IMG/VR virus record: IMGVR_UViG_3300036939_000003
Location: 1 to 51,693 of that record
Length of the DNA stretch: 51,693 bases
Source: a virus
Lineage: Duplodnaviria; Caudoviricetes
Direction: 5' to 3' (one strand)
In this document: positions 1 to 51,693 of the stretch, piece after piece
How positions within the stretch are numbered: position 1 is the stretch's first letter
Layout of the letters: each line of letters starts with the position of its first letter
The notes under the pieces: generated by a model
Seen by the model: only the letters and a program-made list of their open reading frames with translations
What the model was told of the DNA's origin: nothing
Database searches by the model: none
Translations under genes and position numbers: made by a program

Positions 1-127
1 AGATTCTGTTATGCACAAGGTCAAATAACAAGACAGATTGTTAATAAATGCTACAAATTTAATTTATTTACTAATGAATAAACAAGGGATGGCAGATAAA
101 CCTAAAATCAGAACAATAACAAAGGCT
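1..127. repeat. Terminal direct repeat (127 bp), identical to 51567-51693; indicates a circular assembly
   Basis: Sequence AGATTCTGTTATGCAC...ACAAAGGCT occurs at both ends. 127 is a common assembler k-mer length, and reading frames run through the junction. Confidence 0.95.
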
Positions 128-268
128 TATATCATCAAGAAAGTTGACCGCCAGCAACTCGATGACTACCAACGACAGCACGAAATAGGCTTGCTTCGTA
201 TTCTGATACTCAAACAGCCTGAAAAAGCACAGGAAATACTTGATGAAATGAAGGCGAAAGCGGCGTGA
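89..268 (+). CDS. Small hypothetical protein
   Basis: ORF follows the stop of 51195-51647 across the circular junction. ATG at 89 (or 74) is more plausible than the TTG at 38. Confidence 0.5.
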   Translation: MADKPKIRTITKAYIIKKVDRQQLDDYQRQHEIGLLRILILKQPEKAQEILDEMKAKAA

Positions 269-490
269 TTATTGTGTTTTGGTAATGTGTTTCGTGTAGT
301 TATTTCCGCGATTACTCCATTCTTCAGGCGTGTGCTGAATGAATCTTTGCAGACTTTCAAAGCCACCCCAACCAATCACTGATGTAATATAGTCGAACAG
401 TTCAGCATAAGAGTTAAATTCAAGACATTCTTTAACACCTTTGCTCGTTTCATACTCAAGAATAAGTTTGGAGGTTGTGACCTGTTCCAT
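269..490 (-). CDS. Small hypothetical protein, counter-oriented moron, probably leaderless
   Basis: 73-aa ORF with an extended -10 (TG-A-TATAAT, 505-497) ending 6 nt before the ATG. Confidence 0.55.
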   Translation of the reverse strand: MEQVTTSKLILEYETSKGVKECLEFNSYAELFDYITSVIGWGGFESLQRFIQHTPEEWSNRGNNYTKHITKTQ

Positions 491-522
491 AGCTAAATTA
501 TATCATTAGTTGCTAGTTAATG

Positions 523-531
523 TGGTAAAAT
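523..531 (+). promoter_or_regulatory. Extended -10 promoter (TGG-TAAAAT) for the tRNA-like RNA
   Basis: TAAAAT at 526-531 is preceded by TGn. The predicted start near 538 coincides with the 5' end of the acceptor-like stem. Confidence 0.5.
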
Positions 532-538
532 AAAGGGT

Positions 539-685
539 ACAGTCAGTGCCAGAGATGCCATCCGGCTGAAAGGTTTAACGGTGATGTGTTGGGAAGAAAG
601 CCAGCAACGATTAGCTAGACGCTTCAAACGGAGCTATGACCATAAAGATTTGGAGCGCCACAGGTTCGAATCCTTGTCTGACTGT
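539..685 (+). ncRNA. tRNA-like structured RNA with expanded arms (not a canonical tRNA)
   Basis: ACAGTCAG (539-546) pairs with CTGACTGT (678-685). T-arm ACAGG-TTCGAAT-CCTTGT. TGCCAGAG after the 5' stem matches U8..A14 G15. Internal hairpins are present and no CCA is encoded. Confidence 0.7.
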
Positions 686-698
686 TATTGAATAATCT

Positions 699-866
699 AT
701 GACCGATTTCTCTAACCTAACCAAAGAAGAATTAGAATCAGCTTTACTTGTCGAAGAAGCTGCGTGTGAAGATATGAAATATCAGCCACCTGGCAAATCA
801 AAAGAGTTTTGGAAAGCGGTTGAGAATATTAATAAGATTAAGGATGAGTTGAGGAAGCGTAAATGA
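699..866 (+). CDS. Small hypothetical protein (55 aa, not in ORF track)
   Basis: Manual translation MTDFSNLTKEELESALL...ELRKRK; its stop overlaps the next ATG (ATGA). Confidence 0.6.
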   Translation: MTDFSNLTKEELESALLVEEAACEDMKYQPPGKSKEFWKAVENINKIKDELRKRK

Positions 867-1270
867 GACTTAGAACGATGCACAAAAGGCGAAAGCGCAA
901 ACTGTCAAACAAACACAAAACTTCAATAATTTGCGGTGGCTTTGAAATCAGCCTTTTCCAAACAAGGAAGAATGGTTCAAAAGTACGAAGCGTATTTTTC
1001 AAGGGCAGAGAAGTGCCTGAAGAAGCATTCAAAGGTTTTACTTTGAGCGTACAAAACCCACTTGCTGACGTTTCTGAAAAACAAGGCTTTTATCGTACAT
1101 ATTTAGATTTAGAGCCAGAAATAAATTTTAGTGTAGAGGTAACAGATGAGTTTTTCCGCTTGCTAGGTATGCGAAAGTTTACGGAAAAGAACGATGATGG
1201 AACATTTACTCATACAATGATTTGCGACACAAAAGATTATGAAGTGTTCAATGATGGTGTCATTGAATAA
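863..1270 (+). CDS. Hypothetical protein
   Basis: 135-aa ORF coupled to the upstream ORF. Confidence 0.6.
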   Translation: MRLRTMHKRRKRKLSNKHKTSIICGGFEISLFQTRKNGSKVRSVFFKGREVPEEAFKGFTLSVQNPLADVSEKQGFYRTYLDLEPEINFSVEVTDEFFRLLGMRKFTEKNDDGTFTHTMICDTKDYEVFNDGVIE

Positions 1271-1276
1271 TTTTTC

Positions 1277-1305
1277 TTGCAATTACTAAGAATATAATGT
1301 AAATT
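1277..1305 (+). promoter_or_regulatory. Putative promoter of the head/tail operon
   Basis: TTGCAA-N17-TAAATT in the AT-rich gap before the scaffold gene. Confidence 0.55.
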
Positions 1306-1373
1306 TATTCGCAAGTGCGATAAGCACCAAAGAATTTAATAACTCAAAATGAGTTACGGCTATCAATAGTCAC

Positions 1374-1425
1374 GGCTCACAAGATTTGGATGAAGTTCCA
1401 AGTTTTGTGAGCCTTTTTCTTTTTT
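1374..1425 (+). terminator. Intrinsic terminator-like hairpin in the leader of the head operon
   Basis: 17-bp stem GGCTCACAAGATTTGGA/TCCAAGTTTTGTGAGCC followed by TTTTTCTTTTTT, ending 5 nt before ATG 1431. Confidence 0.7.
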
Positions 1426-1430
1426 AACTT

Positions 1431-2111
1431 ATGGCAGAAGAAGATAACAACGAGCATACCAGAGAGGTACGCACGTTAACCACATTGCTTGAAAAGAACG
1501 GGAATGACGCGCTTAAACTGGCAGAATCGCTTTTAGCGGACAATGCCGACTGGCGTAAGAAAAACCGTGATTTGAAGGCAAAGATTCCCGCTGAAGGCTC
1601 ACGTGTCCTTTCCGCTGATGATGCGAAAAAGTACGACGAACTTCAACAGATTTTCTCAAACCTCGACCTTGAACAGGTCAAGCAAAGAGTTGAGAAGTAT
1701 CCAGACCTTGAAAAGAGCAACAAGGAATTATCTCAAATGGAAACATTGAGAGAGCTTGCCGAGGTTGGTGGTTACAAGATTCCCGCTCTTAAAAAGATCA
1801 TGCAGGATTTTCCCGATGCCGAGATAAGCTTCAAAGAAGAATCCGACCAGAACAATAAAGTACGCAAAGTGCCGTACATTCGCACCGATGGCAAAGAGTC
1901 ATCATTCGACGCATTTGTTGACCAGCACAAGTTAGCAGATGTTTACTCGCTCAAAGCGAACGAGACTCATGTACCAGTAGGCAACCCGCCAAACCCCCCG
2001 GCATCGGGCGACAGCACATCACTTTTTGACCGCATCCGAAAGGACGCTGAAGCGAAAAAGAAAGCTGCCCCGCCTGCGCCGAGTCTGCGCGACATTGCCG
2101 TAAGCATTTAA
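1431..2111 (+). CDS. Probable capsid scaffolding protein
   Basis: Charged coiled-coil protein with a Pro-rich C-terminus, upstream of the decoration and capsid genes. Confidence 0.7.
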   Translation: MAEEDNNEHTREVRTLTTLLEKNGNDALKLAESLLADNADWRKKNRDLKAKIPAEGSRVLSADDAKKYDELQQIFSNLDLEQVKQRVEKYPDLEKSNKELSQMETLRELAEVGGYKIPALKKIMQDFPDAEISFKEESDQNNKVRKVPYIRTDGKESSFDAFVDQHKLADVYSLKANETHVPVGNPPNPPASGDSTSLFDRIRKDAEAKKKAAPPAPSLRDIAVSI

Positions 2112-2127
2112 TCAGGAGACAAAAACA

Positions 2128-2529
2128 ATGCCACTAGCTATCAGCAGAACCACGGGCGGTCTTGCACACGCCCCCGCTTTTGTAGGCGAGATTCTGGCTA
2201 CGGATGAAGTACGCGTCGTTGTTACGGCACTTTCCGCGAACGAAGTGGACGCAAACGGCTATTTAAAGCCGGGCGTTCCTTTCTTACAGACGGGCGCACT
2301 CGTAACGGCTGGCGCGGTTTACGGCGTAACCATCGAATCAATCAAAGTTGCAGCCTCAAATTCGTCGGCAGACATCGCAGCCGCAACAACAGCCATTCCC
2401 GTCGCAGTAGGAACCATAGGAACCGTTAACCGCGACATCGCAGAAGACAATCTCGGACGCGCTTACACAGCCGCCGAAATTGCAGGATTCGGGCTTGCAG
2501 GCTCGACATTAAAACTAACCAGAACTTAA
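2128..2529 (+). CDS. Head decoration / capsid cement protein
   Basis: 133-aa Ala/Gly/Thr-rich protein (GYLKPGVP) directly before the capsid gene; GGAG RBS. Confidence 0.7.
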   Translation: MPLAISRTTGGLAHAPAFVGEILATDEVRVVVTALSANEVDANGYLKPGVPFLQTGALVTAGAVYGVTIESIKVAASNSSADIAAATTAIPVAVGTIGTVNRDIAEDNLGRAYTAAEIAGFGLAGSTLKLTRT

Positions 2530-2547
2530 TAAAGGAGACACGGAAAA

Positions 2548-3603
2548 ATGAGTACATTTAGTTGGATTTCCGCAATAGACACGCTTTCCGAGCCTGCTTT
2601 AACAGTGCTGGCTCAAACCATCAACCCAACGGACGTGCCCGATAATCTTTTGTATGAAAGATTTTTCCCGCGCGAAAACGTGGATTCGGTTGATTTAGAC
2701 GATATTACAACGATTGATTATAGACCCGTCGCAGACCGCCGCGAATGGAACCAGCGCGGCAGGTTGATCCCGAACAAAACGCCCGATACTCGCAAAGTGT
2801 CCATCGTTCCGATTGAGTCTTATTTCAAATGGGGCGAATACGAGATGCAGAAAATGGCGGAGCGCACGTTAGGCAACGCCGCAGTTTTGCAGCAGATTAT
2901 GGAAACCTCCATTCCCGGCAAGCTCAATCAATTAGTTGAATCGAACTATCGCAGAATCGAGATGGACGTTTTCAACGCGTGGGCAAACGGGACTGTAATC
3001 CAGAAAAACCCGCAGACGGGCGAAACCTACACGGCATCGTTTAACTTCGACGCTACGCGCTACACGACAGCGCCTACCGCGTGGAATGACGGCTCTGTAA
3101 ATGCCTACAACCTTTTTCAAGCGTTTCTTGCATCGGCTACCGAAAGAATCGGACCGGTTGCGGGCGCGATGATGAGACAGGCGACTTACAACGCTATTCA
3201 GGCAGATGCGCCGCAATCAGTATCGGGGATCGTCCCATCTCGCCGGGAGATAGAAATGAGACTTCAGGACGCTTTAGGAACTGATTTCGCATTCGTCATC
3301 AACGAGCAGACATTGGAGCCTTTCAACGATGGCGGCACGGCTACGACTTCAACAAAGGTCTGGACGGCGCAAAAGGTTGCGGCTATCCCGGCAGGCGTTC
3401 GGGTCGGTCGAACTGCTTTCGCTCCCGTGGTACGCGCTATGGAACTTGTCAGAACATTGCCGAATCAGGGTATCGACGTGCGCGGTATGACTGCTTACTA
3501 CGAAGGTGGTTTGGGCGGCAGAACTTTAGACCTGGAAGTTCAGGTCAATGCAATGCCGGTTCCGAATGAAAACAAACTTTTCGTTATCAATGCGGGCGTT
3601 TAA
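2548..3603 (+). CDS. Major capsid protein (lambda gpE-like)
   Basis: 351 aa; position after the decoration gene; ERFFP near the N-terminus and AMPVP near the C-terminus resemble gpE-family capsids; AAGGAG RBS. Confidence 0.85.
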   Translation: MSTFSWISAIDTLSEPALTVLAQTINPTDVPDNLLYERFFPRENVDSVDLDDITTIDYRPVADRREWNQRGRLIPNKTPDTRKVSIVPIESYFKWGEYEMQKMAERTLGNAAVLQQIMETSIPGKLNQLVESNYRRIEMDVFNAWANGTVIQKNPQTGETYTASFNFDATRYTTAPTAWNDGSVNAYNLFQAFLASATERIGPVAGAMMRQATYNAIQADAPQSVSGIVPSRREIEMRLQDALGTDFAFVINEQTLEPFNDGGTATTSTKVWTAQKVAAIPAGVRVGRTAFAPVVRAMELVRTLPNQGIDVRGMTAYYEGGLGGRTLDLEVQVNAMPVPNENKLFVINAGV

Positions 3604-3618
3604 CAGAACGCCCCTTTT
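3594..3618 (+). terminator. Hairpin/terminator after the capsid gene
   Basis: GGGCGTT-TAACAG-AACGCCC followed by CTTTT. Confidence 0.5.
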
Positions 3619-3630
3619 AGGAGAACTCAA

Positions 3631-3813
3631 ATGAGCGAAAAAAGAATAATTTCAGGGATTCCGGTTGACGGGACAACTTATGGACCCGGCATGGAAGACG
3701 AGTTAGCTGAGAAACTCGACGCAAAACAAATCACATATTTAACCGAGCAGGGAGCGATTGAAGGATTCACAAAAAAGGAAGAATCCGACAGTAAAACTTC
3801 AAGCAAAAAATAA
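3631..3813 (+). CDS. Small head-associated hypothetical protein
   Basis: 60 aa, AGGAG RBS, follows the capsid gene. Confidence 0.6.
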   Translation: MSEKRIISGIPVDGTTYGPGMEDELAEKLDAKQITYLTEQGAIEGFTKKEESDSKTSSKK

Positions 3814-4160
3814 TGCCGACACCTAACCCGGAACCAACCGCCGAACAAATCGAGATAGTTGCTGAAATAACGTTTCTGTCAACCGATGAAGTATCGGCAA
3901 TGGTTTCATCTCCCTCTACTCAAGATGCGGCAGACGCTAAATGGGCGCGAACCCTTGCTGATATTGCTCTTTGGGAAGGTGGGCTAAAGGATGAATCGGG
4001 AGACGTGAAAAAGGTCGGTGAAATCGAGTTCTTTGAAGGTGCTGCCGTGGGGTCAAGATTAGACTTTCGCAACCGTGTGCTTCGGCGTTACGGCAAAAGT
4101 CCAGTCTCAACGGAAGCGGCAAGCATTCAATTAGACGGTTCCAGTCTGAGGTGGTTTTAA
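3813..4160 (+). CDS. Putative head-tail adaptor
   Basis: Synteny and size (115 aa); translationally coupled. Confidence 0.5.
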   Translation: MPTPNPEPTAEQIEIVAEITFLSTDEVSAMVSSPSTQDAADAKWARTLADIALWEGGLKDESGDVKKVGEIEFFEGAAVGSRLDFRNRVLRRYGKSPVSTEAASIQLDGSSLRWF

Positions 4161-4558
4161 TGAACCGAACGGCACTTGCACAAAAGGCAGCACCGGCAGC
4201 ATTTAAGAAAGTTGCGGGAAAAGGTTTTGCCGAATTTGTGGATGTTTACCGCACGGATAAGGTGGCAGACGGGTTCGGTGGCGATAAGCTGACAAACGAA
4301 AGAAGCGTCAACTATGAACCGATTCCGGTTGTTCGCACACCCCATCGGCGCGAGGTGAGGACTCAGAACGGCACTATCTGGTCATCGGACAAGTTCAGTA
4401 TGCCTCTTGTATGGGCGGAAGAACTTGAAATAAGAGTCACCGACAAATTGAAAAGACTAGAGGGCGGCGTTGCCGTGCCGGAAAAGGATTTTCACATTGT
4501 CGAGATAAAACAGGCGGGCGTTCTTTATGAAATATTCGTAGCGTCCGAACAGGAATAA
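4160..4558 (+). CDS. Putative head closure / stopper protein
   Basis: DGFGG motif typical of head-closure proteins; TAATG coupling at 4160. Confidence 0.6.
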   Translation: MNRTALAQKAAPAAFKKVAGKGFAEFVDVYRTDKVADGFGGDKLTNERSVNYEPIPVVRTPHRREVRTQNGTIWSSDKFSMPLVWAEELEIRVTDKLKRLEGGVAVPEKDFHIVEIKQAGVLYEIFVASEQE

Positions 4559-4560
4559 AT

Positions 4561-4842
4561 ATGGCTGAAATTTACAAAGAAAAAGTAACGGTCAAAGTAA
4601 ACGAGGAAAAGGCAGTAGGTGGCGACGGTACTGATTTTCACGAGGTCAGGATTCGCGGCAATCGCTCACACTCTAATCTCGTTTTAACCAACGCTTACGG
4701 CTCACGCGATTTCGAGGACGGCAAAGAGTACGAGCTTGTCATTCGCGAAGTCGAAAGAAAGCCGAAAACCGCTAAAACGACTGCGGCAAAGACTTCTACT
4801 GCCAAAACTGAGACAGATGACAGTAAGACTGAAGACAGTTAA
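4561..4842 (+). CDS. Hypothetical protein with Lys/Thr-rich tail
   Basis: 93-aa ORF in the neck gene block. Confidence 0.6.
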   Translation: MAEIYKEKVTVKVNEEKAVGGDGTDFHEVRIRGNRSHSNLVLTNAYGSRDFEDGKEYELVIREVERKPKTAKTTAAKTSTAKTETDDSKTEDS

Positions 4843-5152
4843 AAACGAGCTTCCTAAATTGATAGGGAAGATGCGCCCGAAAGTTGCTGACGCTCTAAAC
4901 CGCGCGGCGTTTGAAAATGAATCGGTTTCCAAGCAATTGGCTCACGTTGACACTGGGGAGATGCGAAATTCCATCCACGTATCAAAAACGGCAACTGCTA
5001 ACGACCTTCAGGCAGAAACCAAAGTCGGAGCCGAGCACGGAATATTTGAAGAATTAGGAACTGTACACCGTCCGCCTCATCCGTTTTTTATGCCGGGATT
5101 TGAGGCGGCATCAAGGCAGTTAAACGATGAACTTAAAGATGTTTTGAAATGA
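4817..5152 (+). CDS. HK97 gp10-like tail completion protein
   Basis: VDTGEMRNSI, EELGT and PHPFFMPGF motifs; start moved to ATG 4817. Confidence 0.85.
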   Translation: MTVRLKTVKNELPKLIGKMRPKVADALNRAAFENESVSKQLAHVDTGEMRNSIHVSKTATANDLQAETKVGAEHGIFEELGTVHRPPHPFFMPGFEAASRQLNDELKDVLK

Positions 5153-5571
5153 GCGAATCGGTACGCATTAACAGGTGGCTTTACGTAACGTTATCGGAAG
5201 ATGCGACGCTTATAGCACAGGGCATTAAAGGCGTACGCGATTACATACCGGAGCAGGCTGAGTTTCCGCGAATCGTCTATAACCTTCAGGCTGGCAGGGA
5301 TGTGAACGGAATTGGAGGTGTAAGGCTTTTAACCCGTCCTTTATATCAAATTAAGTTGATAAACAAAGGGAATATCGAGAGCAACTATCTGCCTTTGATA
5401 GAAAGAATGGACGAGCTGCTTCACAACAAGACCAACGAGACTTTTGAGGGTTATGTTTTCTCAGCCCGGAGAGAACAGGAGATTAATTATTTTGAACCGG
5501 GCGAGAAAGGTACAGACATAGTTTACAGGCACGTGGGCGGGCTTTACCGCATAGATTGTTACGCAATATAG
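5149..5571 (+). CDS. Tail terminator protein (DUF3168-like)
   Basis: 140 aa between the gp10-like and tail tube genes; PEQAEFPRIVY motif. Confidence 0.65.
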   Translation: MSESVRINRWLYVTLSEDATLIAQGIKGVRDYIPEQAEFPRIVYNLQAGRDVNGIGGVRLLTRPLYQIKLINKGNIESNYLPLIERMDELLHNKTNETFEGYVFSARREQEINYFEPGEKGTDIVYRHVGGLYRIDCYAI

Positions 5572-5580
5572 GAGATTATT

Positions 5581-6567
5581 ATGGGAAGAGGTACATCAGG
5601 AAAAGTAGTACAAATCGGTGCGGAAACCACGCCGGGGACTCAGGTAGCAGCAAATAAAGCGCCAACCGCTTTTTCTTGGAATCTGAGATTTGAAAAGAAT
5701 GTTACGGACTACACAGCACAAGGGTATAACTTCACTACCGTAAGCGCTTTGCAACGCGCGTGGATGGGCGGCGACCTTAACGGTCCTTTTTCATTCAATG
5801 AAATTATTTATCCGCTTTCTTCTCTTTTCGGAGCGCCGACACCGACAACACCAAGCGGCGGAACAAACGCAAGAACATGGGCGTTTCTTCCTGCACCCCG
5901 CGGAGCCTCAACAATTAAGACTTATACGGTTGAGCAGGGAGATTCAACAGCCGCTAGAATCGCAACCCATGTTGCGGTCCGAAGCCTTGATTTTGATTTC
6001 GGCACTGATGAAATAACTGTCAGCGGCGGTTTGCTAGGCAGAACGGCGACAAGCGGAGTTCTTACAAGCTCTCCGACATCACTCGCACAGATTATCGGCT
6101 CAGTTAATCAAATTGACGTTTATATGGCGGCGGCGGGCGGGCTTGCTACGTTGTTTGATCCGGGTAATAAGATAACTGACGCTATTGACGAACGTTTTTC
6201 TATCGGTGAAAAACTCGACCCGCGTTTCGTTCATAACACCACTTATCAATCATTTAAAGATTTGATTGAGAAAAGACCTGACCTTGATTTTTCATTTACA
6301 ACGGAAGACAACGCGCAAAGCCGAACGTTGTACGATGCGGCTGTAGGCAATGTTTTTAAATATCTCGGCTTGAAAATCACCGGACCTATTATCGAAGGTG
6401 CAATTCCTTACGAATTTAGGCTAACCGTAGCTGCAAATGTAACCCCGAACGAAGAAGTGGATGCTGGCGGTGTATGGGGCTATAGCTATAGCGGAAAACC
6501 ACAGTACGACAGCACTCTTGGTTCGGCGTTTAAAATCGAAGTCACAAACATAATGACCGCTTTATAA
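5581..6567 (+). CDS. Major tail tube protein
   Basis: IGAETTPGT N-terminal motif, KTYTVEQG, position before the chaperone and tape measure. Confidence 0.8.
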   Translation: MGRGTSGKVVQIGAETTPGTQVAANKAPTAFSWNLRFEKNVTDYTAQGYNFTTVSALQRAWMGGDLNGPFSFNEIIYPLSSLFGAPTPTTPSGGTNARTWAFLPAPRGASTIKTYTVEQGDSTAARIATHVAVRSLDFDFGTDEITVSGGLLGRTATSGVLTSSPTSLAQIIGSVNQIDVYMAAAGGLATLFDPGNKITDAIDERFSIGEKLDPRFVHNTTYQSFKDLIEKRPDLDFSFTTEDNAQSRTLYDAAVGNVFKYLGLKITGPIIEGAIPYEFRLTVAANVTPNEEVDAGGVWGYSYSGKPQYDSTLGSAFKIEVTNIMTAL

Positions 6568-6571
6568 AAAT

Positions 6572-7060
6572 ATGGGATTTAGCATAACAAACTTTAAGAA
6601 CCCGCCTATTAGCGCGGTTTTCGAGAAAAACGGCAATCAATTAAACCTTGACATTGACGCTGACATCATCACTCCTGCTTTCATTGAAGGAATAAAGGTG
6701 AAAATGCAGCGCGAGGTTGCAAAGCTAAAGGACAAATACGCGCAGACTGTTGAAACTCTGAAGAGTCAAAAACCAAAACAGCTAAAAGCAAAAGACGAAT
6801 CGGATGCTCTCGCGTCACTTGAAAAAGAAATTAAAGAAATTGATGCGAAATTAGATGAGGCGCGTTATATGGCGGAAGTCTTATCTCAGATTATCGTGAA
6901 ATGGGACGTTGAGGATAAAGATGGACAGCCTTTTGCTCTGAGCGTGGAAAATTTAATGACTTTACCTCCAATACTTTTGGGTGAACTTTACTCTTTCTGT
7001 TTTGATGCGATAGCTCCAAAAAAAACGAATGTGATGACATCAGGCGCTACTTCTCAGTAA
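6572..7060 (+). CDS. Tail assembly chaperone (gpG-like)
   Basis: Lies between tail tube and tape measure; IVKWDV motif; ends over an A8 slippery run. Confidence 0.75.
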   Translation: MGFSITNFKNPPISAVFEKNGNQLNLDIDADIITPAFIEGIKVKMQREVAKLKDKYAQTVETLKSQKPKQLKAKDESDALASLEKEIKEIDAKLDEARYMAEVLSQIIVKWDVEDKDGQPFALSVENLMTLPPILLGELYSFCFDAIAPKKTNVMTSGATSQ

Positions 7061-7266
7061 GGGGTTGGTCAAAACGCCACCCACCGCCAAATTGGTTTTT
7101 TGAAATCGAGATAGCAAGAATTTTAGGCGTTGACGTGCGTGAGTTACAGGGCATACCTATTTATCTTCAGAAAAGGGCTTTAGCTGTCCATAACTCTAAA
7201 AAAGAGGCGTTGCAAGAAATCGCCAAAAGGTCTAATGCGCAGGTTTGCTACGTGCTGGATATTTAG
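7018..7266 (+). CDS. -1 frameshift extension of the tail chaperone (gpGT-like)
   Basis: A-AAA-AAA heptamer at 7018-7024. The -1 frame is open for 80 codons (NECDDIRRYFSVRGW...CYVLDI) to TAG 7264-7266, 2 nt before the tape measure ATG. Confidence 0.8.
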   Translation, partial: KKNECDDIRRYFSVRGWSKRHPPPNWFFEIEIARILGVDVRELQGIPIYLQKRALAVHNSKKEALQEIAKRSNAQVCYVLDI

Positions 7267-7268
7267 AG

Positions 7269-10200
7269 ATGGAAATAGCGAAACTTATTGCAGTTTTTGA
7301 AGGCGAAACCTCAAACTTTGAGGCTGCAAATAAGCGCGTTGAATCCGGGATAGAAAAAACATCACAAACCTATATTGACGCAAACGGTAGAATGCGCGAC
7401 GCTTCGGGAAGGTTCGCAAGTTCAGCCGAAAAAGATATGGGGCGCGCAGGCAATGCGTTTACCGTTTTTAGTTCTCATGTAGGCAATATAGGCGATAAAT
7501 TCAAATCTCTGGGCGGTTCGATGCAGAGTTTTGGTGCAACGCTTTCCGCATCGATTTCACTTCCTTTAACTGCTCTCGGCGCGTTAAGCGTCAAAACTTC
7601 AGCCTCATTCGATTCATTAAAAAGAGGCTTAACCGCCGTTGCTGGCTCATCCAGTGAAGCGGAACGCCAACTGTCAAGATTAAAAGAAGTCGCAAAACTT
7701 CCCGGGCTTGGATTCAAAGAAGCGATTCAAGGCGCTATAAATCTACAGGCGGCAGGGTTTAACGCCGAACTTGCCGAACGCGCTCTAAAAGGATTCGGTA
7801 ACGCTCTTGCCACGGTCGGAAAAGGAAAAGCTGAATTAGACGGCGTTATTACCGCACTTAGCCAGATAGCTTCAAAAGGCAAAATCTCAGCCGAAGAAAT
7901 CAACCAGTTAGCAGAACGCGTTCCGCAGATTCGGCAGATAATGAAATCCGCTTTCGGCACGTCAGACACGGAAGCCTTGCAGAATATGGGGATTTCCGCC
8001 GAGGCGTTTGTCGGCAAAGTCACCGCCGAATTGGAAAAACTTCCACAGGTTACGGGCGGAATCGGCAACGCGTTTGAAAACCTTTCAGACCTCGTAGAAC
8101 AGGCGCTATTGCCTGTCGGAGACGCGATAAACAGCTTTCTTATTCCTGCGATTGAAACAGTCTCGCCATACATTCAGCAGCTTTCCGATTATTTCAAATC
8201 ACTGTCACCGACCATGCAGGGAGTAGTTCTTGCAATCGGCGCGATAGCTACGGCGGCGGGTCCGGTTATAGCACTTCTAGGCACGGCAGGAATTGCAGTT
8301 GGAGGGCTTGCAACACTATTCGGAACGCTCGGAACGGCTATTCCGATAATAGCCGCGGCATTTGCCACTTTTGCGCCCGTGATAGCAGTCGTCGGCGCAC
8401 ATCTTGCGGCGCTTTATCTTGCGTGGACGCGAGATTTCGGAGGAATAAAAACTACAACGCTGGAAGTTTGGGAGGTGGTTAAATCTGCTACTACAACGGC
8501 GATAAATGCTATTTATGATTTAACGCAAAGGATCGGAGGCGATATTGTCCGATGGTGGAACGATAACTATCCGCTAATCGAGCAGACCGTGAAAAACGTC
8601 TCGGAAGGAATGAGGCAAGCGATCCAGACAGTAGGCACGTGGATTGCGGACTTCTGGGCACGGCACGGCGATACAATCGTTCAGGTAATTAAAAACGCGT
8701 GGGATTCTGTTTCATTTATCGTTTCAAACGCGGTAAAAGGGATTCTCGCTGTTATTAAAATCACTTTGCAGGCGATAAACGGCGATTGGGCTGGAGCGTG
8801 GGAAACCGTCAAGGATACTACGCGCCGTGCATTCAGCCAGCTAGAAGTGATGTTCCGCGCAATCGGAAACGCTTTGCTTGACGCTTTCGCACGGATGATA
8901 GTCGGGGCTGTAGATTTCGGCAAATCTCTTTTCAATGCCATCGACAGCGCAATAAGACAAGTAATAGTCGCATTCGCAAACCTGCCTCAAAATCTGATCA
9001 GTCTGGTTCCGAAATTCATTGCCGCGGGCTTGTCAATCGGCGCGGCGTTAGTAAACGGAATCAAAGACGGTTTAAGCGGTGTCGCTACTGCTACGGCAAG
9101 CGTCGGCGGCACTCTCCCTCAAAACAATACATCTCTTATCAACGGCGCTACGCAGGCAAAAGCACAGGCTGAAGCGCTTGCAAAAGCGGCAACTATTATT
9201 GTTGCGCCGCCCCCTACTTCTCCGACAGGCACGGGAGGCGGAGGAAAGGTAAGCAAAACCAAAAAAGAAGATACGGGCGACAAATGGGACTGGCGGGCGA
9301 TAAAAGCCTTTGGCGAGGCGATGGGCTTTAATGTCGGAAAGACGGCAAGCAAGAACGGCGCGACATTCGGCGGCAAACATAACCCCGGAAGCGCACATTA
9401 TGCAGGGCTTGCCGTAGATTTTTCGGTAAAAGGAAAGACATCCCAGCAGATAGCCGAGTTTTTTCAGAAAGCATTGGAATCGGGATTACGCGTACTGGAC
9501 GAGCGCAAAGGTCCGATGACACCCGGTGCTGTCTGGAAAGGCGCTCATCTCCATTTAGAAGCGTCGAAGAAACGCTCATTTCTGCCGAATAATCCAGAGC
9601 TTGAAGTCTTGGACCGCGCACGGCTCGAAAGCAACTCTAAAGTAGCATCGGTTCTCAAAGACCAGTTTCAGGACTTATCTCAAAAAGGCGATACGTTCCG
9701 CGACGTGATTAAGTCTCTAAGCGGCGAATTGCAGTCTTTCGGCGTGAACACGCGCGAAGGGCAGATAGCACTTGAGCTGATGGGTGAGAAGTTCCAGGAT
9801 TTAACCGAAGCGCAAAAAGCAGAAGTTATCGAACTGGCTAAACGGGTTGACTGGCAGAATAAGCAGAAAGAATCTCTCGCTAGCTTTGAAAACGTTCTCA
9901 AAGATTTGGGATTGGTAAAAGAGCCTACAATCTTCGAGCGAATTGACACATTTTTCAGTGATATTACTCTAACTCAGAAAATCAAAGGAATGGCTGATGC
10001 CGTCAGCTTAACGGTCGAAAGATTCAAAGAAATGCTCAAATGGAACGAGAGCATAAAAGGACTTACACCCGACTCCTTGAACATCCCAATCGAGCCAGAA
10101 AGAGATTTAAGAGAAACTGCCGGCGCGGCTGAAGCTGTGCCGCTACTTAATACCATCGGAGACATCGCCCCTCGTATTACAAAGCCGTGGGAAGATTTTT

Positions 10201-10772
10201 TCAAGACCTTAAGAGACGGTTTCGGCAGCATCCGCGAATCTATGCCGCCACTTAGAGAATCGCTAGGTGAAGCTTTACTCGATATTCCTTCAAGAATGGC
10301 TGACGTGTGGACTAACGCTATACAAAACACGGACGGAACTATCAAAGGATTTTTCAAGTCCCTGTTAACCGGATTCGCTCAGATGGTTAACCAAATTCTT
10401 ATGGAACTAGCCCGCATAGCAATAATGAAGGCGGTCACCTCGCTTTTCTCAGCGGCGTTAGGCGGAGGTTTCGGCTCTGCGGGACCGGCAGCACCGGGAG
10501 TAGGTTTAATGGCTGGCGCTCGTGCGGCGGGCGGTCCGGTGTCCTCAAATTTACCGTATCTCGTAGGCGAAAAAGGATGGGAGGTATTTGTCCCGAAAAC
10601 AAACGGGCAGATTCTCAATCAAGATCAACTTGGAAAACTAGGCGGTCAAAAAGTAGAGATTCACAACCATTTTCACCCAGACCCGAAGACGGGCAGATAT
10701 TCGCAGGAATCGGCTGAACAGGCTGGACGGCGCATGGGAGGACAGATTCAAAGAAGTCTTGTACGCGGTTAA
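7269..10772 (+). CDS. Tape measure protein with internal M15-like peptidase motif
   Basis: Tape-measure N-domain (SQIASKGKISAEEINQLAER), Trp-spaced repeats, C-terminal RAAGGPV...YLVGEKGWEVFVP; ATG 7269 preferred. Confidence 0.9.
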   Translation: MEIAKLIAVFEGETSNFEAANKRVESGIEKTSQTYIDANGRMRDASGRFASSAEKDMGRAGNAFTVFSSHVGNIGDKFKSLGGSMQSFGATLSASISLPLTALGALSVKTSASFDSLKRGLTAVAGSSSEAERQLSRLKEVAKLPGLGFKEAIQGAINLQAAGFNAELAERALKGFGNALATVGKGKAELDGVITALSQIASKGKISAEEINQLAERVPQIRQIMKSAFGTSDTEALQNMGISAEAFVGKVTAELEKLPQVTGGIGNAFENLSDLVEQALLPVGDAINSFLIPAIETVSPYIQQLSDYFKSLSPTMQGVVLAIGAIATAAGPVIALLGTAGIAVGGLATLFGTLGTAIPIIAAAFATFAPVIAVVGAHLAALYLAWTRDFGGIKTTTLEVWEVVKSATTTAINAIYDLTQRIGGDIVRWWNDNYPLIEQTVKNVSEGMRQAIQTVGTWIADFWARHGDTIVQVIKNAWDSVSFIVSNAVKGILAVIKITLQAINGDWAGAWETVKDTTRRAFSQLEVMFRAIGNALLDAFARMIVGAVDFGKSLFNAIDSAIRQVIVAFANLPQNLISLVPKFIAAGLSIGAALVNGIKDGLSGVATATASVGGTLPQNNTSLINGATQAKAQAEALAKAATIIVAPPPTSPTGTGGGGKVSKTKKEDTGDKWDWRAIKAFGEAMGFNVGKTASKNGATFGGKHNPGSAHYAGLAVDFSVKGKTSQQIAEFFQKALESGLRVLDERKGPMTPGAVWKGAHLHLEASKKRSFLPNNPELEVLDRARLESNSKVASVLKDQFQDLSQKGDTFRDVIKSLSGELQSFGVNTREGQIALELMGEKFQDLTEAQKAEVIELAKRVDWQNKQKESLASFENVLKDLGLVKEPTIFERIDTFFSDITLTQKIKGMADAVSLTVERFKEMLKWNESIKGLTPDSLNIPIEPERDLRETAGAAEAVPLLNTIGDIAPRITKPWEDFFKTLRDGFGSIRESMPPLRESLGEALLDIPSRMADVWTNAIQNTDGTIKGFFKSLLTGFAQMVNQILMELARIAIMKAVTSLFSAALGGGFGSAGPAAPGVGLMAGARAAGGPVSSNLPYLVGEKGWEVFVPKTNGQILNQDQLGKLGGQKVEIHNHFHPDPKTGRYSQESAEQAGRRMGGQIQRSLVRG

Positions 10773-10774
10773 TT

Positions 10775-11395
10775 ATGCCAATCGAATTTGACGAGGTAGA
10801 ACTTAATAGAATGTATTCACCCGCAGCGCACGGCGGACCTGTTTTCTCTACGTCCATCTACGGGAATCCTTTCGGCTATCGTCAGAGAAATATAAATCAA
10901 TTCGATGCCATCCACGTTTACGAGTTCGATTTTGAAGGACAGCGCGAGGGCAGCTACTTTGAAGAGCTTGTAGCTTTTTTTATGACTCGTAAAGGTCGCG
11001 CGATAGGCTTTCGCTTCTTTCCTTTTGATGACAACTCTTGGATTAACAATCAGATCGGTACATACGCGACAGGTACAGCTACCTATCCCTTATACAAAAG
11101 GTACGCGGTAGGTTCCCGAACTTATGAGAGAAGAATACTTAAACCTAACAACGATTTAGTCGTTGCGGTCGGCGGCGTTCCGGTTTCTGCTTCGGTTAAT
11201 ACAGCGACGGGACACATAACAATATCAGGCAGCCACTCTCACGGCGCGGCGATTACCGTCACATCAGGTACGTTCTGCATTCCAGTTACTTTTAACACAG
11301 ATAAAATGGACAGGTCATCGAGCGCACCGGGTTATTTTAATTTTAATGGATTATCCGTGGTGGAGATTCTCGCCGCTGAATTAGGGCTTACATGA
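10775..11395 (+). CDS. Distal tail protein, DUF2460 (GTA-type)
   Basis: GGPVFSTSI, FFMTRKGRAIGFRF and PVTFNTD motifs. Confidence 0.85.
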   Translation: MPIEFDEVELNRMYSPAAHGGPVFSTSIYGNPFGYRQRNINQFDAIHVYEFDFEGQREGSYFEELVAFFMTRKGRAIGFRFFPFDDNSWINNQIGTYATGTATYPLYKRYAVGSRTYERRILKPNNDLVVAVGGVPVSASVNTATGHITISGSHSHGAAITVTSGTFCIPVTFNTDKMDRSSSAPGYFNFNGLSVVEILAAELGLT

Positions 11396-12237
11396 CAACA
11401 GACCAAATAACAGCACTTCAAAAAGGCACTTCTTCAATCTGCATGCTTGCCAAGCTAACGGCGGCGGCGGACAAGGGAGGTTTTGTTATCAGGATAGCTC
11501 TAAACACCAGAAAGATTACTTTTGAAGGTGAAGACTATAATCCGTTTCCGGTCGAAGCATCCGAACAGGAGATAACAGCGGGAACGTCAGTAGATAACGC
11601 TACCTTTCAAACCATGCTATCTGATGCGCTGAATCGCCTCAATCTTCGGGGAGGTATATGGCAAGGCGCAAAGGTGGAAATAATCAAAGTGGATTATTTA
11701 AATCTCGGCATCGGTGCAATCGAACGCTACCGGGGAAGGTTCGGAGAGGCGACGATTAACGGTCGTCAGGTTAGCCTTGAATACCAGAGCCTTACGCGCC
11801 TTCTTTCTCAAGAAATCGGAGACAAAACAAGTCACCTTTGCCGCTACCAGCTTGGAGTATATGACTATAAAAACAACTTCTGCCCTGTAAATCTAGCCTC
11901 ATTTACTCAAACAGGAAGTGTCACGGCAAAGACGAACGATCAGAAGTTCACCATCTCAATCAGCATGGCAGACGGCTACTACTACCGGGGAAAAATCAAG
12001 TGGACATCGGGGAGCAATAACGGGCTTTCAATGGAGACTCAAAACAACGTAGGAAACGTTTTAACACTACTCCAGCCTATGTATAAAACAGTGCAGATAG
12101 GCGACACGTTTCAACTAATAGCGGGCGACGATAAGAAACTATCGACGTGTCATAACAAATTTAACGCGGCGATAGACTTCGGCGGGGAAACCGAGGAAAT
12201 GCCTACGCGCGACGATTTATTTAAATTCCCTGATTAG
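11392..12237 (+). CDS. Baseplate hub protein, DUF2163/BR0599 family
   Basis: CRYQLG...C and AGDDKKLSTCHNKFN motifs; synteny. Confidence 0.85.
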   Translation: MTTDQITALQKGTSSICMLAKLTAAADKGGFVIRIALNTRKITFEGEDYNPFPVEASEQEITAGTSVDNATFQTMLSDALNRLNLRGGIWQGAKVEIIKVDYLNLGIGAIERYRGRFGEATINGRQVSLEYQSLTRLLSQEIGDKTSHLCRYQLGVYDYKNNFCPVNLASFTQTGSVTAKTNDQKFTISISMADGYYYRGKIKWTSGSNNGLSMETQNNVGNVLTLLQPMYKTVQIGDTFQLIAGDDKKLSTCHNKFNAAIDFGGETEEMPTRDDLFKFPD

Positions 12238-12238
12238 C

Positions 12239-12670
12239 ATGGCTAAGAAAGCAGTAAAAAAACAGCAGATTGTTGAGGCGGCTAGAAAGTGGCTCGGAAC
12301 GCGCTACCAGAATCAAGGGCGTGATAATTACGGTCTGGACTGTGGAGGGTTGATTCTCGTTGTTGGCAGAGAATTAGGCATATCTAGCTTAGAGTTTTTG
12401 GGCTATTCCAACAACCCGGACGGAGAGACTTTCGAGCGACTATTATGCCAGGAGTTAAACGAAGTTACGCCGAAAGAGAAAGTTCAAATAGGAGACATTA
12501 TCGCTTGTGATTACGGCGACGGAATACAGCATACAGCTTTTGTAACCGATAAAGACCCGAAATTAAAAATTATTCACGCTAAAAGAGCGCATGGAGTAGT
12601 CGAACAGTTCATACACGGCAGAGATTTAAGAGCGTGGGTCAAGACGTACAGGGTAAAGGGAGTTAAATGA
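12239..12670 (+). CDS. NlpC/P60 tail-associated peptidase
   Basis: ARKWLGTRY...GLDCGGL catalytic Cys, plus HTAF and IIHA histidines. Confidence 0.9.
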   Translation: MAKKAVKKQQIVEAARKWLGTRYQNQGRDNYGLDCGGLILVVGRELGISSLEFLGYSNNPDGETFERLLCQELNEVTPKEKVQIGDIIACDYGDGIQHTAFVTDKDPKLKIIHAKRAHGVVEQFIHGRDLRAWVKTYRVKGVK

Positions 12671-12849
12671 AAGCAAATCTTTATATTAATGTGCAAATAG
12701 ATTCGGAAAGAGTAGAGAAAGCCCGTCAAAAGTGGCTTAAAAATGAAATAACGCTTGATGAATACAAAGCAGAGATAAATAAAGCGGCTTTAATCGGAAA
12801 AACCAAGCCAGCCCCGAAAGGGACATTAACAGTTGCAAATAGTAAATGA
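12667..12849 (+). CDS. Small hypothetical protein
   Basis: 60 aa, coupled on both sides by ATGA overlaps. Confidence 0.6.
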   Translation: MKANLYINVQIDSERVEKARQKWLKNEITLDEYKAEINKAALIGKTKPAPKGTLTVANSK

Positions 12850-15800
12850 ATCTTTTTAATTCAAAATTCGGCTTTTATAAACAGTTTCTTATAGCATCTG
12901 TTTTTCTTCTCGGATGCGTATTAACCATTCGTGCCGAACCTATTTCTCTGACTGCCGTTTTAACTTCTCTCGCCATCTCAGCCGCAACAACAGCAGCGTC
13001 CTTTGCCTTAAATTACCTGATGGCTCCAAAGCCGAAAGGTCAAGATAAGGGAAAATTACAAGGCGAGATTCAGCTGTCTAATGTTGGTGAAGACCTTTTT
13101 ATAAATGAATACGCGGGCTGCCGTCAATCAGACGGTATAGGTGGTATCAAATCAGGAGTTATCTTTATCTACGCTTCGCAGATTAGAAAAACCGTTGTCG
13201 AAACATCGGGCGGAGGCGGAGGCTCGCGCGGCGGAAAAGGCGGAGGTTCAAGGAGCGCCCCGGCAAACCGCGAGTATCATTATTTTATAGATTTAGCCTG
13301 CATGGTCGGGCGCGGCAAGGTTCGCATACTAGAGATAAAAGCAGGCACAGATGTACTATACCGCAACTATCCGCAAGGCTCGGTCACTGGTACTACTTAC
13401 GAGACCGCTACGAGTTATTCAGGAGGCGCGGCATTATCTACGGACATTACTTTTTCGGGCAGTAACAAGATAACGATGCCAACCTCGTCCACTGCCACTT
13501 TTACCATTACTGGCGATGGAAGCGAACACGCATTTTATATCTATTACAAGGCGGCGGCTGACAGGTCGCTGAACGTTACCATCAACGGTGTGGCGCGTAC
13601 CATCGCGCTTCCTGAAACGTTTGGAAGAATCGAATCCGTGATGATCGTCGGTGATACGAACGTTGGAGCTACCACATTCTTCATTCAGAATCCGGGCGCG
13701 TCCGTCGAGATTGACAAGATTGTGATGGGCGAAAGGTTTACCGTGCCTCCTGAGTTTCCGCCCGGTCCCATATCAGGCGGCAAGAATCCCGATTACATTA
13801 ATCCCATTACGACCTACAGCGCCAGCACGTTACGCGACCCTACGCTTTCGGACTACCGCGCGGCTGATGAGTACAACTATCAGCCTAAGAAAGATTCTAC
13901 AGGCGCTACCGAAGCAGCTATTACGGCAGGGGCTAATATTCGCATATATGAGGGAACATTAGACCAATTACCCGACCCTCTCTTGCAAGCGCATTTTGAA
14001 GCGAAATACGGCGCAGGCTCAACTCCTGCCTATCGCAACCGTTCATATTTCGTACTGGAAAACTTTGAGATTACCAAATATGGTTCGGTTCCGAATATTA
14101 CTGTAGTTGTCGAATCCATTGACAACAAGACATTAAGCCAATTATACGCCTCGCGCTCGGCACGAACGGGGCTGGACTCTTCCGAATACAATTACACTTC
14201 ATTTGATAACGTCAATTTGCGAGGGTTTGCGATTACTAACAGGCAGGCTCCAAAAACAGAAATGTCTCTTTTAAATCGACTGTTCGATGTGGACGTTTAC
14301 GAAGACACCGAAGGGCTTATAAAAGGTGTAGTACCGACAGAGACAGTAGCGGCTACCATATATTCGACTGATTTAGATGTTGACGTTAAGGAAGACGTGG
14401 AAGAAGATGCAAAACCCGTCGCCATTCAAACGAAGATTCAAAACGAGTATGAACTGCCTAAGACATTGGAAGTGTCGTTTTTCAACCCCGAAAAAGATTT
14501 CGAGATCGGAAGTGTCCACGCCACACGCGAAGTGACCGTATCGCAGAAAAAAGAAAACATCGAGGCTAATCTGGTTCTAACTGAAGCCGAAGCGCAGAAG
14601 ATATGTGATAGAGAGCATCAGAGAATATTAGTAGAAAAGGACGGATCGAGTTTTACCACTTTTCAGAAATGGGGATACTTGCGACCTACAGACCTTGTAT
14701 CAGTACAGAATTTAGAGGGAGATTTTGAGCGAATAAGATTAAAGGCTAGAAACGGCGACGTTCCGGGGAAATTAACATTTACAGGCGTGTCTCGTAACGT
14801 GCTTGAACCTTTTCCGCGAATATTTACAGAACCGTCTGAAAATCCTAACATTCCGCCCATTTTCAAAGTGCCACCTCACGTTATCGGGACTATATTCGAT
14901 TTTGGAAACTTAAGAACATCGGACAATCAAACAGGATTCTATGTCGCCTGTGCAATGACCGACCAGATGTACACGTGGCAGGGCGCGTCTCTTTACTGGG
15001 AAAGGGAAACCGGCTATGAACTTCTCACAAATGTTAATAACCAGGCTACTATCGGGCGCACCTTAACAAACTCTCTGGGGACGCTCCCGACTACGCCCGT
15101 TGGTTGGACTGAAAACAGTTGGGACACCACTTCGACAGTAACCTTTGATTTATTTAACGGCGAGGTAGAAGCCAGAACCGATGCCGAAGTTTTAGACCGT
15201 TTCAACGTTCTACTTGTAGGTGACGAGCTGATAGCTTTTGCCACCGCCACACGTGTAAACGGTTTTCCTAACAGATGGACAGTCTCTCGATTAAGACGAA
15301 GACTAAAAGGCACTTATTCCACATCTCATATTGCAGGCGAACGCGTTCTTTTAATGAGCGACGCTGTTAAATTCGTGCCCGTAGATTTGTCAGAGTTCGG
15401 AAAGGCACGAAACTATAAATTTGTATCTAGCGGGCAGGATATTACAAAAGCCTCATCGTTTAACTATACGTGGGGCGGCACGACCGAGCCTCCTACTAAT
15501 TTCAGAGGAATATATAAAGGAACTGTCGTTACTTTCAAATGGGATGCGTCCATAACGGCGGGAGTTAAAGGCTACCGCATAACGGATGAGAATAATAATA
15601 TTATTATTCCATTCACGTCAGACACGGAGTTTACCGTACCCGTGGATAGAGCTGTATTTAAATATAAAGTATTCGCCATATCTCGCTATGATGTTGTTTC
15701 TACTAATCATATTTATTTAGAGTATGTAGTTCCGCCTCCGCCGAAGTTTACAAATCCTTATCGGGGCGTAGTTCTTCAAACCGGAGAATTTCAAAAAACA

Positions 15801-17072
15801 TCGGCAACAGGTGGTTTATGGGACGGTTACGCCAATATTAATTATCACCTTCTCGACTACAGCGGAACTATCCGTTTTACGGCAGATGTCACTACTGTTA
15901 AACGTGCTTTCGGGTTCGTAGCATCCAACAGTTTCGGGGATAGTTTCTATTTTGATACCTACCAGAACATCGCGATAGGAATACTGCTCGATTCCAACGC
16001 CACAGCCTATTTTATCTGCAACGACCCTACCCATGCAACGATGACCTCTCTAGGGGCATACCTTGCGGGTGATGAGTTTTACATTACTTTACGAAGACCA
16101 GTAACGGGCGGCGAAACGGGAACCTCAATGAATCCGGGCGCTAATATCTACCGTACACGCGCGGGGACTACTATATTACTAGGATTCGTAGCGGCGGCGG
16201 GTGAAAGCACGTCAGGCGCATTGGCTTCTAACGTAGAGATGAGCCTGCCTGTCGGATTCGGCGTATCTCTTTATACTCAAAACACTACTTTTCCGTCCAC
16301 GTTAAAAATAGAAGGTGATCTTTTCCCGATTGACCCCGTTCGACCAAGTTTGGAGGGAAGTTCAGGCGCTTACACTACATCTTCAAGCGGGCTTACGTAC
16401 GACCAGACCACTGGTAATATGACGTGGGTTTCCGGTTCGCCAGTAGCGTGGACAGGCGAATGGTTCAAAGCGGGGCAAAACGGTGAATGGGGATTCAAAC
16501 CGAAGGCTAACTCAGCTTTTCAAATAGGTTTTACGGCTGACACATCATCAAGTTCTCTAGGTTTATATTTAAACTTTAAAGCAGATGGAACGGTTGACCT
16601 CGTTAATACATCTTTAGGAACTACAAATAGTCTCGGAGCTTACACGGCTGATTCATCCTATGCTTATCGGCGTGTCGGTAATTATATTTTTATCCGTTCA
16701 GGATTAGACACCAACCGTCTGATACACGCTAACGCTTATTATTATCTTGCAAACTCGACTCTTATACGTCTGATGGTCAAGCCGACTGCCGCGGGCGGGC
16801 TTACGGCGTTCACAATGAAGCGCGGGCAGCCTTCCGAGATTAATTCTTTGACCGGATACGTGAAGGGAAGCGAAGTTACTCTAGCACCAGCATTTGTCGG
16901 TAAAAACCTATTAAGCAGCAGTCCCGAAATCTACCGACCATTGGGAGCAAAAGACGGCGATCCGGTTGTGATGAGCGGCGATAGATATATTGTAGCTCCT
17001 GCCGCCGCCACAACATCAATTTCAGTTTACGAGACCGCACTACTTTCAGGAGGAACTTTTACTTACAGCTAA
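12846..17072 (+). CDS. Tail tip / host specificity protein (GTA megatron or gpJ-like)
   Basis: 1408 aa; PAYRNRSYFVLENF and ELIAFATAT...LRRRLKGT motifs; FN3-like and beta-rich C-terminal segments. Confidence 0.85.
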   Translation: MNLFNSKFGFYKQFLIASVFLLGCVLTIRAEPISLTAVLTSLAISAATTAASFALNYLMAPKPKGQDKGKLQGEIQLSNVGEDLFINEYAGCRQSDGIGGIKSGVIFIYASQIRKTVVETSGGGGGSRGGKGGGSRSAPANREYHYFIDLACMVGRGKVRILEIKAGTDVLYRNYPQGSVTGTTYETATSYSGGAALSTDITFSGSNKITMPTSSTATFTITGDGSEHAFYIYYKAAADRSLNVTINGVARTIALPETFGRIESVMIVGDTNVGATTFFIQNPGASVEIDKIVMGERFTVPPEFPPGPISGGKNPDYINPITTYSASTLRDPTLSDYRAADEYNYQPKKDSTGATEAAITAGANIRIYEGTLDQLPDPLLQAHFEAKYGAGSTPAYRNRSYFVLENFEITKYGSVPNITVVVESIDNKTLSQLYASRSARTGLDSSEYNYTSFDNVNLRGFAITNRQAPKTEMSLLNRLFDVDVYEDTEGLIKGVVPTETVAATIYSTDLDVDVKEDVEEDAKPVAIQTKIQNEYELPKTLEVSFFNPEKDFEIGSVHATREVTVSQKKENIEANLVLTEAEAQKICDREHQRILVEKDGSSFTTFQKWGYLRPTDLVSVQNLEGDFERIRLKARNGDVPGKLTFTGVSRNVLEPFPRIFTEPSENPNIPPIFKVPPHVIGTIFDFGNLRTSDNQTGFYVACAMTDQMYTWQGASLYWERETGYELLTNVNNQATIGRTLTNSLGTLPTTPVGWTENSWDTTSTVTFDLFNGEVEARTDAEVLDRFNVLLVGDELIAFATATRVNGFPNRWTVSRLRRRLKGTYSTSHIAGERVLLMSDAVKFVPVDLSEFGKARNYKFVSSGQDITKASSFNYTWGGTTEPPTNFRGIYKGTVVTFKWDASITAGVKGYRITDENNNIIIPFTSDTEFTVPVDRAVFKYKVFAISRYDVVSTNHIYLEYVVPPPPKFTNPYRGVVLQTGEFQKTSATGGLWDGYANINYHLLDYSGTIRFTADVTTVKRAFGFVASNSFGDSFYFDTYQNIAIGILLDSNATAYFICNDPTHATMTSLGAYLAGDEFYITLRRPVTGGETGTSMNPGANIYRTRAGTTILLGFVAAAGESTSGALASNVEMSLPVGFGVSLYTQNTTFPSTLKIEGDLFPIDPVRPSLEGSSGAYTTSSSGLTYDQTTGNMTWVSGSPVAWTGEWFKAGQNGEWGFKPKANSAFQIGFTADTSSSSLGLYLNFKADGTVDLVNTSLGTTNSLGAYTADSSYAYRRVGNYIFIRSGLDTNRLIHANAYYYLANSTLIRLMVKPTAAGGLTAFTMKRGQPSEINSLTGYVKGSEVTLAPAFVGKNLLSSSPEIYRPLGAKDGDPVVMSGDRYIVAPAAATTSISVYETALLSGGTFTYS

Positions 17073-18052
17073 TGGCACTACCGGCATCAGGCAAAATAGT
17101 TCATATTTATCCGCACGCACACGGTTATTTAAACGGCGCGTATGTTACCTCTTTCACTGATTCGGCGGGAGTAGCGTTTTTTGGCGGGGCTACTTTTAAG
17201 ACCAGCCAGATTAACGGTAAATCTGCATTCTCACTATCAAGCACGGACTATTTTAATTCAAACTCTACTATTGACCTCTCTAGCACATCAGGAATAACAG
17301 CGTGTGCTTATCTTAAAGTAACACTAGCGCCGGCATCTTTCGGTGTACTATTCGAGCATTCGGCTAACTACAATACGAATAACGGTTGGGTTATATATGA
17401 TAACCCGAGCGTTACCCTTTCATGTGGGGCGCATGACAACACGTCTGCTACTTATAACATTTTCACCACTTCAGAAACTTTCGCCACCTATAAGCCTATT
17501 ATCTACACTCATAATAAGTCTCTATCTGTAAATGAAGCTATCGTAAGGGTATCAAATGCAGCATCAGTGGGAAGTTACAACGTAAACGGCAACACGACTG
17601 GTAACTTTGGAAACGAGACTTTATATATCGGCGGGCGCGGCGGCTCATCGAGTTACGCATCTTTTGATTTTGCGATATTTCTGCTTTATAACCGGATTCT
17701 TAACTCCACCGAAATCGGGGATGTCGAAACAGAATTTAACACTCTGTTTGTCCCGTCGATACCGAAACTAAAATGGACTGCTTACAGATTAGTAAATATC
17801 CCCGCTTCGATAGTCGCTTCCCGTTACATAGACGTAGCGCAGGATTTAACCGGAGTTACATTTGACGACGGGAAAGTACTTTTCCTACGCTATAACGGAA
17901 TAGGACACGTAAGCGCGGGAACAATGGCTCACGTAGTGGAAACGCTGAATACTTATGTTCCGCCGACAACGCCTTACGTGTATGATTTCTTTATAGCAAA
18001 AAGACAGGGTTCTACTATTTATTTAAGAGATGGGCGGACTATTGCTGTTTAG
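17072..18052 (+). CDS. Putative receptor-binding protein, LamG/ConA-like
   Basis: INGKSAF, LYIGGRG and LLYNRILNSTEI motifs typical of LamG-like tail proteins. Confidence 0.65.
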   Translation: MALPASGKIVHIYPHAHGYLNGAYVTSFTDSAGVAFFGGATFKTSQINGKSAFSLSSTDYFNSNSTIDLSSTSGITACAYLKVTLAPASFGVLFEHSANYNTNNGWVIYDNPSVTLSCGAHDNTSATYNIFTTSETFATYKPIIYTHNKSLSVNEAIVRVSNAASVGSYNVNGNTTGNFGNETLYIGGRGGSSSYASFDFAIFLLYNRILNSTEIGDVETEFNTLFVPSIPKLKWTAYRLVNIPASIVASRYIDVAQDLTGVTFDDGKVLFLRYNGIGHVSAGTMAHVVETLNTYVPPTTPYVYDFFIAKRQGSTIYLRDGRTIAV

Positions 18053-18273
18053 GTTGAAGCCTTATTCCAACTAATAGTAGTGTATCTATTTTTAATCTCT
18101 ACTTCATAACCATTTAATATAAGCCACTCTCTAGCCTCGTGACCTATTATTTGATAGTAGACTATCTGAGTATTGCCGCATAGAGATTGTGCCGTGATTC
18201 TCTGGCAGATAACGTCTAATTCGGTGTGTTTGCCTGTCGAGAGACGTTTGGCTTCTTTAGCTGTAATTCTCAT
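18049..18273 (-). CDS. Small hypothetical protein, counter-oriented, probably leaderless
   Basis: 74 aa; TATAAT at 18286-18281 lies 7 nt before the ATG. Confidence 0.6.
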   Translation of the reverse strand: MRITAKEAKRLSTGKHTELDVICQRITAQSLCGNTQIVYYQIIGHEAREWLILNGYEVEIKNRYTTISWNKAST

Positions 18274-18289
18274 ACAGGGTATTATATAA

Positions 18290-18581
18290 AGTTAGTGAAA
18301 TTTTAGTGAAATAAGGAAATTAAACCCGATTAAATACATCCTTCTAGCAAATATTCAGCATCTCTAAATCAAAGAAATTTAATGGCTTAGAATCACTTAA
18401 AAGCGTAATCGTCTGCTTGTTTGGCGTGCGATTCCTATTTTACACCAACTTTTTCGTGGCTAATACTCTTTTAGAATCAATAAGTTACAGGATTAACATT
18501 TTTGTACATTTTACACCAAATCCTTTGTGTTGAAAAAATGGTGGAATAAAGGGGATTTACCCCACCAATTTTGGTGTAATT
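18290..18581. other. Putative attP region
   Basis: AT-rich non-coding gap downstream of the integrase. ATTTTACACCAA direct repeats (18437-18448, 18508-18519), an inverted copy TTGGTGTAA (18571-18579) and an IHF consensus match AATCAATAAGTTA (18475-18487). Confidence 0.7.
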
Positions 18582-19724
18582 TTAATTTACGGCTTCTGTC
18601 GGAGTGAAGATTGTGTAATGGTCTGGATTTATGTCAGAAGAAACAGCCTGTAGAGCCGCCCGCATATTCTCATCTAAAACGTGCGTGTATATTCCGGTCG
18701 TGCTAATTCGCGCGTGTCCTAACGCTTCCTGAATCATCCTGCTTTCGTGACCGTCATCGAGCATCTTAGTCGCGAAGGAATGCCGCAAATCATGAAAGTG
18801 GAAGTCTTCTATCTGGGCGCGGTCTAAAGCATTCCACCATGCTATTTTGAAATCTTTCAAAGGCTTTCCGGTTTTTTGAGATATAAAAAGGTGATCGTTT
18901 GCTTTTTCCGATAGAGATAAAAAGATGTTCCACACTACAGGCGAAACGAGGGCTTTTCTTGCTTTATTCTGTTTAGATTTTTTGATATTAACGGCTTGGC
19001 GTGAGTGGTCTAAGTCCTGTTTTCTGACTCCGAGAATCTGCCCCCTGCGCCATCCGGTTAAAAGAGCAATTAGAACTATTGCAAGCAACTGCGTGTTTTT
19101 GGCACAGGCTACGAGCAATCTTTGTTTTTCCTCGATTGTTAAATACCTTTCGCGCGATTCCGGTTCAGCCAGCATCTTAACAAACCGCATCGGGTTTTCT
19201 TTCAGCTTCCTGTTTTCAACCGCATAGTTAAATAATCTCTTTAACGTAGTGAGTTCTCGGTTGACGGTGGAAGTCTTAACCGTTGGGCGTTCGCAACTAG
19301 CGTGAATCTGCCTTTCGCACTTCTGGCAGCGAACTTTCTGCTCCAATCTCCAAGCCTTGTAGTTTTCGCACATTCTAGGCGTGACGGATTTTAGCAGTAC
19401 GTTCTTAAAATAAGTTTTAAGATAATTGCACTCGATAACCTTTTGTTTGTAAGTGGTATTATTAATTTTGCAATAGGGAAGGTAGTCATCATCTATAAAT
19501 TCCGCAAAATGGGTTTTATCCTTTAGTAAATCAAATTCGCCGTTTCTTATCTTGCTTACAATTAAATCTTCACGTTCTTTTGCCTTATCCTTAGTCTTGC
19601 AGTCCTTCAATGCGTGGTGATAGCGTACTCCGCCTATCATCCCTTCAGCAATCCAAGTGCCTTTGTCATAATCGGGATTGCCGCGTTTTACTCGTTTTCC
19701 TTTATAGCGTTTATATAATGAAAT
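18582..19724 (-). CDS. int: Tyrosine recombinase / phage integrase
   Basis: TGWRRGQI (R), FHDLRHSFA (HxxR), LGH and TGIYTH (Y). The frame extends 28 codons above the listed ATG to an ATT behind AGGAGGT. Confidence 0.95.
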   Translation of the reverse strand: MSLYKRYKGKRVKRGNPDYDKGTWIAEGMIGGVRYHHALKDCKTKDKAKEREDLIVSKIRNGEFDLLKDKTHFAEFIDDDYLPYCKINNTTYKQKVIECNYLKTYFKNVLLKSVTPRMCENYKAWRLEQKVRCQKCERQIHASCERPTVKTSTVNRELTTLKRLFNYAVENRKLKENPMRFVKMLAEPESRERYLTIEEKQRLLVACAKNTQLLAIVLIALLTGWRRGQILGVRKQDLDHSRQAVNIKKSKQNKARKALVSPVVWNIFLSLSEKANDHLFISQKTGKPLKDFKIAWWNALDRAQIEDFHFHDLRHSFATKMLDDGHESRMIQEALGHARISTTGIYTHVLDENMRAALQAVSSDINPDHYTIFTPTEAVN

Positions 19725-19762
19725 AACTTTTACCTCCTATGAGGACAAAGATTATAATGCAA

Positions 19763-20233
19763 TTAGTTTGAACAATAAAATATCGTTCTTTCATCTTGCA
19801 ATTTATTCGCAAAATCTTGAAGCTCTCGCATCCAATTTTTGTAAAATTCAATCTGATTGTCTCTGAAACCACGATAGCCTTCAAATTTTTCAATAGGAAT
19901 TTTAGCGGGATAAGTTAAATCTTCGCCAAATGCAATTTCAGGGATTTGAGCTTTTAGCGACCTGAAAGAATCAAACGTGGCGTACATTTTATCCAGCTTT
20001 AGAAATCTTTCCGCATACCAATCAACAACCTCTTTGAATAGTTTGCGGTCAACCTGATTTCCTTTGCTGTATGACCATTCATTACAGACATAATACAAGT
20101 TAGGTTCGCGCTTTTCATCAAGATTAGACTGCACGAAATTCACTAATCCGAAGGGGTTTCGCAACCAGTTCATATCAGCAATGATTTCTTCTTCACCGTT
20201 TTCTTCGATATATAAAGTCAAATCTAATGACAT
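19763..20233 (-). CDS. Hypothetical protein
   Basis: 156-aa ORF between the Xis-like gene and integrase. Confidence 0.7.
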   Translation of the reverse strand: MSLDLTLYIEENGEEEIIADMNWLRNPFGLVNFVQSNLDEKREPNLYYVCNEWSYSKGNQVDRKLFKEVVDWYAERFLKLDKMYATFDSFRSLKAQIPEIAFGEDLTYPAKIPIEKFEGYRGFRDNQIEFYKNWMRELQDFANKLQDERTIFYCSN

Positions 20234-20234
20234 A

Positions 20235-20558
20235 TTACTGTAAAACCTCGCTTACATCTTCCTTATTCAATCTTCTTAAACCTTCCATCTTTGACCACGC
20301 ATTTATTTCTGATAGATGAAAACGTGGATCGCCGCCAACGTAGTGAACAGGTAAAGGAAACTCGTCACGTTTTACCCAGTTTATGATTGATTGTTTTGTG
20401 ACCTGCCAGTAATCCGCTAATTGAGTGAGCGTCATAACCTCTCTTGCGGGTGGGTGGCTCGATTTAATTTCCTCAAACATTCCCGAAATAATATCTTTTG
20501 AGATACCGGATAATGTTTCTTTTAATTCGTCTTGGTTAATTATTATTGCTGTAGGCAT
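20235..20558 (-). CDS. Excisionase-like HTH protein (AlpA/MerR-type)
   Basis: MTLTQLADYWQVTKQSIINWVK...PRFHLSEINAW; AAGGAG RBS; upstream of integrase. Confidence 0.8.
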   Translation of the reverse strand: MPTAIIINQDELKETLSGISKDIISGMFEEIKSSHPPAREVMTLTQLADYWQVTKQSIINWVKRDEFPLPVHYVGGDPRFHLSEINAWSKMEGLRRLNKEDVSEVLQ

Positions 20559-20615
20559 AACATCTCCTTTTTAGTAAGTTTAAGTGTCATAAAGTGGGTT
20601 AAGAGGTTCTCTCTA

Positions 20616-21266
20616 CTATTCCAAATCATTAGGGTTATCCAGATAAGGCTGCCAATAATCCATCATTTTGAGAGCGTGGAGTGTTTTTCTGCCAGCACTT
20701 TCAACTTGTTCTCTGCCTTCTAGTAGCATACTGACGCTCCCGATGTATCCGACATCTCGGCAATCGCCGTAATGAAAAGCAGGATTATCTTTTGCTTCCT
20801 TAAAATCCGTTCTCCGAAATACTTCTAGTTTGGCTTGTTTGTATGGTTCTCTATGCCAATTATATTTGTAATCAAGTCGCCTAATATGAAAGGAAAATTC
20901 TTCGCTAATATAAAGAAGCCTTTCGTTTTGGTTCTCATAGCAAATAACTTTTGATTGAGCGTTGCGCTCAATCCACATATAGCAATCGCCGTGCATTTCA
21001 CCGAAAGCGTTTTTTCGTGAGAAATTCTCGCGTTCTGTCATTACTTCATAGGCTTGATTAAATATAGGTAGTCTTTGGATAAGGCGAAGCGCGGCGTATC
21101 TATCATAAAACCATTGCAAATGAAGTTCACCGACATCATCTAGGCTTAAATATTTATCAGGATTCCAATAAAACTTATTGTCTACCTCTCGTTTTATTGA
21201 AGCGCGAAATTCATCTTTGAATTTATTTAATTCTGTTTCCGCTTCCGAAAGTTGAATTTCATTCAT
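20616..21266 (-). CDS. Hypothetical protein
   Basis: 216-aa ORF with no recognised motif. Confidence 0.7.
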   Translation of the reverse strand: MNEIQLSEAETELNKFKDEFRASIKREVDNKFYWNPDKYLSLDDVGELHLQWFYDRYAALRLIQRLPIFNQAYEVMTERENFSRKNAFGEMHGDCYMWIERNAQSKVICYENQNERLLYISEEFSFHIRRLDYKYNWHREPYKQAKLEVFRRTDFKEAKDNPAFHYGDCRDVGYIGSVSMLLEGREQVESAGRKTLHALKMMDYWQPYLDNPNDLE

Positions 21267-21282
21267 AATTTTTCACCCCATA

Positions 21283-21324
21283 AACACAAAAACGCCCGCA
21301 CTCCCTTTCGGAAGTACAAGCGTT
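21283..21324 (-). terminator. 15-bp GAAA-capped hairpin with U tract in the leader of 21266
   Basis: AACGCTTGTACTTCC-GAAA-GGGAGTGCGGGCGTT then TTTGTGTTT; G-U pairs work only on the minus strand. Confidence 0.6.
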
Positions 21325-21333
21325 ATGTTAAAT

Positions 21334-21389
21334 AAAAAAATCCCTCTCAAACTATAAAGTTTGAAAGAGAAGTAAGTAAGTTGCGCAAA
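21334..21389 (-). ncRNA. Putative antisense small RNA of about 55 nt
   Basis: Upstream TTGACA (21422-21417) and TAAATT (21398-21393); 13-bp terminator stem plus U7; 5' part is complementary to 24540-24560. Confidence 0.65.
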
Positions 21390-21523
21390 TTAAATTTAAT
21401 CCAAAAAGATTAATCGTGTCAAATAAAATATGAGACTGAAAATTAAAACGGCTTGACTTGATGCTGAAAGCCATTGACGGCGCTCGCATCTTTTGAAGTA
21501 TTTAGTTGTTTCGAGATCGTATT

Positions 21524-21763
21524 TCATCTTCCTAAATTTTGCATATTGTTACCAATTTGGGCGACCATAGATTCTGTTATAAGAATAGTTCCAATAGCAA
21601 CGGCTATTGATACAGCTATAGCAATAATACCAATCACCATGCCGACATTCTTAATTTGCTTATTTGTGCTACTGCTGACGAAAGCGATTTGGAATATTTC
21701 AACACCTTTATACATGAGATAAACGCAAAGCAGATAAATCATTATTTGCATTAAGCCAACCAT
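21524..21763 (-). CDS. Small membrane protein (two hydrophobic segments)
   Basis: 79 aa; AAGGAG RBS. Confidence 0.7.
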   Translation of the reverse strand: MVGLMQIMIYLLCVYLMYKGVEIFQIAFVSSSTNKQIKNVGMVIGIIAIAVSIAVAIGTILITESMVAQIGNNMQNLGR

Positions 21764-21764
21764 T

Positions 21765-22199
21765 TCAATTCTCCTTTAATTCAGTAACCACAATACTGGA
21801 ATCTTTTATATTCTTTTTATCAACGGGCTTGAGTTGTTTTATGTCGTAAGCTCCGCTTTCTTTACCGATCAATGCTAAACCGGCTGGCATTAGCTTTCCG
21901 TCAGATTGCCAGTTCATTCGGATATAGTAAGTTTCTCCAGGCTCAAAGTTCATTTCTATCCCGCCAAACTTTTTATTCTTTAGTCTGAAGGTATGTTTAC
22001 CCGCTTCGATCTGAGCGATAAAGAATTTAGCGGGACGAATCTCTGCGATTTCCTTATCGTCAAGAAAGATAGGCTTTTTAACAGTTCCGAGTGTTGTTCC
22101 AGCGGCGTAAGAGTAAACATAAACAATCGCTCTAGCTGCCTGACCAAAAGCCGTAAAACTAAAAGTTAATATTAGCAGTGTAATAATTAGAGTTTTCAT
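21765..22199 (-). CDS. Secreted DUF2846-like protein
   Basis: Signal peptide MKTLIITLLILTFSFTAFG; AIVYVY...GKHTF...GETYYIR pattern; start moved to 22199. Confidence 0.7.
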   Translation of the reverse strand: MKTLIITLLILTFSFTAFGQAARAIVYVYSYAAGTTLGTVKKPIFLDDKEIAEIRPAKFFIAQIEAGKHTFRLKNKKFGGIEMNFEPGETYYIRMNWQSDGKLMPAGLALIGKESGAYDIKQLKPVDKKNIKDSSIVVTELKEN

Positions 22200-22200
22200 A

Positions 22201-23277
22201 TTATCCTTCTGACTTTTCGCCTTCGTAGAAAGCAAAGACGCGCCTTAATTGTTCGGCGTGATTGTAAATATCGTTAAGATTTGTAATAGCAACACGTTCT
22301 TCACTACGCTTTTCATCGAAAATTCCCAAATATTTTTGATTGCGGTTGAAATAGAGACGGGCGAGAGGTTTTCTATTGTTATCATCGAGAAGGATGCCCA
22401 TATAGCTTTTTGTGTCTCTGTGAACGATTCTCTTTGGATCAACCATATCTCTGAGTAATGACTTGATAATATAAAATCCTTCTAACTCATCTGCTGTGGT
22501 ATCAATCTCATCTTCACGGCTTACAGGTTCTGCTTTTTCGGGTTCCGGTTCGCTTGGTAAAGGACTGCCGGACATAACTGATTTCAGACGGTCATTGATG
22601 CGGTCATTTATCAGTTGATTGAAGGCGCGTTTTACTATTCCGTTAAAATATTCGCGCCTGGTTGGAGTCAGAACACCGGAAAACACGTTTGAAGCGACAA
22701 GTTTTACAAAATCATCCGTGGGATTTTCGAGTTGTTGGGTGAGAATCTTTTTAATCTGACGGGTGTATTTTAACTCACCTGCGGTTGCCATTATTTCATC
22801 AATATTAAATTGTTGTTTGGTTAGTTTTTTAAGTTCGGTTAAGGCAACATCATCTAGTTCCGTGATATTAAACTCGAAAAATGGTTTTTCATCCATTTTG
22901 TTCGGAGCTTCAAGATCGGTAAAGAATCTATAAACCAAACCATTAGTTAATACTGCGATTCGTGCGTCTGTAACTGAAAAGTATCTAAATAACTGCGAGG
23001 CATGATTAATACTCAAATCGCCGCCGCAATGTTTGCACTCAAAGAGCATTATTATTTTGTCATCTTTTTTAATTGCGTAATCTACTTTCTCGCCTTTCTT
23101 GATACCGACATCAGCAATAAATTCCGGTACAACTTCAGTTGGATCAAAGATGTCATAACCCAGAATGTTTATAAAAGGCATTACAAGCGCGTTTTTAGTA
23201 GCTTCTTCAGTTTGCAGAAGGGAACAAAGTTTTTCGGTTTTATTAGAAAGTTGTTGCAGTTGTTCAATGAAGTCCAT
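22201..23277 (-). CDS. Type I restriction enzyme HsdR N-terminal domain (restriction endonuclease-like) protein
   Basis: TEEATKNALVMPFI..LGYD, GEKVDYAI...FECK (PD-(D/E)xK-like), LTNG..YRFFTDL, ILLDDNNRKP. Confidence 0.85.
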   Translation of the reverse strand: MDFIEQLQQLSNKTEKLCSLLQTEEATKNALVMPFINILGYDIFDPTEVVPEFIADVGIKKGEKVDYAIKKDDKIIMLFECKHCGGDLSINHASQLFRYFSVTDARIAVLTNGLVYRFFTDLEAPNKMDEKPFFEFNITELDDVALTELKKLTKQQFNIDEIMATAGELKYTRQIKKILTQQLENPTDDFVKLVASNVFSGVLTPTRREYFNGIVKRAFNQLINDRINDRLKSVMSGSPLPSEPEPEKAEPVSREDEIDTTADELEGFYIIKSLLRDMVDPKRIVHRDTKSYMGILLDDNNRKPLARLYFNRNQKYLGIFDEKRSEERVAITNLNDIYNHAEQLRRVFAFYEGEKSEG

Positions 23278-23319
23278 TAGGCTTTCTCCAGATTGCCCTT
23301 AAATTGCAAGGTATTTTAA

Positions 23320-23760
23320 TTAAATTCCATAAAGAAACAGTACACGCTGCCTTTCTTTAAAAAGCCAATAGGCGTGCGTTGTCGGATTTTCTTCCAAAAA
23401 TGAGTAATCATTCAACATCGGTAGCGGAATCAGAGCAATAAGCGCAAAAGCGTTCGCTACTAGCTGCTGCTTTGCGTGCATAGATTTCATTGGAACCTGC
23501 AAAACAGCGTGAAATAATTCGTGGAAAGCCGTTTCTAGCCATTTCAGCCCACGCAATCCTTTTTTAATAAAGATATAGTCATCGCCCTCATACCAAACGT
23601 GATAGCCACGTTTTTTGAGTTTTAATTCAGCAATGTCTATTTGACTTGTTTCCCCCAAAACAAAAAAATCTTCAGCCGTTAGAGCACGCTCATTAAAAGC
23701 GGGAATCATTTCTTTTACTCTATCGTATGAGATTTTAATGCAACGGTTATGGCTCTGCAT
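23320..23760 (-). CDS. ImmA/IrrE family metallopeptidase
   Basis: AFHELFH (HExxH) and ANAFA..ALIP; immediately downstream of the repressor. Confidence 0.8.
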   Translation of the reverse strand: MQSHNRCIKISYDRVKEMIPAFNERALTAEDFFVLGETSQIDIAELKLKKRGYHVWYEGDDYIFIKKGLRGLKWLETAFHELFHAVLQVPMKSMHAKQQLVANAFALIALIPLPMLNDYSFLEENPTTHAYWLFKERQRVLFLYGI

Positions 23761-24130
23761 TGTTCTGAGTTTTGAGCGACTTTCTGAACTTTATATACTC
23801 TTTAATATTCAATAAATCTTCTTCATCAAACCCTTCAAAATCTGAGACTTCAAGCGGCGCGGGTAACAGGCTGTTTTCGGGCGCGTGACCGGCTAATGTC
23901 AAAGCTTCGTTTATATCTTTCTCAAAATAAGTAGCTAATCTTTTTACTAAATCTTTTGGTGGTTGACTGGGTTTTTGGTTAGTCGATTGCGGTGAGCCGT
24001 TCATCAACCTATTAATTGTAGCAACGTTGCTTTTTACTGCTATGGCTAAATCTTTTTGTGTTTTGACAGGACAGTTACTAAAACCCTCTTTCATCCAAAG
24101 CGCAAAGGCTTCCGCGTTAAATTTTTCCAC
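23747..24130 (-). CDS. XRE-family immunity repressor
   Basis: TQKDLAIAVKSNVATINRLMNG HTH. The listed start at 24229 overlaps the divergent gene, so GTG 24130 or ATG 24094 is more likely. Confidence 0.75.
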   Translation of the reverse strand: MEKFNAEAFALWMKEGFSNCPVKTQKDLAIAVKSNVATINRLMNGSPQSTNQKPSQPPKDLVKRLATYFEKDINEALTLAGHAPENSLLPAPLEVSDFEGFDEEDLLNIKEYIKFRKSLKTQNNAEP

Positions 24131-24134
24131 GATA

Positions 24135-24482
24135 TTACTAATTTTGTAATATTTTTCATTTCTAGTGTAGATTTTTTCCTTACTAATATAGTAAGATTCA
24201 GGAATGCAGGATAATGATGTTTCAACCATACAATTTGACCCCGATGCCTTAAAAACCGCATTGGAAGAAGCTAATCTCTCGCAAGCGGATTTTAATAGGC
24301 TAATTGGTTTTAAGCACGTAAATACAGTAAATAAGATAATTAAACGAAAAAGAATTGCTACAGCTTCCGAATTGCTTCAGTTCGCATTTGCTCTAAACAA
24401 AGATCCGAAAGAATTTTGTAAAGAAAGTTAAAATAGTTACTAAAATAGTAATTCTTTACTTGACTGATTACTAAATTAGTAA
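24135..24482. promoter_or_regulatory. Four palindromic operators TTACTA-N3-TAGTAA
   Basis: 24135-24149 (1 mismatch), 24180-24194, 24437-24451 and 24468-24482. Confidence 0.8.
24204..24431 (+). CDS. Cro-like XRE HTH protein
   Basis: LSQADFNRLIGFKHVNTVNKII HTH; divergent from the repressor. Confidence 0.75.
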   Translation: MQDNDVSTIQFDPDALKTALEEANLSQADFNRLIGFKHVNTVNKIIKRKRIATASELLQFAFALNKDPKEFCKES

Positions 24483-24488
24483 TAAACT
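24460..24488 (+). promoter_or_regulatory. Early lytic promoter with operator in spacer
   Basis: TTGACT-GATTACTAAATTAGTAA(17)-TAAACT. Confidence 0.75.
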
Positions 24489-24586
24489 CTTAAATGTAGT
24501 CACCAATACTACATATTTTTGAAAATAGGAGAAGAAAGGGAAGTAAGTAAGTTGCGCAAAAACAAACTCGCTTCCCCTTTAACAAA

Positions 24587-25138
24587 ATGGCACATCTGGA
24601 ACACAAATTATTAAAACAAGCTACGGCACAGGTTCTTGCTAATCAATTAACCTACGGCGAAGAACACGGCGCGAGAGCCTGGAAAGCGATTGCAAAAGCG
24701 GAAATTGAGTTAAAAGAAAACGGTTCAATCAGTTTTGAAAACAGTACATTAACCTTCGTCTCGCGCTTTTCAGCTAAACAGAGAATGGTTACAGCCGCAG
24801 GATGCCACGAATCCTGCGATTGCACAGGTCAATATTCATATCACAAAGCATTATTCGATATTTTAACGCGTTACAACGAACTGGAAGCAGAAGAAATGTT
24901 CGCCGCTTTTCCCGAGGCTACTCCGCAGGATGAATTGCAAGCCAGAGCAAAGCAAGCTGGAACCGAATATAAAGCATTTGCAAACTCGCTTCCGTTATGG
25001 GTTAAAGACGAAGCCAAGCAATTCGACTTATGGCTGATGTCTGGCGATGAAAGAAACCGTTGGATTCAGGATAATGCACCGCTTATCAAGCCAACTTCTA
25101 CGTACAAGCCACAGCGTTTGGGTTCAGTAAGGTTCTAA
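24587..25138 (+). CDS. First early gene; hypothetical with SWIM-like Cys/His cluster
   Basis: CHESCDCTGQYSYH motif. Confidence 0.6.
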   Translation: MAHLEHKLLKQATAQVLANQLTYGEEHGARAWKAIAKAEIELKENGSISFENSTLTFVSRFSAKQRMVTAAGCHESCDCTGQYSYHKALFDILTRYNELEAEEMFAAFPEATPQDELQARAKQAGTEYKAFANSLPLWVKDEAKQFDLWLMSGDERNRWIQDNAPLIKPTSTYKPQRLGSVRF

Positions 25139-25175
25139 AGCACGGGCGGCTAGTCCGCCTTTTAGGAGAAACGAG

Positions 25176-28100
25176 ATGGTTAGATTCCACAAAAAAGAAA
25201 CAAAAGGTGCAGGTGCGAATGGCTCAACCGTTAATGATTGTTGGGTTGATATTTCTTTTCACGGACAAAAAGCCGGGTACATCTACAAAAGCAAAGGTGA
25301 AACATTTTACGTTTCCTCTGTCCATTTTGACGGAGTAGATAAAGAAAACAAATTCACGAGCTTAAAAGGTGCAAAAGATTTTGCTAGGCAAATGCTGAAC
25401 TCTTAACCAATGAAAGCAGGACGTAAATCAAAGGCGTGGGCTAATGCAAGACGCGCCTCTTTGGAGAAACGAAAATGACAAACCAGCAAGAACTTCCTTC
25501 AAAAATCGTATTCCCAAATCTATTTGACAGTACATTACCGCCTACGGAAATGAAGGCAATCGGTCTAGGTGAATTTCCATACGATTGCAGAGCTAAATCC
25601 TTGCGCCCAGACGCAATGGTTTATTACGGCGAAAGTTCTTGGATAGATTCGGGCGATAAAAATTTCGATAAACGCTTGAAGGAATTGGACGAATTTTAAC
25701 TAAGGAAAAAGATTATGTCATACGGATACGGTTTAGGAGTTTACTGGGAAGACTACAACGACCCTGAAGAACCTGATAACGATTGGTGCAATACGTGCCA
25801 AACAACTCTTGATGGGTGTATTTGTCCAGAAGTGTCAGTCATTAACGTTACTTGCCCCAAATGCCAACGAAAGCACGAGGTATTAAACGAAGGGCAGTCA
25901 ACAGATGCGGTTTGCTACAACTGCAAACCAAAAGTTGATTTGGATTTTGAACCACCTTTTTAACAAGGCAAACAGTTTTAGAGATTATCCAAAAGAGAGA
26001 TTATCAATATGAATAAAAGAGAAAAAATAGGATGCACAATCGCAGCTCTACAATTCCTTGTTGTAACACCACTAAGTTACATTTACACATTTTTATTATT
26101 GAGACATATCAATGCAACCGACGCACTTTGGTTGCTTTTCTGGATAAATTTGCCCTTAGCCCTAATTGTTTCAGTCGTATTTAAATACATTGAAATATTT
26201 TTATCAGAAAAGGATTAACCCCTTTTTACTAACGCTTTTAACAAGGCAAACAGTTTTAGAGGTTATAGAGAAGAGAGCAGAAAGATCATGAACACACAAG
26301 AGCGAATAAATTGGATGCTTCGGCACGAAAACCTGTGGAACGACCGGGCGGCACTACTCGAAAAAATGTACGCAGATGGCGTTTACAGCAAAAAACTATC
26401 GAATGTGGATTTCTGCCTGACAGGTTTAATCGAGCGCTGCCGAAAGATTAAAAAACTGACTAAAAACCCATCGTTGCCTATCCAGCCCTTAACAGATTTG
26501 GTAGTGACTACCGACAACTTTGATGAGCTTATCAGCAAGCGCGAGATCAAAGATATTTTAGTCCAGTCAAAGCATCCGGTTAAGCGAATGGATGAAAACA
26601 GTTTTACCTATTACGACTACGCTGTATTCAAAAGACGAAAGCACGGAAAACCACCAACGCACGTTATTGACGAAATAAATACGATTCTTAGCGGTGGAGC
26701 GATTGATTACATTTATTAACCAATAACCCCCTTTACTAACACTTTAGGGCTAACAGATTAAGCATTAAAAATATGAAGACGAAAAAACGATGTTGTATCT
26801 GCGATAACCAGTCCGGCGAAAAAGGGACTTACGAAGAAGTAGAACATTGCCGTAAATGCGGCAGACCTATTTGCGGTTACTGCAAGCCTGCTTGCTGCGA
26901 TTTGGATTAGTTATGAAAAAACCAATAGATATTTTGTTGTTTTGCCCTCAATGCAGTGAGCAACACATTGACAAAGCAGAACCGGATAATTGTCAGGATT
27001 GCGGACACGGACGCAAATTCCATTTTAACGCGGGTGAAAGAAATATTTGCGCTGTCGGCAGGCAAATAACCAACGACAAAATTGATTGCCACTGTGACGG
27101 GTTTACGGCTTGGCTTAATCCACCGCATAAATCACATCGTTGCCATAACTGCAATTACGTTTGGCGACCTTTTGAATATCCGACAAATGGAGTTTTAGCA
27201 ATCAGCTAACCGAGGTAGAAAATGAGAAACGAACCTAACCCAAACCAAACATCTTTATTCACTAACCACCAATACCCTAGCTATCCTGCTATCCGAAAGA
27301 ACTCGGAAGCCTCTAAAGATGCCGCCGAACTCGTAGCAGATTCAGCACAGGTTATCAGAGCGAAAGTCCTTGAAACACTATCAACAGGCGACACGCTAAC
27401 GGCTCAGGAAATAGCCGATAAAGTTGCTCAGGACTTCTGGAACAAAGGGCGCAGGTGGGGCAATGACTTTGAGAAACACTTATTAAAGCTAGAGGACTCT
27501 GTAGAGAGTCGTATATCAGAGCTTAAGAAATCTGAACACATCGTAGCGGTTATTGATATGACCACAGGCAAACCTAAAAGACGCTTGAATCGTGCGGGTA
27601 ATGTTCGGATAACGATTCTAAAACTTAACGTGTCAGGGAAGTAGATCAAGGGGATTTTTTCTTTATGTTTTTCTCTAGGGCGGTAAAGCCGAATGAGTAA
27701 GCCGAGCCGCCTTTTATTAACACTATGAAAACACAAAACATTAAATTCGCAATCATTCTAGCAACTTCTGCCCTCGTATCTTATTCAGCTGGTTATTACA
27801 TCGGCGTAGTTCAAACGGCTGAAGTGGTTAAGGAGCTTATAAAGTAATGTGGAAATTCTTCTTTTACGGAATCGGTCTAGTTCTAGCAATTATCGGAATC
27901 TTTAGCAGAGAAAGTGACGTTATAAAAGCACTTTACGCAATAACAGCACTCCTCGGACTAGGTTTTGGCAAGGTCGTTGAACTTTTGGAGAAACTAAAGA
28001 AATGAAAGTCGAAATTAACGTAACACAGGAACATATAGACAATGGTTTGGCTGATAAATGTTTTGCATGCCCTGTCGCTTTGGCTCTCAGCGAGAAAGTG

Positions 28101-29200
28101 AAACCGGCAGCGGCAGTCCATCGAGGCTTAATTCTTATTGGTGAAAAGAATTTATCACAACCATTAAGTGTCGCAGAGTTTGTTAATGATTTTGATGAAG
28201 GCGTAAAAGTTGAACCCTTCTCTTTCTCTCTTGATATACCGGAAGAATATTTAAGGAGTCAGCAATGAACTTAATCGAAAAACTATCAATCATCATCGGC
28301 AAGATTCAGAACTACTTTAACCAGAGGAAAGCAATCAGAAATGCTCATCTGTCTAAACTGCACATTAAAAGAATGTCATAAGGGGTCGCGTTCGTGCCTT
28401 GTTAAAAAGGCTGAGATGCAGACTAAAGACTACTGGCGAAAGCGGTACAGAAAGCAGGTAAAGAGCAAGCCGAGGCGAAAGATTGATAACGCGGAATTTA
28501 TTAAAAAGGGCTTATTAGCCTGTCTGAACAAATTAAATCATGAACTTAACACATACTGATGACGCTACCGACCTTCAAAAAGGTGACATCGTTTTCATTA
28601 AGTTTGAGGTTTTAGAACCTCCAACTAATTTAGGAGATGTAAGACTCCGATATTACGCAAGACGCGGAGCCGATGAATACGCTGCAAAATCGGTTAATTC
28701 TATTTTTATCAAACGTCCGAAAAGCAGGCTTCTAAAAAGAATCATCAACAAGATTTTCTCTAAATAGAACTTATGAGACGAAACACGATATACGAATGTA
28801 AATGCGAATACTGCAAACCTTCTCTTGTACGCCTCTTATGGAAGTCAATCAAGAGACGACTTAAAAGGAAGTGAGGTAACAGAAGATTATGAAACTTTCA
28901 GAAGCAATTAGAGAAGGTGCGAAATTAAGACCGCAAACTTTTGGCTCTTTTTTTGACACAAACAGCGAAAACGTTGTCTGCTCTTGCACTCTCGGCGCTG
29001 CTTTTGAAGGTAAAACGGGTTACGTTTCGCTCAAACTTGAATACGTGAATCAACTGCATCCAGTGTTTCCTGAATTAGCTACACAAGTGGAATTAAACGG
29101 ATTGCGACGAGATTTAGCTCAAGCGGTAACTCAATTGAATGACGGCGAGCGTTGGACACGCGAACAAATAGCCGATTGGTTAGAAGAAAAAGGTTATTAA
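25176..29200 (+). other. Cluster of small early hypothetical ORFs, many Cys-rich or membrane-spanning
   Basis: ORF track 25176, 25475, 25715, 26009, 26288, 26913, 27222, 28002, 28341, 28540, 28889, plus manually read 26773-26910, 27725-27847 and 27847-28005. Confidence 0.7.
27222..27644 (+). CDS. Winged-HTH-like DNA-binding protein
   Basis: LTAQEIADK...SRISELKK pattern. Confidence 0.5.
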   Translation: MRNEPNPNQTSLFTNHQYPSYPAIRKNSEASKDAAELVADSAQVIRAKVLETLSTGDTLTAQEIADKVAQDFWNKGRRWGNDFEKHLLKLEDSVESRISELKKSEHIVAVIDMTTGKPKRRLNRAGNVRITILKLNVSGK

Positions 29201-29455
29201 TTTTTCAATGACCTTGCGATGTACAAAATCTTGGTCTAGTAAAACTGAAACGCGGCAATCGTTTGCCAATAACTAAACCGCGTTTCCATTGGTTGATAAA
29301 GGGTACTGACTGAAATACTTCACCTTTATCGCATCATCGGGAATGAGCTTCCCTCATCTAGAACTGGCAACCGTTCAAGATGATTAGATAATAAAAGTAT
29401 TGATAAATAGTTGAAAAGGCTTAATTAAAGACAAATATTGTCTGTAAATTTGTTT

Positions 29456-29965
29456 ATGAAAAACTACAAAAAGACTGCACTTGAAATCTACGGATTGTAT
29501 CACGATGCAAACGGCTCCATTACCGGAATATCCAGCCGATTACAGCGCAATGATTCAAGTAAATTATCGAGACAGATAAATCCTAATGATGACCGTAGAG
29601 ATAACTTCTATATCGAATTACTTGAAGCTCATCGGGCTATGGCTGAATTTATGCCCGATTTAGAGGAAGAAATCTGGAAAATTCTCGAACGCGAAAGAAG
29701 CGTATTTATAGGCAAAGCATCAGCAAGGCGAAAAAAGACAGCCGAACATCTCTACAAGCTTCAGACCGAAATTGCCGAGTTTAACTATAAACGCGATATA
29801 GGTGTGCCACAGGAAGAACTTGAAAAAGAATGCTACGACATTCTACCGGCAGCAAAAGCACTTGTTGAAGACATTTGCGGCTCGAAAGAGCAAACAAAAG
29901 ATGAAATCCAGCAAGATTATTTTCCCGCTAACGGGAACGGCGACGGGAAAGGTTTAGTTAGTTAA
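29456..29965 (+). CDS. Possible CII-like (phage 186 CP76-type) regulator
   Basis: SKLSRQINPND resembles the LxxKLNP motif; weak match. Confidence 0.35.
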   Translation: MKNYKKTALEIYGLYHDANGSITGISSRLQRNDSSKLSRQINPNDDRRDNFYIELLEAHRAMAEFMPDLEEEIWKILERERSVFIGKASARRKKTAEHLYKLQTEIAEFNYKRDIGVPQEELEKECYDILPAAKALVEDICGSKEQTKDEIQQDYFPANGNGDGKGLVS

Positions 29966-29968
29966 GTT

Positions 29969-30838
29969 ATGCGCTTATTGGATTTATTTGCCGGGATTGG
30001 CGGCTTTAGCCTCGCAGCGCATTGGATGGGATGGGAAACGGTTGCTTTTGTAGAAAAAGACGAGTTCTGCCAGAAAGTATTGAGAAAGAATTTCGGAGAC
30101 GTGCCTATATATGGAGACATTCGTGAATTTGAGGGAACAACATACAGAGGTGCAGTTGACATTGTTTGTGGCGGATTCCCTTGCCAGCCATTCAGTGTTG
30201 CCGGTAAGCAAAAAGGGCGAGGTGACGAGCGTTTTCTCTGGAAAGAAATGCTTCGAGTTGTTCAAGTGTGTCAACCGCGATGGGTCGTCGCTGAAAATGT
30301 TCGTGGATTACTTTCTAACGAGCGCGGATTGGTATTCGAGAGTGTGTGTTCTGATTTGGAAATGGCGGGCTACTCCGTTCAATCGTTTATTGTTCCAGCT
30401 TGCGCCGTCAATGCGCCCCATAAACGAAACAGGGTTTGGATTGTTGCTAACTCCAACTGCATCAGACGCGAAAATGAGCAAGAAAAACAAATCAAAGCTT
30501 TACAAGACAAAATCGGGAAGTTATCGCCTACGCAACAAAGCGGGAACGTCAAGCAATGCGGGGCTTGCAAATATGATTCAGTTGCTACCTACGCCGATGG
30601 CAAGCAACGCACGAAAACACGATTACAGGTCAGAGAAAGCAAAACAGAAAGGCAACGGGCAGACTTTGAGCGAAGCGATTGGGTTGAAACTGCAACCGAG
30701 CTTTGTGGAATTAATGATGGGGTTTCCAATCGGGTGGACAGACTTAGAGCGTTAGGCAATGCGATTGTCCCCCAAATAGCTTTTGAAATATTCAAGGCGA
30801 TAGAACACGCCAAACAGCAGTTCCGAGTTAAACCGTAA
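29969..30838 (+). CDS. C5 cytosine DNA methyltransferase, main chain
   Basis: Motif I LFAGIGG, IV GGFPCQPFS, VI ENV, VIII HKRNRVWI and X RLRALGNAIVP; no motif IX in this frame. Confidence 0.95.
   Translation: MRLLDLFAGIGGFSLAAHWMGWETVAFVEKDEFCQKVLRKNFGDVPIYGDIREFEGTTYRGAVDIVCGGFPCQPFSVAGKQKGRGDERFLWKEMLRVVQVCQPRWVVAENVRGLLSNERGLVFESVCSDLEMAGYSVQSFIVPACAVNAPHKRNRVWIVANSNCIRRENEQEKQIKALQDKIGKLSPTQQSGNVKQCGACKYDSVATYADGKQRTKTRLQVRESKTERQRADFERSDWVETATELCGINDGVSNRVDRLRALGNAIVPQIAFEIFKAIEHAKQQFRVKP
30111..30755 (+). CDS. Nested alternative-frame methyltransferase subunit (TRD and motif IX)
   Basis: 214-aa +1 frame ORF with LLTPTASD and LLPTPMAS repeats and LQPSFVELMMGFPIGWT. Confidence 0.7.
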   Translation: METFVNLREQHTEVQLTLFVADSLASHSVLPVSKKGEVTSVFSGKKCFELFKCVNRDGSSLKMFVDYFLTSADWYSRVCVLIWKWRATPFNRLLFQLAPSMRPINETGFGLLLTPTASDAKMSKKNKSKLYKTKSGSYRLRNKAGTSSNAGLANMIQLLPTPMASNARKHDYRSEKAKQKGNGQTLSEAIGLKLQPSFVELMMGFPIGWTDLER

Positions 30839-30928
30839 CTCAACGGTTATCTGAATACCGTCGAACTTCAGAGAACCTTATTTCACATGGACAGTGGGCG
30901 CATCTTTCGGGGTGCGCTCGTAACAAAA

Positions 30929-31186
30929 ATGACGAGAGAAGAACATTTACAGTGGGCAAAGGAACGCGCATTGAAGTACTGCGACAATAAGCAACCTCTA
31001 GCGGCTTGGATTTCCTTTAGAAGTGATATGAGCAAGCACGGAGAAACACGAAATCATATTGCTCTACCTATGGGTGATGAGATGTTCAGTTTCTTTCTGC
31101 AATCGCCTGAATCCGTTGAAGCAATCCAAATTATGAACAATCCCGGTCCGTTTAATATTCGCAGATTTATTGAAGGTTTTAACTGA
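30929..31186 (+). CDS. Hypothetical protein
   Basis: MTREEHLQWAKERALKY...IRRFIEGFN; start uncertain (30887 or 30929). Confidence 0.6.
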   Translation: MTREEHLQWAKERALKYCDNKQPLAAWISFRSDMSKHGETRNHIALPMGDEMFSFFLQSPESVEAIQIMNNPGPFNIRRFIEGFN

Positions 31187-31530
31187 TGAGTGAAATAAAA
31201 CTAACTTTACCTTATCCGCCTTCACTAAACCGGCTTTACCGAATGGTGAACGGAAGATTTCAGATAAGCAAGGTTGGTAAGGGCTATAAAAACGAGATTA
31301 TGTGGCTCTGTAAAGTTAATCGGGTGCAGCCTCTCGCTAGTGAAATAGCTTGTGAGTTTAAGTTTTACAGACCTCAAAAACGCGGTGATATTGACAATCT
31401 TTTCAAGGTTCTGGCTGATTCGCTAATTGGTAGTTGTTATTGCGATGATTCGCAGATTAAAGAGATTCACGCTTATAGATTTGATGACAAATTAAATCCG
31501 CGTGTAGAGATTGAGATTAGAGAAATATGA
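31186..31530 (+). CDS. rusA: RusA family Holliday junction resolvase
   Basis: LPYPPSLN, GDIDNLFKVLADSL and DDSQI motifs. Confidence 0.9.
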   Translation: MSEIKLTLPYPPSLNRLYRMVNGRFQISKVGKGYKNEIMWLCKVNRVQPLASEIACEFKFYRPQKRGDIDNLFKVLADSLIGSCYCDDSQIKEIHAYRFDDKLNPRVEIEIREI

Positions 31531-31985
31531 AAAGTTCAGCAAAAGATTATCCGACATCACTTTCAACGCCGATTGATAGAACGGCAGCGCGGGTTATCTC
31601 AAAAGGGACTCACTTTGAGTTTAAGGCTACTGAAATAAACCGTGAGATTTGGGAGATTCCGCCTCCATTAGTTTTCCCGATACCGGAAAGCATTAAAGCA
31701 CTTATCGGAACGAAGAAAGGTGATTTAACAGTTATCGGATATTTAGGAGCGGGAAAGGCAAACAATAAAGGTGCTCGTATTTTAGTTCGATGTGTTTGCG
31801 GTAAATATGAAAAGCGGGTGGCGAATAAATGGAGAAAGCCCCAGAAGGCGAAAAGTTGCTGCCACTTTTGCGAACTAAAAGCAAAGCTAAAAGTTTCTAA
31901 TCTTCCTTATGAAGAAAGAAACAGAATTGAAAATATGGAACGCGCTCGACACGGTTTTCCTTTGAAGCCGATTAAAAAGGATTAG
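31527..31985 (+). CDS. Hypothetical Zn-binding protein
   Basis: GDLTVIG...VRCVCG...CHFC. Confidence 0.6.
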   Translation: MKSSAKDYPTSLSTPIDRTAARVISKGTHFEFKATEINREIWEIPPPLVFPIPESIKALIGTKKGDLTVIGYLGAGKANNKGARILVRCVCGKYEKRVANKWRKPQKAKSCCHFCELKAKLKVSNLPYEERNRIENMERARHGFPLKPIKKD

Positions 31986-31987
31986 TT

Positions 31988-32143
31988 ATGAAAACCTGTA
32001 AACGATGTAATAAGGAAAAACCTCTCAAGGACTTCTATGAGCATTTAACAAGCAAAGACGGTCACTTAAATATCTGTATTGATTGTAAGAGAGTAGAGGC
32101 AAATAACAGGAAAAGAAGGTTAAGAGCGAGGTTAGGTAAATAA
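31988..32143 (+). CDS. Small Zn-ribbon protein (51 aa, not in ORF track)
   Basis: MKTCKRCNKEKPLKDFY...ICIDC resembles HNH-endonuclease N-termini. Confidence 0.6.
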   Translation: MKTCKRCNKEKPLKDFYEHLTSKDGHLNICIDCKRVEANNRKRRLRARLGK

Positions 32144-32853
32144 ATATGAAACAAGTAACAGAAAACGCGAAAGCTAAGATACTCAAAAGATACACGGTTG
32201 AAGAAATACGCACTATATTCGCCAAACGCCTTGACGATGATTTACTGGCATCGGTGGGCGTTCTGGAAATGGGCGTGGTTTCTCAGCGACATTCCGACCC
32301 GCATATTGCTGTCTGGAAAGGATATGAAATATTAACTGATTCACGTTACTTAAATTTATGACCTTCATTAAAGGATACATATTAACTTTAACCTTTCTCT
32401 GCTTATTCATAACAGCAGAGGAAATGAGGGCGGGGGATTAAATATGCACTGGACAGAAAGAAGCACAGAAGATTTCTTATCAAGGATTACTTTTGATTTT
32501 ATTGCCCAACTTAATCGGCATTCAGATGTTTTTGACGAGGACGAAAAGTTGACTATCGAGCAAATGATTGAAAAGGCTCGTTCGATCGGCTTTAAGGTTG
32601 CGTTAGTTGCTTACAAAGCAGATGCGCCTGTCAATTCTGAAATATTTTCTCGTTGTTGGGAAAAGCAGAGTAAGCCTGCTGACTTCTTTGAACTTGAAGA
32701 AAACTAGAAATGTTAGCAGCAGAGGAAATGAGGGCGGGGGATTAAATGGAAATTCTTTTTATCGGTTTTATCGCAGCGATCTTTTATCTTAAATACCATC
32801 GTAAAAAATGATGTTTTAGAAGCGGAAATAATTGAGTAAAACGCCCATTTTTA

Positions 32854-32882
32854 TTGACTTTTATTGATATTTGAATTAAGAT
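32854..32882 (+). promoter_or_regulatory. Promoter of the replication-region operon
   Basis: TTGACT-N17-TAAGAT. Confidence 0.7.
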
Positions 32883-32888
32883 TAAAGA

Positions 32889-33053
32889 TGTCTGACGGTA
32901 ACACTTTTCTAGTTACGCCATTGGTGTAATTTGACGAGAGGTATTTAAATTTCTACACTAACAAAGCCACTTATCTTGGCTCGTTATGGAAGGTGTTTGC
33001 CGTCAGACAGCAGCACTCGTCAGCGAGTTTAAGGTAAGTGGCTTTTTGTTTTT
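32889..33053 (+). promoter_or_regulatory. Structured leader / attenuator
   Basis: 5' segment 32889-32908 is complementary to 32988-33009, which lies inside the long stem 32963-32985/33022-33045 followed by a U tract. Confidence 0.65.
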
Positions 33054-33062
33054 GGAGTAAAT

Positions 33063-33659
33063 ATGCCATCAGGATACACAGCCATAATAGGCGAAAAAGA
33101 TAATGTTAAGTTTCAGGAGTTTGCGCTTCTTTGTGCGCGAGCTTTCGGCGCAACAATTCTAATGCGTGATGATTCACTGGATGTGCCGATTCCAGAAGAA
33201 TTTCAACCCACTGATTACCACTCTAAACAATTAAAGAAGGCTAATTGGGAACTTGATAAGGTTAAACAAATGACTGATGCGCAAATTAAACGCGCCATCC
33301 TAAAAGAGTTTAACGAAGAAGTTGCTCGAATTACTGGATACATCGAAAAAGATAGGATACTAGCCGAAAAATACGGTCGTATGATTTGCGACGTACAGGC
33401 TTGGAAACCTCCAACTGATGAGCATAAGGAAATGAAAAACTTTATGCTCCAACAACTTCACGAATCCTTAAAATTTGATTGCGGACTTTATAGCGAAACA
33501 GACATTCCAAAAACAATGCCTTCAATAGATGAATGGCGTAAGAAGAAAATCGAAAAGATAGCTAGAGATATTACTTACCATACTGAGGAAAATCAGAAGG
33601 AAATTGAACGGACTAACAAGCGTAATCTCTGGATAAAACAATTAAGAGAAAGCCTTTAA
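33063..33659 (+). CDS. Hypothetical phage protein
   Basis: 198 aa, GGAG RBS; MPSGYTA..FALLCARAFGA. Confidence 0.75.
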   Translation: MPSGYTAIIGEKDNVKFQEFALLCARAFGATILMRDDSLDVPIPEEFQPTDYHSKQLKKANWELDKVKQMTDAQIKRAILKEFNEEVARITGYIEKDRILAEKYGRMICDVQAWKPPTDEHKEMKNFMLQQLHESLKFDCGLYSETDIPKTMPSIDEWRKKKIEKIARDITYHTEENQKEIERTNKRNLWIKQLRESL

Positions 33660-34319
33660 CCCATTAACTTGAGAGGAGAGAAAATGAAAAAACAAATTTT
33701 AGAAACTGAAATACCGACAAACATTGCCTGTCCTGATTGCGGGGCGCGTGTTTGGACTGATAACGACATTGAGTTTTGCAAGGGCTGTTCTTGGTCGAGA
33801 GCCGTTGCCGTTAAACCTGTTCATTACAATCAGCACACACGAGGCGGAAAGCAGCCGAAAATAAACAAATGAAAAAGAGTGAAAGAATATTCTGGATGTT
33901 AATGCGGTGGCTGTTCAAAATCTTACTTACCATCTTTATATTACTGTGCATTTACAGACTTGTTACAGCACCACGTTAACCCATTAACTTGAGAGGAGAG
34001 AGAATGGCTTACATAAGCGAACACGACACGAGGAAAGCAATCATTACTTGTCTGGAAGTTTTGGAAATTAAAGGCGATAACCCAATGATTGACAAATTAC
34101 AGATTGAAGCTAGGGAATTGCTAAGAAACTCATTAAGTTCACTCGATAAAGATTGGCATATTCGACTACTTTTGGATATCAGAAAGGATGTAAGAGAAAA
34201 GTTGATAAATAAATAACAAGTTTCAGGAACGCGGAAATCTAAAAATGGAGGAAATACAAATTATTACGATTAAAACTTCCTCTAGCAAACAAACCAATCC
34301 GCGTTCCTGATTAAATATT

Positions 34320-34760
34320 ATGAGTGAAGAAACTTGGATTTATCTAATTAAAGACAACTTTACAGGTCTACACAAAATTGGTCGTAGCCACGACCCAAAA
34401 GGAAGGTATAAAAAGCTGTGCAAGCAAGATACTTTAATGCCTTACCCTAACGATTTTGTTTTCGTTGGAGCATGGAAATCAACCTCTTTAAGTGAAAAGG
34501 AACTGCACGAAATTTTCGGCTTTTGCAGAAAACGGGGTGAATGGTTTGACCTTTCCGAGGAGGAAGTAGCTTGGATTGAAAGCAAATATTTCTACATCAA
34601 AGAGAATCTTTTCCTCCAAACATCTTTATTCGATAACCTCCTTGACGCTGGATTAATACACACTGCGGTTTATCAACTCAAAGGCGATAAGGAAAAGGAA
34701 ATAGCAAACGCAGACATGGTTGATTATTTAATAGAAGGTTTTGACGAATATTTTATCTAA
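34320..34760 (+). CDS. GIY-YIG (T5orf172/MUG113-like) protein
   Basis: WIYLI...HKIGRS...EKELH...RGEWFDL. Confidence 0.8.
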   Translation: MSEETWIYLIKDNFTGLHKIGRSHDPKGRYKKLCKQDTLMPYPNDFVFVGAWKSTSLSEKELHEIFGFCRKRGEWFDLSEEEVAWIESKYFYIKENLFLQTSLFDNLLDAGLIHTAVYQLKGDKEKEIANADMVDYLIEGFDEYFI

Positions 34761-35758
34761 TGGCTGAAATTCCACAACAAGCAATAAAAGACTGGCATAC
34801 GGTAAAACCGTCAAGTTATGCAGCGTTTTGCCTTATGTGCCAAGTCAAAGACACTCGCTCGGAAGATGTCTATTTAGATCAAGCCAAAGCTTCAGAATAC
34901 GGGATTAAAAAGAGTGCTTACTACTATGCTTTTGATGAACTGGAAAGTGAAAACTGGATTGCCTTTTCCAGAAAAGCGGATGGCAAGAAATGGTGGAAAC
35001 TACTCAAAGGGTTTTCCGCAAACGTTGAAATTGAGCAACCGATTGAAGATGAAAATTCCGCAAACGTGGAAAACGAGAATGAAAAAGAGTCCATAAGCGT
35101 GGAAAATTCCGCAAATACGGAAAAAGAAAGTGAAAAAATTCCGCAAACGTGGAATGAAAATTCCGCAAACGTGGAATCCCCCCTAGAACCCCCTATAAGG
35201 ATAAATATTAACCAAAAAGAAATTAAACCAAAGTATGAAGAAAGTCTTTTCGTCGTTCGCCTTTCGGATAGTGACACGGAATTGAGAAGTGCAATTGCAG
35301 GCAAAATCGGAGAGAAGAAGAAAACTGAACCTGTTTCTCCTGAAGAATGGGTTCAAATCGTTCAGGTTTTCGATAATTGGAAAAGAGTATTCAGAAAAAA
35401 CCGTTCAACTAGACTTACGGCGGAAAGGGGAAGGGCAATTCTAGACAGATTACGTTCAATTCATAAATTCACTGTTGAAGAAATCGAGAAGGCGATCAAA
35501 GGGTGTAGAGCCAGCCCAAATCATAACGGCACTAATGACGGCAAAGTATACGATGAAATAGAACTTATCTGCCGTACAGATCAATTCACTGAAAGGTTTA
35601 TAGGGTATTACGAAGTAGCTAACCAAAACGGAGCAAAAAATGCAATTAGTAAAAACGGAAACGGCAATTATCGAAACGGAAAGCAAACCGCTTTCCCCAG
35701 CAATCAGCGAACTGATGAGGAAACTCTCGCTCTCATCGGAGCAAGCCCCAAAACCTGA
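34760..35758 (+). CDS. Replication initiator protein
   Basis: Internal iteron array; C-terminal VFDNWK...EEIEKAIKG domain; upstream of the loader ATPase. Confidence 0.75.
   Translation: MAEIPQQAIKDWHTVKPSSYAAFCLMCQVKDTRSEDVYLDQAKASEYGIKKSAYYYAFDELESENWIAFSRKADGKKWWKLLKGFSANVEIEQPIEDENSANVENENEKESISVENSANTEKESEKIPQTWNENSANVESPLEPPIRININQKEIKPKYEESLFVVRLSDSDTELRSAIAGKIGEKKKTEPVSPEEWVQIVQVFDNWKRVFRKNRSTRLTAERGRAILDRLRSIHKFTVEEIEKAIKGCRASPNHNGTNDGKVYDEIELICRTDQFTERFIGYYEVANQNGAKNAISKNGNGNYRNGKQTAFPSNQRTDEETLALIGASPKT
35012..35177. repeat. Iteron array, probable replication origin
   Basis: Five copies of consensus AAAATTCCGCAAACGTGGAA near 35012, 35052, 35103, 35135 and 35157. Confidence 0.8.
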
Positions 35759-36422
35759 ATGCGAGGTTTGCAATGATGCGCCAACAGGAATGGTGATTGT
35801 CAGAGAAAACGGCTATTCGTTCGCTAAACCCTGTGTTTGCAGGTTGGAAAAGTTACGCCGTAATCGTCTCGCTCAGATACCGCAGATTTACAAGGATGTT
35901 TCGATTGACACTTTGAAAGCCATCAATAATTCGCAGCAAAAAGCGGTTGCTCTCGTTAAAGCTTACCCGCAGGATAATTTTATCTTTTGCGGTCGTTTTG
36001 GCTCGGGCAAAACATACCTTCTCTGGACGCTTTACAAGGCGGCTGTGATGCGTGATACGGAAAGAGTAGTAGCCTGCAAGATGGTTACTCTGATTGATGA
36101 GTATAAAAGATTTATTGCCGATTCTATGGCGAATGTGGATAAGCCGGTTTATCCGAGAATAGCGGCGGCAGACCTTCGCCAAGACCATACCAAATACTCG
36201 ATATTTTTTGACGATATTGATAAGGAAACTCCGACAGAGTTTGTTGCTAAACAGGTGTTCGATTTAGCCGATGCGATTTATGAGAATAAACACCAGATCG
36301 TGACTACGACAAATTTAACAGTTACGGAATTAGTTGATTATTTCGACAGGGCAGATAAAAGATACGGCGGCGGTATCGTTCGCAGGTTAATTGATAACGC
36401 CCATCGGATTGAGATGTTTTAA
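35640..36422 (+). CDS. DnaC/IstB-like AAA+ helicase loader
   Basis: CEVC..CVC Zn motif, Walker A GRFGSGKT, Walker B IFFDDI, TTN sensor. Confidence 0.85.
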   Translation: MQLVKTETAIIETESKPLSPAISELMRKLSLSSEQAPKPECEVCNDAPTGMVIVRENGYSFAKPCVCRLEKLRRNRLAQIPQIYKDVSIDTLKAINNSQQKAVALVKAYPQDNFIFCGRFGSGKTYLLWTLYKAAVMRDTERVVACKMVTLIDEYKRFIADSMANVDKPVYPRIAAADLRQDHTKYSIFFDDIDKETPTEFVAKQVFDLADAIYENKHQIVTTTNLTVTELVDYFDRADKRYGGGIVRRLIDNAHRIEMF

Positions 36423-36467
36423 CGGTTAAAAGAGGAATGTATCAGTGGTTAAGTGTAACCATAGGGA

Positions 36468-38228
36468 TTGATTATGGAAAAAGAAAATAAGAAAAATGCA
36501 AGTTTCTTGTCTAATACGCTAACTAACCGCGAATTTGAAATAAGATGGTATCGTCAAAACGGTAAATATTCGGAACGAATCGCCAGAGATGGGCACGGGC
36601 AACTGTACTTAATCGGTGACTGGTCGTGGAATCGAAATTATCCTGAAAAAGCCGAAACAGTTGAACCTTTGATTCGCTTAGCTAAATCCAATTAGCGGCT
36701 TAATATTTATAGCGGAGTGGTTAAGTGTAACCATAAAGATGAGAGGTGAATATGATTGAAACAAAAGATAAACGTAAAAATTCAACAACTGATTCAATGG
36801 TGCAAAAACTGTTAAAAATGGCAGAACTTGCTTCAAAACTCTTACCTCGATGTATTCACGGAAACCCTATGCGCGATTTTACAGGGGCAATTCTTTATCC
36901 CTCATGCGGATGTAAAGAAAAGTTATTTAACAGCAATAAGTATTAATTTATGAGTGAAATAGAACTAATCGGAAAATGTGGATGCGGTAAACCTAACAGG
37001 TATCAGGTACCCAATAATCAATTAGCCTGTAATAAACATCTTCGCTGTCCAACGTATGATGAAGCAGTAAATATGCTGATTCAAGCAAGACAGGAAAATG
37101 CTTTAATGAGAGAAGTTTTAGATTCTATCGCTAACCCGATTCGTGTAATGCAAGAGGAAGCAGAAAAGAAAGGCGCAAGATTAGATGGAATGATGGCAAT
37201 GTCTTTGGCTAATGATGCGAAATGGTTATCACAACAAGCGCGTGAAGTATTGGATAAGGTGAAAAGTGATGAGTGAAAAATATTTAAGGTTAGAAGAAAT
37301 GTTTCGTGTTGATGGCGGTCTTCATCCAGAATATGAAAAAGGTTGGAACGATGCTATTAAATTTGCTATTGAAAACCAAATGGTGTTTTTCGGCTACCGA
37401 GACAGAAACGGGGAAGCCACGCATAAAGGAATAAGAGGTAATTACGCATCAGAATATTTTGGCGAGATTTATGAAAAACTCGAAGCGTTTGAAAGGATTG
37501 CTGATGAAATTAATGAGATACGGAAAGAACATACGGTAAACGACTATTAAATAATGGCTGAACCTGTAAGGAGAATTTAATGAGTGAAATAAAATATAAA
37601 GATGATGGAAAAGGTGAATGGCAGTCTATCGGAGCAGAATTATATTTATCAGGTGCGCTAACTAATAGTAAATATCATTTAGAAATTAAGGCTTATGGTT
37701 CAGATAAAGAATCCTGTCAAATCAATCTTCATAGTCTTTTACAAGACCTTCGGGATGTGATGGAGGATTACATTTTAGAATTGCGTGATGAAATCAAATA
37801 ATGGCTGAACATAACCAAGGAGAATTTAATGAGTTTTGATTTTGAAGATGACGAAGACGATCCGCGTATTTGCGAGATATGCGATGAAGATTTGCCGGCA
37901 GATAGTGAAGATTACAGCATCCACGAAAAATGCGCTGATGTTTTACGTGAGGCTTTGAAATCCCCTATTGCAGTTATTTACCACGATGACGGCACGATTG
38001 AACGATTTAATAATGGCTGAACCTTTCAAATGTGATTGCGGCGAATTAATCAAACCGCCTGAGATTCTTCCGGCGATGGTTCTAGGCGGTTCTGCCGAAT
38101 ACGGAGAGTTTCAAATAAAACTTACCTATCTTTGCCCGAACTGCAAGAAAGAACAAAAGACGCGCTATCGTGGCAAATTGGGGATAGATACCATTGAGAT
38201 TTATTCGATAAAGACTAACCAAAGCTAA
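36468..38228 (+). other. Cluster of small hypothetical ORFs (nin-like region)
   Basis: Seven short co-oriented ORFs, several with Cys pairs; the last starts at ATG 38013. Confidence 0.65.
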
Positions 38229-38234
38229 TTTTTA

Positions 38235-38263
38235 TTGACATATTTTGATTAATCATCTATAAA
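38235..38263 (+). promoter_or_regulatory. Putative late promoter
   Basis: TTGACA-N17-TATAAA. Confidence 0.6.
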
Positions 38264-38320
38264 ACAAAGTAGAATTTATTAGCCGTGCGCTTTTACATTG
38301 GGCGCATTGCAAGCTTATCG

Positions 38321-38369
38321 GCGGCTTGTGCGTATTGAGAAATCAGTACCACAAGCCGTTTTTCTTTTT
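38321..38369 (+). terminator. Terminator hairpin in the leader of the lysis/packaging operon
   Basis: GCGGCTTGTG-C-GTATTGA-GAAA-TCAGTAC-CACAAGCCGT then TTTTCTTTTT. Confidence 0.7.
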
Positions 38370-38382
38370 CACTCAAAACAAA

Positions 38383-39699
38383 ATGTCAGTTAGAAACTAT
38401 ACCGATCAGGATTTATTAAACCGTGTAGCATCTTTGCCGATGTTTGAAGGCTTTCCGCCGAATTACTGGCTTTGCTGTGTTCGTTCCGATGAAGACGCAT
38501 ACAACAAGTTTGATGACAAGTTTTATTTATTCAAAGGTCAACAGTTTGTAAAGGTCTGGAAAGGGACTACTAACGCGGGCAAATTCGGATTAAAGAGTTT
38601 TCACACTTACAACTCGGAAGGGGTTGCGCTTCTAAAAGGCGACACCATCATTTACGAATCTCATACGCGCGGCAGTCATAAGGGCAAAGTATTAGCCTAC
38701 GTGCAGCAGAAAAGCTTTCCATACTTTCGTGATAACGACAGAGATAATTTTCACGAAGAAATAGGCAGAGAACGCCATGGCATCATTGGCGCGAATATCC
38801 ACCCTGCAAGCTATATCAAAGGCTCACGGGCTGAAAGACAGTTTATAGAGGGTTGGAGTATAGCCTGTATGGTGTTTGCCGTGCGGTCTGAATTTGATGA
38901 TTTTATGGCGATTACTCAGGGGCAAAGGAACCTGACGCTTTGCATCCTGAAAGAATGGAATCCGCCAAAACCAACGGGTTTTAGTCATTTTCAAAACTTA
39001 CGCAGTGAAGAAATAGATTTAGAAATTCCAGTTTCCACAGTCGAACACGCAAGACCAATTGGCAACATTCAAAATAGCCTACCTGTAACGCCTGTGGATA
39101 TGGAGCCGGAAATGAGCCCAATGGAAGGTGATTCAGATTCGGCTTCAAATTCTATCCTGAACAAAATACCGATTTTAGAAAGTGCTGAAAACACTATCGG
39201 AAAAGTGCAGGAAACGATAACCGAAAAAATAGGCGACGGCGAAAAACAGATTGAAAAAACTGTTTCGGAAGTCAAAAACACTTTCGAGCCGAAAAATATT
39301 CCCGCTTTTATTCCGCGATTCGGCAAGCAGTGGTTTTTAGGCTTGATTCCAGGAGCAGGCTTCTTATCAACCGTAATCGCTTACATCAATAATGCTCCGC
39401 AATGGCTGATTTTTCTTTTCGGCGCGTTGACCGGCATTGCTCTGTGGAACTTCTTCGGTCTAGTAATCAAGCACCGCGAAAAAGTCCTTGATTTTGTTAT
39501 CAAGTGTTATGAAGCGACCAGCCACCCGGAAATGCACAATTTGATACCTACCCCCGCAAAAGGGTTTTTTACGAACGGTGCGCGGCGCGAGGGGATAATT
39601 GAGGCTGTTAATCAAACGCCCGTTGAGCGTCTTGCGGCTGCGTGGCGTGAGCTTCCTGCAAGCGAAAGAGCCGCCTTTATAAATAAACAAAAATCATAA
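38383..39699 (+). CDS. Putative endolysin (L,D-peptidase-like) with C-terminal transmembrane segments
   Basis: GANIH...GWSIACMVF His/Cys motif; hydrophobic stretches WFLGLIPGAGFLSTVIAYI and WLIFLFGALTGIALWNFFGLVI; first gene after the late promoter. Confidence 0.6.
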   Translation: MSVRNYTDQDLLNRVASLPMFEGFPPNYWLCCVRSDEDAYNKFDDKFYLFKGQQFVKVWKGTTNAGKFGLKSFHTYNSEGVALLKGDTIIYESHTRGSHKGKVLAYVQQKSFPYFRDNDRDNFHEEIGRERHGIIGANIHPASYIKGSRAERQFIEGWSIACMVFAVRSEFDDFMAITQGQRNLTLCILKEWNPPKPTGFSHFQNLRSEEIDLEIPVSTVEHARPIGNIQNSLPVTPVDMEPEMSPMEGDSDSASNSILNKIPILESAENTIGKVQETITEKIGDGEKQIEKTVSEVKNTFEPKNIPAFIPRFGKQWFLGLIPGAGFLSTVIAYINNAPQWLIFLFGALTGIALWNFFGLVIKHREKVLDFVIKCYEATSHPEMHNLIPTPAKGFFTNGARREGIIEAVNQTPVERLAAAWRELPASERAAFINKQKS

Positions 39700-39728
39700 G
39701 GAAACAGTGGAGTTTATAGGGTGAAATT

Positions 39729-39974
39729 ATGCCGAAGTTTAGAAAGAAACCAATAGTTATCGAAGCAGTGCACTTTCATGGGCAGCCCGTTACTGGGGTA
39801 TGTCGTGGCGAGAACTGTAAAGGAAATGGTTATAAAGACGATCCCGCTCATATTCATACACTAGAAGGCGAGATGTCCGTTAATTATGGTGATTGGGTTA
39901 TTAAAGGCGTGATAGGTGAGTTTTATGCATGTAAGCCGGATGTTTTTGAGGCTACTTATGAGGAAGTGAAATGA
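39729..39974 (+). CDS. Small phage protein (PGDYG-like family)
   Basis: KFRKKPIVIEA...TLEGEM...GDWVIKG..GEFYACKPDVFEATYE. Confidence 0.75.
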   Translation: MPKFRKKPIVIEAVHFHGQPVTGVCRGENCKGNGYKDDPAHIHTLEGEMSVNYGDWVIKGVIGEFYACKPDVFEATYEEVK

Positions 39975-40081
39975 TTTTCAAATGGTTTAGATTCTACAAG
40001 TTTTGGCTCTTTGAACCTGAATCGGTAGAGATTTCACAAGATATAAATATTCAAAAGTGTTTCTGCGGTATAGGAGATTAA

Positions 40082-41298
40082 ATGGGAATTGCACATACAC
40101 AAAATACAGACAGATTGTTTCCAATGGTATCGCCTTCGGTAAAACAAAAATACACGAATGAAAAGCATTTAGAGGCTGATGAGTCAATCAGTAATAGTGG
40201 TACGAATAAGGTGATTTTCGACATTTTGCGGGATTTGTTAAGCACTGCAAACGTAACAACGGGCGCACTTCCTAGAGTAAATAGGGAGGGTGGATTTGCG
40301 GCACTTTCATTGGTTGATGTTGTAAAACGAGACGACATCGTGCGTGTTTTTGAACAATACGGCTTTTCTTTAGAACCAGAAAAACAGTCGATGGAAAATG
40401 GGTTTGTTGTGGAAAGAAGTTATATGCAACTTCGTTGCCCGCATTGCGAAAAGACGTATGAGGTTGAGATTGGTAACAACCCCCTTGTTAGGGACGGTTT
40501 GACGATTCGTCCGATTGAAAGGAAAAGTTAGGAGATTAAATTATGCAATTAGAATTATTTTTTTCAGTTATTGCGAACGTGCTTCAAGGGTACATATTAA
40601 GTTCTAAAAAGATAGCACCTTTCGCTAAATACGCTCTTAAGACGAGAGATTATCTAAACCTTTTCTTTCCCGAACATCTCTACCCGAAAGGCGCGGGGCT
40701 TAACGAAGATGTCAAAGCTCAGATTGAATCTATCGGAGCAGAGAAAATAGCCGTTCCAGTTTCGGAAGTTAAAAAGGCGGGCAAAGAATATAAATTTAAT
40801 ATTCCCTTTATTAAAGGAATGTAAGGAGACGAAATGAGTTTAACAACAAATCCAAACGACCCAAGGTTACAAAAACAAAAGGAAGTTGGTCAGCACGATA
40901 CATATTTAGTTTTGCCTGATGAAGAACTTTCAAAAGGTTTCGTGCGCCCTTATCGAGATAAATACATTCACGTAGGGCGGCATTATAAAGATGGCGTAAG
41001 GATGCTAGAAAAGCCCGATAAAAGCAACGGTAAAACATATGTCGCTATTGCCGATATTAGCCATGATGGAAAAATTATCGGAGGTGCATATATCACTCAA
41101 GAAGAACTTGACCAATACAACAAAACAGGTGGTTATATCGGCGGTTGCGGAACTGAAACCGTGATGGGGCAAAAACTATCAGAAACCTATGCCCGCTTTC
41201 CTAAATTCTATAGTGCGACATTCTGTGTAGGATGCAACAAGCATTTGCCTGTTAGTGAGTTTAGATGGTCAAAAGACGATGAAGTTGTTGGAAGTTGA
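40082..41298 (+). other. Three hypothetical ORFs (40082-40531, 40543-40824, 40834-41298)
   Basis: Each has an AGGAG RBS; the first and third carry Cys pairs. Confidence 0.7.
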
Positions 41299-41374
41299 AA
41301 TGAAAAAGTTATTACTCCCAATATCTTTTATTTTAATTTGTATTTTAGTCGCTTGTGTTGCGGCTTATTGCTAA

Positions 41375-42013
41375 ATGAAACAGAACGTAATGCTTATACC
41401 ACTCATTTCTCACGGTGTTGGATATATAAAAACAGGTGTCATCTCTACCGTTCTCGGTTGGGCGGCGGGCTATTTGATAATGATTTTCTTTGAAGTTCCT
41501 ATCAATCAGCTTCAATGGTACGAAAACCCGATGGTTATTTCAGCACTGGTGACTGCTGGTTTTCTCTCGCTGAATAAATTGATGGAAGTATGGGGTGACA
41601 GGAAAAAAAGCCTTGACACGGTATCGCAGAAACGCGAGGAGCAACACGCAACGTATTCGGATAAATTAGCAGAACTGACAAGCAAGGAGCGCGGCGAATT
41701 ATTGGGAAACCTTAAGGAAGTCTATGAAACGGAAATTCTATTTATCAAAGGTCAGCGCAACTTGAAAGATGCCGAGGCGTTTGAAGCGAGAATAAGGGCG
41801 CATAAGGCTGTTAATGAGGTGAATCGCTGTAACGGTCACATATTTATTCTTCACAGTCTTTTATCAAAAGCAGGAATCGAGATACCGGAATTTCAGGTGC
41901 GTTCCTATGATGAACTGATGCACGGGATAGATGAGGAAGTAAATCGTTATCAAAAACAGATGGTGATTCAAATGGAAGAATTGAGAGGTAGAAACGATGG
42001 GAAAGATAGTTGA
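41375..42013 (+). CDS. Membrane protein with coiled coil (holin/spanin candidate)
   Basis: Two N-terminal hydrophobic segments followed by a helical domain, in the lysis block. Confidence 0.45.
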   Translation: MKQNVMLIPLISHGVGYIKTGVISTVLGWAAGYLIMIFFEVPINQLQWYENPMVISALVTAGFLSLNKLMEVWGDRKKSLDTVSQKREEQHATYSDKLAELTSKERGELLGNLKEVYETEILFIKGQRNLKDAEAFEARIRAHKAVNEVNRCNGHIFILHSLLSKAGIEIPEFQVRSYDELMHGIDEEVNRYQKQMVIQMEELRGRNDGKDS

Positions 42014-42257
42014 TTTTATACGCCTTAACGCCTTTTTGATCATTATTTTCCTTAATGCGCTCACTATTGTTTTGTTCATAACGAACAATTACCGGGACAC
42101 TGAAAGAGAACGATATTTAGAGGCTCGCGGTCGCATCACGGTGGTAGTTATCAAATCAGGAATGAGGCGCGACATTTACACACCGGATGAGCAAAAAGTA
42201 ATTGATGAGAACTGGGAAGCGGCGAATTTAGGTGAGGATGAACCACTTAAGAGGTAG
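41997..42257 (+). CDS. Single-pass membrane protein (lysis accessory candidate)
   Basis: LNAFLIIIFLNALTIVLFI hydrophobic segment. Confidence 0.45.
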   Translation: MGKIVDFIRLNAFLIIIFLNALTIVLFITNNYRDTERERYLEARGRITVVVIKSGMRRDIYTPDEQKVIDENWEAANLGEDEPLKR

Positions 42258-42260
42258 AGA

Positions 42261-42569
42261 ATGAAAGTTTATAAATACGAAATAAAAATTGAAGATTTCT
42301 TTGAACTGTATCTGCCTAAGGACGCGAAACTCTTGACCATCCAGACGCAAAACGATAAGCCGTGCGTGTGGTTTCTGGTTAATCCCGAAGCCGAAAAAGA
42401 AAAGCGTTATTTCAGACTCGCAGGAACGGGGCACGAAATAGAAAAAGAATTTGAACATCAGCTTGAGTACGCAGGAACTTTTCAACTCGGTTCATTCGTC
42501 GGACATCTTTTCGAGATTCTGACTAGCGAAAAAGTTTTGGTTAGAGCGATGCAAAATAATTTATTTTGA
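42261..42569 (+). CDS. Hypothetical phage protein
   Basis: KVYKYEI...GTGH...VGHLFE; GAGGT RBS. Confidence 0.7.
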   Translation: MKVYKYEIKIEDFFELYLPKDAKLLTIQTQNDKPCVWFLVNPEAEKEKRYFRLAGTGHEIEKEFEHQLEYAGTFQLGSFVGHLFEILTSEKVLVRAMQNNLF

Positions 42570-42577
42570 GGTAGAGA

Positions 42578-43347
42578 ATGGCGGAAACAATCATTATCGG
42601 GGACACGCTTGAAAGGACGGTTTATTTTTATGAGCCTCTCGCTTCAAATCCGACAAAACCCGATTACACAAAACCGATTGATTGGGCGGGGTACGCGGTG
42701 ACTTTCAATATCAAGAACGGCTCCACCTTAAAGACTTATTCGGGCGGTAAAGTCGTTTTGACCACTTTAGACGGTGAAACGAAATTAAGCGTCGTTAAAA
42801 TAGCCCTCACGCCGGAAGATACCGATGCTCTTAAAGTTAGTAGCGAAAATATCCTGAGCAGCAGTTATCTGGAATTTAAGCACACTGCAACGGGCAGAGA
42901 ATACACCAGGGCGCGACGTGACGAGATTATAAGAGCGAAAGCTAAAAAATGATAGAAACGGTATCAATCATTAAAGAACCCGCTGAAATCGTCATCATTG
43001 AAGAAGGCGATTCGAGAGAGATTGTCGAAGTTTATGACGAAATAACTGAAGTAGCCGAAATAGCGGGGCAGGGAATACCGGGCGCCGACGGGCATACACC
43101 AACCGATGATGAATTACTTGACTTGATAACGCCGCTTATTCCTTTAGGGAATGATGCCAACTACATTCACAATCAAATCGGGGCATCGTCCTTGTGGGTG
43201 ATAACTCATAACTTAGGAAAATACCCGTCAGTCACGGTAGTCGATTCAGGCGGAAGCGTGGTTGTCGGCGATGTCACCTATACAAGTTTGAACAGTTTAA
43301 CGATAAGTTTCAGCTCGCCTTTCGGAGGCAAAGCATTTTTGAATTAA
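42578..43347 (+). other. Two fibre-associated ORFs (42578-42952 BppU-like; 42949-43347)
   Basis: IIIGDTLER..DWAGY pattern; WVITHNLGKYPSVTVVD motif. Confidence 0.5.
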
Positions 43348-43358
43348 GGGAGTAAATT

Positions 43359-44519
43359 ATGCCATTACCACTATTAACAGGAGCAGATTTCAACAAGCAG
43401 GAAGCCAGAAATATGGTGCTGCATCTTCTGGCAACCGCACCGTCAAGCCCGACAGAGGGACAAGTTTATTATCATACAGGCGACCATAAATGGTACTGGC
43501 ACAACGGCACAACGTTCAAAGATGTGACCGATGCAGTTACTTTGGCAGGTCAAGCCGCTTCTTATTATTTAGCGAGAGCAAACCACACGGGATCGCAAAC
43601 CGCTTCGACTATTTCTGATTTTTCATCTTCGGTAAATACTCTTATCGGGGGCGCTACCATCGCTCAATCTCAGGTAACGAATCTGACAGGCGACTTGGCG
43701 GCAAAAGCGCCTTTAGCTTCGCCCGGGCTTACCGGAACGCCGACAGCGCCGACAGCGACCGCAGGAACGAACACAACTCAAATAGCCACTACCGCTTATG
43801 TGGTAGCCGAGATTCTAGCCCGCCTCGCGTCAAACGATGCGATGCTTTACAAAGGCGCAATCGACGCTTCAACCAATCCCAATTATCCTGCGGCTGACGC
43901 GGGGCATACTTACCGAATATCGGTTGCGGGTAAGATCGGGGGCGCATCGGGCGCAAACGTCGAAGCTGGCGATATTATCATTTCTCACGTTGACGGAAGC
44001 GCGGGAGGAACGCAGGCGGCGGTAGGTGCAGATTGGGACATCATCCAGGTCAATATTGACGGTGCTGTAACTGTCAACGGCACTCAAACGCTGACCAATA
44101 AGACTATTAATGCCGATAACAACACGATTACCAATATCGGCTCATCGGAAGTCATAGCGGACATCATCACAGGTCAAACCGAAGAAACAACGATTGCAGG
44201 CGGTGATTACATTCTTATCTGGGATGCTTCGGCTAGTGCGCTTCGCCGTATGTCGAGAACCAATTTCGTTGCGGGTATAACCGGAACTGTGGGCAATTAC
44301 TCGGCGACAATCGGAAACGGCGCATCGACTTCTTATACCATCACTCAAGCCACGCACGGGCTTCGCTCGGACGCAAGAATGCACGTCGATGTCAAAGACG
44401 CTTCGACGGGTGAAGTCGTCTTTGCTGATATTTCGGTTAATAACTCAAACGGAACGGTAACGATTGCCTTTGCCACAGCACCGGCAACGAATGCTTATAG
44501 AGTCACGATAATTGGATAA
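43359..44519 (+). CDS. Fibre protein (tail or head fibre)
   Basis: LARANHTGSQ and KAPLASPGLTGTPTAPTA..TNTTQIATTAYV fibre repeats. Confidence 0.75.
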   Translation: MPLPLLTGADFNKQEARNMVLHLLATAPSSPTEGQVYYHTGDHKWYWHNGTTFKDVTDAVTLAGQAASYYLARANHTGSQTASTISDFSSSVNTLIGGATIAQSQVTNLTGDLAAKAPLASPGLTGTPTAPTATAGTNTTQIATTAYVVAEILARLASNDAMLYKGAIDASTNPNYPAADAGHTYRISVAGKIGGASGANVEAGDIIISHVDGSAGGTQAAVGADWDIIQVNIDGAVTVNGTQTLTNKTINADNNTITNIGSSEVIADIITGQTEETTIAGGDYILIWDASASALRRMSRTNFVAGITGTVGNYSATIGNGASTSYTITQATHGLRSDARMHVDVKDASTGEVVFADISVNNSNGTVTIAFATAPATNAYRVTIIG

Positions 44520-45226
44520 TGAAGATTCTAACGCAAATAAGTAAAACCACGCCTGTTGATGCAGATGAAATTGCGTTCAATGATTCTGCCGCATCGTTCG
44601 TGCTTAAAAAACTGACGTGGGCGAATTTGAAAGCGACGCTGAAAACGTATTTCGACACTCTCTATCAGGCTGTTCTCGTATCGGGAACGAACATTAAAAC
44701 CATTAATGGCAGTTCTATTTTAGGAAGCGGCAATTTAACTGTATCAGGAGGCGGAATGAGTATTTTAGCAATTCAAAATTACACGGGCACTTTAAGCTAT
44801 GCTCTTTCGACCACGCTTGGGGATGTTGACGCAACGAACGCCGTACTATCTTTTACAACTGGCGCAACAGGCAGAACGCTGATTACGGTTGAATACTGGG
44901 CTGAACTCACAGTTACATTCTCAGGAGATCAAGCTTGGTCGGGTGCGGAACAATCTCTTGTTTTAAGAAGCGGCTCTACAGAGGTGAGTTCACGAATTGC
45001 CGCGCCGATACCTCTTCAATACAGCATATATGAAACAAATGCAGGTGCTACGGCAGACATAATCCCAAGAGGACGTGTACGGGCAGAGTTTTTGATGAGT
45101 CTTACCGCTTCAACCGCCTACACACTAAAACTTTCAGCAATTAAAAATTCTGCTGGTCAGGGCTACACAATTAAATCAAACAACACCACTCTCGGAGCAT
45201 TAACAATAGCCGCTTACGGCAACTAA
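44519..45226 (+). CDS. Fibre protein
   Basis: LKKLTWANLKATLKTYFD and LVSGTNIKTINGSSILGSGNL fibre motifs. Confidence 0.7.
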   Translation: MKILTQISKTTPVDADEIAFNDSAASFVLKKLTWANLKATLKTYFDTLYQAVLVSGTNIKTINGSSILGSGNLTVSGGGMSILAIQNYTGTLSYALSTTLGDVDATNAVLSFTTGATGRTLITVEYWAELTVTFSGDQAWSGAEQSLVLRSGSTEVSSRIAAPIPLQYSIYETNAGATADIIPRGRVRAEFLMSLTASTAYTLKLSAIKNSAGQGYTIKSNNTTLGALTIAAYGN

Positions 45227-45230
45227 TTTT

Positions 45231-45617
45231 ATGGCACTAAAAGTAGCTTTTTATAATTTCACGGACGTAAACGGAGAGCAGAGAAGCAGGATGCTTTCTG
45301 TCGGCAGAACTAACTTGGCGTGGGGAATGGATGACAGCAGTATCTTATTCGATTCATACGCAAGCCCGGAAGAATCACAACGTGGAAAGATAGCAGTTAT
45401 CGAATCACTGCCTTGTCCCGTTACTTTCGCACAGGTATTGCCGATACTCAAACTGGAAGGCGTAGTTATAAACGTTCTATCGGATGCTATCTGGGACATT
45501 GCCGCCGATACCGCGTTCATTCCCGATTGGTCGGAAGAAATCAACCCGGAAACAAACGAGCGCGTTAGGAAACTGAAAACCTTAAACGAGCTAGGCGCTC
45601 AGATTATTGATGTGTAA
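45231..45617 (+). CDS. Hypothetical protein
   Basis: 128 aa, after the fibre genes. Confidence 0.65.
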   Translation: MALKVAFYNFTDVNGEQRSRMLSVGRTNLAWGMDDSSILFDSYASPEESQRGKIAVIESLPCPVTFAQVLPILKLEGVVINVLSDAIWDIAADTAFIPDWSEEINPETNERVRKLKTLNELGAQIIDV

Positions 45618-45794
45618 TGACAAGCGAAGAATACAGACGAAGGCGTAAACCACAGCCCGTTAATCTGGGCAACAGGTGCATCCATCACGTTGAATGTAAA
45701 AATACAGTGAGCGATATGCGTACAAATATTTGTAATGAATGCGCGGAAAAGGTTGCTAAAGAGGTTAATCGAGATTTGAGGAGACAGCAAAAAG

Positions 45795-46223
45795 GTGATC
45801 TTTACTAAACAACGCTGTGATATGGATTGCGGGGCGGCAATGGTCGCATCAGAGGCGGAAGTCTCTTATGAACGAGCCAGAGCATCAATAGCACCTGATG
45901 TCTGTGCATTTGGAATGTACTATGCGGAATTATTGCACGCTCTTATCAAAATAACAAAATTAGATTACCGTCTGACTATCAAACCAAAGCCCGAAAACCT
46001 TGCAAAGTATCTCCGGCGTCAGAAACTTAAAACAAGCGAGATTTATCTATGTGAGCGTACCAACATCACTAATCCTTTGTGGCGTGTTCATTATGTAGGA
46101 ATGGACTGCGATGAGAACCTTTACGATCCATTAGAGCAAGGTGTTATCGAAAACGCTCGTGTTATTAGTGATTATCACAAAGAGTGGAATGTATTAGGGG
46201 TGATTAGAAAGTTTATAAAATGA
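45795..46223 (+). CDS. Peptidase C39-like protein
   Basis: Q....DCGAA, HYV and YDP give a Cys-His-Asp pattern; GTG start. Confidence 0.6.
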   Translation: MIFTKQRCDMDCGAAMVASEAEVSYERARASIAPDVCAFGMYYAELLHALIKITKLDYRLTIKPKPENLAKYLRRQKLKTSEIYLCERTNITNPLWRVHYVGMDCDENLYDPLEQGVIENARVISDYHKEWNVLGVIRKFIK

Positions 46224-46864
46224 GCGAAGAAAATAAACTCACAGGAAAGCAAAAACTGTTCGCTGATGCCTATATCGGCAAAGCGCATTTTAACGCTCGA
46301 AAAGCGGCGGAAATGGCTGGCTATAACGGTGATTGTAATTCCCTGGCTGTTATCGGTTCGCAGAACTTAAGAAAACTTAATATTTCGAGCTACATCGAAG
46401 AAAAGTTGAAAAATTTCGGAATGGGCGCAAACGAAGTATTAACAAGACTTGCGCGCATTGTAAATGGGGATGTTGACGACTTTTTGAGTGAAGACGGTTT
46501 TTTTGATCTAAAGAAGGCACGGCAGAACGGAAAAACGCCTTTACTGAAAAAACTGAAACAGAAGCGCACCATCAAGCAAAAGAAAACTGAAGTTCGTGAT
46601 GATATGAGAGGTTTTCTTGCTGAAGATGAAGTAGAGGCGATTGAATCAGACGTTGAAATCATTTATGAGGAAGTCGAGTTTGAAATGTATTCCGCACACG
46701 AAGCGTTAAGAGATTTAGGTAAGTTTCATAAGTTGTTTACGGATAAGACCGAACTTAGCGGAACAGTTCAAACTGTCGGTTTGACCAAAGAAGAGTTTGA
46801 AGCAGAAGCGGCTAAAAACATTGCACAGGCTAAAGAAACTTTAAATAAATTTGATGGCGAATAA
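46220..46864 (+). CDS. terS: Terminase small subunit
   Basis: LTGKQKLFADAYI...NARKAAEMAGY, ALRDLGKFHKLFTDK. Confidence 0.9.
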   Translation: MSEENKLTGKQKLFADAYIGKAHFNARKAAEMAGYNGDCNSLAVIGSQNLRKLNISSYIEEKLKNFGMGANEVLTRLARIVNGDVDDFLSEDGFFDLKKARQNGKTPLLKKLKQKRTIKQKKTEVRDDMRGFLAEDEVEAIESDVEIIYEEVEFEMYSAHEALRDLGKFHKLFTDKTELSGTVQTVGLTKEEFEAEAAKNIAQAKETLNKFDGE

Positions 46865-48317
46865 TCCAAACATTTTATTTCGGACAAGGCGGGCTTTTTT
46901 AATGCTTCGGCATTTGGATTTGCAAACCGCTTCCGGTATTCCTGATGCGCGGTGGGAAAAGTTTCAGATTGATGAATTAAATAATGATGCGATGTTCGGG
47001 CTTGAAAGAAAATGCCGCCAGGTCGGCTGGTCTTTTCTTATCGCTATGCGCGGTGTGGCAGATGCGATTCTGGATAAGCGAAGTTCTGTTTATAACTCGA
47101 TAAATCAAAGAGAGGCACAGGATAAAATCAGGTACGCTCGCGCAATATATGAAAACATTCGCTACTACAAGGATTTGCCGAAAATCATCATTGATAATCG
47201 TCAGGAAATAGAATTTGATAACGGCGCAAGATTAATCTCAACGGCAGGCGGGCGCGGAATCCCTAACTCAAACTTTTTCATTGATGAAGCAGCTTGGAAG
47301 ATGAACGCTAGAGAAATCTATACGGGAGCGGTGCCAGTTATTTCAAAAGGCGGCACTTTCCGCATGGGTTCATCGACAAATGGCGCAAGCGGCATCTTTT
47401 GGGAAATTGACACGGAAAGTTTTCAAAAATATCCAGACTTTGTTCGTACGTCAACAAAATGGTGGGAAGTTGAAGCGTTTTGTACGGATGTTAAGAGGGC
47501 AGTTAAAGAAGCGCCGAAAATGTCCACAAAGGAACGTGTTGAAGGATTTGCAACCGAACGCCTTAAGAAAATATTCGCTAATACCGTTTTAGAAGACTTT
47601 CAGCAGGAATATGAAGCCGTTTATGTCGATGAAACGACAGCATGGATTACCTGGGACGAAATCAAACAGAACACGCACAATGACTTGGTATATGAAGCAG
47701 TAACGTGTGAAAAGAACATCGATGAGGCGCTAATTACCATTGAAAGGTTTGGCAAATTAATACAATCGGGGAGTATTGAATCGGTATTCGGTGCGGGCGT
47801 TGACGTGGGACGCACAAGAAATTTAACTGAAATCGGGTTGGTTGGAATCTCTACAACACAGACCTATCCGCTTCGCTTAATGATTTCGCTTGATAACGTC
47901 AAATACGATGACCAATTAACAGTCCTAAAGAAGTTAATGCAGTTCGGAATAGTCAAGATGCTTATTGACAGAAACGGCATCGGCTCAAATTTAGCTGAAA
48001 ACATGGAAGATGCTTACCCTTCAAAAGCTGAAGGGGCACAATTCGCGCTTGAATCAAAAAGACTATGGGCTACAGATGTCAAGATGCGTATGCAGCAGAA
48101 TAAAGTTCCTTTACCGCCTGAGCCGGAATTGGGCTATCAAATCCACTCCATTAAACGAAAGGTTACTGCTTCAGCAAACATGGTTTTTGATACTGAAAAG
48201 AATGAGAAACATCATGCAGATAAATTCTGGATGCTGGCATTAGCACTTGCGGCGGCGAATCAACCAGTCCACGAATTTACGGAACGCTCACAACAGGTTT
48301 TGAGCTTATTAAAATGA
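46851..48317 (+). CDS. terL: Terminase large subunit (Mu gp28-like)
   Basis: KCRQVGWSF Walker A variant, FIDEAAW, SSTNG, GVDVGR, IDRNGIG, HADKFWMLALA. Confidence 0.9.
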   Translation: MMANNPNILFRTRRAFLMLRHLDLQTASGIPDARWEKFQIDELNNDAMFGLERKCRQVGWSFLIAMRGVADAILDKRSSVYNSINQREAQDKIRYARAIYENIRYYKDLPKIIIDNRQEIEFDNGARLISTAGGRGIPNSNFFIDEAAWKMNAREIYTGAVPVISKGGTFRMGSSTNGASGIFWEIDTESFQKYPDFVRTSTKWWEVEAFCTDVKRAVKEAPKMSTKERVEGFATERLKKIFANTVLEDFQQEYEAVYVDETTAWITWDEIKQNTHNDLVYEAVTCEKNIDEALITIERFGKLIQSGSIESVFGAGVDVGRTRNLTEIGLVGISTTQTYPLRLMISLDNVKYDDQLTVLKKLMQFGIVKMLIDRNGIGSNLAENMEDAYPSKAEGAQFALESKRLWATDVKMRMQQNKVPLPPEPELGYQIHSIKRKVTASANMVFDTEKNEKHHADKFWMLALALAAANQPVHEFTERSQQVLSLLK

Positions 48318-49852
48318 TTAGTTTACTAACGAGAGGAAAAATGGCACTCCAATTAGCATACAGGGCACTGACTGACCCCGAATCCATCTTGGCTAAACAG
48401 TCGGCGGATGAGCACTTAAATCTCTACCGCTTATCTTGGGCTTACTACCAGAGCAAAGTGTTTGCCCCAGGCGATGACTGGACGGCACTTTTATCGGCAA
48501 GCGGGCTGTACAAGCATACGAGACTCGTATTTAATCCCGTGCCCCAGATAATAGACTTTTATGTGGACAATATTTGGAGTCAGGCGGGCGATGAGAAATA
48601 CCCTAAACTTATCACACCTGTTTCAAACGGTGTTGACGATAAGTTGATTGAGGCTGTTGCTCAACTTGACCAGTGGACGAACTGGCGAAAAGATCAACAA
48701 GAAGTTAAGTCCTACGCGGCGGCGACCGGAAACACTCTCGTTGAAGTCATAGACGATATGCAGCGCGGCAAGGTCACTCAAAAAACAATATGGGCTGGAT
48801 ATGTTAAGGGAGTAACTCTCAACGATGCGGGGGATGTGCAGCAGTACGCTCTTGAATACGAGGTTTATGATTCAAAGGAAAAGAAAAGCTACAAGTACGG
48901 AAAGATAGTTACAAAAGAGGAAATTAGATATTTTAGGGACGACAAACCTTTCGATTACGGTGTCGGGGCTGTTATACCAAACGCTTACGGCTTTTGCCCT
49001 GCTGTCTGGTTTCGCCATTCGGGGGGCGGCGTTAATGGTCGTGCGGCGTTTACGGACTACGCAAAAGTCAACCACGTCAATTCTCTCGCATCGCACCTGC
49101 ACGACAACATTCATAAAGAAATCGAATCGGGCAAAATCATCTTTGCCGATAAGCCGGATCAATTCACTGTTATATCAGGCGGCAATAAAAACAGCGACGG
49201 AACGCTTAATGAAGTTGATCCGCGTCTTGATAGAGTATTAATCGGGATGGTCGGGCAGGGAAATATCGTGGATATGTCGGGACTTCTCAAACTAGCCGAA
49301 GCCCATCCTTATTTAAAAGACTTGCTACTTAGTTTTGGCGACGATTACCCTGAATTAGAGTACAGGCAGATTATCAAAGAAAACGCGCAACTGTCAGGCA
49401 TAGCACTAGAACGACTGCTTACACCCGCACAGAATCGTCTTGATAGAGCAGCGCCTAACTACGATGGACAGCTTATTAAATTAAGACAGATGCAGATTGC
49501 AATAGCGGGTTGGAGAACTCGAAACGGGTGGACAAATCTAACCAAACAGCAGCAGTTATTTTCACCGTTTGACCTTACTTCATACGACAGAGGCGACCTA
49601 GATTTTAACCTTAAACCGTCTCGTCTAATCGAGCAGACCGAAGACGAAAGAGAAGATTTACTGATGAAGAAAACTAACCGGGCTGTTGTGAGTGCCGATA
49701 TACTGCCGCGCGATGAACTGTTAAAGATTCTAGGTAAAACGGATGATGAGATAATCGAGTTATTAGCCAAATTGGATAAGCAAACCGTATCAGTAGGAAA
49801 TGCACTCGGTAGGGCTATTGATTCAGGGCAGGGATTGGAGCTTGATAACTAA
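48314..49852 (+). CDS. Portal protein (SPP1-like)
   Basis: 512 aa after TerL; PNAYGFCP and QLSGIAL motifs. Confidence 0.75.
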   Translation: MISLLTRGKMALQLAYRALTDPESILAKQSADEHLNLYRLSWAYYQSKVFAPGDDWTALLSASGLYKHTRLVFNPVPQIIDFYVDNIWSQAGDEKYPKLITPVSNGVDDKLIEAVAQLDQWTNWRKDQQEVKSYAAATGNTLVEVIDDMQRGKVTQKTIWAGYVKGVTLNDAGDVQQYALEYEVYDSKEKKSYKYGKIVTKEEIRYFRDDKPFDYGVGAVIPNAYGFCPAVWFRHSGGGVNGRAAFTDYAKVNHVNSLASHLHDNIHKEIESGKIIFADKPDQFTVISGGNKNSDGTLNEVDPRLDRVLIGMVGQGNIVDMSGLLKLAEAHPYLKDLLLSFGDDYPELEYRQIIKENAQLSGIALERLLTPAQNRLDRAAPNYDGQLIKLRQMQIAIAGWRTRNGWTNLTKQQQLFSPFDLTSYDRGDLDFNLKPSRLIEQTEDEREDLLMKKTNRAVVSADILPRDELLKILGKTDDEIIELLAKLDKQTVSVGNALGRAIDSGQGLELDN

Positions 49853-50145
49853 TGAGCGAAATTAAAATTAAAATCACTATTGCTGGAAACGAAGTTGAAT
49901 TATCAGTTGATGAAGCAAAAGACGTTTACATTCAACTTCAAAAACTATTCATTCATACCGTATCAATTTCAAGTGTTTGGGCAGACAGTCCAGCACCTAA
50001 AGGAACGCTGACAGTTAGCGGAGGTTTGCCGTTAGATGCTCAGGGAATAGTAGTAGAAGGATTAAAAGCGCCAAAGCTTGGAAAAGCGGTTATCAAAGCT
50101 TTCGATAATACTTTTAAGGCTGCAAGGAATAAAGATAGAGTGTAA
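49852..50145 (+). CDS. Small hypothetical protein
   Basis: 97 aa, TAATG-coupled at both ends. Confidence 0.6.
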   Translation: MSEIKIKITIAGNEVELSVDEAKDVYIQLQKLFIHTVSISSVWADSPAPKGTLTVSGGLPLDAQGIVVEGLKAPKLGKAVIKAFDNTFKAARNKDRV

Positions 50146-51092
50146 TGCCGACTATCTACGAACTAGCAAAATCTCATCGGTCCCGACTGTTGCAGCGTGA
50201 AAGTGCGGCGACCAGAGAAATCCTTCGCGCTTTTCAAGTTGTAGTAGATAATCTTGCACCGTATATAGAGGCATTAGAGGAAGAATTAAAAGAAAATCCT
50301 GCGTTATCGGCTACTAAAGTTTTACTACTCGAAAGATACAAAGCATTAGAATCACAATTAAAAACCGAGATAGAGCGTTTTAGCGCGAATGCGGCACGTA
50401 TCACGACCGAAGCACAGCGCGTTAATACATTTGAAGCATTCAGAGAAGCGGCGGAACTTATCAGAGGTCAATCGGATGCTTTTCTGGCTCTACCATCGAG
50501 AGCAATGACAAGTTTTATCGGCTTAGCTTCTGACGGTTCACCACTAGAGAAGATATTCGCTGATATTTCTGGCGGTGCTGTTCAGGGCGTAAAGGATGCG
50601 ATTATCGAGGGCATAGCGTTCGGGAGTTCAAAGAGAGTCGCTTCCAACCTGCGAAAGAGTTTCGGCACACCCGCGCACAGAGCGCTTGTAATATCGAGGC
50701 AGGAAACTCTACGGGCTTACAAATTCGCCGCGCTTTCTGTGTATAGGGATAACCCAACCATCGTAAAGGGCTGGATATGGCTATCTGCCAGAAGTTCCCG
50801 AACTTGCGCTGTCTGTTGGGCAATGGATGGAACAAAACATAAATCAGACGAAGATTTTGGAAGTCATATTTGTTGCCGTTGTACGCCTCTACCTTTTATT
50901 GATAAAGAGTTGCCGAAAACAGGTGTAGAGATATTTGATTCTCTCGATGCTCAAACTCAAGCGGATATTCTAGGTAAATCTAAGTATGAGCTTTATTCAA
51001 ACGGAAAGATTCAATTAATGGATTTAGTTGAAACTCGTAATAGTAGAAGATGGGGCAAAGTGAGAAGTGAGAAGGCTTTGAGGGATTTATGA
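50145..51092 (+). CDS. Minor head / head morphogenesis protein (SPP1 gp7, Mu gpF family)
   Basis: RALVISRQET, W.W.SA.SSRTCAVC..MDG, HICCRC. Confidence 0.85.
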   Translation: MPTIYELAKSHRSRLLQRESAATREILRAFQVVVDNLAPYIEALEEELKENPALSATKVLLLERYKALESQLKTEIERFSANAARITTEAQRVNTFEAFREAAELIRGQSDAFLALPSRAMTSFIGLASDGSPLEKIFADISGGAVQGVKDAIIEGIAFGSSKRVASNLRKSFGTPAHRALVISRQETLRAYKFAALSVYRDNPTIVKGWIWLSARSSRTCAVCWAMDGTKHKSDEDFGSHICCRCTPLPFIDKELPKTGVEIFDSLDAQTQADILGKSKYELYSNGKIQLMDLVETRNSRRWGKVRSEKALRDL

Positions 51093-51194
51093 AGCGTCTT
51101 AAATTCTGGTTTTATGTATTTTATTACATCTTTGCCGCACTTAAGCAGTTCTGCGATTCGGCTGGCGAGATTATAGCTTTATTTATGAATTACG

Positions 51195-51647
51195 ATGACG
51201 AATAAACCAAAAACATTCAAAGTTTATCCTGAAAAGCGCGGGCGGAATTGGGGATGGTATTTCGTGGTTAAAATCCATCCGTCAAAAGAGGCGTTTGATG
51301 CTTCTATGCGAAAACTCGGGCACGACAACCTAGAAGAAACGGGAGGTCTGACAACTTGCCATAAAGCCTACTTAGTTTCAGAAGATGGAACGGAAGAAAG
51401 AACACGGGACATCGGGCATATTCACTTAATCAGCGAGGCTTTAGGTTCTGAGGCTATTTCGCACGAAGCGACGCACGCGGCAATCGGCTGGGCGCGTGAG
51501 GTAGAGTTAGACCCAAACAAAATATTCGATTTAAGCGGAACAGGAAGCGTATCTGACGAAAACGAAAGATTCTGTTATGCACAAGGTCAAATAACAAGAC
51601 AGATTGTTAATAAATGCTACAAATTTAATTTATTTACTAATGAATAA
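51195..51647 (+). CDS. Hypothetical protein with HExxH motif
   Basis: ISHEATHAA...ENERFCY. Confidence 0.6.
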   Translation: MTNKPKTFKVYPEKRGRNWGWYFVVKIHPSKEAFDASMRKLGHDNLEETGGLTTCHKAYLVSEDGTEERTRDIGHIHLISEALGSEAISHEATHAAIGWAREVELDPNKIFDLSGTGSVSDENERFCYAQGQITRQIVNKCYKFNLFTNE

Positions 51648-51693
51648 ACAAGGGATGGCAGATAAACCTAAAATCAGAACAATAACAAAGGCT

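What the first reader, a model, noticed from the sequence alone, without database searches (positions are those of the whole stretch)
21334..21422. Trans-encoded antisense sRNA matching the leader of the first early lytic gene
Seen: the 21-mer GAAGTAAGTAAGTTGCGCAAA occurs at 21369-21389 and 24540-24560. The first copy is read on the minus strand, from a TTGACA..TAAATT promoter (start near 21386) into a 13-bp terminator with U7 whose G-U pairs form only on that strand. This yields an RNA of about 55 nt with a largely unpaired 5' seed GCGCAACUUACUUAC. The second copy is read on the plus strand in the leader between the operator-controlled promoter (24460-24488) and ATG 24587. Known analogies: P1 C4, P4 CI, N15 CA and P22 sar RNAs. 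Inference: a second, RNA-based immunity or lysis-lysogeny layer on top of the repressor/ImmA switch, with a minimal seed-plus-terminator design unlike the cloverleaf C4/CI RNAs.
Basis: partly seen in the sequence, partly recalled or inferred. Interest (0 to 1): 0.8.

Follow-up and report, generated by a model that had tools for sequence, protein, structure and literature searches.

The report
Phage small RNA pairing lytic leader
A temperate phage, probably of soil Acidobacteria, seems to encode a short RNA that base-pairs with the start of its first lytic-side message, and a distant relative has the same design with a different matching sequence, which argues that the pairing is functional.

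Summary
The 21-mer is real: exact at 21369-21389 and 24540-24560 (0 of 100 shuffles). It extends to 27 nt (26/27), and the one difference is a G-U in the predicted RNA duplex.

On the minus strand, copy 1 begins 3 nt after the -10 of a TTGACA-18-TAAATT site and runs into a strand-specific terminator. Copy 2 directly follows GGAGAA in the leader behind the second operator-flanked promoter, where it forms the 5' arm and loop of a hairpin.

The main new evidence is a distant provirus, G440 (first gene 52% identical, ImmA 35%, repressor and cro not recognisable). It has the same layout with an unrelated exact 31-mer at the same two places. It also has the same promoter geometry (TTGACA-18-TATAAA, +3 nt), the same GGAGAA junction, the same hairpin and a terminator. 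The complementarity therefore co-varies as a block.

Two other relatives (G133, G254) lack the pair. No RNA data exist and Rfam has no match.

Best reading: a trans-encoded antisense RNA of about 50 nt that opens a split-RBS hairpin, or creates an RNase III substrate, in the early leader. It may also control read-through into xis/int. This follows P1 c4-like logic with a different design, so I call it a new variant of a known kind.

The parts
21393..21422 (-). Promoter-like site of the small RNA: TTGACA, 18 nt, TAAATT. It is preceded by ATTTTATTTGACA, a block shared with G440.
   Evidence: 10 of 12. The repeat starts exactly 3 nt after the -10 hexamer (read). Among 263 fetched loci, the pattern ATTTTAYTTGACA-N18-TAWAWW occurs only at this site and at the equivalent G440 site.
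21363..21389 (-). Anti-leader seed. The minus-strand RNA UUUGCGCAACUUACUUACUUCUCUUUC is complementary to 24534-24560 (26 Watson-Crick pairs and 1 G-U). Its last 7 nt form the base of the 5' arm of terminator T1.
   Evidence: Duplex energy is -41.8 kcal/mol for the 24 bp downstream of the predicted start. The part of the seed outside the stem is 89% unpaired.
21334..21386 (-). Predicted small RNA of about 53 nt, from the predicted start near G21386 to the U tract.
   Evidence: The start is inferred from the position of the -10 hexamer and has not been observed.
21341..21370 (-). Intrinsic terminator T1: 13-bp stem, UUAU loop, U7 tail. Two G-U pairs make it specific to the minus strand.
   Evidence: Fold energy is -16.2 kcal/mol on the minus strand and -9.4 on the plus strand.
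21291..21324 (-). Second tandem terminator T2 (15 pairs). It lies directly before the ribosome-binding site of the 216-aa gene that heads the xis/int side.
   Evidence: The scan found no promoter-like site between T1 and ATG 21266.
24437..24488 (+). Second operator pair (TTACTAAAATAGTAA and TTACTAAATTAGTAA) around the promoter TTGACT-17-TAAACT.
24515..24533 (+). Conserved leader block ATTTTTGAAAATAGGAGAA. It ends in the Shine-Dalgarno-like GGAG (24528-24531) plus AA and directly abuts the target.
   Evidence: Alignment with the G440 leader. The same GGAGAA|target junction is present in both phages.
24534..24560 (+). Target of the small RNA in the leader.
24538..24576 (+). Leader hairpin. Its 5' arm (GGGAAGU) and loop lie inside the target, and its 3' arm is GCUUCCC. 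The ATG follows 10 nt later.
   Evidence: arm nucleotides are 0-4% unpaired and the loop GCGCAAA is about 100% unpaired. G440 has the equivalent hairpin with different arms.
24587..25138 (+). Target gene (183 aa). It belongs to a family with a conserved C-x3-C-x-C...YH motif and has no ordinary Shine-Dalgarno sequence before its ATG.
   Evidence: HMMER finds 73 relatives. The AlphaFold model has pLDDT 92.6 and no Foldseek match.
21524..24229 (-). Leftward lysogeny operon that ends at the small-RNA locus: repressor (23747-24229), ImmA-like metalloprotease (23320-23760), HsdR_N-domain protein, DUF2846 protein and a 79-aa membrane protein.

Best explanation
The two copies are the two halves of an RNA-RNA regulatory pair.

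**Proposed mechanism.**
1. A short RNA of about 53 nt is made on the minus strand, from its own promoter at the far end of the repressor/ImmA operon. Read-through of that operon would make the same 3' end.
2. The RNA consists of an unpaired 5' seed followed directly by an intrinsic terminator.
3. The seed pairs over 24-27 nt with the leader of the first gene behind the second operator-controlled rightward promoter.
4. In that leader the target starts directly after GGAGAA. It forms the 5' arm and loop of a hairpin that sits between this Shine-Dalgarno-like sequence and the ATG.
5. Pairing would open the hairpin, moving the GGAG from an effective 6-16 nt to 55 nt away from the ATG. It would also create a perfect duplex long enough for RNase III.
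6. Either way the gene is kept silent in a lysogen, or in a superinfecting homoimmune phage, until the promoter is fully derepressed and out-titrates the RNA.

**Shown here:** the repeat, its anatomy, and its block co-variation in a second phage.
**Inferred:** transcription, the direction of control, and the split-RBS and RNase III steps.
For: 1. **The repeat is not chance.** It is exact over 21 nt and 26/27 over 27 nt. No shuffle reached it (score 49 against a shuffle maximum of 28).
2. **Its edges match a transcription unit.** It starts 3 nt after the -10 of TTGACA-18-TAAATT and ends 7 nt inside the terminator stem.
3. **Strand logic.**
   - The terminator is stable only on the minus strand (-16.2 against -9.4 kcal/mol).
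   - The single A/G difference gives a G-U pair in the predicted RNA orientation; in the opposite orientation it would be a C-A mismatch (read).
4. **Block co-variation in G440.**
   - This provirus shares only distant protein similarity: first gene 52% over 85 aa, ImmA 35%, integrase 28%. The repressor and cro give no hit, and blastn finds nothing in the region.
   - It carries an unrelated exact 31-mer at L175:1679-1709 and L173:6696-6726, 7.4 kb apart (score 63 against a shuffle maximum of 29).
   - The best identity between the two phages' blocks is 11 of 25.
5. **Same geometry in G440.**
   - Minus-strand TTGACA-18-TATAAA, with the repeat starting 3 nt after it.
   - An unpaired seed of about 26 nt, then a long terminator hairpin and a U6 tail.
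   - The locus lies between the leftward operon and xis/int.
   - In the leader, GGAGAA abuts the target, which forms the 5' arm and loop of a hairpin (z -3.8). The ATG follows 11 nt after the hairpin.
6. **Flanks are conserved while the complementary block is not**. Among 263 loci, the promoter pattern occurs only at these two sites.
7. **Energetics.** The seed is accessible (89% unpaired). Net pairing is favourable: duplex -41.8, opening costs about +13.4 and +14.0, cofold ddG -13 kcal/mol.
8. **Precedent.** Split ribosome-binding sites bridged by a hairpin are documented for T4 genes 38 and 25 (PMC3014915, passages read).
9. **Hfq.** It is present in 3 of 3 Pyrinomonadaceae genomes checked, although a perfect duplex may not need it.
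Against: - No transcript has been observed. The only public run that holds this DNA is a DNA run.
- Promoter-like sites as a class are not enriched in this region: 7 found, 11.7 expected.
- The duplex ends 26 nt upstream of the ATG, so direct occlusion is unlikely. The split-RBS idea rests on two sequences only.
- The effective SD-ATG spacing with the hairpin closed is 13 nt in G440, and 6 to 16 nt in G000 depending on the stem. That is at the long end of what works.
- The target is half buried in the leader hairpin (opening cost 13.4 kcal/mol).
- Relatives with the same gene order lack the pair:
  - G133 scores 22 against a shuffle mean of 21.6.
  - G254 scores 24 against 23.7.
  - G441 and MW202444 have short or no leaders.
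  So the module is optional, and only two instances are known.
- This genome also holds other short intergenic direct repeats.
Confidence: 0.62

Rival explanations
1. Control runs the other way, or mainly so. The short minus-strand RNA is the attenuated leader of the excision/integration genes. On induction, the abundant rightward leader RNA pairs with the nascent RNA, invades the base of its terminator, and lets transcription read into the 216-aa gene, xis and int. This would be trans-acting RNA antitermination that couples excision to induction.
For: - In both phages the gene after the terminator has no room for its own promoter. In G000 there are 24 nt between T2 and the ATG. In G440 there are about 30 nt between the U tract and the xis ATG, and the scan finds no promoter there.
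- In both phages the complementarity reaches 5-8 nt into the 5' arm of the terminator stem.
Against: - G000 has a second terminator, T2, which the pairing does not touch.
- Opening 7 of 13 stem pairs in trans must compete with very fast co-transcriptional folding.
- This reading gives no reason for the conserved GGAGAA-hairpin-ATG design of the leader.
- int and xis may have internal promoters that the scan missed.
Confidence: 0.12
2. The repeat is a double-stranded DNA site bound at both places by one phage protein, for example to loop the immunity region or to block transcription. Each phage would have its own site and its own protein.
For: - Operator sequences also differ between the two phages.
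- The two copies bracket the immunity region in both phages.
- TTGCGCAA within the G000 block is a palindrome.
Against: - Blocks of 21-31 nt that are identical and otherwise asymmetric are unusual for protein sites. The operators in the same phage are 15-bp inverted repeats that vary between copies.
- The block length differs between the phages (27 against 31 nt).
- A DNA site gives no reason for the block to start 3 nt after a -10 hexamer, run into a terminator stem, and form one arm and the loop of an RNA hairpin in both phages.
- The single difference in G000 is G-U compatible in the RNA orientation.
Confidence: 0.07
3. The repeat is a leftover of recombination, such as a short linker used in module exchange or a Campbell-type insertion of the immunity cassette, and has no present function.
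For: - This genome holds four other short direct repeats of 20-31 exact nt. They lie before the start codons of unrelated small genes.
- Short non-coding repeats are also common in 13 TerL-related genomes.
- The edges are sharp, as expected for a crossover in a short homology.
Against: - Two phages have diverged until repressor, cro and the block itself are unrecognisable, yet each keeps its two copies identical over 21-31 nt at the same two positions. A neutral relic would have decayed.
- No recombinase gene lies between the copies in G000.
- Copy 1 precedes no plus-strand gene, unlike the other repeats.
Confidence: 0.04

Closest known systems
P1/P7 c4 antisense RNA acting on the ant (icd-ant) message
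   Same: A phage-encoded RNA acts in trans on the phage's own message as a layer of immunity besides the protein repressor. Specificity lies in short complementary blocks that differ between related phages, which gives heteroimmunity (review PMC12197685, passages read).
   Different: - No sequence or structure match to any Rfam family, the P1 c4 RNA family among them if Rfam holds one (recalled, not checked).
- From recall: c4 is processed from the same transcript as its target and is a structured RNA with two short seeds. Here the RNA has its own promoter on the opposite strand, 3.2-7.4 kb away. It has one contiguous 5' seed of 24-31 nt followed by a terminator.
- The target gene here is of unknown function and has not been shown to be an antirepressor.
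P22 sar and lambda OOP (cis-antisense RNAs)
   Same: Short phage RNAs that end at an intrinsic terminator and form perfect duplexes with a lysis-lysogeny message. OOP promotes RNase III-dependent decay of cII mRNA (PMC12197685, passages).
   Different: Those RNAs are transcribed from the opposite strand of the target locus itself, so their complementarity comes for free. Here the two loci are kilobases apart, and the complementarity has to be maintained by selection.
P4 CI RNA and N15 CA RNA (recalled, no call)
   Same: RNA-based immunity in temperate phages, acting on the leader of the early operon.
   Different: As recalled, these RNAs are processed from the leader they regulate and cause transcription termination. 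Here the RNA is a separate unit, and the leader has no terminator after the target.
Trans-encoded sRNAs with a 5' seed and a Rho-independent terminator. Examples are the antitoxins of chromosomal type I toxin systems with about 20-nt matches to a leader (IstR-1/tisB, recalled) and the phage sRNAs VpdS, PreS and 24B_1 (PMC12197685).
   Same: The minimal design is the same: own promoter, single-stranded seed, terminator with a U tail, and a target in a 5' leader away from the start codon.
   Different: The target is the phage's own early lytic message, not a host gene or a toxin. The complementarity is longer and perfect. The system lies in phages of a likely acidobacterial host.
Split ribosome-binding sites of T4 genes 38 and 25
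   Same: A hairpin between the Shine-Dalgarno sequence and the ATG brings them to a working distance: 22 to 5 nt and 27 to 11 nt in T4 (PMC3014915, passages). Here the distance goes from 55 to about 6-16 nt in G000 and from 64 to 13 nt in G440.
   Different: In T4 the hairpin is constitutive. Here its 5' arm and loop are the target of a trans RNA, which would make the split site switchable. This is an inference and was not tested.

Membership tests
Trans-encoded base-pairing small RNA | Its own transcription unit: a promoter and an intrinsic terminator on one strand, with no coding sequence between them. | tested here: met
   By prediction only. G000 has TTGACA-18-TAAATT followed by terminator T1. 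G440 has the same unit with the same spacing. The promoter pattern is unique to these two sites among 263 loci.
Trans-encoded base-pairing small RNA | Complementarity to a message encoded elsewhere in the genome. | tested here: met
   24-27 bp with the target 3,171 nt away in G000. 31 bp with the target 7,394 nt away in G440.
Trans-encoded base-pairing small RNA | Co-variation of seed and target among relatives. | tested here: met
   The whole block differs between the phages (best identity 11 of 25) and is perfect within each. This rests on n = 2 phages, and two further relatives lack the pair.
Trans-encoded base-pairing small RNA | The RNA is made and changes expression of the target. | not testable with these tools
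   No RNA run is listed for this DNA. The host is uncultured.
P1/P7 c4-type immunity RNA | Sequence and structure homology to the described RNA family. | tested here: not met
   No Rfam match at gathering score over the whole window. At E up to 10 in 21200-24700 the only matches are chance-level (E 3.7-6.4), and the one at the small-RNA locus is a terminator-like match to a streptococcal sRNA.
P1/P7 c4-type immunity RNA | Processed from the same transcript as its target, upstream of it (feature recalled). | tested here: not met
   The RNA is encoded on the opposite strand, 3.2 kb from the target.
Cis-antisense RNA (sar, OOP type) | Transcribed from the strand opposite the target, at the same locus. 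| tested here: not met
   The two copies are direct repeats 3,171 nt apart.
Split (hairpin-bridged) ribosome-binding site | Shine-Dalgarno sequence and ATG too far apart in the linear sequence, with a stable hairpin between them that restores the spacing. | tested here: inconclusive
   - GGAG is followed by a hairpin and then 10-11 nt to the ATG in both phages, and the hairpin arms co-vary.
- The G000 leader fold is not significant against shuffles (z -1.3). The G440 fold is (z -3.8).
- About half of this phage's genes lack a Shine-Dalgarno sequence anyway.
ImmR/ImmA-type repressor-protease switch (context of the finding) | An HTH repressor gene followed by, and overlapping, a metalloprotease gene, divergent from a cro-like gene with operators. 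| tested here: met
   - The repressor matches phrog_3949 (E 4.8e-4) and the protease matches phrog_87 (E 4e-7).
- cro is an HTH_3 protein.
- There are four operators.
- Pfam itself gives no hit for the repressor or the protease.

The most novel reading that the evidence does not exclude
One duplex may work in both directions as an RNA toggle.

In the lysogen, the constitutive small RNA silences stray transcripts of the first lytic-side gene by opening a split ribosome-binding site.

On induction, the flood of leader RNA both escapes this control and pairs with the nascent small RNA. That melts the base of its terminator, so transcription runs on into the promoterless excision/integration genes. 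Excision would then be coupled to induction by trans-acting RNA antitermination, with no protein antiterminator.
Probability: 0.15. Interest if true: 0.85.

Novelty: new variant of a known kind. Interest (0 to 1): 0.68.

Why it matters
RNA-based immunity in temperate phages is known from a few enterobacterial phages (P1/P7 c4, P4, N15, P22 sar). Each of those uses a structured or cis-encoded RNA.

Here a minimal seed-plus-terminator RNA is encoded kilobases from its target. It appears in two distantly related phages, at least one of which is probably a phage of soil Acidobacteria (Pyrinomonadaceae), a phylum with almost no phage molecular biology.

The block swap between the two phages is a natural compensatory-mutation experiment. 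It suggests a simple, reprogrammable determinant of heteroimmunity.

If the hairpin-bridged ribosome-binding site is what the RNA opens, this would be a switchable version of the T4 gene 25/38 arrangement.

If the duplex also controls read-through into xis/int, it would be a new way to couple excision to induction.

Both ideas can be tested with small synthetic constructs in a laboratory host, without the uncultured natural host.

Tried and rejected
**Close relatives**
- The 21-mer is absent from viral contigs and a 20-mer from metagenome contigs.
- In 401 Pyrinomonadaceae genomes there is 1 hit with up to 2 mismatches, against 1 hit for the reversed control. That is chance level. The hit is an intergenic chromosomal site.
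- The word-indexed protein search found no relative of the 183-aa protein or of the repressor. For the 183-aa protein this was a false negative: HMMER found 73 relatives.
- Of the ten region proteins looked up, the eight that are in the collection are singletons at 90% identity; the other two (ImmA and the DUF2846 protein) are not in it with this exact sequence.
- No relative was found in viral contigs with the 183-aa protein, the repressor or ImmA as single queries.
- 38 TerL-related virus records lack the 183-aa gene.
- Relatives of the 216-aa protein lie in unrelated contexts: 7 metagenome loci and 0 of 401 family genomes.
- Repressor relatives in 8 of 401 family genomes are too distant. 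One of them (L120) was inspected and has a different layout.
- 341 class-level genomes gave no member of the first-gene family at E 1e-12.
- The phage collection gave one weak hit, MW202444, in which the gene has no leader.
- The G440 protein as query returned only G440.
- The conserved leader block as a DNA pattern gave 52 stretches in viral contigs. Only G440 is followed by the gene family or carries the repeat.

**Expression**
- No RNA holder is listed. One DNA run, the possible source of this DNA, holds the stretch.
- Laying its contigs showed cover and no variants at either copy, which is not informative.

**Function of the target gene**
- No Pfam or PHROG family.
- The ESM Atlas gave nothing usable.
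- Foldseek against PDB and BFVD gave no match at E up to 0.001.

**Ideas dropped**
- GATTAATC in the promoter spacer as a regulator site: 3 copies, and 13 of 100 shuffles reach that number.
- A plus-strand reading of copy 1: no plus-strand promoter or gene.
- A nut-like element: the copies are in the wrong relative orientation for identical RNAs.
- An att site: no recombinase lies between the copies.

**Exploratory survey**
- I listed exact repeats in 13 TerL-related genomes. I did not analyse them for this architecture beyond noting that short non-coding repeats are common.

Full report
**Observation**

The window is a complete 51,693-bp virus record with 127-nt terminal repeats. Nothing else matches within 3 mismatches, and 0 of 100 shuffles gave two matches.

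The repeat extends to 27 nt with one difference (21363-21389 and 24534-24560). With the 27-mer masked, the flanks share nothing (score 17, shuffle mean 19.1). The one difference is A in copy 1 and G in copy 2. In an RNA duplex between the minus strand of copy 1 and the plus strand of copy 2 this is a G-U pair. In the opposite orientation it would be a C-A mismatch.

**Surroundings**

Leftward genes:
- repressor (23747-24229; phrog_3949, weak)
- ImmA-like metalloprotease (23320-23760; phrog_87)
- an HsdR_N-domain protein
- a DUF2846 protein
- a 79-aa membrane protein (21524-21763)

Next on the minus strand come, in order:
- TTGACA-18-TAAATT (21422..21393)
- the repeat
- terminator T1 (21370..21341; 13 pairs, U7)
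- a second terminator T2 (21324..21291)
- with no room for a promoter, a 216-aa gene, an excisionase-like HTH_17 gene, a 156-aa gene and the integrase

Rightward features:
- an operator pair (24135, 24180)
- a cro-like HTH_3 gene (24204-24431)
- a second operator pair (24437, 24468) around TTGACT-17-TAAACT (24460-24488)
- a leader of about 90 nt that holds copy 2
- ATG 24587 of a 183-aa gene

The target is therefore the first gene behind the second operator-controlled promoter, with cro ahead of it.

**RNA anatomy**

T1 folds at -16.2 kcal/mol on the minus strand (z -5.1) and -9.4 on the plus strand. The repeat begins exactly 3 nt after the -10 hexamer and ends 7 nt inside the T1 stem. The predicted 53-nt RNA is thus a seed followed by a terminator. 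The seed is 89% unpaired, both alone and at the end of the operon's 3' UTR.

In the leader, the target directly follows ...TTGAAAATAGGAGAA. Its first part (GGGAAGU) pairs with GCUUCCC downstream, the rest lies in the loop, and the ATG follows 10 nt after the hairpin. No ordinary Shine-Dalgarno sequence precedes the ATG, although only about half of this phage's genes have one.

The seed-leader duplex is -41.8 kcal/mol. After paying for opening, about -13 to -14 kcal/mol remains. Rfam has no match.

**Search for relatives**

Direct DNA searches and word-indexed protein searches found nothing. TerL places the phage near Pyrinomonadaceae (Acidobacteriota) MAG contigs at 65, 53 and 53% identity. 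Repressor relatives occur in 8 of 401 genomes of that family. The GC content of their loci (0.40-0.47) fits that of the phage.

A full HMMER scan then showed that the 183-aa protein is not an orphan. It has 73 relatives, matching mostly its N-terminal 110 residues, with an invariant C-x3-C-x-C and YH motif. With a ten-sequence alignment I recovered two IMG/VR proviruses, G440 and G441. I also recovered one strong and one weak hit in Pyrinomonadaceae genomes, G133 and G254, and one GenBank phage, MW202444.

**The second instance**

G440 (45,485 bp) has the same order of parts:
- integrase, then an xis-like gene
- a terminator
- a long leftward operon ending in ImmA-like and repressor genes
- operators, a 75-aa cro-like gene, more operators and TTGACA-17-TAGACT
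- a leader of about 100 nt
- a 219-aa member of the family

The G440 leader contains an exact 31-mer that recurs once, 7.4 kb to the left, between the leftward operon and xis. A Smith-Waterman test of leader against the leftward region scores:
- G440: 63, shuffle maximum 29
- G000: 49, shuffle maximum 28

The 31-mer is unrelated to the 27-mer of the window (best identity 11 of 25). The geometry, however, is the same:
- On the minus strand, ATTTTACTTGACA-18-TATAAA, then 3 nt, then the block. The pattern ATTTTAYTTGACA-N18-TAWAWW occurs only at these two places among 263 fetched loci.
- About 26 unpaired nucleotides, then a long hairpin with a U6 tail.
- In the leader, TTGAAAACTAAGGAGAA abuts the block. 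The block forms the 5' arm (GGCUUGAAC) and loop of a hairpin whose 3' arm is GUUCAAGCC (z -3.8). The ATG follows 11 nt later.

The two phages are otherwise only distantly related. ImmA is 35% identical, the family protein 52% over 85 residues and the integrase 28%. The repressor and cro give no hit, and there is no DNA similarity in the region. The flanking regulatory blocks align, but the complementary block does not.

**Negative cases**

- G133 is the strongest family hit and has the same repressor/ImmA/cro order. It has a 120-nt leader with no repeat in 7 kb of leftward DNA (score 22, shuffle mean 21.6).
- G254 has a short leader with an ordinary Shine-Dalgarno sequence and no repeat (24 against 23.7).
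- G441 has a short leader, and its leftward side is cut by the contig end.
- In MW202444 the gene follows a CopG-like gene by 10 nt.

The pair is therefore present in 2 of 4 contexts that could be tested by alignment. It is an optional add-on to this kind of switch.

**Interpretation**

Two diverged phages each keep 21-31 nt identical between two sites kilobases apart, while the sequence itself has been replaced. This is what selection on base pairing predicts. A neutral recombination scar does not predict it.

In both phages the block is delimited by a -10 hexamer on one side and a terminator stem on the other. In the leader it is delimited by GGAGAA and a hairpin loop. These boundaries argue for an RNA-level function rather than a protein-binding DNA site.

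I put the narrower claim, that the pair is a selected RNA-RNA module, at about 0.8.

The duplex stops 26 nt before the ATG, so I propose two mechanisms that are not exclusive:
- Opening a hairpin that bridges GGAG and the ATG. Split ribosome-binding sites of this kind are documented for T4 genes 38 and 25 (PMC3014915, passages read).
- RNase III cleavage of a perfect 24-31-bp duplex, as for OOP-cII (PMC12197685, passages read).

Both are inferences.

**A second possible role**

In both phages the gene after the small-RNA terminator has no promoter of its own. In both, the complementarity reaches into the base of the terminator stem. On induction the leader RNA could therefore promote read-through into xis/int. 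T2 in G000 argues against this, and I rate it 0.12 as the sole function and 0.15 as part of a two-way switch.

**Comparison with known systems**

The logic is that of P1/P7 c4: a trans RNA, phage-specific complementary blocks, and a layer beside the repressor. This is not a member of that family. It has no Rfam match, its own promoter on the other strand, and a single long 5' seed with a terminator. It is also not a cis-antisense RNA like sar or OOP. My comparison with P4 CI and N15 CA rests on recall.

I found no paper describing this arrangement. The searches were made, so this is weak evidence of absence from print.

**Verdict**

- Novelty: new variant of a known kind.
- Interest: 0.68.

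Noticed in passing
window 24094-24482: Four 15-bp operators (TTACTA-N3-TAGTAA and near variants) form two pairs, at 24135/24180 and 24437/24468, and the cro-like gene lies between the pairs. The 160-aa repressor ORF as called overlaps cro and the first operator pair. Its PHROG match starts at residue 38, so the true start may be Met46 (24094).
   Followed up: partly
window 21267-21340; L175:1592-1632: In both phages there is no room for a promoter between the small-RNA terminator and the next gene (the 216-aa gene in G000, xis in G440), and none was predicted there. The excision/integration side seems to depend on terminator read-through.
   Followed up: partly
window 25945-26277, 32410-32747, 33656-34006, 36444-36740: Four pairs of near-identical blocks of 25-55 nt lie 272-320 nt apart. 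Each sits just before the start codon of a consecutive small gene, and the small genes are unrelated. They look like repeated translation-initiation cassettes.
   Followed up: partly
window 35051-35191: Four close copies of a GAAAATTCCGCAAACGTGGAA-like unit lie inside the 332-aa ORF 34760-35758. They look like iterons of a replication origin.
   Followed up: no
window 24587-25138: The 183-aa protein heads a family of at least 73 cluster representatives, which the word-indexed search missed. The AlphaFold model is confident (pLDDT 92.6) but has no Foldseek match in PDB or BFVD. The family has an invariant C-x3-C-x-C...YH motif. In 5 of 6 contexts seen it follows a cro-like gene, and in the sixth a CopG-like gene.
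   Followed up: partly
G440:34987-35002 (in L176): A 16-nt exact match to the G440 leader (GAAGGCTTGAACGGTT; 13 nt of it are complementary to the G440 small RNA) lies inside a 383-aa plus-strand ORF in the structural region. It may be a second target or a chance match.
   Followed up: no
window 46851-48317 and whole record: The host is probably Pyrinomonadaceae (Acidobacteriota). The best TerL matches in species-representative genomes are three MAGs of that family (65, 53 and 53%). Repressor relatives occur in 8 of 401 genomes of the family, and one strong first-gene relative occurs there too. The only run that holds the DNA is a biocrust metagenome.
   Followed up: partly
window 22201-23277: The HsdR_N-domain gene in the lysogeny operon shares 65-77% DNA identity over 90-350 nt with genes of Firmicutes and Fusobacterium phages. 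It looks like a widely exchanged accessory gene.
   Followed up: no
window 21396-21527: A 43-aa minus-strand ORF overlaps the stop codon of the 79-aa gene (ATGA) and covers the small-RNA promoter. Its Shine-Dalgarno spacing is poor, and I did not decide whether it is coding.
   Followed up: no
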